Shown: positions 1-50,783, numbered from the stretch's first letter. The stretch is 50,783 bases of DNA from Alphaproteobacteria bacterium (GCA_024279675.1 JAJRRG010000011.1:1-50783); one strand, 5' to 3'. Program-made: numbers and translations. Notes: generated from the sequence alone by a model not told the origin.

Positions 1-1
1 C

Positions 2-1021
2 GACTTGCGGGTTGGCAAGCCCCAGATACAATATTCTCTGTCGGAGGGTGCCAACGCGCTTGGTTTTACCTCGCAGGCGGTTGCCACTCAATTGCGCGCC
101 GGAATGCTGGGTGATATTGTTGATAATATTCAACTGGGCAATCAAAATATCGAAGTTATCGTTTCACAAACCGGCCCCGAAAGAGACAACCCCGATGGTC
201 TGGATCAAGCGTTGATAATTTCCCGCGAGGGCCAGGCGGTGCCCCTTGAGGTTTTAACCGATGCAAGTGAAACCCGCGATTGGGCAAAAATCACGCTGAT
301 TGATGGCGTGCGTACTATTTCGGTGCAGGCCAATGTTGATGCGGGTAAAGCAAACGCCGCCGCGTTGATGGGGGACCTAAAAGTAAATTGGATACCCCAG
401 TTTGAGGCAGAATACCCCGATCTTAAGCTTGAATTGCTGGGGCAAGTCGCAGCAACTGCCGAAACCGCCACTTCCATTGTTCGAGGTTTAGCAATTGGGA
501 TGCTGGGTGTTTTCCTCATCCTCTCCCTTCAATTCCGATCATATATCGAACCACTAATCGTTATGATTGCCATCCCCATGGCGCTCATCGGATCGATTTG
601 GGGGCATGTGTATATGGGTTATGATATTTCCATGCCCTCCCTGATCGGCGCCGCATCTTTGGCTGGTATTGTGGTGAACAACTCCATTCTCCTTATGCAA
701 TATATCAATAAATATCGACATCAGGGCTTGGACATTGCACGTGCCGCAGGGCAAGCCAGCCGCGCGCGCACCCGGCCAATTTTCATCTCAACAACCACAA
801 CGATTATGGGCATGTTGCCTCTACTGGCAGAAACCAGCGCCCAGGCCGCCTCCATAATTCCGCTGGTGATTTCACTGGTGTTTGGCCTTCTGGTGTCTAC
901 AACTTTAGTTCTGCTTGTTCTGCCCGCCCTTTATGTCATCTTGAATGATATTGGCGCCACAGGATTCAAACAGGAAAAGATTGGGATCGCCGAAGCCGCC
1001 TTGAAAAAGTACAGTGCTTAG
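2..1021 (+). CDS. RND-family (AcrB/CzcA-like) efflux transporter permease, C-terminal part; 5' end lies outside the window
   Basis: The frame is open from the window edge. The product is a multi-TM C-terminal half with RND-type segments (SLQFRSYIEPLIVMIAIPMALIGSIWGH, TRPIFISTTTTIMGMLPLL). The listed M at position 5 is a TTG inside an already open frame. Confidence 0.8.
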   Translation, partial: DLRVGKPQIQYSLSEGANALGFTSQAVATQLRAGMLGDIVDNIQLGNQNIEVIVSQTGPERDNPDGLDQALIISREGQAVPLEVLTDASETRDWAKITLIDGVRTISVQANVDAGKANAAALMGDLKVNWIPQFEAEYPDLKLELLGQVAATAETATSIVRGLAIGMLGVFLILSLQFRSYIEPLIVMIAIPMALIGSIWGHVYMGYDISMPSLIGAASLAGIVVNNSILLMQYINKYRHQGLDIARAAGQASRARTRPIFISTTTTIMGMLPLLAETSAQAASIIPLVISLVFGLLVSTTLVLLVLPALYVILNDIGATGFKQEKIGIAEAALKKYSA

Positions 1022-1080
1022 GGGCAGCCCCTAACTCAGCCGTGCAGTTATGTTCGCACGCAAAGCAAGATTTGGATGAA

Positions 1081-2046
1081 TTACAATTGAATTGAAACGA
1101 TCGACCGGTCATCAAAAAATTCGGTGCTCATTGAGCCTTTGACTGAGGGAAAATCATCCGTTTTATGGAAATCCTCTCGCTCAATATCCCGGTGCATTGC
1201 CTCCCAATCTGCAACACTTGTATTTTGGGGCAACCCCAAATAACCATCGCTAAAAACTTCAATGGTTTGAATTTGGGAAAGCTCAATTCTCTCATCAATC
1301 ACGTCAGCCATTGAAGGCTCCTGCCCATTTAGACTGCTATAACCCAAGGGATGATCGGCCAAGTTTGCAAACCGGTTTTGCGTCTTGATACCGCTGACAA
1401 GAAAGTCTTTGATGTCGTTCGCCATCCCGTATTCCATAAATTTGGATTGAACCAGACTAATCACTTCCGCGATATCATCCTTGGTCAAAATTCCATTTTT
1501 CAGGTCACTATTGCGCAAATTATCAAACCCCAGAAAAGCGGCTTGTCGTGCCAATTGCTCCAACACATCCCGATCCTCGAGCCGCTGTTTTAGAATGGAA
1601 AAAACAGCAATTCTGGAAGTCGCAGAAACATCATCAATCAGTTTTGCATGGCGATAGACCCTATCCCCATTAATCCGGATACCGCTGTCCCCAACACCAA
1701 TTAAGCGGATGGAATCGGGCAAGAATAAAATCAGCGACAGGGTCGTTGAGGGAGAACCAACAAACCCCATCTGCTTGATTCGTATCGCAAGTTCATCGCT
1801 GAGATGCCTAACAATCTCATCGGCGGAAAGCTTTGTATTTTGCCGATCCATAAAAAGTCGCGTACAAGCTTGAGCAATGGTTTCTGCGGCAAACTTACCC
1901 GGAGAAACACCGTTTTTCTGCTTGCCCAATGGGTCCGTCGCCCCATCCAGAACTGCCGCCATTACGCCAGGAACAAGAAGAACACAATCGTCCCCCGGCT
2001 CAGAGGTAGTTCGATATTTCGATTGTGTAAAGGCTTCAAAATTCAT
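1081..2046 (-). CDS. PP2C_2/SpoIIE-like protein phosphatase domain protein
   Basis: 321-aa ORF. GDDCVLLVPGVMAAVLDGATD, STTLSLIL...VGDSGIRING and VFSDGY resemble PP2C-type metal-binding motifs. It lies 48 nt downstream of the ABC permease on the same strand. Confidence 0.5.
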   Translation of the reverse strand: MNFEAFTQSKYRTTSEPGDDCVLLVPGVMAAVLDGATDPLGKQKNGVSPGKFAAETIAQACTRLFMDRQNTKLSADEIVRHLSDELAIRIKQMGFVGSPSTTLSLILFLPDSIRLIGVGDSGIRINGDRVYRHAKLIDDVSATSRIAVFSILKQRLEDRDVLEQLARQAAFLGFDNLRNSDLKNGILTKDDIAEVISLVQSKFMEYGMANDIKDFLVSGIKTQNRFANLADHPLGYSSLNGQEPSMADVIDERIELSQIQTIEVFSDGYLGLPQNTSVADWEAMHRDIEREDFHKTDDFPSVKGSMSTEFFDDRSIVSIQL

Positions 2047-2094
2047 AACTTATGTCCGCTTTATGTTAGGGCCACACCCTCTTGAAAAGAATAC

Positions 2095-3771
2095 TCAAAT
2101 AAACGAGGATTCCTTGTTTTCGGAGAACCGGAAAACCACATAGACGCATATCCCCGTGCTAAATAGCAGGATTGTGGACAGGGCAGCAGCTAGTCCAAAC
2201 TCCCCATCAAGCACTGAGATATATATTTTCACCGGCATCGTCACCGTCCCTGCAGTGTATAGAATAAGCGTGGATGACAATTCATTGATCGCCGTAATAA
2301 AGCTCATCAACGATCCAACAATCAGCCCCGGTAAAATAAGGGGCAATGTGACCTGAACAAAGGCCTTTAGTGGATTGGCCCCAAGGTTAACCGCCGCCTC
2401 TTCCATTGAGGGTTTAATCTGACGCAGGGCGGTGGTTGTGGAGCGCACCCCATAGGGCAGGCGTCGAATAAAATAGATCATAATGATGATTGTTGCGGTG
2501 CCCGTCAGGTCAAACCACCCGGTGCGAAATGTGGTAACGAAACCAATAGCCATAACGATACCCGGCACCAGATATGGCACCATCATCATCAGATCGATCC
2601 CACCGGAAAACGCATTGTCCCGACGAACGATCAAATAGGATATCAGGGAAGAAAAAATCGCAATAAACATCACGGCGATAAATGCAAACATAAAGCTGTT
2701 CAAAATCGCCTCAGGCGCATCCGACATCACCCGTGTGTAACTTTGCAAGCCAAACCCACCGATAAATACCGGACCACTTGTTTTAAGGAACGAGGTATAA
2801 ACAACCACCAATGTTGGCGCCATGGCAACGAACACAACAGCATAGCAGAACACATGAACGCCAATATTGCGCCACCCATGAAGCTGTTTCACCACCGGAG
2901 GATTGGTAAGTGAACTGGCATACCGACGCTTAGCCAAAATATGCCGTTGCGCCAACAGTGCCAGCATTGAAATGCCCATCATCACCAGCGAAATGGTCAC
3001 CGCCATGGTGGGCGTGCCCCCAAGTTCCGATGTATAGGCTGAATAGGCAATGGTGGAGAGAGTTCTAAACCCACGCCCCAAAATTGCCGGGGTGCCAAAG
3101 TCTGCAATCGAAAGCACAAAACAAATTATTGCCCCGGTGCTGATTGCAGGAAAAACCAACGGCAGGGTAATTTTGAAAAATCTCTGCCAAACGTTACATC
3201 CCAAATTTTCCGCCGCATCCTCAAAGGATTTATTCACCGCATTAAGCGCTGTTTGCGTCATGAGAAAAACGAACGGGAAAAACTTGAGCGTAAAGACCAA
3301 AATCACCCCATGCGCCCCATAGATCGTTGGTGTAATAATGCCAAAGCTGGCAAAGAAATTGGTGATGAAACCGTTCGAGCCAAACATCATGATCCATGCG
3401 TAAGCGCCAATAAACGGGGGCGCGACCAGAACCAATATCGCCATTGTTGAAATCAGCGCCTTACCGCGAATACGAAAACGTGCCGTAAAAAACGCAAGGG
3501 GCACGCCAATAAGCGTGGCACCCAAAGTCCCCATAAACCCGACAAAAATAGTGTTCTTAAATCCGGAGATGTAATAGTTTTTTGTAAACAGCCGAATATA
3601 ATTATCCAGGGTCAGTTCGCCAGTTTTTCCATCAAAAAAGCTGACCAAAAACACGCTAAAAATAGGCAAAATTAACAGGACAAACAATATCACGACCGTA
3701 GCAATGGTGACAAGAGTCCAAAAATCCATGCGCCGCAACGAACTCAGTGTATTGGAGACTGAAACACTCAT
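2095..3771 (-). CDS. ABC importer permease with two fused transmembrane modules (Fe3+/thiamine-type family)
   Basis: 558-aa polytopic membrane ORF with two repeats of the binding-protein-dependent permease signature region. Its start overlaps the ATPase stop (ATGA at 3768-3771). Confidence 0.85.
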   Translation of the reverse strand: MSVSVSNTLSSLRRMDFWTLVTIATVVILFVLLILPIFSVFLVSFFDGKTGELTLDNYIRLFTKNYYISGFKNTIFVGFMGTLGATLIGVPLAFFTARFRIRGKALISTMAILVLVAPPFIGAYAWIMMFGSNGFITNFFASFGIITPTIYGAHGVILVFTLKFFPFVFLMTQTALNAVNKSFEDAAENLGCNVWQRFFKITLPLVFPAISTGAIICFVLSIADFGTPAILGRGFRTLSTIAYSAYTSELGGTPTMAVTISLVMMGISMLALLAQRHILAKRRYASSLTNPPVVKQLHGWRNIGVHVFCYAVVFVAMAPTLVVVYTSFLKTSGPVFIGGFGLQSYTRVMSDAPEAILNSFMFAFIAVMFIAIFSSLISYLIVRRDNAFSGGIDLMMMVPYLVPGIVMAIGFVTTFRTGWFDLTGTATIIIMIYFIRRLPYGVRSTTTALRQIKPSMEEAAVNLGANPLKAFVQVTLPLILPGLIVGSLMSFITAINELSSTLILYTAGTVTMPVKIYISVLDGEFGLAAALSTILLFSTGICVYVVFRFSENKESSFI

Positions 3772-4868
3772 GACGAACGCAACCCATCTTCCAAGCGCAA
3801 CCCATTTTCATTGTCTTCAAATAGGATCACATCGGCTTTTGCAAAAATAAATTTAACGCGAGCACCAGCCTTTAACTCCAGCACATCTACATCGGGACGC
3901 GCAATAATTTTAAGGGTTTCGCCGGTATCGGTCGTGGCATGCACTTCCATTTCTCGACCAATGAAACTTATCTGATTAATCGCGCCAGGAACACTAACAT
4001 TGCCCTTTTTGAGTTTTTCCTCACCCAGTACAATCGAAATATTTTCAGGCCGGACAGCCGCAACAATTGGTGTTTGCGTCGCACTGACGGGTCCGAGCGA
4101 CGCCTCAGCACTTGGCAAATACGCCTCAGCGTCTTTCAACACAACTTTCAAGAAATTATTTCCCCCGACAAAGGAAGCAACAAACTTATTTGCCGGTTGA
4201 TTATAAAGTTCAAGCGGGCTGGCCGCTTGCTGGATTATACCATCATGCAACACGCAGACCACATCAGACATTGCCAATGCCTCTTCCTGATCGTGGGTCA
4301 CATAGACCGTGGTCATGCCCAAATCCTGTTGAATGCGGCGCAATTCAGCGCGCAAATCAACCCTTAGTTTTGCATCAAGGTTCGACAATGGTTCATCCAT
4401 CAACAACACGGTCGGATTAATCACAATGGCCCGTGCCAAACCAACCCGTTGCTGTTGTCCCCCGCTCAATTCATGGGGCATTCTCTCAGCAAACTCGCTT
4501 AACTGCACAGCTTCTAGAACATCGGCAACGCGGCTCTTGATATCAACGGCGGAAATCTTGCGTTGTTTTAAACCAAACGCCACATTATCAGAGACGCTCA
4601 AATGTGGAAAAACCGCATAATCTTGAAAGACCATGCCGACGCCTCGCTTATGGGCCGGGGCATTTTCTATCGATTTTCCATCGATATGGATTGTTCCCGC
4701 ATCTTGGAAATGAAACCCCGCGATGGTGCGCAATAATGTCGTTTTACCGCAACCACTGGGCCCCAAAAGGGTAAAAAACGCCCCGGACTCGATGGTTAGA
4801 GTAATGTCAGACAGTGCAACAACATTCCCATAAAGTTTTTTCAACCCGACAATTTCTACGGACGCCAT
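3768..4868 (-). CDS. ABC transporter ATP-binding protein (FbpC/PotA-like, with C-terminal regulatory/TOBE-like domain)
   Basis: Walker A GPSGCGKTT, signature LSGGQQQRV, Walker B LLMDEPLS, H-loop YVTHD. I prefer the ATG at 4868 (GAGGG Shine-Dalgarno upstream) over the longer ORF start at 4886, which has no SD. Confidence 0.9.
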   Translation of the reverse strand: MASVEIVGLKKLYGNVVALSDITLTIESGAFFTLLGPSGCGKTTLLRTIAGFHFQDAGTIHIDGKSIENAPAHKRGVGMVFQDYAVFPHLSVSDNVAFGLKQRKISAVDIKSRVADVLEAVQLSEFAERMPHELSGGQQQRVGLARAIVINPTVLLMDEPLSNLDAKLRVDLRAELRRIQQDLGMTTVYVTHDQEEALAMSDVVCVLHDGIIQQAASPLELYNQPANKFVASFVGGNNFLKVVLKDAEAYLPSAEASLGPVSATQTPIVAAVRPENISIVLGEEKLKKGNVSVPGAINQISFIGREMEVHATTDTGETLKIIARPDVDVLELKAGARVKFIFAKADVILFEDNENGLRLEDGLRSS

Positions 4869-4887
4869 GAAACCCTCAACTCGCATA

Positions 4888-4925
4888 AATATAAAAATAA
4901 AGGTGGCCGCAAAAATACGGCCACC
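4888..4925 (-). terminator. Intercistronic stem-loop with T-tract between the binding-protein gene and the ATPase gene (partial terminator or mRNA stabiliser)
   Basis: GGTGGCCG (4902-4909) pairs with CGGCCACC (4918-4925) across an 8-nt loop. On the minus-strand transcript the hairpin is followed by TTTATTTTTAT. Confidence 0.5.
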
Positions 4926-4938
4926 CGTTTATTGGTGT

Positions 4939-5922
4939 TTATTGCACGTCAAGTACAACTTCGCCCCAGGCTTCAACCAGGGTCGCACGATTGTTTGCTG
5001 CCCACTGGAAGTCATAGTCCACAGCTTTAATTTCGGTCAATGGCACCAGCAATTCATTTGATGCAACATCGGAACGAACCGGGCGACGCCCAAGACCAGC
5101 AACAACTTCTTGTGCTTCCTTGGTCAGGATAAAGTCGATAAAGGCTTTTCCTTCTTCAGGATTTGGTCCACCAGCAACGATTGCCATGGCATCAGGTGCC
5201 AACGCAGTTACTTCACTCGGATAAACGATAGTAACGGGTCCACCGCCTTGCTTATAACGCAACGCAGCATCTTCAAGTGTAATCCCAATGGGAAGTTCAC
5301 CATCATTGACGAAGCGCGGCACAGCACCTGAACTATCGGACAATACGAAATTGCCCAACATGCCCTTATAGACTTCCCAGCCAGCTTCTTCGCTACCAAA
5401 TGCCTGAAGAACCGTGGCAAACTGAATGAAAGCAGAGCCAGACTTATCAGCGCGAGCCGACGAAATCAGATCGTCATATTCAGGCTTGGCCAAATCTGCC
5501 CAACTCGTAGGCACAGCCAAACCATCAAGTTTGCCTTCGTTGACAATAAACGCCATCACAACAGCTGTGAACGGCGACCACATGTCACTTGTCACCAAAT
5601 CCGGCGCAATCATATCCGCATGCACTGATGTATAGGCTTCAAAAAGATCAACGTTAAAATCGATCACAGTGCCATCAACACTCCACAGAACATCGGCAAT
5701 GGGCCGAGCACTTTCTGCGGTCAGACGGTTCAATAATTCACCAGACCCGGCCTTAATGATTTCGACCTTGGTACCGGATTGTTCCTCGAACATGGGCACG
5801 AGGGCGTCAACGAAATTTTGCGGTGCGGCGGTGTAAACCGTAATCGTACCTTCTGCTAGCGCCACGCTGCTAACGAGACCTGCGGCCAACATAACGGCCA
5901 GCTTTTTCTTAAATGTAAGCAT
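4939..5922 (-). CDS. Periplasmic substrate-binding protein of the ABC importer (family-1 SBP, Fe3+/thiamine-like)
   Basis: 327 aa with an N-terminal signal peptide (MLTFKKKLAVMLAAGLVSSVALA). It is the first gene of the SBP-ATPase-permease operon. Confidence 0.8.
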   Translation of the reverse strand: MLTFKKKLAVMLAAGLVSSVALAEGTITVYTAAPQNFVDALVPMFEEQSGTKVEIIKAGSGELLNRLTAESARPIADVLWSVDGTVIDFNVDLFEAYTSVHADMIAPDLVTSDMWSPFTAVVMAFIVNEGKLDGLAVPTSWADLAKPEYDDLISSARADKSGSAFIQFATVLQAFGSEEAGWEVYKGMLGNFVLSDSSGAVPRFVNDGELPIGITLEDAALRYKQGGGPVTIVYPSEVTALAPDAMAIVAGGPNPEEGKAFIDFILTKEAQEVVAGLGRRPVRSDVASNELLVPLTEIKAVDYDFQWAANNRATLVEAWGEVVLDVQ

Positions 5923-5994
5923 TCTTTCCTCCTATTAATATTCTTGAATAGAGATTCTAGCTTGCGCCAGAAACGTGTAAATCAAAACCACATG

Positions 5995-6019
5995 ATTATA
6001 TTGCAGCGTGCAATATAAT
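5995..6019. promoter_or_regulatory. Perfect 11-3-11 palindrome in the divergent promoter region; candidate operator of the adjacent ROK regulator
   Basis: ATTATATTGCA-GCG-TGCAATATAAT lies between the ABC operon start (5922) and the ROK gene start (6082). Confidence 0.5.
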
Positions 6020-6081
6020 AAAGCAAGGTTTTTTTTGAAAAAATACTAGCCGGAAATCAAAACAGGTTTTAAGTTTCATAT

Positions 6082-7203
6082 ATGAGCAAAGACATTCTGC
6101 AAAAATTCAACGCACGGCGCATCATCGCACTCATCCGTACCCACGGCCCGCTCTCGCGTTTGCAATTAACCCAAATGCTGGGTGTTGCCCCCTCCACCGT
6201 AACCCGACTAGTCAACCAGATGATGGACATAAATCTGCTGACCGAATTCCCGAACCCCGAAAAACAGGGGCAAAAGGGTTTTCCCGCCAAATTATTACGC
6301 TTTGTTTCAGATAGCTTGGTTACAGCGGGTGTGTTCTTTGACCCGGATCGGATTTTTACCTGCATTGCAGATTTTGATGGAAATCCCCTGAGTGAAGAAG
6401 AAATACCCATTACCGAGCGCTCCTTTGAAGCCATCCTTAGTCAAGCCAGCCAAAGCATCAATAATCAAATCGAGGCCCTTAAGCTCAACTCCACACATAT
6501 CGTTGGATGTGGTGTTAGCTATCCGGGCCAGCACACCGAAGAGCCGGGCCGCAACCTTAAAACCAAACAATTTTCCAATTGGCCCAATGTCGATGTGCTG
6601 AACGATTTACAACCATTTTTTGATTTCCCCGTTTACCAGATCAACGATGCCAAGGCCGCCTGTCTTGGTGAAATGCTTTATGGCGCCTGCAAACCATACC
6701 AGAATTTTTGCTACATCTGGTTATCCTATGGAATAGGTGGTGCCGCCGTCATCGATCAAAATCTTTACCTCGGCAATAACTTAGCCGCCGCCGAATGGGG
6801 CGGACTTTTTCCAAAGTCCAAAATGCGCCCTTCTGGTCAACATTTTTTGGATACACTGCGCGCGTCAGGGCATGAATTAAAGCGCCTAGACAGCATCACT
6901 GACTGGCATTTAGAGCAACCCGAAGCCCGGCAATGGATTGATGAAGCCACACAAAGCCTACAATGGCTAAGCCTTGTTATCGCACGAACATTTGCCCCTG
7001 AAGCTATTGTATTTGGCGGTACCCTCAATGCAAGCCTGATTGATGAAATTCAAACCCGAATTGCATCCGCAAAACATCTGGGTGAAGACTTCTTAATTAG
7101 CCCACCGGACATATTGCGCGCAACGACAGATAATAAACCCCAATTAGGTGCCGCAGCCCTCGCCATTCACGAAATGCTTAGCCCATCCAAATTCACGCAA
7201 TAA
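6082..7203 (+). CDS. ROK-family transcriptional regulator (N-terminal wHTH plus sugar-kinase-like domain)
   Basis: N-terminal MarR-like HTH (ARRIIALIRTHGPLSRLQLTQMLGVAPSTVTRLVNQM). ROK body motifs are present (GCGVSYPG, INDAKAACLGE, YGIGGAAV). Confidence 0.8.
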   Translation: MSKDILQKFNARRIIALIRTHGPLSRLQLTQMLGVAPSTVTRLVNQMMDINLLTEFPNPEKQGQKGFPAKLLRFVSDSLVTAGVFFDPDRIFTCIADFDGNPLSEEEIPITERSFEAILSQASQSINNQIEALKLNSTHIVGCGVSYPGQHTEEPGRNLKTKQFSNWPNVDVLNDLQPFFDFPVYQINDAKAACLGEMLYGACKPYQNFCYIWLSYGIGGAAVIDQNLYLGNNLAAAEWGGLFPKSKMRPSGQHFLDTLRASGHELKRLDSITDWHLEQPEARQWIDEATQSLQWLSLVIARTFAPEAIVFGGTLNASLIDEIQTRIASAKHLGEDFLISPPDILRATTDNKPQLGAAALAIHEMLSPSKFTQ

Positions 7204-7230
7204 GTAAATTGCCGCGAGATTGGTAAAATT

Positions 7231-7261
7231 ATGGTGGTGGCGAGAGAAGAAACCTCGAACC
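7231..7261 (+). repeat. att-like imperfect direct repeat, copy 1 (ATGGTGG...GAAACCTCGAAC)
   Basis: This 31-mer matches 7385-7415 at 24 of 31 positions, aligned by eye. It begins with ATGGTGG, the complement of a tRNA CCACCAT 3' end. Confidence 0.5.
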
Positions 7262-7384
7262 AAAACCAAGCGACCGAAGAGGTTGCCGGTCAACATTTTA
7301 GACTTTACTGTCCACAAGAAAAGAGTGGTTTAGGTTCGCTGAACCTGCAAGCACACTGCATTTTAGCGCTAAGTCCTGGATTAA

Positions 7385-7415
7385 ATGGTGGACGTACGAG
7401 GAGAAACCTCGAACG
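7385..7415 (+). repeat. att-like imperfect direct repeat, copy 2; it overlaps the proposed left island junction
   Basis: ATGGTGGACGTACGAGGAGAAACCTCGAACG. Its first 7 nt are part of the 9-bp repeat AAATGGTGG (7383-7391), which is shared with 36700-36708. Confidence 0.5.
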
Positions 7416-7524
7416 CACTGTTTGATACTTTAGAGGAGTGGAATGACTACCTCAACAAAGAAAATATTGATCCGCTAAAACTGTCCCCAAACAAACCCCA
7501 CCTTCAAAATCGGGGGCCACGGCC

Positions 7525-7947
7525 ATGAGACAGCAGGAAACCAATACCAGTGCTAATTCTGTTGTCTCGCATGAACTTAGAGGGCAATCGCTACGTATTA
7601 CGCTTCGCCTGACAGAAAAAGAATTGGCAACACTCACAAACCTATCCAAGGGAATGTCCCGAAGTGCCTATATTCGGTACTGCATTTTTGGAAAAGATAC
7701 CGCGCCACGGAAAACACGGTTGCGCGTTCCTGTCGAGGATCAAAAAGCGTTAGCGCAGGTTCTTGGTTTATTGGGCCAAACCAAATTCTCCAACAACCTT
7801 AATCAGCTAGCATATCACGCAAACTGTGGATCACTTCTTATTGACGAACAAACCGAGGGTGAAATCAAAGTAGCTTGCGCCCACATCGCTTGGATGAGAG
7901 TAAAACTAATCGAAGCCCTTGGCTTAAAATTGGGTGGTGAGCAATGA
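7525..7947 (+). CDS. mobC: MobC-family mobilisation accessory protein (RHH-like)
   Basis: LRITLRLTEKELATL is RHH-like and NNLNQLAYHAN matches the MobC NLNQ-type motif. The stop overlaps the relaxase start (ATGA at 7944-7947). Confidence 0.75.
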   Translation: MRQQETNTSANSVVSHELRGQSLRITLRLTEKELATLTNLSKGMSRSAYIRYCIFGKDTAPRKTRLRVPVEDQKALAQVLGLLGQTKFSNNLNQLAYHANCGSLLIDEQTEGEIKVACAHIAWMRVKLIEALGLKLGGEQ

Positions 7948-9233
7948 TCTTGAAAGCGAGCCAACGTGGTGGCGGTTCTCAACTAGCTGTTCATTTACTT
8001 AAAACTGACGATAATGAACATGTTGAAATCCATGAGGTCAGCGGCTTTATGTCCGATACACCAATGGATGCATTCAAAGAAGCTCACGCGGTAAGTCGAG
8101 GCACAAAATGCTCACAATTTCTATTTTCATTAAGTCTTAGCCCACCAGAACAAGAAAAAGTTCCCATTAGCGTATTTGAGCAAGCTATCGCTGATATTGA
8201 AAAGAAAGTCGGATTGGTGGGGCAACCGCGCGTGATTGTCTTTCATGAGAAAGAAGGTCGCCGTCACGCCCATTGTGTCTGGTCGCGTATTGATGTCCAG
8301 AAAATGAAAGCAATCAACCTCCCCCACTTCAAGCTAAAATTACAAGATATTTCACGCCAACTTTACATTGATAATGATTGGCAAATGCCGCTGGGCTTAG
8401 TGAACAGCACAGAACGTAATCCTCTCAACTTCACTCAAGCTGAATGGCAACAAGCCAAACGCATTAAACAAGACCCACGTATTATCAAAAGAACATTTCA
8501 GGATTGTTGGGCAATTTCCGATTCACGCAAAGGCTTTGCCAATGCGCTTGAGGAACGAGGGTATTACCTTGCCAAAGGGGATCGCCGCGGATTTGTCGCC
8601 GTTGATTGGCGCGGTGAGGTTTACGCAGTCTCAAAATGGGTTGGAGTCAGAACCAAAGAGCTAAAAGCCAAACTCGGCAAATCTGACGCCCTGCTTTCAG
8701 TCACAAAAACCAAAGAGCGTTTAACCGGAAAATTCACTGATAAGCTAAAGCTATTTTCAGATGATGAATTGGCAAAACAGGAGAAGGCTTCATCCGTACA
8801 TGAGGCCAAACGAAAATCATTAGTTGCGGTACACCAACAGGTACGAGAACAACTGAAACAATCCCAATCCACCAGACACGAGCAAGAAACAAAAACTCGA
8901 TCTACGCGACTACCAACCGGCCTGAAAGCTCTTTGGTTTCGCGTTACCGGTAAATACAAGAAAATCAAAAAGCAGAATGAATCTGAAACATTGGTTTGCA
9001 AACTAAGAGATCGATCAGAACAGCAAAAACAAATTGATGTGCAACTATTAGAACGAAGGCAGCTACAGCGTGAAATTCGTCTTCTGCGCCATCATCATCA
9101 GGTCAGAGTCAAAAAGCTCAATCGTGAAATAAGTAATTATTTAAAGTTATCGCCTGCCAGTCAAAACGTTAAATTCGAAAATCAGGTTAAACTAAATATT
9201 CGAACTAAGCTCAAGAAACGGCTTTCAATTTAA
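7944..9233 (+). CDS. Relaxase/mobilisation nuclease (VirD2/MobA-type N-terminal domain plus coiled-coil tail)
   Basis: The N-terminus MILKASQRGGGSQLAVHLL and the histidine triad HEKEGRRHAHCVWSRI are typical of the relaxase family. The C-terminal half is basic and coiled-coil. Confidence 0.85.
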   Translation: MILKASQRGGGSQLAVHLLKTDDNEHVEIHEVSGFMSDTPMDAFKEAHAVSRGTKCSQFLFSLSLSPPEQEKVPISVFEQAIADIEKKVGLVGQPRVIVFHEKEGRRHAHCVWSRIDVQKMKAINLPHFKLKLQDISRQLYIDNDWQMPLGLVNSTERNPLNFTQAEWQQAKRIKQDPRIIKRTFQDCWAISDSRKGFANALEERGYYLAKGDRRGFVAVDWRGEVYAVSKWVGVRTKELKAKLGKSDALLSVTKTKERLTGKFTDKLKLFSDDELAKQEKASSVHEAKRKSLVAVHQQVREQLKQSQSTRHEQETKTRSTRLPTGLKALWFRVTGKYKKIKKQNESETLVCKLRDRSEQQKQIDVQLLERRQLQREIRLLRHHHQVRVKKLNREISNYLKLSPASQNVKFENQVKLNIRTKLKKRLSI

Positions 9234-9347
9234 TAAGGCCATCACTGGCATAAGTTTCTTTTCTTGGTGTAATAGAACTGAGAATCTGCTACCTATTATT
9301 CAATAATGGGAGTATTTTTTCTGTTTAACCTGAGATGAAAATACTAA

Positions 9348-9959
9348 ATGAATTTAACAAGAAACACATTTGTAAGTAAAGATTTCCTGAAATCGATATG
9401 GGCAACCGAATTTGCCGCATTTGAAGGTTCTAGCGAAGAAGCCAAGCTTAGGGTGAAATTGCAAGCTTGGGCAGGCCGTACAGACCTTGGTGAAACATCA
9501 TCCGAAGCCGCATTTATCTCTACCTTTTTTGAGGAACTCTGGGGCTATACGCACAGCGGGCGCAATGACGGGTCGCCAGAGTACAATTTATACCCTCAAT
9601 ATCCAATAAAAGGCGCCGGTCAAAAAGGCGGTACAGGACAAGCCGATCTTGCCATGGGCTTATTTGGTTCGGAAAATATCTCTGAAACCCCTCAAGTTCT
9701 TTCGGAGTTCAAGGATATTAAATCCAATCTTGATGCTTATCAAAATCGGAAAGGAAACAACCGTTCGCCTGTGAAGCAGGCGCTAGACTATCTCGCTGAA
9801 GCACGAAGAGGAATGTACCTCACAGAGGCTATCGTTCCTACTTGGGCCATTGTAACGGATATGAACGAATTTCGTTTATATTGGTTTGATCGTGCACCAG
9901 AGCAATACTTATCCTTTGTGATTTCGCCGAAAGACCTTTTCAAGGCAAGGGACTGCTAG
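9348..9959 (+). CDS. N-terminal PD-(D/E)xK nuclease domain of an MmeI-like type IIG/IIL R-M enzyme, separated from the rest by a frameshift
   Basis: Candidate catalytic residues are D100 (QADLAMG) and E120-x-K122 (LSEFKD). The layout resembles MmeI-family N-termini (from memory). The ORF stops at TAG 9957-9959, while the downstream ORF's frame is already open from 9890. Confidence 0.7.
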   Translation: MNLTRNTFVSKDFLKSIWATEFAAFEGSSEEAKLRVKLQAWAGRTDLGETSSEAAFISTFFEELWGYTHSGRNDGSPEYNLYPQYPIKGAGQKGGTGQADLAMGLFGSENISETPQVLSEFKDIKSNLDAYQNRKGNNRSPVKQALDYLAEARRGMYLTEAIVPTWAIVTDMNEFRLYWFDRAPEQYLSFVISPKDLFKARDC

Positions 9960-10003
9960 AAAACACAAAAAAGGCACGGTTCGACCTGTTTCTTTTTTCG
10001 CGC

Positions 10004-13000
10004 TTGTTTCACAGAGAATTACTTCTCACTAAGGGGGGCAAGTCAAATCTTGAGCAACTTATCGCTCATCAATGGGTACAACAACGCGAGCTGGAAAATG
10101 TGTTCTACAAGGAATATCGTGCGTTTCGTGAAAAGCTTTATGAAACTCTTGTTGAAGCAAACCCGAACTTTCCCGGTACTAAAGGACGATTAGTTCGCCT
10201 CTCCCAGAAAATACTCGACAGGTGTATTTTTATCTTTTTCTGTGAAGACATGGGAAGTGCTCTTAATTACCCGCCGCAGCTTCTGCGCAACTTACTCATC
10301 AATGATAGTCGCGATGAGTTTTATGATCCAAATGAAAATACGATTTGGGCACGATTGAAAAGTTTATTCACATCTATGAATGAGGGATCGCCTTTTCGTC
10401 AGCATAAAATCAATCAGTTTAATGGTGGGCTTTTTGCCGAGGATGCGGAACTTAATTCTTTGGAAATTCCCAACCAGATTTTCTGCGTTCCAGGGCAAGG
10501 TGAAAACGAGGCCAGTTTATACTCTCACAAAGAAACGCTGCTTTATCTTTCAGCAGCTTACAATTACGCATCTGAAAGTTTGGATACGGAACAAGGTCAT
10601 ACACCGATCCTTGGTGATGCCGCCAAGAATGACCCGTCCAAGAGCCTTGGCTTGTATACATTGGGTCGAATTTTTGAACAGTCGATCACCGAACTTGAAA
10701 TCTTAGAGGCAAAAGCAGACGGCCTGCTTTCGGTCAATGAGGAAAGCAAACGTAAACGCGATGGAGTATTTTACACGCCTGAATGGGTCGTTGAAAAAGT
10801 TGTTCACCATACTGTCGCACCACTTTTTGACGAATTGAAAGCAAACGCTGGCTGGCCAACTAATGAGGAAAAATATCCAACCCCAGAGGCAATCAACGCG
10901 TACCGCGAAGAGTTGCGCAATGTAAGGATCGTCGATCCCGCCTGTGGATCAGGAGCATTTCTAATCACCGCCTTGCGTTATCTGGTCACCGAATGGCATG
11001 CACTGCGTGGGCTGGAAGAGATCGCTGCCCAAGATGAACTAAAAAGGGCGCTTTCTTCTAAGAAAGGTGTCACCAAAGCGCGCCGCAGGTTGAAAGACAC
11101 CCAAACTGTTAGAGATGACTCGGCTCTGATCAACGACATCCTGAAAGAGAACATATACGGCGTAGATATCAATCCGGCATCGGTTGAAATTTCCCGCCTT
11201 GCGCTATGGCTGCACACCGCGCGTGGCGACAAGCCTCTCTCTTCGCTTGAAGGCACCATCAAAACTGGCAACAGCTTGATTGGCCCAGATTTCTATGAAG
11301 GGCGCATGGACCTTGATAGTTATGATGCGGAGCAACGCGATCGAATCAATGCCTTTGATTGGCAGGAAGAGTTTTCTGATGTTTTTGCCAGTGGTGGGTT
11401 CGATGCCGTTGTTGGCAATCCACCCTATGTAAAGTTACAGAATTTTCGAAAAGTTCATGCCGATATGGCGGTGGCATTGAAAGTGCGGGGCGACGGTTCC
11501 GTTGCTTATGAAAGCACACAAACTGGGAATTTTGATCTCTACCTGCCTTTTATCGAACAGGGACTCCGGCTTTTGAATGAGCGCGGACGTATGGGGTATA
11601 TCTGCCCAAGTTTATGGGAGATGAATAAGTACGGATCCGGTCTGCGTGGTTTGATTGAACGTGGACGCAATCTGGAAGGCTGGATAAATTTCCGGGCATT
11701 CCAAGTTTTCGACGAAGCGATCACTTATTGCGCTCTTCAATTCTTTTCCAAGCGTAGAAATGAGGTTGTCAAAATCGCAATGGCCGTTGATGGTGAGGTT
11801 TCCGATAACCCGTGGCCTGACCATAATTGTGAACTGCCCTTCGAAAAAATCGGTTTTGAAGAACGGTGGCTTCTTCTGACTGGCCCAGATCGGCAGTTAA
11901 TCGACGATCTCTATGAACGATGCGAAAAGCTGTCAGACTACGTTGGGAATAACAATATTTCGCAAGGAATAATCTCTGGAGCATTTCCAATCTTTTCTCT
12001 TCGAAAAAAGGAAGACGGAAGCTTTTTGAACGAAAAATCGAACATTACACTTCCCAAAGATCTTCCGTTGGTTTTGAGGCTTGCAACTGGTGAACATATT
12101 CGGCGATTTGAGGAGCCCGATTCTGATCTGTTTATCATTTTTCCCTACGATTTTTACCAAGGCCGAGCAACGATTGTTGCACCAGATAAGTTCCCAACCA
12201 AGTATCCTGACGTCTTCAATTATCTAGAAAAATTTGAATCTGATTTGCGTAAGCGAGATTCAGGAGGGCTCGACAAACCAACATGGTATGAATACAGCCG
12301 AACCCAGAACCTCAACAAGCAACAACAAGCAAAACTGCTAATAGCCGGTACAGCACCGGGGCTTCGGGTCTCATTGGATAATGATGGCAGTATTGCTGCT
12401 AATGATAAACGTGTTTACACAATCACATCACAAGACGAAGGAACACTACTGTTTCTACTCGGAGTATTAAACTCAAAAGCAATAGACTTTGTTTTTCGCC
12501 GAATAGCACGCCCAAAAGTCAATAATTTCTTTGATATTGAAAAGCAATTTCTTGCACCACTTCCCATTCCTACAGCGGATGATAAGCGAAAAGAAAACAT
12601 TGCAGCACAAGCAAAAACATTGCAAAAACTGACGACAAAACGCCGCGATATGGCAATCCGCATTACTAAACGTGGCAGCAGTCTCAAAATCAAAAAACGC
12701 CCACTTCATTGGCTCTTCCCGGACTTACCATCGCTTGATGATTTAGAAGAGGCCGCACCGCAAGGCTCCGATACGCGAGAGCGTAAAGCTTGGGCAAAAA
12801 CCAAGCTTGCAGAGGCTATCACGGCAAAGCACGAAGAAATCACCGGACGTTTAAACCCAACGGCAGAGCTTTCTGCGCGGTTCAAAGATGGTGAGTTATC
12901 CTTCTTTGTGGATCATGTGTCTGTTGTATCAGATGTCTGGCTTGACGACGGCGAAGGCACTTTTATCGCTGCCCAATGGTCCAATTTTGCCGCAACATTT

Positions 13001-13225
13001 AACATCACTGAAAAATCCAATGGGAAACAACTGTGCGATGCGCTTTTGAAGGTCGGCGAAACTGACAACACTGCCCTGCGGGACCAAATCATCAAGCTGC
13101 AAGGCGAAATGGCCGCACTTGATATTGAAATTGCCGCCAAAGAACTAGCACTCGACCAAGAAATTTTTGACCTCTACCAGTTAACCGATGATGAAATCGA
13201 AATGATAGAGCAGGACCGTTTATGA
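10004..13225 (+). CDS. Type IIG R-M enzyme body: helical spacer, gamma-class N6-adenine methyltransferase, target-recognition domain
   Basis: ILDRCIFIFFCEDMG (spacer), YTPEWVV (motif X), DPACGSGAFL (motif I), NPPY at 11417-11428 (motif IV), followed by a long C-terminal TRD. The listed start is a TTG. The frame is continuous upstream to 9890, so this is probably one gene with 9348-9959. Confidence 0.85.
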   Translation: MFHRELLLTKGGKSNLEQLIAHQWVQQRELENVFYKEYRAFREKLYETLVEANPNFPGTKGRLVRLSQKILDRCIFIFFCEDMGSALNYPPQLLRNLLINDSRDEFYDPNENTIWARLKSLFTSMNEGSPFRQHKINQFNGGLFAEDAELNSLEIPNQIFCVPGQGENEASLYSHKETLLYLSAAYNYASESLDTEQGHTPILGDAAKNDPSKSLGLYTLGRIFEQSITELEILEAKADGLLSVNEESKRKRDGVFYTPEWVVEKVVHHTVAPLFDELKANAGWPTNEEKYPTPEAINAYREELRNVRIVDPACGSGAFLITALRYLVTEWHALRGLEEIAAQDELKRALSSKKGVTKARRRLKDTQTVRDDSALINDILKENIYGVDINPASVEISRLALWLHTARGDKPLSSLEGTIKTGNSLIGPDFYEGRMDLDSYDAEQRDRINAFDWQEEFSDVFASGGFDAVVGNPPYVKLQNFRKVHADMAVALKVRGDGSVAYESTQTGNFDLYLPFIEQGLRLLNERGRMGYICPSLWEMNKYGSGLRGLIERGRNLEGWINFRAFQVFDEAITYCALQFFSKRRNEVVKIAMAVDGEVSDNPWPDHNCELPFEKIGFEERWLLLTGPDRQLIDDLYERCEKLSDYVGNNNISQGIISGAFPIFSLRKKEDGSFLNEKSNITLPKDLPLVLRLATGEHIRRFEEPDSDLFIIFPYDFYQGRATIVAPDKFPTKYPDVFNYLEKFESDLRKRDSGGLDKPTWYEYSRTQNLNKQQQAKLLIAGTAPGLRVSLDNDGSIAANDKRVYTITSQDEGTLLFLLGVLNSKAIDFVFRRIARPKVNNFFDIEKQFLAPLPIPTADDKRKENIAAQAKTLQKLTTKRRDMAIRITKRGSSLKIKKRPLHWLFPDLPSLDDLEEAAPQGSDTRERKAWAKTKLAEAITAKHEEITGRLNPTAELSARFKDGELSFFVDHVSVVSDVWLDDGEGTFIAAQWSNFAATFNITEKSNGKQLCDALLKVGETDNTALRDQIIKLQGEMAALDIEIAAKELALDQEIFDLYQLTDDEIEMIEQDRL

Positions 13226-13246
13226 TGATCGAGTTGGGCAAATAAA

Positions 13247-15877
13247 ATGACTAAAGATGAAACCGTCAACAAATCCGATACTGTACTTGAAAAAATTATG
13301 TCTTGGTCCATCAAACGACCAATGTGGCAGCGAGATGCGCTACGCCGCATCGTAATCGACGGGTTTCCTGATGACCAAGCGATCAGTGAGATTTTAGCAC
13401 TGTGCAAGAAGGAACTAGGCGACGAGACTGTTACCATTAGTTCTTATCCTCTTTCCAAAGATCATTTGCCTGTTGATCCTGGAGTTGGCGAATCCATTGG
13501 GCTTGAATCTATTTCAAATGTTGTTGGAGTGAACCAGCTTGCGACTAGCCAAACGCTTCCATTTGAGACCAATGGCTTGACCATTATATATGGGCCTAAT
13601 GGTACAGGTAAGTCGGGTTACACACGGATACTAAAAAAAGCCTGCCGTTCGCGACATGCGGGCGATATTATGCCTGATGTTTATAATCCTTCACCAAAAG
13701 GAAACGCTACAGCTAACTTAAAGATTTCTCGTACAAACGGATCGACCGAACTAATCTCATGGGAAGATAATGATAAAGCGGCAGAAACCCTTTCCGCGAT
13801 CACCGTATTTGACAGAGACTCTGCATCTGTTCACATCCAAAAGAAGAATGAAGTTTGGTTTCGACCTTTTGGGTTGGATATTCCAGACGATCTTGCTGGG
13901 GTGTGTCAAGAATTAAAGCACCTCCTTATGTCAGAAAAGGAAGTGCTTGAAAAACAACGCAGCGACACATTTCTGAATCCCAGTTGGTCGAGCAGCTCCT
14001 CTATCGGCAAAACTATGTCTGCGCTTCAGTATGATACAGACATCTCGGCAATGGTTCCAAAGAAAGATTTTTCAGAAGAAGATGAACTCCGGCTAACAGG
14101 TCTACAGGTTGATTTGGCTCAAGATGGAGCCGTGGCAGCGGCCTCAAAACGGGACTATGCTACTCGCTTAGAACAGCTAGTTACTTATTTGAAAAAAATT
14201 GATGCAATAATTAATGATGCAGCATTAGTAGAACTGATTAAATTAAAAACGCGAGCTGATGAAACCAGATCAGTCGCCGATATCGCAGCAACCGATGCAT
14301 TTTCCGGATTAAGACTCGAAGGCGTCGGAGAAAAAACTTGGCGGACACTTGGGGAATCCGCTCGTGCCTATTCACAGTCACTCAATGAAGTCAGTATTTC
14401 TTTGCCACCTCAACAGGGTGAAGTTTGCGTTGTATGTCATCAAGAAATTGACGAACAAACAGCAGATAGAATGAGTGGTTTCGAAACATTCATAAAGCAA
14501 GACACAGAAACCAAAGCATCGGGTGCAGAGAAGGCACTCAGGGAAGCAGTCAACAACTTTAAAGCAGTAGAAATTCACATAGAAAAAGTGTCGGCAACTT
14601 GGCAGTTGCTACGTAAAAATAATTTTCCTTTAGCAAGGCAGGTTTTGAGATTTTTTGCCATTGCTCGCTTACGGCAACGCCAAACATTAGTACAAATTTC
14701 TGATAACAAATTGATTGGATTTACAATATTACCAGCGTCCCCAGAAGTAGATGTAAAAAAAGAAGCCAAGTTGACGCGAGATTATGCTGCTTCATTGGAT
14801 GCCGATGTGGATGATATAGCGAAAGAAATAATACTCAACGAATTGGCCAACCTTCAAGACAGAAAACAGGTGAGTCATTTACTAGAAATCGGTGAGGCAG
14901 AAATAACTCGTCTGAAAGAACTGCATCTAATTGAAGGGTGTTTGAAAAGCACAGCAACAGCAGCGATCACACGACTTGGAAATGATATAGCAGACGACCT
15001 AATCACACCGTTGATGCGCGATAGATTTCAAAAAGAAATCGTTGAACTAGCAGGAAATCGCGTACGGGTTGAAGTCGTACGATCCGGTGGAAAATTTGGT
15101 TCACCGCAGTACGAAGTGAAGCTCTATGCTAATCCTAAAACCAAGGGGCATGAAGTTCTAAGCGAAGGTGAACAAACTTGTGTAGCACTAGCTTCATATC
15201 TCACGGAACTTGCAAATGCCTCGCATACTTCCGCCTTGGTATTTGATGATCCGGTGACTTCATTAGATCATAGGTGGCGAGCAAAAGTTGCAAAACGCCT
15301 CGCAAAAGAAGCAGGTACCCGACAGGTCGTTGTATTTACTCACGACATGATTTTTGTAAACGACATGTTACAAATGGCAATTACAAAGAACATACCTATT
15401 GGCTTATCTCATTTATCACGCAGCCAAGATTCTGTCGGAATAGTGAATCCAAAATTGCCATGGACTGCATCAAGTGTACGTGACCGGATAGATAAACTTG
15501 AAAAGAAAGCAAGAGAAGCAAAAGTACTTTTTGATGCCCAAGACGACGAAGGATATAAATCTGCAGCATCATCACTCTACAGTAGATTACGGGCAACTTG
15601 GGAACGTGCACTTGAAGATATAGTATTTGCAAATGTGGTTATGCGGCACCGCGATTACATTGATACAAAAGGCCTAAAACGTGTGACCGCACTAGAGGCT
15701 AGCGATGTTGAAACATTTCAAATTAGTTTCAAAAAATGCTGCGACTTTGTTGATGCGCATGACCCTTCGCGTGGACATGACCCAGAGCCACCCGATCCGC
15801 AAGAAATGAAACAAGACATCGAAAAATTAAAAACGTGGTCGGAGGCATTACGAGCAAAGATGAATGCAGTGACTTAG
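13247..15877 (+). CDS. rloC: RloC/PrrC-like ABC ATPase (AAA_13 type) with coiled-coil insert, CxxC zinc hook and C-terminal putative anticodon-nuclease region
   Basis: Walker A GPNGTGKS (13592-13615). C394-V-V-C397 (14426-14437) lies midway between Walker A and LSEGEQ/Walker B (ALVFDDP)/FTHD. It starts 21 nt downstream of the R-M gene. Confidence 0.65.
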   Translation: MTKDETVNKSDTVLEKIMSWSIKRPMWQRDALRRIVIDGFPDDQAISEILALCKKELGDETVTISSYPLSKDHLPVDPGVGESIGLESISNVVGVNQLATSQTLPFETNGLTIIYGPNGTGKSGYTRILKKACRSRHAGDIMPDVYNPSPKGNATANLKISRTNGSTELISWEDNDKAAETLSAITVFDRDSASVHIQKKNEVWFRPFGLDIPDDLAGVCQELKHLLMSEKEVLEKQRSDTFLNPSWSSSSSIGKTMSALQYDTDISAMVPKKDFSEEDELRLTGLQVDLAQDGAVAAASKRDYATRLEQLVTYLKKIDAIINDAALVELIKLKTRADETRSVADIAATDAFSGLRLEGVGEKTWRTLGESARAYSQSLNEVSISLPPQQGEVCVVCHQEIDEQTADRMSGFETFIKQDTETKASGAEKALREAVNNFKAVEIHIEKVSATWQLLRKNNFPLARQVLRFFAIARLRQRQTLVQISDNKLIGFTILPASPEVDVKKEAKLTRDYAASLDADVDDIAKEIILNELANLQDRKQVSHLLEIGEAEITRLKELHLIEGCLKSTATAAITRLGNDIADDLITPLMRDRFQKEIVELAGNRVRVEVVRSGGKFGSPQYEVKLYANPKTKGHEVLSEGEQTCVALASYLTELANASHTSALVFDDPVTSLDHRWRAKVAKRLAKEAGTRQVVVFTHDMIFVNDMLQMAITKNIPIGLSHLSRSQDSVGIVNPKLPWTASSVRDRIDKLEKKAREAKVLFDAQDDEGYKSAASSLYSRLRATWERALEDIVFANVVMRHRDYIDTKGLKRVTALEASDVETFQISFKKCCDFVDAHDPSRGHDPEPPDPQEMKQDIEKLKTWSEALRAKMNAVT

Positions 15878-16377
15878 CGTTAGAGGGAGAGGTTTCAAGG
15901 GGCGCGATAGCCCTTTGATCATGGCGAGCTTTGACAAGTTGGCGGCATCCAAACTGCGTAGGGTTGGGCTCAATGGAATTGTCTGGTTTCATAAGGGCAG
16001 GAACGCCCTTAATGTCAATGGGTGTAGGGAGAGTGAAATCTCCTTACGAGTGGGTTTCAACCGGCGATACGGTTGGTGGTGTGGAAAGACTCATAATGAA
16101 ATGACTGAGCCTGCACCGCGCCACAGGCCGGAGGGGATACAACGGGGAACGCGCCAGCGGGTTCCCCTTGTCGAGATGGTACTGCTTGACCCTGTTAAGG
16201 GTTCGGACAAAATGTAATTTTGTCTGACAGTACACATCTTGCGGAGCGCGTTATCTTAAATTTCTGCTATTCTACTTACTTAAAGCGAGGGTCATGAACC
16301 GATCCACATGCACCGCATTTTCAGCTCACATATATGCTCTATCATGTCGTACGATTTAATAGCGCAGACGGGAAAGT

Positions 16378-19300
16378 TTAAATAATCAAGTTACCTGATG
16401 CTTCCAAGGCAACCTCATCGGTGAGGCCGGTAACATGAAACATTCTGGCGATTTGAACAAAATTATCTCCGCCACCATCGGCGTCAACAGCCAAGAAGCT
16501 ATCGACTGCATCTTCGGTAATTTGAACGAATTCCGTTAGATCATCCGTCGATGAATTATAAACTGAAAGTAAATCAGATATATCCAGTACATCATTATCG
16601 CTAAGCTTAAAATCTTGTATGCGGTCATGAATAGTAAATGCGCTTGCAGCTTCAAACATGAATGTATCCGCCCCGCCTTGACCATATAGAGCATCATTTC
16701 CGCCCTGACCGTACAGGATGTCATCGCCATTACCGGCAGTTATAGTATCATTACCATCCCCGCCATAAAGGATATCATCGCCGTTACCGCCATTGATATT
16801 ATCGATGCCGCCACCGCTATAAATTGTGTCATTTCCGTTATGACCTTTTAGAGCGTTTGATGCGGCGTCACCGGTGAGTACATCATCGGCGCGTGAACCA
16901 ATTAATCTTTTGACAGTAGTGAAGGTATCATCGGCGATATTATCATTATTTTTATCAACACTTCCTGCCCCAATATCAATGTTAACCGCCGTGTTCACAT
17001 AGGCGTAAGATATTGTGTCATTTCCGCTTCCGCCATCTACGAAACTTGCCCCCTGCGCGCCCAATAAAAAGACATCATTATTTGCGCCGCCATAAAGCGT
17101 GTTGATTCCGGTAGTAGAATACAGAGCATTAAAAGTATCATTACCCGCTTCGCCATAGGCCGTATTCACACCATTTCGAATAGAAATTCGATCATGACCT
17201 GCGCCGGCGTGAATGACGTTATCATTACTATCGCCCCAAAGATTATCTGACCAGTCCGAGCCAATTAAGTTTTCTATATTGACGAGCGTATCACTACCGC
17301 CAAGCCCGTCATTGCTGGCTGTTCCATTTATTAATTGAGCGGTAACCGCAGAAGTTGCTCCTGCATAAGATGCGGTATCATTACCCGCGCCACCATCAAG
17401 GGTATCATCGCCTGCGCCGCCCCATAACAGATCGTCACCATCCAAGCCGCTGATAATATCATCATCAGTCGTACCGGTTAGCGTGTCATTACCGGGCGTT
17501 CCAATAATATCATCTGTCTGTAAAACACCATCAACATAAACATCCATGATTTCAAAGTCAGACAAGAGCACGCCCGTGCTTGTGGTTACCGCTAAGCCAT
17601 CACTAATTGGGTCTGCGCTGACATCAAGAAATGCTGGGTAGCTGTCAAGTTCTGGCTGATAAACAGCATAGTCTGCCGCGGTTAGATATAGTTTTAAGGT
17701 GTCGGTTCCAACCCCAGCAAAAAGATAATCAAAATTGCCGGTGTTCTCGGCAACATTATAAGTGATCGTATCATCACCATCGCCGCCGTAAACATAATCA
17801 ACCCCTGCGCCGCCATCGAGAGTATCGTTGCCATTACCACCCGTAAGCGTATCTCCGCCAAGCCCGCCGTTTATGGTGTTGTCATTGGCATCGCCCGTGA
17901 TGTTATCGTAAAAGGATGATCCAATAATATTTTCAATATTGATAAGCGTGTCTTTTCCACCATCGCCATCCTGCACTGTTGTACCCGCATCCAAATCAAC
18001 AATTATTCCTGAAATTGCAGCGGAGTAATCGGCGGTATCAATTCCTACGCCGCCGTCTAATGCATCATTTCCTTGGCCGCCAATCAGAACATCGTTATCC
18101 GCGCCACCTTTAAGAGTATCATGGCCAGTACCGCCATTTAATGTATCTGCCCCAGCGTCACCATTAAGAACATCATTCCCATCGTCACCATTTAGGATGT
18201 CGTCACCAAGGCCGCCGTGAAGCGCATCATCATCACTGCCACCATTTAATGTGTCATCATCGTCTTCGCCGAATAACTCATCATTCCCGTAGCCACCTAA
18301 AAAATTATCATTGCCCGCGCCGCCGTGGAAAATATTTGCATTAATATCACCGGTAAACATGTCCACAAAAGCAGAGCCTGTCAGGTTTTCAATGCCGGTT
18401 AAAGTATCACTTCCGCCAAAGCCATCGCTGGCGATGCCAGTTGATAGGTTTACGTTTGTCGCTGAACTAGACGACGAATAATTGGCTGTGTCATTACCCA
18501 AGCCGCCATCAAGAGTGTCATTCCCACTACCGCCGACAAGCACATCATTGCCTGCACCGCCATAGAGCGTATCATCTTCGCTACCACCATCAAGATTATC
18601 GTTGCCAGCCCCAGCACTTATAATATCATCACCTGCGCCACCAATAATCACATCATTGCCATAGCCAGTAACAACAACATCATCGCCCACCAAAGCATCA
18701 ATATTATCATCCCCATTGGTTCCAAGGATGAAATTATTATTGCCATCAATGACATTATTATAAATCCAAGTCAGGGTTTCAAACCCTATAGCTTGCAAGC
18801 TGGTCGCCGCACCAAAATTTAAGGTAAGCTCAAACGCATTACTCGCTCCACTTGAAGGCGTTACAAAATCATCAAGTTGTTTTTGATATTCAAGCCTTTG
18901 TTCAAAAAGTGTCGCAACTTCGGCGGCGGTCAAATTATTAGCCACGAGGTCAGCTTCACTCGCTTGAATTTGCAGGATATCAGCACCCGAACCACCAACA
19001 TATTTATCATTCGCACCAATATTGTCGGTGAAATTATAGATTAGAGTATCATCATCCGCGCCGCCGAATAGCTCATCATCCCCCGCACCGCCCGTGATCG
19101 TATCATTACCAAAACCGCCAAATATATGATCTTCTCCGCCAAGCCCATAAGCAGTATCATCACCTGCACCTAGATAGATATCTTCCCCAAATAAATTAGT
19201 TCCGTGAACGGTATCATCGCCATCAAACACCATGATGCCATCGCCGCTCCCTCCGCCTCTGAAACTTTCAGTTGAGGAAGTTAAGTTAACCGTATCGTCC

Positions 19301-27890: not shown

Positions 27891-29033
27891 ATGTATCTTG
27901 AAGCAGGCGATACATTATATGCCGGAGTTCTAGTCACAGCCAGAAATATTCGCTTAATTTTCGGATACAGCTCCAATAGAAACATTTCAAATGAACTGCA
28001 ATTTTCTAGCTCCGAATTATTTCCTTACGCGGCTGGGGAGTACGACAGAGAATTCCCCATCACTCGTGAAACCATCGAACAATACCTAAAAGAAGTTTCC
28101 ACACATATTTGCAATTTGCCTGACCTGGTCAAAAGAATTGGCGTTGGATCTTATGGGCCTATGCTTTCTGTCGATATTGAGTATCGAGACAGAAAACATA
28201 AAAATTACGGAAAAATAACCGATACCGCTACTCATGCTAGTTTAGCGGGTGTTGCTGTATATCAAATCCTTAGAGATCAGTTAGATACATTTGGTGTCAC
28301 AGGGCAGTCTATTGAATTGATAATGCAGACAGATGTGGTGTGTGGTGCCATTAGTGAAACACTTTTACGTAGTGGAAAAGCAAAACTAAAAGAACGTGAA
28401 AGACAGCATAGAATCACCGACACATTAGTTTTTCTAAATTTTTCAGATGGCGTTGGCGGGGGGTTTGTTAATGCATCAAAACCTTGGCGATCCGCCGCAC
28501 CTTCAGAGATCGGTTTTACTGCTGCTCAGGTTATTCCTGGAGACACTTGGGCAGAAAACAAATTTCCTCACAAGGATAGCAGAGTACATCCTGTCTTTAT
28601 TGAAGAACTTGTTTCAACTGAAGCTTTATTAAAGAGAAGCGGTGTTGAAAAAATTGAAGACATTAGAAAACCCGAATGGGAACTGACTGCTGAATATGTT
28701 GCGCAGCTATGTGCAACTGTATGTTTGGTCCTAGCCCCACATCAATTAGTTCTGCATGGCGATAGGTTTGAATTGGCACAAGACGAGAATGGGAATAAGA
28801 TCGACGTACTTGAACTCGTTCGCTTAAAGTTAAAAATTTGGTTGAGTACAGGTAAGGGTCTACATATTTCTTACTATGAATTGACCGAATCGCCTATTTT
28901 TTTGGATGTTCCCATTTGGAAATCATGGGCAATTTCTGAGGATTCCGATATAAGTATAAGCCCAATGGAATATGGAACATTGGTATTTGCGATGCAACCT
29001 AACGTGATACAGCATGAAAAAACGAATGATTAA
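27891..29033 (+). CDS. Divergent ASKHA-superfamily (ROK/sugar-kinase-like) protein
   Basis: An AAGGAGGTG SD precedes the ATG at 27891. ROK-like motifs are IGVGSYGP, TDVVCGAISE and SDGVGGGFV...SEIGF. The phosphate-1 motif reads EAGDT instead of DxGGT, and I see no CxCGxxGC zinc motif. Confidence 0.55.
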   Translation: MYLEAGDTLYAGVLVTARNIRLIFGYSSNRNISNELQFSSSELFPYAAGEYDREFPITRETIEQYLKEVSTHICNLPDLVKRIGVGSYGPMLSVDIEYRDRKHKNYGKITDTATHASLAGVAVYQILRDQLDTFGVTGQSIELIMQTDVVCGAISETLLRSGKAKLKERERQHRITDTLVFLNFSDGVGGGFVNASKPWRSAAPSEIGFTAAQVIPGDTWAENKFPHKDSRVHPVFIEELVSTEALLKRSGVEKIEDIRKPEWELTAEYVAQLCATVCLVLAPHQLVLHGDRFELAQDENGNKIDVLELVRLKLKIWLSTGKGLHISYYELTESPIFLDVPIWKSWAISEDSDISISPMEYGTLVFAMQPNVIQHEKTND

Positions 29034-29769
29034 AACTCAGTATACTAAATTAAATGAGACGGCATCAAAAACTGCAACTCGCGGCGCATCGACTGCAAGT
29101 GCTAGAAATTACCCATTCAAATACAGTAGATTAAGCGGCAAAAATATTAATAGACAATCTGATCGTGATTTCAGCGCGTCCGTGGATATAATTAAACAAT
29201 ACCGCAAGACCGCAGATTCATTAGATGTTGGTAATAATCAACATGAAAATGCCACAAGTTTTGACAAAAACATCGGTATTGGGGTAAACTTACCGCTTAC
29301 GGAAAGTAGTAGCTCCACAAACAGGGGTGAAGAAAGACAACCACTGGATTCCAACGAACCGACGAATAAACCAGAAGATGAAGATCGCATCAAAGTAACT
29401 GCAAGAGCGTTTGATGCCTTTAAAAAACTACCCATTGGTGAAATCAAAAAAATTGCGGATACCGCCGAAAAGCGCACCTTGAAATGGGAAGGTGTAATTA
29501 AAATTGCCCCTGAACTTTATCAAGACCGTCCTAGACGTGAGGATTTACCTAGGTTTCTTGAAAGAGTTTATAATAAACTTGGGCATTTGGATGGGAAATT
29601 AACAACTGCGCATATTGCAATAATTGATCCACCACTTGGAGACGCCATAAAAAGCTGGAACAATCACCATGGAAGTGTTCCGGCTGAATTCAATTTACCA
29701 ACATCAAAAAACAGGCCTAAAGGAACGGGAATGAAAAATTCTCAAGCGAATAAAATTCAAAAACCTTAA
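29014..29769 (+). CDS. Hypothetical protein overlapping the ASKHA-like gene by 20 nt
   Basis: 251 aa with a low-complexity polar N-terminal half and a structured-looking C-terminal half. I recognise no motif. Confidence 0.5.
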   Translation: MKKRMIKTQYTKLNETASKTATRGASTASARNYPFKYSRLSGKNINRQSDRDFSASVDIIKQYRKTADSLDVGNNQHENATSFDKNIGIGVNLPLTESSSSTNRGEERQPLDSNEPTNKPEDEDRIKVTARAFDAFKKLPIGEIKKIADTAEKRTLKWEGVIKIAPELYQDRPRREDLPRFLERVYNKLGHLDGKLTTAHIAIIDPPLGDAIKSWNNHHGSVPAEFNLPTSKNRPKGTGMKNSQANKIQKP

Positions 29770-29869
29770 TATCAAGAACTTATTTCTTAAAATTAAGTTG
29801 ACCTATGTTAGCCCATATGTTATTTCCATAATTGTCGCCAAATTCAGCGTCATAAAATGGAGAAAACTA

Positions 29870-29983
29870 ATGGCTGAAACTCATTCTGGCATTCAAAATC
29901 GAGCCGCCGCAGGTGGTCCACCTCCGGCCCCAAACGCGCCTGCTTCTGAGCGCGTTTCTTATTCGGATGGAGTTCCAAAATGA
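29870..29983 (+). CDS. Possible 37-aa Pro/Ala-rich peptide
   Basis: A GGAGA SD lies 7 nt upstream of the ATG at 29870. It is short and low-complexity, so the call is weak. Confidence 0.25.
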   Translation: MAETHSGIQNRAAAGGPPPAPNAPASERVSYSDGVPK

Positions 29984-30064
29984 TTTATGAAAACCAGCGG
30001 CGGGCAGAAGTGCAATTCTGCCCGCCAGCCAACGATCCGTCGAATCCTCGCGAAAGGAATTAAC

Positions 30065-30232
30065 ATGACAAATCAAAGGAACAAATATCACAATCCGCAT
30101 GGCTTTGGCCAGCATACTTGTAAAATATGTGGCGGGTCAAAATCGAACCCCTATGAGCACTATCTGGGAATCATTAAAGTTCATCGTCCACAGCAAGTTA
30201 GCACTTGTCGCCATTGCGGTATGCGAAGCTAG
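30065..30232 (+). CDS. Possible small zinc-ribbon protein (CxxC...CxxC)
   Basis: An AAGGA SD precedes the ATG at 30065. The product contains CKIC and CRHC pairs about 30 residues apart. Confidence 0.35.
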   Translation: MTNQRNKYHNPHGFGQHTCKICGGSKSNPYEHYLGIIKVHRPQQVSTCRHCGMRS

Positions 30233-30293
30233 GCCGGCAAAATGTCTGGCCTCAGATTGAGGTCAACTTACCTCCCTATTAAGGAATATTATT

Positions 30294-30875
30294 ATGACGA
30301 AAGAACTGACGGAGATTGCTCCGATCAGCGTGGTATTCGCTGTCATTTTTTGGGCAATTATATCTTATTTTGTAATTGGGCCGCAGGCCGCCACACGTAT
30401 CGCGCATGCGGACTATACTGAAGATTGTAAAATCAATCTTGTTTCCACTATTCATGCCGCATCGCACGAACAGCAACAGACTTTTAACCAGTCAACTAAC
30501 CTTGAAGATCAATCGGCGCAATCTAGCTCAGCGTGGAACAGTTTGCAGGGCCAATATAGCCAACAAACCCAGTTGATCGACATGCTAACTGGCGGTGGTT
30601 TCAGCCGAACAATTCAAATCCAAAATGAAGCTGCCAGCCGCGCACGACAAGCGCGTGACGATGCCCGTAAAATAATTCGTGCGCGCGCCGAACGTGCTGC
30701 CCAATCTGCTCCTGATCAGTGTGCATGCCAAGTCCAGATGGCACTTGGGGAAAGCCAGACAGAATGGGCAATGTATGTGGGCAGCTTTACTTTGATCAAA
30801 AATGAAAAAATTAGTGGCTTCCCTGCGCTAATGCGCGTCAACGCTCGTTATTGCTCAGAAAGGATAACCTCATGA
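30294..30875 (+). CDS. Hypothetical membrane-anchored protein
   Basis: 193 aa with an N-terminal TM helix (ISVVFAVIFWAIISYFVIG) and a Q/A-rich body. Confidence 0.5.
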   Translation: MTKELTEIAPISVVFAVIFWAIISYFVIGPQAATRIAHADYTEDCKINLVSTIHAASHEQQQTFNQSTNLEDQSAQSSSAWNSLQGQYSQQTQLIDMLTGGGFSRTIQIQNEAASRARQARDDARKIIRARAERAAQSAPDQCACQVQMALGESQTEWAMYVGSFTLIKNEKISGFPALMRVNARYCSERITS

Positions 30876-31252
30876 AAAACTTTCTTTACAAAGGTGGTGG
30901 GTTTGAAGTCACCGCAAATATTCTTAAAACTTGGAAGCGAACATACGAGCTACAAAACATTGAGATGGTGACCATCCACCAACCATTTTTAATTATTACC
31001 AGTTTTGTTGGTGTTGGTCTGATTGGTTTTTCAATTTCGCTATCACGCTATCTCTATTTTGGCGAAAAATTTTTCCTAATTGGCGGGTCAATCCTAGCAA
31101 TTTTTGCTGCATCCCATTTTGGTTCCTTGAAAGTTCAATCACTCGCCCTACGCGATGAGCAGGGGCAAATTATTGGCCTTATACGCCACCTCAAACACGT
31201 CAAAAATGCCGTTGATACAGTGATTGATCAGCGCGGCACCATAGGAAAGTAA
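30872..31252 (+). CDS. Hypothetical two-TM membrane protein
   Basis: Its ATG at 30872 forms an ATGA overlap with the upstream stop. Two hydrophobic helices are visible. Confidence 0.5.
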   Translation: MKNFLYKGGGFEVTANILKTWKRTYELQNIEMVTIHQPFLIITSFVGVGLIGFSISLSRYLYFGEKFFLIGGSILAIFAASHFGSLKVQSLALRDEQGQIIGLIRHLKHVKNAVDTVIDQRGTIGK

Positions 31253-31280
31253 CGCCGAATTTTCAGACAAGGGTAGAACA

Positions 31281-31586
31281 ATGACACCAGAAAAATCTTC
31301 AATAGATGAGGTTGTAAATGTCAATGCCAAGCTACTATCCGCCTTTCTATTGGGGGGTGTGGCTTGGTGGCTGTGGCCAAGCACTCCAGAATTATGGGGT
31401 TTAGCTCTACCAAGTATTTTAATCGGTCTTTCAGCATCAGGAAAGCTCATTGCGGTCCTTAAAGCTATCCGTAAAACAAGTGCCCGCGTGCAGGTTGTAT
31501 CAACCTTGAAGCAGAATTCTATTGAACCCAAATCGTCATCGTTAATTTCTGAGGATGACTTAAGAAAAGCGGGGATGATTGAATGA
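31281..31586 (+). CDS. Two-TM protein resembling the N-terminal membrane anchor of a VirD4/TraG coupling protein
   Basis: Two TM helices are followed by SSLISEDDLRKAGMIE, which resembles the post-TM ...ELRKAGL motif of T4CPs. Its stop overlaps the start of the T4CP NTPase ORF (ATGA at 31583-31586). Confidence 0.5.
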   Translation: MTPEKSSIDEVVNVNAKLLSAFLLGGVAWWLWPSTPELWGLALPSILIGLSASGKLIAVLKAIRKTSARVQVVSTLKQNSIEPKSSSLISEDDLRKAGMIE

Positions 31587-32968
31587 GTAAAATATTCAGG
31601 CGTCCTTTGGGTCTTTTGGAAAACGGAAAGCTTATTAGTGATCCCTACCCAAATACTTCTTCCTTGATTTATGGGGCAAGTGGTTCGGCAAAAACCACAA
31701 CAGTCGTATTACCTTTGGTGCAGGCCTTAATGGGGAGCACGGCAATCGCCAATGTTACCGCCGACGTTAAGGACGGTGAGGTATATAGCCAAATTTCAAC
31801 TATGTGCGACAAGTATAATTTTCGCCATGGATGTTTAGATGACTTCAAGATTTTAGGTCGCGACAATCCTAACAGAAAGTCTCTAAACCCATTTGGAGCG
31901 ATTGTTGAAACTGCAAAAAACAATCCTGACGATCTTTTATTTACGATTCAAACGGCAACGTTAGCTTTAATCCCAGAGGTTCCCGGGGATAACAAAAACA
32001 AATATTTCCTTGATATGCCGCGCGATGAACAAGATTTAGGAATTAGAATTCTTCTTGATCATCAACATGACATGGTTACGCCCGGCGCGCTTTATTGTTT
32101 GATGGCAGACCCTAAAGTTTGGCGCAGTGCGCGTGAGATCGCCGCTGAAGAAGGTAGTCCTGCACTGCAATCACGCGCGCAACAGTCGCTTGATATGCAA
32201 AACAATGACCCAGAACATTATTTCCAGCATTTACGCGCTGCCCTATTTTCATTACGCATTTATGAGCCCGGATCAGCCCTTCACAATGTTGGGCGTGATG
32301 CAGACCTGACCCATGAACAAATCATCAAGGAAAGCTGGATTTTTTGTCTAGTCCAACCCCAACGCCACGCGGCAAGGGTTGGAACGCATTTAGCACTTCA
32401 CCTGCAAGCCTTTATGCACGCACAGTTAAAAGCTGGTGCAGGCCGAACAATTTATACGCTGGATGAGCTATGTAATGCCCCACTAAAGGAAGCGGTAGAT
32501 CGCGTTACAATTCAAAGATCATACAATGCTTCTAGCATTTACATAGCGCAATCGCGTTCGGATATTCAGAGAAAATATGGTGAAAAGGATGCTGTGATAC
32601 TCGAAGAAAACTGTCCGGTGGTGCAATGGCTAAGTTTTTCGAATGTAGAAGAAGCGGAGGGCATTTCTCGTGCCATGGGCGAAACAAAGAGTGTTTCACA
32701 AAGCATTGGCCTAAATTCTGATAAGTCAGATTTTACCCGCAATTTCAGCGCCGGAAAAGAACGTCTTTTCACCCCTGACGAATTGATGAATCTTGATCCA
32801 AATTATCAAATCATCAGGATTAAAGGGCATGGATACATCCATTGTAAAAAACTGTTTCAAAATCAGATAGCCCCTACCTGCTTCGACCTCGCTGTTAATC
32901 CACTGGAAGGCGGCATTTTACCGCCTGACCCTAAAGTTACTCTGCCCGTAATCAAGCGAGGTGACTAA
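31583..32968 (+). CDS. Type IV coupling protein (VirD4/TraG family), cytoplasmic NTPase portion
   Basis: Walker A GASGSAKTT and Walker B TLDELCNAP. IYIAQSRSDIQRKYGEKDA and LFTPDELMNL are typical TraG/VirD4 segments. This ORF has no TM region. Confidence 0.8.
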   Translation: MSKIFRRPLGLLENGKLISDPYPNTSSLIYGASGSAKTTTVVLPLVQALMGSTAIANVTADVKDGEVYSQISTMCDKYNFRHGCLDDFKILGRDNPNRKSLNPFGAIVETAKNNPDDLLFTIQTATLALIPEVPGDNKNKYFLDMPRDEQDLGIRILLDHQHDMVTPGALYCLMADPKVWRSAREIAAEEGSPALQSRAQQSLDMQNNDPEHYFQHLRAALFSLRIYEPGSALHNVGRDADLTHEQIIKESWIFCLVQPQRHAARVGTHLALHLQAFMHAQLKAGAGRTIYTLDELCNAPLKEAVDRVTIQRSYNASSIYIAQSRSDIQRKYGEKDAVILEENCPVVQWLSFSNVEEAEGISRAMGETKSVSQSIGLNSDKSDFTRNFSAGKERLFTPDELMNLDPNYQIIRIKGHGYIHCKKLFQNQIAPTCFDLAVNPLEGGILPPDPKVTLPVIKRGD

Positions 32969-32969
32969 T

Positions 32970-33230
32970 ATGAAGTCGCTTCTAGCACACACAAAATTCA
33001 TGTTCTGGATTATTGTGCCGCTTTTTCTGTGGGGTGCACATGCATCATTAGGCCTGCCACATGTACGCTGGTCATATTCTTGGCTGGACGAAGGTCAAGG
33101 CATTGATCCATTTGCGAAACGTAATTTTACGAGCTGTACTTACTGGGGGCCATACGGCAGTTTCACAATCCACCCGAACGATGGGAATTGTGCATGGCTT
33201 TGGTTTTTTAAACAGAGCGGCGGTGGCTAA
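32970..33230 (+). CDS. Small hypothetical membrane/secreted protein
   Basis: A GAGGTG SD precedes the ATG at 32970. The N-terminus is hydrophobic (FMFWIIVPLFLWGAHA). Confidence 0.4.
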   Translation: MKSLLAHTKFMFWIIVPLFLWGAHASLGLPHVRWSYSWLDEGQGIDPFAKRNFTSCTYWGPYGSFTIHPNDGNCAWLWFFKQSGGG

Positions 33231-33487
33231 TGACTTTCAACCAGTTGCAGCCACGGTGTAACCAGGCGGCGTTTCAACCCATGTTTTTCTGCCAGTTCTC
33301 GTCGCACCATATATTTGAGAACACTCAAAACAGTTTGTTCGTCACTATCACCACTGGCAATTTGTTCCTCGCAATGGTCACGCTCCTGAAGCATCAGATC
33401 AAATGGTTCAATCGCATACCAGAATTCCTCAAAATTCATTGGATCAAGCCAATCATCAATATCTTGTACGTACTTAAATTTTTTCAT
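33227..33487 (-). CDS. Hypothetical acidic small protein
   Basis: 86-aa ORF convergent with the T4CP cluster. I prefer it to the antisense ORF 33230-33535, which looks low-complexity. The SD is weak. Confidence 0.4.
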   Translation of the reverse strand: MKKFKYVQDIDDWLDPMNFEEFWYAIEPFDLMLQERDHCEEQIASGDSDEQTVLSVLKYMVRRELAEKHGLKRRLVTPWLQLVESH

Positions 33488-33549
33488 TTTTCCAAAATAT
33501 CACAAACAGATTCAACCTTACAAATCCGTCAATAAAATGGAGATGGGAT

Positions 33550-34035
33550 ATGACTTCTAGCATATCAGACGATTTGAAAAAGACCTTTGGTCTTAAGGCG
33601 GCGCGTCATGAGGCCGCTCAAAAACTCAACAAAGAAGAATGGAAATCCTATGAGCAGGTAAAGAAGCTAATTGACGGTGTGCGCAACTATGAAGAGCGGC
33701 AATATCGGCTTGAATACAAGACCCGTGTAGAAACAGTCGCCAAACGCCTAATCAATGAAGCAGGTGCCAAAACCCGGAACTTCACCCCACCATGGACGCG
33801 AAGAGACAAATTTGACAAGAGTGCAATCATCCTGCAAGCGCGGCGTGTCGTTCATGATCAAAATGACAAGGTGATGTCATTTTTAGATCAACAGGAAACC
33901 CAACAAATTGAGGAACTGGTTCAACGTTCCAAGCACATCCAGCAACAACGTGAAAAACCCAAGCTAGATTTTCAAAAAGCTACAAATCGGCGTTCTGGTC
34001 TAGACCGGCGCACTCGCTCTCGTTCCCGCAGCTAA
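33550..34035 (+). CDS. Hypothetical basic protein
   Basis: 161 aa with a GGAGA SD and an Arg/Ser-rich C-terminus. Confidence 0.5.
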   Translation: MTSSISDDLKKTFGLKAARHEAAQKLNKEEWKSYEQVKKLIDGVRNYEERQYRLEYKTRVETVAKRLINEAGAKTRNFTPPWTRRDKFDKSAIILQARRVVHDQNDKVMSFLDQQETQQIEELVQRSKHIQQQREKPKLDFQKATNRRSGLDRRTRSRSRS

Positions 34036-34057
34036 CTCAAACAAAAGGAGAATTATC

Positions 34058-34672
34058 ATGCATGCCTCCCTGCACCCTGATGCCCAAAAGAATATATTGG
34101 AAGCACGTCAAAGTTTTACAGGAAAAGCCCTAACGGACAGCCAGTTTGATGAAAGCTGAGCACTCTCTGGAATTATAGAGCGCAGTATTCGAAAAACAGG
34201 CAGCTTTAGAGAAAAACTAGCCGATTATTCGCATGCATTCTCCCGTTCAGAAAAGTTTGATAGCGTGAAAGGTGAAGTTATCATCCGTGACCAATTTAAA
34301 GCTCGCTTTGGTCAAAGTATGAACCAGATGCGGCTCGGATTAAAAGAACGTGAAGCCAACATTGACCTGCCCGGCCACGAACTGGCAATCGACCATGCGC
34401 GTACGATCGAGCCTTTGATCAAAGATGGACAAACTATGCCCTTTTATCAGGCTTTTGATCATGCTGGATGCACTTTAGCTGAAAAACTCAACATTACCGA
34501 AGTCGGCGCAAAAAATCTGATGAAAGATAGCTATAGCAAGATTGAAGGGCGCGAGCTCTATGAAGTCGGCAAAGCTTTGGAGGCACAATATCATACGCCA
34601 AAACGAGATATTGAACGTCAGGAACGCAAGCCTGAACGTACACAAGAGCTGGCTTTGACGCGAAAACGCTAA
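34058..34672 (+). pseudogene. Hypothetical gene interrupted by a single in-frame TGA (34157-34159)
   Basis: The ATG at 34058 has an AAAGGAG SD. The same frame continues without other stops through the listed ORF 34265-34672, and I checked this codon by codon. Confidence 0.45.
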
Positions 34673-34713
34673 CAATTCAATTCGAAGAAACGCAGGAATG
34701 CAAAAGATTTTCC

Positions 34714-34779
34714 TTGCATTTATAGGAATTTATCCCTACTGTGTTCTGCTTATGTTCCTAGCAATGAGGCCAGCAGAAC
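34714..34779 (+). promoter_or_regulatory. Candidate sigma70-like promoter followed by an 8-bp inverted repeat, upstream of the small-ORF/recombinase pair
   Basis: TTGCAT (34714-34719), a 17-nt spacer, then TACTGT (34737-34742). This is followed by GTTCTGCT (34743-34750) and AGCAGAAC (34772-34779). Confidence 0.3.
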
Positions 34780-34806
34780 GGAGAAAAAAGAAGCGGAGAG
34801 AGTGTA

Positions 34807-35172
34807 ATGAAAGACGATACGGGCAATCAGGAAAGTAGCGTAACGGTGGGTGTAAGCACTCCACAAGCATTGAGCATTGATTGGGAATTATATGGTAAGT
34901 ATCTGGATGAATCTGACCTTACCGAAGAACAAAAACGAGAGTTTATTGAAACCCTATGGTCAATCGTAGTTTCATTTGTTGATTTAGGGTTTGGTGTTCA
35001 CCCCCTGCAACAAGTGCCGCCATCCACGCATTGTGAACAGAACACAGATTTAGCTGAGTTTTTGACTAAAAAATCGGCTGATGTGTTAAACTCTAAAAAC
35101 AATACCAACTTACAATTCAAAAACGCCAGCAAAGGATCATCAGATTCATTGAACAAGAGGAGTGCGACATGA
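34807..35172 (+). CDS. Hypothetical small protein translationally coupled to the serine recombinase (candidate directionality factor; speculative)
   Basis: 121 aa. Its stop overlaps the recombinase start (ATGA at 35169-35172). Confidence 0.5.
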   Translation: MKDDTGNQESSVTVGVSTPQALSIDWELYGKYLDESDLTEEQKREFIETLWSIVVSFVDLGFGVHPLQQVPPSTHCEQNTDLAEFLTKKSADVLNSKNNTNLQFKNASKGSSDSLNKRSAT

Positions 35173-36746
35173 CATCAGAAAAGGAAAACAAAACCATCAC
35201 AAAAACTGCTGTCATTTACTGCCGCGTTTCCAGTGTCAAACAAAGTAAACAGGGTCATGGCTTAGAATCCCAAGAAACCAGATGCCGCCAATATGCTGAG
35301 CTACAAGGCTATGAAGTTGAAGCTGTATTTCCTGATGATGTTTCTGGTGGCGGGGATTTTATGAAACGCCCCGGCATGGTTGCACTCTTGAGTTACTTAA
35401 AAGCCCAGCCTGATAAAAACTATGTTGTCATTTTTGATGATTTAAAGCGATTTGCTCGCGATACCGAGTTTCATTTTAAGCTGCGGCGCATGTTTGCTGA
35501 ACGTGGCGCGCAAGTTGAATGCCTTAATTTTAAGTTTGAGGATTCGCCAGAAGGTAAATTCATTGAAACCATCATCGCCGCTCAAGGTGAGTTAGAACGC
35601 CAGCAAAATGGCCGTCAGGTAAGCCAAAAGATGCAAGCGCGCATGGCCAAGGGTTATTGGGTGTTTCGCGCACCCATGGGCTATAAATATGAAGATACTA
35701 AGGAACATGGCAAGCTATTGGTAAGAGATGAGCCTATGGCATCTATCATTACCGAAGCCATGGAAGGCTATGCCCTTGGGCGGTTTGAAACCCAATCAGA
35801 GGTTAAGCGTTATTTTGAAAGCCATCCCATATTTCCCAAAAATCAAAGCGGCTATGTTTCCCAACAGAGGGTCGTCGACATTTTTATTCGTCCAATTTAT
35901 GCCGGTTACATTCATCATCAGGATTGGAAACTAAATTGGATCAAGGCCAAGCATGAGCCGCTAGTTTCTCTACAAACTTTTGATGCGATACAAAAACGCC
36001 GAAATGGTTTTGCTAAAGCCCCCATGCGTAAAAATATCAATCATGACTTTCCACTGCGCGGTTTTGTATTATGTGGTGATTGCAACAAGCCCTATACCGC
36101 CTGTTGGTCAAAAGGCCGCCTCAAAAAATATGCCTATTATTTATGTGACACTAAAAACTGTGTCAGCTATCGTAAGTCTATTCCCCGCGATAAAATCGAA
36201 AATGGGTTTGCAGATATTGTGCGCACCCTTCGGCCAACTGATGATTTATTTGCGCTTGCTAAGGTGATGTTCAAGAATGCTTGGGATCAACGCGGCGAGC
36301 AGGCACAAGCTTTAATCCATGCTCTTAAAGCTGAAACAAAGCTGATAGAAAAGCAGATTGAGGGGCTTTTAAACCGCGTTATCAACACAAGCAGCTCAAC
36401 CATGATCGATGCGTATGAGACAAAAATTGAAGGATTAGAGCAACAACGCCGCATTATGAGTGAAAAACTTCAAAATACTGCCCCGCGACAAGGTAGGTTT
36501 GAGGATTTTATCGAACACGCTCTAAATTTTCTCGCAAACCCTTACAAACTATGGGCTTCCGAGCAGTTTAACCACAAGCGAACAGTGCTTAGATTGGCGT
36601 TTTCTGACCGTATCATCTACCACCGTGAAAAAGGTTATCGAACACCTAAAATGTCATTACCTTTCAAGGTGTTAAGTGGTTTTGAGACAGGGGAAATAGA
36701 AATGGTGGGCCCGGTAGGACTCGAACCTACGACCAGACCGTTATGA
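35169..36746 (+). CDS. Large serine recombinase (integrase)
   Basis: AVIYCRVSSVKQ contains the catalytic Ser. It has resolvase and recombinase domains, a zinc ribbon (CGDCNKPYTACWS...YYLCDTKNC) and a coiled-coil. The last 14 codons plus the stop are read antisense through the tRNA gene. Confidence 0.9.
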   Translation: MTSEKENKTITKTAVIYCRVSSVKQSKQGHGLESQETRCRQYAELQGYEVEAVFPDDVSGGGDFMKRPGMVALLSYLKAQPDKNYVVIFDDLKRFARDTEFHFKLRRMFAERGAQVECLNFKFEDSPEGKFIETIIAAQGELERQQNGRQVSQKMQARMAKGYWVFRAPMGYKYEDTKEHGKLLVRDEPMASIITEAMEGYALGRFETQSEVKRYFESHPIFPKNQSGYVSQQRVVDIFIRPIYAGYIHHQDWKLNWIKAKHEPLVSLQTFDAIQKRRNGFAKAPMRKNINHDFPLRGFVLCGDCNKPYTACWSKGRLKKYAYYLCDTKNCVSYRKSIPRDKIENGFADIVRTLRPTDDLFALAKVMFKNAWDQRGEQAQALIHALKAETKLIEKQIEGLLNRVINTSSSTMIDAYETKIEGLEQQRRIMSEKLQNTAPRQGRFEDFIEHALNFLANPYKLWASEQFNHKRTVLRLAFSDRIIYHREKGYRTPKMSLPFKVLSGFETGEIEMVGPVGLEPTTRPL

Positions 36747-36779
36747 GCGGTCGGCTCTAACCAACTGAGCTACAGGCCC
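36703..36779 (-). tRNA. tRNA with CAT anticodon (elongator Met, or Ile2/lysidine type)
   Basis: I folded the reverse complement by hand: GGGCCTG-TA-GCTC-AGTTGGTTA-GAGC-C-GACCG-CTCATAA-CGGTC-TGGTC-GTAGG-TTCGAGT-CCTAC-CGGGCCC-ACCA (77 nt). All four stems pair. It is not initiator-like. C4:G69/C5:G68 and the Ile-like 5' half leave Ile2 possible. Confidence 0.9.
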
Positions 36780-36940
36780 ACACAATATATCGCGCGATGC
36801 AAAAAACAGCGCGCGCATGCCTGTTACCCGAAACATAAGGGTCGCGTCAAAGCAAAAATGAATTTCTCTTATATGCCCTAAATTAAACGCAAATAGGCAC
36901 CACAAACCCGAACAATCATTCTCTCCAAAGGAATTCTCCC

Positions 36941-37678
36941 ATGCCTCGTCCTGTCCTGTCTTTACTCGTTTCTGCGGTGTTCGCACTGATGGTTATTTCA
37001 CCCGCGCAAGCGCAAACTATTCAGACACCAAGCACCATTTCCCTGACCGGATATGGCGAGGTTTCCGGGGCTCCAGATATGGCGATCATAAGTTCGGGTG
37101 TGGTAACACACGGCGCAACGGCCCGTGACGCACTGGATGCCAATACCACCGCCATGAATGAAATTTTTGCCATTCTTCTTGGGGCAAATATTGCGCAAAA
37201 AGATATTCAGACATCGGGATTTTCTGTGCAACCCCAATATCAATATTCTGACATCCGCGATACCAATGGCTACCCCCTGCCCCCGCGCATTCTAGGCTAT
37301 CAGGTTTCCAATATGCTGAGCGTTAAAGTGCGCAATCTAGATGATTTGGGTCAATTGCTCGATAGTTCAGTCAGTGTGGGTGCCAACCAGATCAATTCGA
37401 TTTCCTTTGCTGTCACAGATACCACCCCTTTGCTCAATGACGCACGCCGTGCCGCCATGCTCGACGCCATCGCCAAGGCAGAACTTTACACGCAGGCCGC
37501 AGGGGTAAACCTTGGCAATATCATTGCAATATCAGAGGGCAGTCCCAACTTCGCCCCTCAACCTGACATGGTAGTGATGTCACGCATGGCCGAGTCTTCT
37601 TCATTCGTTCCCGTTGCCGCCGGTGAATTGAGCTTTTCCAAACAGGTTTCAGTGGTTTGGGAACTGATACAAGAATAA
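36941..37678 (+). CDS. SIMPL-domain (DUF541/BP26-like) periplasmic protein
   Basis: Signal peptide present. LTGYGEVSGAPDMAIISSGV, GYQVSNMLSVKVRNLD and SVGANQINSISF are typical SIMPL segments. Confidence 0.8.
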   Translation: MPRPVLSLLVSAVFALMVISPAQAQTIQTPSTISLTGYGEVSGAPDMAIISSGVVTHGATARDALDANTTAMNEIFAILLGANIAQKDIQTSGFSVQPQYQYSDIRDTNGYPLPPRILGYQVSNMLSVKVRNLDDLGQLLDSSVSVGANQINSISFAVTDTTPLLNDARRAAMLDAIAKAELYTQAAGVNLGNIIAISEGSPNFAPQPDMVVMSRMAESSSFVPVAAGELSFSKQVSVVWELIQE

Positions 37679-37698
37679 AACACAGGCAAAATACAAGG

Positions 37699-38508
37699 TT
37701 ACGTCAGCGCCTGCCACAACATGCGAGAACCCACGATAAGCAGGAACGCACCAAAGGCACGTTTGAGGTGTTTCTGCTCCAATCGATGGGCCAGCGCTGC
37801 CCCAAAAGGCGCAATACTCGCCGCCATAATCCCAATCACCAGCATCGCAGGAATGTTGACATAGCCTAGAGATAAAGGCGGACGCCCTGTAACATCCCAT
37901 CCCGATATTATAAAACCGATGGTAGCTGGCACCGCAAGCAACACCCCAAGGGCTGCGCTCGTTCCCACCGCCTTGTGCATAGAATTACCAAACGCCACCA
38001 AAGTTGGCACGCTCAATGATCCACCGCCAATCCCCATCAGCGCCGAGATGTAGCCAATAAAAGCCGCGCTAATTCGATTGGTTACAACGGAACCGCCTAA
38101 CTTTGCCATCAGGTTTCTTTGCACAGGCAAAATGATATTGAACGCCACGAACAGTGCCACCACGCCAAAAATAATACGTAATATATCGCCGGAAAACATG
38201 CGTGCCATCAACCCGCCAACAAGCGCTGCTCCAACAATAAATGGCCCCCACATTTTCAGCACATCAACCATCACAGCCCCGCGTGAATGGTGTGCCCGGG
38301 CGCTTGCTAATCCCGTTGCAATGATCACCGCCAACGATGTACCTACCGCCACATGGTGATAGACATTTGGACTAAGCCCGATAATTTCAAACGCAACTGC
38401 CATGGCAGGCACCATCACAATGCCACCACCTACGCCGAGCAGCCCCGCCATAAGACCCGCCAACGCCCCCGCCGCCAATAATCCGATGATCAACGGCAGA
38501 TATTCCAT
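37699..38508 (-). CDS. TauE/SafE-family anion exporter membrane protein
   Basis: Polytopic, Gly-rich TM protein (GLLGVGGGIVMVP; GIGGGSLSVP). I prefer the start at MEYLPL (38508) to the longer ORF start at 38547. Confidence 0.8.
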   Translation of the reverse strand: MEYLPLIIGLLAAGALAGLMAGLLGVGGGIVMVPAMAVAFEIIGLSPNVYHHVAVGTSLAVIIATGLASARAHHSRGAVMVDVLKMWGPFIVGAALVGGLMARMFSGDILRIIFGVVALFVAFNIILPVQRNLMAKLGGSVVTNRISAAFIGYISALMGIGGGSLSVPTLVAFGNSMHKAVGTSAALGVLLAVPATIGFIISGWDVTGRPPLSLGYVNIPAMLVIGIMAASIAPFGAALAHRLEQKHLKRAFGAFLLIVGSRMLWQALT

Positions 38509-38608
38509 CAATATTGTCACGTAAAAATCCCCAAAAACTTGCCCCAAGCGCTTACGCGCGCATCGGGTTTCAACCCGACGTTACTTACTCCAAATTATTA
38601 TCTTATAT

Positions 38609-39100
38609 TTATTGCCCTGCACCATTTTGCAAAAACAATGCAAGCACCGGATCACGTCGTTCAAGCGGGGCAACACACACAACATCCACCGCGATCTTAC
38701 CTTCAGCATTCTTGATATCCGTGCGCGCGCCAGCTTCCAGCAAAAGCGCCACTATGTCTGTGTTGCACCACGCCGCCGCCGTATGCAATGCCGTGCGCCC
38801 TTCCCGTGAAATAGCATTCAAATCGACATCGGCCAGCACCAAACGTTGCACAACGTCCAGACCACCCTTGGCCCCCGATGCAACATAAAGTAAACTATCT
38901 CTGCCATTGAAAATATTTGGGTCGCCCCCTTCCGCCAAATATTGCCCCAGTCGATTGGCATCATTATCCCTTACTATTGAAAATATCGGGTGCTCATTCT
39001 CGCCCCCTGGCTGACACCCCACAAGTATCAAGGTGAACAAAACAATCAAGCCAGTCCGCAAAAGCATTCCAATATAGTCCATTTTGATTTTCTGTCCCAT
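38609..39100 (-). CDS. Ankyrin-repeat lipoprotein
   Basis: The ATG at 39100 has a GGGAGA SD. A lipobox LILVGC is present, followed by ankyrin repeats (GRTALHTAAAWCNTDIVALLLEAGA). Confidence 0.75.
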   Translation of the reverse strand: MGQKIKMDYIGMLLRTGLIVLFTLILVGCQPGGENEHPIFSIVRDNDANRLGQYLAEGGDPNIFNGRDSLLYVASGAKGGLDVVQRLVLADVDLNAISREGRTALHTAAAWCNTDIVALLLEAGARTDIKNAEGKIAVDVVCVAPLERRDPVLALFLQNGAGQ

Positions 39101-39104
39101 CAAC

Positions 39105-39542
39105 CTATCTCCCAATGATTTGCATGACCACCTGACGATGGTGGGGGTGCGAACGATGTTCAAATAAATATATCCCCTGCCATGTACCAAACATAGCCTG
39201 ACCCGCATCAACAGGAATACTCAATGATGTTGCAGTTAAAGCAGACTTGATATGAGCCGGCATATCGTCAGGCCCCTCACAAGTATGCTTGATCCAATCC
39301 AAGCCCTCTGGCACCAGACGCGCAAAAAACTCTTTCATATCCCGGCGCACATCCCTGTCCGCATTTTCCTGAATAACCAGCGAAGCAGAAGTATGCCGAC
39401 AAAAAACGTTCAACACCCCTTGGGTAAATCCACTTTGCGCGACAAAATAATTTGCCTGTTCTGTAAACTCATAAAGCCCCTGCCCATCGGTCAAGATTTC
39501 GTGAATGTCTTGTACCATATCCATATCAGATATCGTCCCCAT
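39105..39542 (-). CDS. YjbQ/UPF0047-family protein (secondary thiamine-phosphate synthase-like)
   Basis: CRHTSASLVIQENAD, DDMPAHIKSAL and FGTWQGIYLFEHR match the family signature. Confidence 0.8.
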   Translation of the reverse strand: MGTISDMDMVQDIHEILTDGQGLYEFTEQANYFVAQSGFTQGVLNVFCRHTSASLVIQENADRDVRRDMKEFFARLVPEGLDWIKHTCEGPDDMPAHIKSALTATSLSIPVDAGQAMFGTWQGIYLFEHRSHPHHRQVVMQIIGR

Positions 39543-39834
39543 GCGTGGGCATCAAATCGACCAGTTTCACTTTTTCAAACTTGCGCAACCATCGACCTGA
39601 AACAGCGCGAAATGGTAGAGGGTTGAGATAGTGCAAACGCTCTCGCCCCACACGACGCGACACAACCAACTCCGCCTTTTCAAGGATCGCCATATGCTTG
39701 GCAACGCCCTGACGTGACACCTACAAGCCAACGGCCAAAGCGGACAAGGATTGCCCCGAAGATGCATATATACGCTCTAAAAGCGTGCGCCGTGTGACGT
39801 CCGCCAGCGCCTGAAAAACCAGATTACTGTCCAT
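39526..39834 (-). pseudogene. ArsR/SmtB-family HTH regulator interrupted by an in-frame TAG (39721-39723)
   Basis: My hand translation from the ATG at 39834 is MDSNLVFQALADVTRRTLLERIYASSGQSLSALAVGL*VSRQGVAKHMAILEKAELVVSRR... The stop sits inside the wHTH recognition region. Confidence 0.7.
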
Positions 39835-39850
39835 ATTGCTTGTAGCTTAG

Positions 39851-39866
39851 GCAACTATACAGTTGC
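39851..39866. promoter_or_regulatory. 6-4-6 palindrome upstream of the ArsR gene (candidate operator)
   Basis: GCAACT-ATAC-AGTTGC lies 17 nt upstream of the ArsR start codon. Confidence 0.35.
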
Positions 39867-39966
39867 GCGTCAAGGGTGTTTTTTGAACCCTAACACCCAC
39901 TGAATCATCAAATGAGCAATTCATCCTAAGTGATTCTAAATATTAGAAAATTCACGCGACACCACT

Positions 39967-40671
39967 TTAACTCTGACCCAACCACGTTAAAGAACGGGTT
40001 AAAAACGCTTTCCCGTTTTCGTGCTGCCATTGTCCATGAGCCATAATCACCTGAGTAGGGTCACGCGCCAAAAGCCTATCCCTTGCCGCGCGTGCCGCCT
40101 TCTTTTTAAAAAAACTTGAGCGCCATTCCAGTGGTGCTTTACCCTCTAAAATACCCCAAAATTTCGCACCCCAAACCTGCCAACCCTTCCAATATTCAGT
40201 CACAAATTCATGTGAAAAATTTTCCGACAAGTCCGCAAGAATTGCGGTTGACGAAGGGGCATGAAAAAACACCAATTCATCCATCGCTGGCGAACCCGTA
40301 AAATGGAAAATCTCAATCACATCCCCCCAACTTTTAGGTGCATTTTCACTCAAGGCCGATTCAAAATTCAGGCCCTTGCATTTAGCGATTGTAGAAGCCG
40401 GCCCCCAAAGCAATGCATCACGAAATGCATCCCCCCAAACTTGCAAAAATAGATAGTGGATTTTGTTGGGGCTAACCAAATGAGCCATCACCCCCAACGC
40501 TTCGACTTCGATCCTTAGTTCATCGTCAAGCGCGATAGGTGACCAGACCCATAGCTTCCCATCGGGCAACCGAACAATAATCATTCGCGTCGAATAGGCA
40601 AAGCCATAAAAATCGACATTGCCACCCTCACAAAGCCATATGTCCTTGCCAATGGATTGAAGTCTGTTCAT
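39967..40671 (-). CDS. DUF4336-family (metallo-beta-lactamase-fold-like) protein
   Basis: From MNRLQSIGKDIWLCEGGNVDFYGFAYSTRMIIVRL...LVSPNKIHYLF...ILADLSENF. I prefer the start at 40671 to the longer ORF start at 40773. Confidence 0.75.
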   Translation of the reverse strand: MNRLQSIGKDIWLCEGGNVDFYGFAYSTRMIIVRLPDGKLWVWSPIALDDELRIEVEALGVMAHLVSPNKIHYLFLQVWGDAFRDALLWGPASTIAKCKGLNFESALSENAPKSWGDVIEIFHFTGSPAMDELVFFHAPSSTAILADLSENFSHEFVTEYWKGWQVWGAKFWGILEGKAPLEWRSSFFKKKAARAARDRLLARDPTQVIMAHGQWQHENGKAFLTRSLTWLGQS

Positions 40672-40873
40672 GGGTTCTCTCCCCTTTTTACAACAAGACG
40701 TGGGGTGAGGAGTTGAATTAATCAAGTACGATCGCCAAAATACAATCTCGCAAAACAGGCCATTGCCAAACAAAGGGAGTACTCACCTTAGCGATTTGAT
40801 AGACTCTTTACTTTTCACTTCCAAATGGTGCAGTTACAAATATATTCACGAATTCATTTTAGGAGAGCTAATT

Positions 40874-41383
40874 GTGTTACGCATTCTTTCATTCAGCTGT
40901 TTTTTATTTTTGGGCCTAAGCCAAGCAAGCGCTCAGCAGGTTATCGGATCAATTACCGGCGTTATTGATGGGTTTGAAAGGGTTTGGTATGTCACTGAAA
41001 TGGACGCAAATTCCCGCAGTCTGTGGACTGATAGATCGCCGGTTACAAACGTGCAAATCTTTGGCCATGTCAGCGAAAACACAATCACGGATAAAGCCGA
41101 CGGACTAAGCATCACTTTTGATATGCAGGACGGTGAAGTGGTTATCCCAACCATCTTCATCTCGTTTATAGATGCTTCGGTAGAGGGCGATTATGTCGCC
41201 GCTTTTGTTGACACCAATATTATTGAACTGACCACAAACACGATGCTGGATGGTAGGCTACAGCTTGAAGGTAGCTTTGTGACAACGATGATGTATAGCG
41301 AAAATTTTGGCATGTCGCTCGACCCAGAAAACACCAAAGACATCGAAGCTGTTTTCACTGTCGACATTAGACAACGTCGGTAA
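40874..41383 (+). CDS. Hypothetical secreted protein
   Basis: The GTG at 40874 has an AGGAGA SD 7 nt upstream. Signal peptide: LRILSFSCFLFLGLSQASA. Confidence 0.5.
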   Translation: MLRILSFSCFLFLGLSQASAQQVIGSITGVIDGFERVWYVTEMDANSRSLWTDRSPVTNVQIFGHVSENTITDKADGLSITFDMQDGEVVIPTIFISFIDASVEGDYVAAFVDTNIIELTTNTMLDGRLQLEGSFVTTMMYSENFGMSLDPENTKDIEAVFTVDIRQRR

Positions 41384-41469
41384 AGTTTTTTTTACCAAGC
41401 AACCCTAGCACCATCACCTTCACACGCTATATTCTGATGATCCAGCGCGTCGCGTCTGCGATGCTGTGG

Positions 41470-41605
41470 TAATAAAGCGCAAGGACTAAGTTTCCCATCA
41501 TGCAACCGCACAATAATCATCCCCGTTGAACAGGCAAAGCCATAAAATCGACATTGCCACTTCGCAAAGCCAAATGTCCTTGCCGAGGGATTGAAGTCTA
41601 TTCAT
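41470..41605 (-). pseudogene. Degenerate 5' fragment of a DUF4336 paralogue (start codon region plus ~45 codons, with indels)
   Basis: 41489-41617 aligns by eye with 40548-40684 of the intact gene, including the ATG context (TTCATGGGTT). It carries single-nt deletions. Confidence 0.6.
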
Positions 41606-41621
41606 GGGTTTGTCCCCAAGA

Positions 41622-42233
41622 CTAAACCAGTCGCACGGGTTGCCGCAGGACAGTCTTTAACTTTTCCGGTGCCGTGCGTCGCGGGTCATTGAGGTAAATT
41701 TCGTGGTGATACCCATTCTCGACAAGCCCGTTGGCTGGAATAAATTCCTTATGCATGCGCGCAATTGTTGGTGCCTCATCCGCATAGGGGCCGATATGCA
41801 TTATCTGCACGCATTTCCCCTCCTCAAACATTCCCATGCGCAAACTATCAGGCTGTTCCCCCAGCTTGCTTATGGCCTTGGCAACGCCCTCTTCAAACAA
41901 ATCCTCATTGGTCCAATCGGGCAAATGTATCATCATGCGCCATTTCCACTTATCCCGGTTGCCGTTGACGAAATCATCCATATCATCGGCCCACCAAAGG
42001 CCCTCCAAAGGCGCCGCAACAAAATCCTTACCCATCTTCTTCTTGGCAATAAACTTAATCGGATAGATGGTTGAATATAGCCATTGCACGGCTTTCATAT
42101 AAACCTCATGCCCCGGATCACCCTGCCCATCAATCATGGCAAACTTGAAATTTGGCACATCAACCACGCTAAAATCCTTGTGTGTGGGTTGATAAAGTTC
42201 CTTAAGCATTTTCTTAATATCGGTCTTTTCCAT
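41622..42233 (-). CDS. GyrI-like small-molecule-binding domain protein
   Basis: From MEKTDIKKMLKELYQP...MIDGQGDP...PLEGLWWADDM...HHEIYLNDPRRTAPEKLKTVLRQPV. The longer listed ORF (to 42608) overlaps the PadR gene and I reject it. Confidence 0.8.
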   Translation of the reverse strand: MEKTDIKKMLKELYQPTHKDFSVVDVPNFKFAMIDGQGDPGHEVYMKAVQWLYSTIYPIKFIAKKKMGKDFVAAPLEGLWWADDMDDFVNGNRDKWKWRMMIHLPDWTNEDLFEEGVAKAISKLGEQPDSLRMGMFEEGKCVQIMHIGPYADEAPTIARMHKEFIPANGLVENGYHHEIYLNDPRRTAPEKLKTVLRQPVRLV

Positions 42234-42246
42234 AACACTATCCTTT

Positions 42247-42822
42247 TTACTCTGGTTTGATTTCCATATAATCGGCGGTTCGTTTGATCCATTCCGCCTC
42301 AGCCTGCAAATGGGAAAGGGAATAATCAAACAATGCTTCAACGAAATCCGGCAAGGGCTGCTGATTAAATTGAATGGCCTCCAGCCGCACCAATTCTTTA
42401 GCGACAACCTCCCCCCGCGCGCGCAAGGCCGCGACCCCAGAACTTCGCTCCAACATGGGCCAGTGGGCCATGCCCAACAGTACAGACGAATGAGCAGGGC
42501 GCACATCCCGAAGCGCATCAAGGGATTGTTCCGATAATACCTGAAAACCTTTAGGGGTCGTTGAGTAGGTTTTCTTAGCCTTTGCTCCATCGGGTTTTTT
42601 GGCCGCAACCAGCCCTACCTTTTCCAACTTTCCAAGCACAAAATAAATCGAAGAAAACCCGATTTGCGTCCACTCACGCATCCCCCGCTGCTCAATCACT
42701 TGCTCCAACTCATACCCGTGACGGGGCATTTCGGAAACAAGTCCAAGTAATAGCAATTCCGCATCGGTCAGATTTTTTACACGCCCATTGTCTTTACGGG
42801 TGGCTGAAGTATCAGTTTTCAT
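42247..42822 (-). CDS. PadR-family transcriptional regulator
   Basis: LLLLGLVSEMPRHGYELEQVIEQRGMREWTQIGFSSIYFVLGKLEKVGLV is a typical PadR wHTH. It lies immediately upstream of the GyrI-like gene. Confidence 0.85.
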   Translation of the reverse strand: MKTDTSATRKDNGRVKNLTDAELLLLGLVSEMPRHGYELEQVIEQRGMREWTQIGFSSIYFVLGKLEKVGLVAAKKPDGAKAKKTYSTTPKGFQVLSEQSLDALRDVRPAHSSVLLGMAHWPMLERSSGVAALRARGEVVAKELVRLEAIQFNQQPLPDFVEALFDYSLSHLQAEAEWIKRTADYMEIKPE

Positions 42823-42928
42823 ATTCTAGTACTAGGATACATTTACAAATCAAGTCAACCTTGAGTAAAACAATCCTATAACGTGCCATTTTTCTTGTGT
42901 AACTTAGGGCAAGTATTAGGAGAATTTA

Positions 42929-43627
42929 ATGAACACCGGCATCACCAAATTTCTATTTATTTGCACCCTTGTATGTGGCGTATTCACAAGCCCGGCGTTC
43001 GCTCAAGGTACCACACCCGACCTCAAGCTTGATTTCATCACTGTCGATGAATTACCCCAAGGCCGCAAAGTGTTGATAAACACTGGTTATGCCCTAAAAT
43101 TTAACGTGCCCGTACCGGAAGCATTTTCAATTTTTGTGCCTGAAGTTGAAGGAATAACAGCATTCCCTGAAACAGCCGATAGTCCGGATGTTCCCCTGTT
43201 CAAAGTGACTTATGTTGGCAAAGATTCAGAAAATCCAGACAATATTTTCCTGGTTGAAAACATTATGTTCTTTAATATGGACATTGCCCTAGGGCCGTTA
43301 GAAAAAAGAATAAATGAGTTGGGTCAATTTCTGGCTCAGCAGGTATTTCCATCGATCACGTCATCTTTTGAACAAGCGAATTACATCGGTGGCGGTGCGA
43401 TTAAAATCGGCGAACTTGATGCGGTTGAGATCATCGGCTCCTATCAGGACCCACAAAATGGCGAAATGGGTGTACGTATTGTAGGTGTGCTGCACCCCAA
43501 CAGCGCTGATGGCGTTTTCTCAATTTCAAACATTGTTACAAAATTCTATTCCCTCACCGGCCCCAATGATTTGGCCCTTACAACAACGGCGGCGCTTATG
43601 CGTGAATTTACATATCTGGGAAACTAA
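42929..43627 (+). CDS. Hypothetical secreted protein, paralogue of 45333-46064
   Basis: Signal peptide FICTLVCGVFTSPAFAQ. The C-terminal half aligns with the other copy (IGELDAVEIIGSY...VRIVGVLHPNSADGVFSISNIV versus IGDMDAIDAVGKY...VRITGFVNPDGVDAVYSVVNLV). Confidence 0.6.
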   Translation: MNTGITKFLFICTLVCGVFTSPAFAQGTTPDLKLDFITVDELPQGRKVLINTGYALKFNVPVPEAFSIFVPEVEGITAFPETADSPDVPLFKVTYVGKDSENPDNIFLVENIMFFNMDIALGPLEKRINELGQFLAQQVFPSITSSFEQANYIGGGAIKIGELDAVEIIGSYQDPQNGEMGVRIVGVLHPNSADGVFSISNIVTKFYSLTGPNDLALTTTAALMREFTYLGN

Positions 43628-43640
43628 GGCGCAACAAAAA

Positions 43641-44210
43641 TCAGGTTCGAGCTCCTAAAATCATCTCAAGCAGTGCGCGCATATCCCTTTTCATATCCGC
43701 CAATTCCTGATGGGCCAAATGCGCCATACCAATAAGCCCGGCGTATAAAATACGTGCGTTGGTTTTCGCTTCAGGTTCACCAAATCCTACGCGCTGCATA
43801 AGCGATGCAACAAAAGCGAGCCGGACCTCATCCGCCGACTTCAATTCTATCGCCGCAGGCGAAAAATAACGTGCCCAATCCCGGATCGCAGCCTCCGCCA
43901 ACACGCCCCCTAATTCCACCCTGTCAAAGCTGGCAGACAATTCAATCAAAGCAAAAAGTTGCGCCTCAGCCTCGCTCTGATTCAATTCGACCGCATCAAT
44001 TACATCGCCAGTTCCCGCCTTGGACCAGTGGGTCAGCATAGCTAACTTTAATGCCGCCACATCCTTAAAATGCCAATAAAACGAGCCCTTGGAAACTTTA
44101 AGTTCCCGCGCGATGGCCTCCACACGAATACCTTGCGGCCCCTCCACTGTTAACGCACGAAACCCGGCCAATATCCAATCTGTTGCCCCCAGTGTATTAC
44201 GTTTACCCAT
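43641..44210 (-). CDS. TetR-family transcriptional regulator
   Basis: The N-terminal HTH (IRVEAIARELKVSKGSFYWHFKDVAALKLAMLTHW) is typical of TetR/AcrR. Confidence 0.85.
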   Translation of the reverse strand: MGKRNTLGATDWILAGFRALTVEGPQGIRVEAIARELKVSKGSFYWHFKDVAALKLAMLTHWSKAGTGDVIDAVELNQSEAEAQLFALIELSASFDRVELGGVLAEAAIRDWARYFSPAAIELKSADEVRLAFVASLMQRVGFGEPEAKTNARILYAGLIGMAHLAHQELADMKRDMRALLEMILGART

Positions 44211-44326
44211 TTAGAACCTGCTCAACTCCATCAACATTTACAAACAATACTCCCAACAGATACACCGGCTTGCCTTTAGCGTTCAAAAAAGAGCATCCCA
44301 AATTTCACTCCCAAAGCTACAACACC

Positions 44327-44340
44327 ATACGCTAGCGTAT
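44327..44340. promoter_or_regulatory. Perfect 14-bp palindrome, candidate TetR operator O1
   Basis: ATACGCTAGCGTAT lies in the TetR/membrane-gene divergent intergenic region. Confidence 0.5.
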
Positions 44341-44365
44341 TGACTCTGACAACAAGTGAGTTTAC

Positions 44366-44379
44366 ATACGCTACCGTAT
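44366..44379. promoter_or_regulatory. Near-identical second copy, candidate TetR operator O2
   Basis: ATACGCTACCGTAT differs from O1 at 1 nt. It overlaps the first two bases of the ATG at 44378. Confidence 0.5.
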
Positions 44380-44785
44380 GGAAAACAAACTATTGGAGTC
44401 TCCCATGAACATCCCAATCCTTGCCGCCACAGCCCTTTCTGCGCTCACCCTCGCAGCCCACTTTTTTGGCGGCGGCCCACAATATCACACCCCGGCAATG
44501 CTGAGCACGTTGAGCCTTGAGGACAAAGCAGTCTATTCTGTGCTTTGGCATGCTGTAACCACCACCTTGATCATCAACACATTGGCCCTTGCCTACGCGG
44601 CCATAAAACAACAACATCGCACGCCGCTCGTGGGTTTAATCTCACTACAATATTTGGCGTGGGGGATACTCTTTGTGGTCTTTGGCCTGTCCCGTTTAGG
44701 TGAATTGACAACACTTCCCCAATGGATTGCGTTCTTCCTTATTCCAGCCCTTGCCCTGTTTGGCATACGTAAAAGGAACACTTAA
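44378..44785 (+). CDS. Hypothetical four-TM membrane protein
   Basis: 135 aa and hydrophobic throughout. The alternative start at 44405 cannot be excluded. Confidence 0.55.
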   Translation: MENKLLESPMNIPILAATALSALTLAAHFFGGGPQYHTPAMLSTLSLEDKAVYSVLWHAVTTTLIINTLALAYAAIKQQHRTPLVGLISLQYLAWGILFVVFGLSRLGELTTLPQWIAFFLIPALALFGIRKRNT

Positions 44786-44786
44786 A

Positions 44787-45221
44787 GTGGCTATCATACC
44801 TATTACAATATTTATAATCCTTGTGACCACCGCTCTGCTGCATACCGCATGGGGGTTTGGTATGCTTTGGCCAGGCACAAGTCAGCAATCCTTGGTTAAC
44901 ACGGTTGTCGGCGATCCTAACATCCACAGTATTCCTCCGCTCCCAATCACCTTAGCTGTTGCAATATCAATCGCCGCCGCAGGAATTTGCGCCCTTTGGG
45001 GCGCCCATCTCGTGGACATTGCCCTGCCCCTTTGGATGCGAAAAACCAGCATAATAGTCCTAACGCTCATTTTCACCATCAGAGGCGCGTTAACATATAT
45101 TCCCAAGGGTCCCTTAAGCGCGACGGTTGAACCATTTTACTCCCTGAACCAACGCTATTTCTCGCCCCTGATTTTGGCGATTGGCGTAGGGTACGCATTT
45201 ATTTTGTACTCCTATGATTAA
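44787..45221 (+). CDS. DUF3995-like membrane protein
   Basis: The GTG at 44787 is 1 nt after the upstream stop. LLHTAWGFGMLWPG resembles the DUF3995 signature. The longer listed ORF (from 44727) overlaps the previous gene. Confidence 0.5.
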   Translation: MAIIPITIFIILVTTALLHTAWGFGMLWPGTSQQSLVNTVVGDPNIHSIPPLPITLAVAISIAAAGICALWGAHLVDIALPLWMRKTSIIVLTLIFTIRGALTYIPKGPLSATVEPFYSLNQRYFSPLILAIGVGYAFILYSYD

Positions 45222-45332
45222 TTAGGGCCGGGACTTGCCTTGTGAGGTTTGTTGGGAAAGGACGCAAATTAACAAGCCCCATTGAGGTCACACTATAATT
45301 GCACTTATACTGACATTGTATTTTATCGCTAA

Positions 45333-46064
45333 ATGTTCAGGAGCCTAAAAGTGTCATATTTTCGCAAGCCCATACTAACAACAGCCTTTGCCACCCTATG
45401 TTTGTTTACAGTAGGAACAGGAGCGATCATGGCTCAGGATAGTCAACCAAGCTTCAAGTTCAATCTGTTTGAAGTTGACGAATTCGTTGTAAGCGACATT
45501 TATAATTTTGGGAAAGCGCGCGCACAGGATTTGGGCAGGCCCATAAATGCACCCTTTACTTTTAAAGTACCAAGACAAGACAATGTCACACCATTATTTG
45601 AAACCGGTTCAGAAGCGGGTGGTATGATCGTGAAGATCAATTTTGCAACCGGCGGTAAAGATATCCCAATCGCAGAACGCCAACTTATCGAAAATTTACA
45701 ATTTATCCCCATGACCCTTCCCATGGATGATGATCTGGATACCCGCATGCAAAACCTAACCAATTTACTCATCAATGACGCATTTCCCCAAGTGACTAGA
45801 AACCGGGATCAGGTGGAATATATCGGCGCACGCCGCACCAAAATTGGCGACATGGACGCCATTGACGCGGTGGGCAAATATGTCGATGCGGACTTGGGGA
45901 CTTTGTATGTGCGCATCACCGGATTTGTGAACCCCGATGGGGTGGACGCGGTCTATTCCGTGGTTAATCTGGTTGCCTCGCGATATAAGATAACCAATCT
46001 TGACCAACTCTTCCTTACCGGTAGTGGAAAAACCATTGAGAGCTTTGAGTATATCCAAGAATAA
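45333..46064 (+). CDS. Hypothetical secreted protein, paralogue of 42929-43627
   Basis: It has a signal-peptide-like N-terminus and aligns with 42929-43627 over the C-terminal ~130 aa. Confidence 0.6.
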   Translation: MFRSLKVSYFRKPILTTAFATLCLFTVGTGAIMAQDSQPSFKFNLFEVDEFVVSDIYNFGKARAQDLGRPINAPFTFKVPRQDNVTPLFETGSEAGGMIVKINFATGGKDIPIAERQLIENLQFIPMTLPMDDDLDTRMQNLTNLLINDAFPQVTRNRDQVEYIGARRTKIGDMDAIDAVGKYVDADLGTLYVRITGFVNPDGVDAVYSVVNLVASRYKITNLDQLFLTGSGKTIESFEYIQE

Positions 46065-46099
46065 CAAAAATCCGTTTGCATTTCACGCTTCGCCAACTG

Positions 46100-46125
46100 C
46101 AAACGCGCCCCACAAGGCGCGTTTG
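46100..46125. terminator. GC-rich 10-bp stem-loop downstream of 45333-46064 (terminator-like, no clear T-tract)
   Basis: CAAACGCGCC (46100-46109), loop CCACAA, GGCGCGTTTG (46116-46125). Confidence 0.4.
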
Positions 46126-46278
46126 ACGCATGTAAACCGCATATGACGCATATGCCATTGCCCACCGAACATTCCCCGATAACCTAGCCGAACTAATCAC
46201 TCAGCGTAAGCGTGCCACCGATAAGTGGACCCCGGTTATCGGGCAAACGACACGCGGCACATAAAAGGTTATCCAACT

Positions 46279-47187
46279 ATGAATGTTGCAAGTTTTACCA
46301 ATGTCTCCAAAAATTTCGGAAAAATATCCGCCCTTAAAAATCTCAACCTTGAGGTAAAAAAGGGGCAGGCAGTTGCCCTGCTCGGCCCCAATGGTGCAGG
46401 AAAATCCACCGCCCTTTCCATGTTGCAAGGGTTGCGTCAACCAACCTCTGGCAAAGTTGAACTGTTTGGTGGAACACCCGGAACGCCGTCGGTTATGAAA
46501 CGTATCGGGGTCACACCTCAATCCACCGATTTCCCCCCTCAGTTAACGCCCCGCGAATTATTGCAATTCACCACGGCCCATTATGATACGCCTCGGACCA
46601 TCGACCAGCTCATTGAAACATTTGATTTAAGAGAATTGATCGATCGTCGCGTGGAGGGGTTTTCCGGGGGCGAACGCCGCCGCGTTGCCTTGGCCCTGTG
46701 CTTTGCTGGCAACCCCGAACTTGTCATTTTGGACGAGCCAACAACGGGCCTCGACGCCAAGGGGCAAAAAGATTTTTCCATTATCGCTAACCAGTTTGTC
46801 GCCGATGGTGGCTCCCTCATTCTTACCTCCCATTACTGGTTGGAGATTGAAAACATCGCCAATCACATCGTGATGATAGACAATGGCATAACGGTCATGG
46901 ATGGCACAATATCCGACATAAAATCAGCCTTTGGCCTCAACCATATCAGTTTAACGACAGACAAACCCGGCGCTTACATCCGCGAGAATTTCACGATGGA
47001 AAACGGGGAATGGAATATGGTGACCAACAGTTCCGACGACATAATTCGCGAACTTGTTAACGCCAACGAACCCTTTTCAAACCTCAAGGTCACCCCCCGT
47101 GATCTGGAAGAAGCCATCGCCATTTATCGCCAAAGTGAAATCTCAAACTCCATTTCTGCAAATACCACCTCTAAAGGAGCAAAATAA
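46279..47187 (+). CDS. ABC transporter ATP-binding protein (ABC-2 exporter type)
   Basis: Walker A GPNGAGKST, signature FSGGERRRV, Walker B LVILDEPTTGLD. I prefer the ATG at 46279 (MNVASFTNVSKNFG). Confidence 0.9.
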   Translation: MNVASFTNVSKNFGKISALKNLNLEVKKGQAVALLGPNGAGKSTALSMLQGLRQPTSGKVELFGGTPGTPSVMKRIGVTPQSTDFPPQLTPRELLQFTTAHYDTPRTIDQLIETFDLRELIDRRVEGFSGGERRRVALALCFAGNPELVILDEPTTGLDAKGQKDFSIIANQFVADGGSLILTSHYWLEIENIANHIVMIDNGITVMDGTISDIKSAFGLNHISLTTDKPGAYIRENFTMENGEWNMVTNSSDDIIRELVNANEPFSNLKVTPRDLEEAIAIYRQSEISNSISANTTSKGAK

Positions 47188-47921
47188 TGACCATATTTTT
47201 TGCACACGTAAAACTACAATTTCAACGCCTGCTTAGGAACCCCGGATTCTGGGCCCCCACCCTCCTGTTCCCGGCGATGTTCTATTCGTTCTTTGGCGCG
47301 TCCATGTCCCCGGCGGGTCTTTACTCCCAAATGGCCATTGCCTCATTTTCAGTCTATGGCGTCGTCGGTATCGCCTTTTACCAATTTGGTGTCGGCATTG
47401 CCCAAGACCGCGAAGATCCGTTTGATGCATGGATGCGCACCCTGCCCGCCAGCGTCATGTCCAACGCCTTGGCACAAATGCTGGTGGCTGTCCTTTTCGC
47501 CATTACCGCTGTACTTCTGGTGTTTGTCGCCTCCTATTTTTTCGGCAAAACGCCCCTAACCACAGAACAATCCCTCCGTCTGCTTCTCGTATGCGCGCTT
47601 ATTTCTATCCCCGCATCTCTATTTGGAATTGCCCTTGGGTACGCTGCCAGCGCCAAAGCTGCTCCGGCACTGGCTAACCTGATTTACCTGCCGCTTGCAT
47701 TTTTAGGGGGCCTATGGATGCACCCCAGCATCTTGCCAAAAATCATCGGTGAAATATCAGTTTGGACGCCCACCCGCCACATGGCGGAGTTCGCCTGGAG
47801 CAGTGTGGCCAACGTCATGCCCGACATGAATTTCATTCTGGGCCTTGGCGCGTATACGCTGGTGTTTATCGCTCTGGTTATGTGGCTGGTTGATCGGGAT
47901 CGCAAAAAACGCTTTGGGTAA
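47187..47921 (+). CDS. ABC-2-type transporter permease
   Basis: 244 aa with six hydrophobic segments. Its start overlaps the ATPase stop. Confidence 0.75.
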   Translation: MTIFFAHVKLQFQRLLRNPGFWAPTLLFPAMFYSFFGASMSPAGLYSQMAIASFSVYGVVGIAFYQFGVGIAQDREDPFDAWMRTLPASVMSNALAQMLVAVLFAITAVLLVFVASYFFGKTPLTTEQSLRLLLVCALISIPASLFGIALGYAASAKAAPALANLIYLPLAFLGGLWMHPSILPKIIGEISVWTPTRHMAEFAWSSVANVMPDMNFILGLGAYTLVFIALVMWLVDRDRKKRFG

Positions 47922-47988
47922 AAATATCATCAGACTTGGGCTTCGAACGCACCCGATATTCTATACCTGCGTCATGACTCGCAAATCT

Positions 47989-48026
47989 CCCCCCCACCCT
48001 CAGTCCCTCCCCACCAAGGGGAGGGA
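47989..48026 (+). repeat. REP-like intergenic element, copy 1 (C7ACCC box plus 9-bp-stem hairpin)
   Basis: CCCCCCCACCC (47989-47999), then TCCCTCCCC-ACCAA-GGGGAGGGA (48004-48026). Confidence 0.6.
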
Positions 48027-48194
48027 AGCAAAGGAAGTGGCCCACAAGTTGGATGCTGGGGGCAAGCTCAAGCAAGACGAAAGTTAACACAATACCCACT
48101 AACTGCGCACTTCCCTAATAATCAAATTATCAAACTACGAATGGAGTTGAGCCAACCCCTTTTTCTCCCCCAAAATGGAACTGCCCTTTCTTCT

Positions 48195-48242
48195 CCCTCC
48201 CCCTACGTGGGGAGGGCAAAAGACAAAGCTTGGGTGGGGGGG
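48195..48242 (-). repeat. REP-like intergenic element, copy 2, inverted relative to copy 1
   Basis: CCCTCCCC-CTACGT-GGGGAGGG (48195-48216), then GGGTGGGGGGG (48232-48242), which is the reverse complement of the copy-1 box. Confidence 0.6.
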
Positions 48243-48539
48243 ACACTTCCATTATTCGATAACAAAAATACACCACCCTACCAAACCATCCAACCCCGCC
48301 AACCTCGCCAACCTCGCGTTGGACGCGCAGGTTACAAAATTCAATCACCATGGCCCAGCTTCCAATCCACAGCACAAGGCAAAAACTCTTCAATTCCCGG
48401 TTCATGACACGAGTGTTTGGGCAATCCAGTGCGTAACGTCGGCGACGCGTTGAGGCCTTTTCATCGCAGACGCGATGCACTGGATCACCCGAATAAATCG
48501 GGTGATGACGATGGGGGAAACGGCGTAACTATATAGTGT

Positions 48540-50276
48540 CTATTGTTTCATCCAACCAACTATCTTCGGATATTTCTTTGCAAACTTATCGAGCCGCGAA
48601 CGAATAACACCCTCAGCAACCGCACCCCTGTTTATTGCTTTTGCAAGCTTGTTAGCTTCCACTGCCCCAGCTTCGTACGAAGCCATCAAATAGTTATCCT
48701 TGAGACCTTTTGAGTAAGCTTCGTTACCTTCTTTGAGAAGCGCATCAGCACCTTCTTCAATTCCTACAGCTCGCAACAATTCTTTAGCCACATTATTCAC
48801 ACTTTCGGCCTTATCCGAAGCAACCACTATGCTGGTTTTCGATGAAAGCGGCACTGGAAGTGCCGATTCGTTTGGATCTTGTGCAATACCAGTGCCGATT
48901 GATTCCAGTGCATTTGGTATTGAAGACTCAATAACTTTAGAAATTGGCTCCGATCGCATTACTTCAATAAATTGGTTTATGTCTTTTCCAAAACTGTCCA
49001 AGTCGACACCTTCAAAGCTTCCCTCCAAAACATCGCGATCAAACTCACGCCGAAGTGCGTATCTGCTTAAGTATTCATCAAGATCATCACACAACAACCG
49101 AAACCGAGCAGCAAGAAAATCTGGCCACTCATCCTCAATTTTTGGAATTTGATCGAGCAAAAGAGACGATCTCATAGTGAGTTGAAACAATAGCGAGGAA
49201 TTTAAGCTTCCGTCTGGCAGTAGGTTTGCAGTTTCAATAAAATAATCCAACGCGCGAGCATCAAAATTGTCCGCCTCACTTACAGCTTCGACTAAAGTTA
49301 AAAGTTCCCTCCTGATTGCTTCTGCATATGATGAAAGTACGTGCTCTGATAGCTTAGTTTCAACCAGGGCAGTAGATTGCACTAATTTTGAGCTTTTCCA
49401 AATCGGCTGAACCGTAGCTGGCTTGAGAGGGGGGACAATATTATCAACTTCACCAGCTATCAGCTCTCCATCCATACCAAGCCCGTCTTTTGTCCCCGCC
49501 TCCGCCAGCGCCGCCTCAGTCCAAGCAGCAATATCCCCGTTCACCTTAGCCGGGCCGCGTTCCCACCAATCATTTTCCTGTAACGCAATTTTTAGATCAA
49601 GTTCTTCAACCAAATCATCGGGCAATCCGGCTCGGTTGCGCCCGGCCAACACGTCCTCATACCAATCTGTCCAGACCTGCCAATCCTCATCCAGCGCCAA
49701 TAAATTTCGCTTCAAGCCACGCCACATCTTCCCCAAATCGTCAGGCTGGCCACCGCCCCACAATGGTTGACGCGCCAAATATTCTGGCGACATCCCTTGA
49801 TCCAATGAGTTTGCATCGGCAACATAAGCGTCGATAAAGGCAGCGGAATTGGCGACATTAATAACAGTGACGAAACGAGAGGCGACTTCGGCGGCAAATC
49901 CTGTAGCATTGGCGACTTCAGCGACATAGGTGGAATCTGCAGAATTAACGACCGCATAGATGGCGGCAAAGGCGACTTCGGAGACGACATCGACGGCATC
50001 GACGATATCGACGGCACGGGAGGCATAGACGGCGGTACGGGCTATGCTTTTAGCAGAGGCTGGATATTTGCCCGCAACCTCTGATGTAAACATAGCGCGA
50101 AGTGTTGGTTGGAATATGTCTGTTAAATAATCTGCTTCGATGTTGCCCGCTTCAAACAGATCATTCAATAGCGGCAACACCCGAAGCGCTACCCGCGACG
50201 CAATGACCACGGAAAATTCTATCGGCTTCCCTTTCAGCCATTCCCTCAGATCATCACTGTTTTTGATATCAACCAA
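48540..50276 (-). CDS. Hypothetical 578-aa protein (TTG start), no recognised domain
   Basis: A long ORF with a GGTGAG SD upstream of the TTG. The N-terminal third is Ala/Val-rich with loosely repeated AEVA/ANSA segments. Confidence 0.55.
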   Translation of the reverse strand: MVDIKNSDDLREWLKGKPIEFSVVIASRVALRVLPLLNDLFEAGNIEADYLTDIFQPTLRAMFTSEVAGKYPASAKSIARTAVYASRAVDIVDAVDVVSEVAFAAIYAVVNSADSTYVAEVANATGFAAEVASRFVTVINVANSAAFIDAYVADANSLDQGMSPEYLARQPLWGGGQPDDLGKMWRGLKRNLLALDEDWQVWTDWYEDVLAGRNRAGLPDDLVEELDLKIALQENDWWERGPAKVNGDIAAWTEAALAEAGTKDGLGMDGELIAGEVDNIVPPLKPATVQPIWKSSKLVQSTALVETKLSEHVLSSYAEAIRRELLTLVEAVSEADNFDARALDYFIETANLLPDGSLNSSLLFQLTMRSSLLLDQIPKIEDEWPDFLAARFRLLCDDLDEYLSRYALRREFDRDVLEGSFEGVDLDSFGKDINQFIEVMRSEPISKVIESSIPNALESIGTGIAQDPNESALPVPLSSKTSIVVASDKAESVNNVAKELLRAVGIEEGADALLKEGNEAYSKGLKDNYLMASYEAGAVEANKLAKAINRGAVAEGVIRSRLDKFAKKYPKIVGWMKQ

Positions 50277-50473
50277 GTCAGCTCACCATATGCATCCTGC
50301 AAATAAATCAAACCTAATCGTAATCAGAAGAAAAGCAACCGCGCCCACTTACACTCCGTCACCCTTGCGCCAGCCCGTCGGCGCGAGACAAAAAACAACC
50401 CGAGGGTCCACCACCGCAAACAAAATGGATACTCGGGTCAAGCCCGAGCATGACGAAGGAAAGAGGTGTTCCC

Positions 50474-50782
50474 CTACCATCCACCACCGTTAAAAATTCC
50501 CTCCCCCTGCTCATCAATAATCTGCTTGCCCTTGGCAATCGCTACACTGGCGACCTGTTCTTCGGAACTGATTTTGTCGGCGCGGATAAATTGCTTCACC
50601 CGTGCTTCCCCATCAATTTCTTTTTCAATTTCACCACAGAGTTGATATTCACTGCCCGATTTCATTTCCATGGCCCGGATGGTAAAGCCATTATAGGTTT
50701 CTTCCCCCAGCACTTTTGGCGCGCTGGGTTTGCCCCCATCATTGTCGCCACCGCCACCAAACAATTTCTTAAAAAATGACAT
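50474..50782 (-). CDS. HlyU-like small protein (alphaproteobacterial family annotated as transcriptional activator HlyU)
   Basis: MSFFKKLFGGGG...YNGFTIRA...EKEIDGEARVKQFIRADKI...GKQIIDEQG resembles the family as I remember it. The start codon is 1 nt from the window end. Confidence 0.5.
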   Translation of the reverse strand: MSFFKKLFGGGGDNDGGKPSAPKVLGEETYNGFTIRAMEMKSGSEYQLCGEIEKEIDGEARVKQFIRADKISSEEQVASVAIAKGKQIIDEQGEGIFNGGGW

Positions 50783-50783
50783 C

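Follow-up and report, generated by a model that had tools for sequence, protein, structure and literature searches.

The window, by which we mean the whole stretch of 50,783 nucleotides analysed from an Alphaproteobacteria bacterium (GCA_024279675.1 JAJRRG010000011.1:1-50783), carries a 29.3-kb mobilizable element at 7383-36708 that has been inserted by its large serine recombinase (LSR) at the CCA end of a tRNA-Met gene. The criteria for an integrative mobilizable element (IME), namely an own integrase and an own relaxase/oriT module in the absence of a full mating-pore (T4SS) gene set, are fulfilled by the island, which has an LSR together with a NikA/MobC-like protein, a MobA/VirD2 relaxase and a type IV coupling protein (T4CP). 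The NikA/MobC-like relaxosome accessory gene, mobC (7525-7947, plus strand), is followed by the gene of the MobA/VirD2-type relaxase (7944-9233, plus strand), and the TraG/VirD4-like T4CP gene (31583-32968, plus strand) lies upstream of the recombinase gene, int. The larger ORFs of the island were assigned by Pfam to a restriction-modification enzyme, an ATPase, an RTX protease and a ParB-like protein, and no VirB4-like gene was found among the larger ORFs scanned with Pfam, the small ORFs having been only partly scanned. Elsewhere, a subgroup-2 recombinase (P0100) and a relaxase (P0202) on one contig were considered as a single island and rejected, the two standing 300 kb apart.

The 9-bp sequence AAATGGTGG is present twice in exact copies to which no strand is assigned, at 7383-7391, where it forms the left boundary of the island, and at 36700-36708, where the crossover dinucleotide is inferred to be the GT at 36705-36706. 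A crossover within this repeat, as had been proposed in the first-pass annotation of the window, would join 36699 through one copy of the repeat to 7392. Two other contigs (L159 and L160) carry near-identical left ends with unrelated left flanks, and their identity with the window starts exactly at AAATGGTGG. Since three near-identical islands with differing flanks converge exactly at this sequence, the junction is placed within the 9-bp repeat, and the att geometry described below agrees with the same position.

The recombinase gene occupies 35169-36746 on the plus strand and in the integrated state encodes an isoform of 525 aa, which was identified by Pfam and by AF2/Foldseek. The product contains the Resolvase (PF00239), Recombinase (PF07508) and Zn_ribbon_recom (PF13408) domains and meets the architecture criterion of a serine integrase, i.e., catalytic, recombinase and zinc-ribbon domains with an embedded coiled coil, the AF2 model displaying long helices at residues 358-436. 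The mean pLDDT of the model was 80.9, and the top Foldseek matches were the SPbeta, Bxb1, phiC31 and LI integrases, with E down to 1e-16. A conserved gene of 121 aa (34807-35172, plus strand) overlaps the int start and can be regarded as a candidate directionality factor or regulator; it is kept upstream of the LSR in five further loci (L028, L044, L053, L158 and L161), and its product has no Pfam match.

No stop precedes the crossover in the LSR frame of the island. The frame reads GAA ATG GTG across the right repeat (36699-36707) and, after ..EMV, ends with twelve codons, GPVGLEPTTRPL followed by a stop, that are read from the antisense strand of tRNA-Met(CAT). With the joined 558-aa protein, described below, as query, 3,508 homologues were retrieved, mostly from Alphaproteobacteria; 116 of the best 120 have the crossover dipeptide exactly 9 residues behind the motif LPFKxL. 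This dipeptide is MV, LV, MA or VV in 83 of the 116, xG in 32, which constitute a subgroup reading TGGTG one base later in the codon, and YT in the remaining one. Not one of these 116 anchored homologues has a stop before the crossover, and because all of them read through it, the attP core is placed inside the int ORF throughout the family. Their tails past the crossover vary from 1 to 143 aa (median 19) and are antisense-tRNA-like (EPRGIEPLTS and RPRRLELPRV, for instance). Judged by these reading frames, the annotated C-termini of such LSRs are by-products of the target tRNA.

The tRNA-Met(CAT) gene itself, predicted by ARAGORN and Rfam, lies at 36703-36779 on the minus strand, and its 3' CCACCA end forms the B' side of the crossover. 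The att symmetry centre is the GT of ATGGTGG. On one side of it, the P arm of attP (36672-36704, plus strand) falls within the 3' end of int and codes for the variable residues ..SGFETGEIEM; on the other, the P' arm (7386-7414, plus strand) corresponds to the codons MVDVRGETSN, is conserved as DNA and mimics the tRNA T-loop. The P-arm sequence CTCAAAAC mirrors the CTCGAAC of the P' arm at equal offset, a reverse-complement symmetry that was read from the sequence. The T-loop CTCGAAC of tRNA-Met at 36720-36726 can be taken as a putative zinc-ribbon-domain (ZD) motif, and the CTCGAAC of the P' arm, at 7408-7414, stands 5 bp farther from the centre than this tRNA-arm copy. In the site model for LSRs the distal ZD motif is indeed 5 bp nearer the centre in attB than in attP (PMC3783163). 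Other complete small islands are found in a tRNA-Tyr gene (L028) and a tRNA-Ala gene (L045), with an identity core of only TGGTGGA, and across these two and the window (C/T/A)TCGAAC is offset from TGGTGG by 18-24 in the tRNA arm and by 23-29 in the left arm of the island. With an identity core of 7-9 bp and a 5-bp ZD shift, the criterion for serine-integrase att sites is met. The likeness of 7231-7260 to 7385-7414 (MVVAREETSN and MVDVRGETSN) was at one point considered as protein-level evidence and has been dropped, being attributed to a second P'-arm-like DNA copy.

At the left end of the island an open frame of 47 codons plus stop (7385-7528, plus strand) begins with the ATG GTG at 7385-7390 and would continue the int frame in the circular form, its peptide from that point being MVDVRGETSNALFDTLEEWNDYLNKENIDPLKLSPNKPHLQNRGPRP. 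The description given in the first-pass annotation could be reproduced in its particulars: the frame stays open to the TGA at 7526-7528, the TAA at 7382-7384 closes the same frame directly upstream in the integrated state, and the joined product measures 558 aa in place of 525 aa. Its estimate that a stretch of this length is stop-free about one time in ten is in line with our own figure (P ~0.07-0.10 for 47 open codons, in this window alone), and the ATGA overlap with mobC, which was said to add to the coincidence, brings the joint P to ~0.02-0.03, again for the window alone. Such a single-window figure is suggestive but not decisive. It leaves room for the explanation that the frame is open by chance, or that the DNA upstream of mobC is conserved for non-coding reasons as an attP arm or an oriT, and the latter is also favoured by a true DNA-level conservation of the first 30 nt and by blastn matches of the extension DNA at 72-82% identity in 20 loci.

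For this reason the weight of the argument falls on comparison, and 80 loci around relatives of the relaxase were retrieved for an extension search. The 47-aa peptide matched 50 of the 80 loci by tblastn (E <= 0.01), and a motif scan brought the number to ~60 of 80; the matches lie directly upstream of mobC and on the same strand. The signal is specific to one frame, the other five frames of the same DNA having matched in 2, 1, 10, 16 and 0 loci as against 50, and a different DNA motif lies upstream in those relaxase loci that lack a recombinase of this type, both of which speak against a chance or non-coding origin. The extension-bearing loci span Alpha-, Beta- and Gammaproteobacteria, Nitrospirota and Nitrospinota. 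It is this recurrence across dozens of diverged relatives, and not window statistics, that is decisive for the observation.

A codon alignment of 51 extension sequences, from loci that are only 36-66% identical, resolves the extension into two zones with different kinds of constraint. The first ten codons (zone A, MVxxxGETSN, 30 nt) are conserved at the DNA level including third positions and coincide with the P' arm; the Ser is TCG in 42 of 51 sequences and the Asn is AAC in 48 of 51. The following ~20 codons (zone B, xLFExLxEWNxYLKxENID, with the core LFxxLxxWNxxL) have a second-position entropy near 0 and a third-position entropy of 1.5-2.0 bits, and the Trp and two Leu are shared by all 51 sequences, invariant Leu being coded by TTA, TTG, CTG or CTC. 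In the window this zone corresponds to the segment ALFDTLEEWNDYLNKENID (7415-7471, plus strand), a conserved amphipathic helix under purifying selection at the amino-acid level. The upstream flank gave a pN of 0.73 and a pS of 0.76, zone A 0.30 and 0.37, and zone B 0.40 and 0.81; with synonymous sites saturated and nonsynonymous sites constrained, the helix zone bears a coding signature. Indels between the two zones are whole codons, and where the three near-identical islands differ, the substitutions are synonymous in the helix zone and not so in the tail.

Relatives of the extension peptide were not found in Pfam, PHROG or PDB. A profile search of 5.8 billion proteins nevertheless returned 136 small hypothetical proteins of 34-157 aa with E down to 1e-17, which, like the in-frame indels, counts against the chance or non-coding explanation; by the frame specificity, the codon-position pattern of variation past the first 30 nt and the pN and pS values this explanation is effectively refuted. 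Conservation of the extension had been named beforehand as the decisive check, and a similar peptide with a coding signature does stand at the left ends of related islands. The criteria for integration-dependent remodelling, a crossover inside a coding sequence and a circular-form C-terminus that is under selection (here, constraint across five classes or phyla), are hence both fulfilled.

The 3' end of the extension is bound up with the start of mobC. Its TGA at 7526-7528 overlaps the mobC ATG at 7525-7527 exactly as previously noted, and the ATGA arrangement is conserved among relatives, being present in 28 of 51 loci, with other overlaps in about 7 more (~35 of 51 overlapping); the non-ATGA overlaps listed are of 17 nt in five loci, 14 nt in one, 4 nt in two and 7 nt in one. 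The mobC Shine-Dalgarno sequence GGGGG (7512-7516, plus strand) lies inside the 'RGP' codons of the extension, and CGGGGGCC(N6)ATGA is repeated across loci, so that the conserved 'RGP' codons (CGGGGGCC) are in fact the Shine-Dalgarno sequence of mobC. This overlap and these codons are what would be expected if the extension were merely a run-on leader that carries ribosomes from int to the mobC start, its amino-acid sequence having no function. A functionless sequence is difficult to reconcile with the purifying selection on LFxxLxxWNxxL in the face of saturated synonymous sites and with its invariant residues. Moreover, in ~16 of the 51 loci (by difference) the extension ends 60-180 nt before mobC, 11 of them with a mapped gap, and the helix is retained there; the mobC genes, moreover, possess a strong Shine-Dalgarno sequence of their own. 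We consequently regard the leader explanation as very improbable, and the same ~16 loci imply that coupling to mobC is not universal.

In the window the T4CP, int, extension, mobC and relaxase frames are all on the plus strand, and the circle would therefore reunite the parts of a mobilization module which, in the integrated state, are divided between the two island ends. This co-directional order and the ATGA overlap are compatible with a circularization-dependent operon of the Tn916 kind, in which transfer genes without a promoter of their own would be transcribed across the joint. A crude promoter scan, in which counts equalled chance, found no sigma-70-like site in 7204-7525.

Whether the extension is joined to the recombinase or translated by itself is the more demanding question. 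The principal alternative to a fusion is a stand-alone small gene of 35-70 aa that starts at the ATG, TTG or GTG of the crossover and yields a free peptide, either a small directionality factor or a relaxosome accessory, its contiguity with int being incidental. Small RDFs of roughly 60 aa do exist for some serine integrases, gene callers list the extension as a small hypothetical protein, as in the 136 cases mentioned above, and translational coupling to mobC would suit the first gene of an operon. A canonical start is the first codon in ~45 of 51 loci, GTG often being the second; with a start codon nearly always available at the crossover, independent translation is not excluded.

The sequence context of integrated copies argues the other way. 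Anti-Shine-Dalgarno pairing before the first codon averaged -3.0 kcal/mol in integrated copies, indistinguishable from the random value of -2.2, as against -6.8 for mobC starts, and no Shine-Dalgarno signal was thus detected upstream of the extension in these copies. The DNA upstream of an integrated extension is host sequence, different at each insertion, and a stand-alone gene would have to find its promoter and ribosome-binding site in this unrelated DNA. Its first ten codons are an att arm conserved as DNA, and the 121-aa gene upstream of int makes a better RDF candidate. With no Pfam, PHROG or PDB match and no ribosome-binding signal in integrated copies, the extension does not meet the criterion for an RDF or excisionase.

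The extension is, furthermore, hardly ever seen detached from the crossover. Its motif follows TGG(T/C)G directly in ~130 distinct loci, save for a few decayed copies, and from TGG(T/C)G to the (T/S)SN codons there is a spacing of 20 nt and an unvarying codon phase. One locus (L009) is an exception with TGGTG one base later in the codon, and its island encodes a recombinase that shares 66-70% identity with the xG subgroup, where the same shifted phase is used at the crossover. This phase match remains a single supportive case, as the recombinase runs off the locus (L009/L161) and, annotated at 459 aa, may be truncated.

Fused frames can also be found in nature. On a 2-kb contig (L081) the frame is open from the first base through ..LPFKLLKNMDGGEYEMA|QVRGETSNRLFQTLGEW.. 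to a stop, followed by mobC and the relaxase gene, and in three other loci (L070, L075 and L082) recombinase fragments are fused in frame to the extension. When a junction profile was run against 1.84 billion cluster representatives, 39 independent fused ORFs with invariant spacing were among the top 150, and the reconstructed circle junction is in frame in all three complete islands, that of the window and those in the tRNA-Tyr and tRNA-Ala genes. All the fused ORFs found are recombinase 3' fragments of 60-223 aa. None of the four that were examined (L163-L166) is a full-length gene called only in part at a contig edge; they represent decayed or tandem copies and not intact circles, three having unrelated upstream DNA and the fourth (L166) opening at the contig edge and appearing interrupted.

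A full-length long isoform was not found among database proteins in the 5.8-billion profile search or among the cluster representatives, and the extension is absent from all 116 anchored LSR homologues, which is what integrated copies should show. Long-isoform proteins could be masked by clustering at 50% identity, and circles are rarely assembled. A metagenome scan with the junction alignment recovered 74 loci via the helix pattern and no new fused junctions, apparent matches to the recombinase half having been discarded as spurious, and a scan of viral contigs gave one irrelevant locus only. Since no stop precedes the crossover anywhere in the anchored family, any translation of int from the circle must nonetheless yield the fusion product. 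Translation of the extension as a continuation of the recombinase is accordingly the favoured reading of these comparisons, for which neither junction-spanning transcripts nor proteins are at hand, and a stand-alone gene seems to us unlikely.

Regarding the fate of the joined protein, residues 497-521 of the 558-aa AF2 model, which are encoded by the P arm, the crossover and the P' arm, have a pLDDT below 50, and residues 522-536 (ALFDTLEEWNDYLNK) form a predicted helix with a pLDDT of 63-77. When the C-terminal 121 residues were modelled by AF2 with 41 natural fused sequences as alignment, the pLDDT of the helix was 75-86 and the pTM 0.31. Packing of the helix on the C-terminal domain was considered and dropped, this pTM giving no confident intramolecular docking. 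In these models the extension would be an amphipathic helix on a flexible tether, and the DNA coding for the tether would double as an att site.

Altogether, the observation itself is confirmed. The geometry of the ORF, the selection to which the helix is subject as coding sequence, the conservation of the mobC overlap and the occurrence of in-frame junction ORFs in nature have been demonstrated to the extent that nucleotide data permit. From these we consider it likely that the attP core lies inside the 3' end of the LSR gene, that the circle makes a 558-aa isoform coupled to mobC, and that integration swaps the tail. In the circular form, whether excised or newly arrived, the recombinase would be translated across the joint into a long isoform composed of the catalytic and DNA-binding body, a linker of ~20 flexible residues derived from the P and P' arms, the helix LFxxLxxWNxxL and a short tail, for which the junction peptide VLSGFETGEIEMVDVR and also GETSNALFDTLEEWNDYLNK would be diagnostic. 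The circle would then amount to one co-directional, translationally coupled unit, T4CP...int-ext-mobC-relaxase. Integration at the tRNA CCA end would cut the ORF at the ..MV codons, replace the conserved helix by an arbitrary tRNA-antisense tail and place mobC and the relaxase gene at the other island end. The excision-dependent remodelling of the recombinase tail that had been suggested from the window is supported by the conservation of the peptide, the position of the crossover and the in-frame fused ORFs; this support is of a sequence and comparative nature, and the function of the tail is untested.

A naive recipient would hold only the circular gene, so that the long isoform alone would perform integration, and a single integrated copy would provide the short isoform only. 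Isoform and direction of reaction would in this way be tied by topology, given that the circle yields the long form and the integrated copy the short one. A role of the helix in modulating integration or directionality, or in contacting the relaxosome, is an inference, as is the dependence of mob expression on circularization or its rise upon it, the silence of the mob genes in the integrated state not being established. A more specific proposal, which we put forward only tentatively and with considerable doubt, is that the C-terminal swap is itself a directionality switch, the long form being integration-proficient and the short form excision-competent, with the mobilization genes licensed by the same event. 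The tethered helix might then act on the coiled-coil/zinc-ribbon region or on a partner, and the product of the reaction would reprogramme its own enzyme, a conventional RDF being unneeded or merely cooperating.

The choice between integration and excision is a central question for serine integrases and is usually answered by separate directionality factors. What is proposed here is a testable model of state-dependent control, in which the recombination reaction would rewrite the C-terminus of its own enzyme and connect or disconnect the transfer genes, in a widespread natural family with >3,500 recombinase homologues from Alpha-, Beta- and Gammaproteobacteria, Nitrospirota and Nitrospinota. 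For annotation, it would mean that integrase tails in databases are translated tRNA antisense and that the C-termini missing from the recombinases are the small hypothetical proteins encoded ahead of mobC. For engineering, it could offer an integrase family that targets the universal CCA/T-loop end of tRNA genes.

The closest logic is found in the integration-dependent immunity which Broussard et al. are said to have described in 2013 for the mycobacteriophages BPs, Brujita and Charlie, where attP reportedly lies inside the repressor gene. In that case integration, by a tyrosine recombinase, alters the repressor C-terminus and removes an ssrA-like degradation tag. The island shares with these phages an attP inside a coding gene and two isoforms tied to the integrated and extrachromosomal states. 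Unlike them, it would remodel the recombinase itself, an LSR, and not a repressor; it would exchange a conserved helix for tRNA-antisense sequence and not merely lose a segment; and its swap would also connect or disconnect mobilization genes.

Archaeal integrases of the SSV1 type (fuselloviruses) are tyrosine recombinases with attP inside int, and integration splits them into two non-functional parts. The recombinase gene of the island likewise spans attP, is complete only as a circle and has a tRNA target; the difference is that the LSR keeps its whole catalytic and DNA-binding body and swaps no more than a C-terminal module of 35-70 aa. In the Tn916 circle, transcription from a promoter crosses the joint and enters the transfer genes; in Tn4451, the joining of the ends creates the promoter that serves the serine recombinase TnpX. 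Here too the joined ends would create a transcription unit that is absent when integrated, whereas the joint of the island lies inside an ORF and would remodel a protein, with a coupling to mobC that is translational (ATGA) and not at the level of promoter or transcript.

Among serine integrases, the island resembles phiC31/gp3, Bxb1/gp47 and SPbeta SprA/SprB in its domains, its short identity core and its ZD motif shifted by 5 bp. To our knowledge, the known phage serine integrases have att sites outside int and target mostly protein genes, not tRNA CCA ends. Nor do we know of a natural serine integrase that swaps its own C-terminus through the recombination it catalyses; a description of one was not found in a limited literature search, and a prior report is not excluded. 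A 2017 review of IMEs recorded serine-recombinase IMEs from Firmicutes only, integrating inside genes and none with a known RDF (PMC5704250). Engineered integrase-RDF fusions have established that the direction in which a serine integrase works can be set by a C-terminal appendage joined to it by a flexible linker (PMC5737554). In the island, unlike in those fusions, the appendage would be present in the integration-competent form, which is the opposite polarity. Integration-dependent gene remodelling is thus a known logic, and what appears to be new, as inferred from the gene arrangements compared here, is its occurrence in a tRNA-targeting serine integrase of mobilizable islands.

The large serine recombinase encoded by the island (int, 35169-36746, plus strand) and its homologues (P0002-P0120) were seen directly at tRNA genes for Met, Tyr and Ala, and the tails of the proteins imply further tRNA genes as targets. 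The family thus inserts into tRNA genes of many kinds, at their CCA/T-loop end. The database-annotated C-termini are translated tRNA antisense (e.g. EPRGIEPLTS and RPRRLELPRV), and the recombinase lengths of 510–709 aa are set only by the chance position of the first stop. In the window, tRNA-Met is still intact after insertion because the crossover lies at the CCA end of the tRNA; the host flank to its right encodes a SIMPL (DUF541) protein (36941-37678) and the left host flank a ROK/MarR-type regulator (6082-7203).

In roughly one quarter of the recombinase homologues (tails ..GARTPK..xG|A..TRT), the crossover is read in a codon phase shifted one base later; among them are P0023, P0027, P0040, P0052, P0086 and P0100, together with locus L158. 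The latter is an island of this subgroup with a type IV coupling protein present; the module of mobC, relaxase and extension (the 47-codon frame at 7385-7528, which continues the int frame across the crossover in the circular form) was not seen in islands of the subgroup such as L158, with the exception of L009/L161.

In dozens of cluster representatives (P0361-P0490; loci L163, L164, L165 and L166), a 3' fragment of the recombinase (~60–180 residues) runs in frame into the extension. The order in L164, where a relaxase fragment is followed by recombinase residues 367-513, the extension, mobC and relaxase, is a tandem with internal deletion, and no recognisable mobC lies beside the fused fragment in L165 and L166. 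One or two extra copies resembling the left att arm, of the form MxxxxGETSN(L/Q)N(R/Q)..VAG, precede the islands at P0250, P0280 and P0305, and such copies look like att remnants accreted at the same tRNA site.

In the host DNA of the window, ATGGTGGTGGCGAGAGAAGAAACCTCGAAC at 7231-7260 forms a second such copy, 80% identical to the island's own left att arm (7385-7414) and 154 nt upstream of it, with a terminator-like hairpin (7271-7292, minus strand) in the stretch between the two (7261-7384); the island at L159 is preceded by this same unit.

The island cargo comprises a restriction-modification enzyme of the MmeI/Eco57I type (10004-13225), an AAA/SMC-like ATPase (13247-15877), a small resolvase (23491-24051) and, both on the minus strand, an RTX serralysin-like protein of 1777 aa (16378-21711) and a ParB_N protein (24734-26473). 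A 121-aa ORF (34807-35172), overlapping the int start by 4 nt, is also found 5' of the recombinase in L028, L044, L053, L158 and L161; its product has the conserved core ..DWELYGKYLDESDLTEEQKREFIETLWSIVVSFVDLGFGVHP.. and no match in Pfam, and may act as a directionality factor or as a regulator.

Relaxase relatives that are devoid of the extension (L014, L017, L022, L046, L055, L059, L063, L065, L067, L073 and L080) carry in its place, upstream of mobC, a repeated DNA motif with the three-frame translation WLRGxATR / LVAGARNTL / GCGGSQ, which is probably an inverted repeat belonging to the oriT of elements that lack this recombinase.
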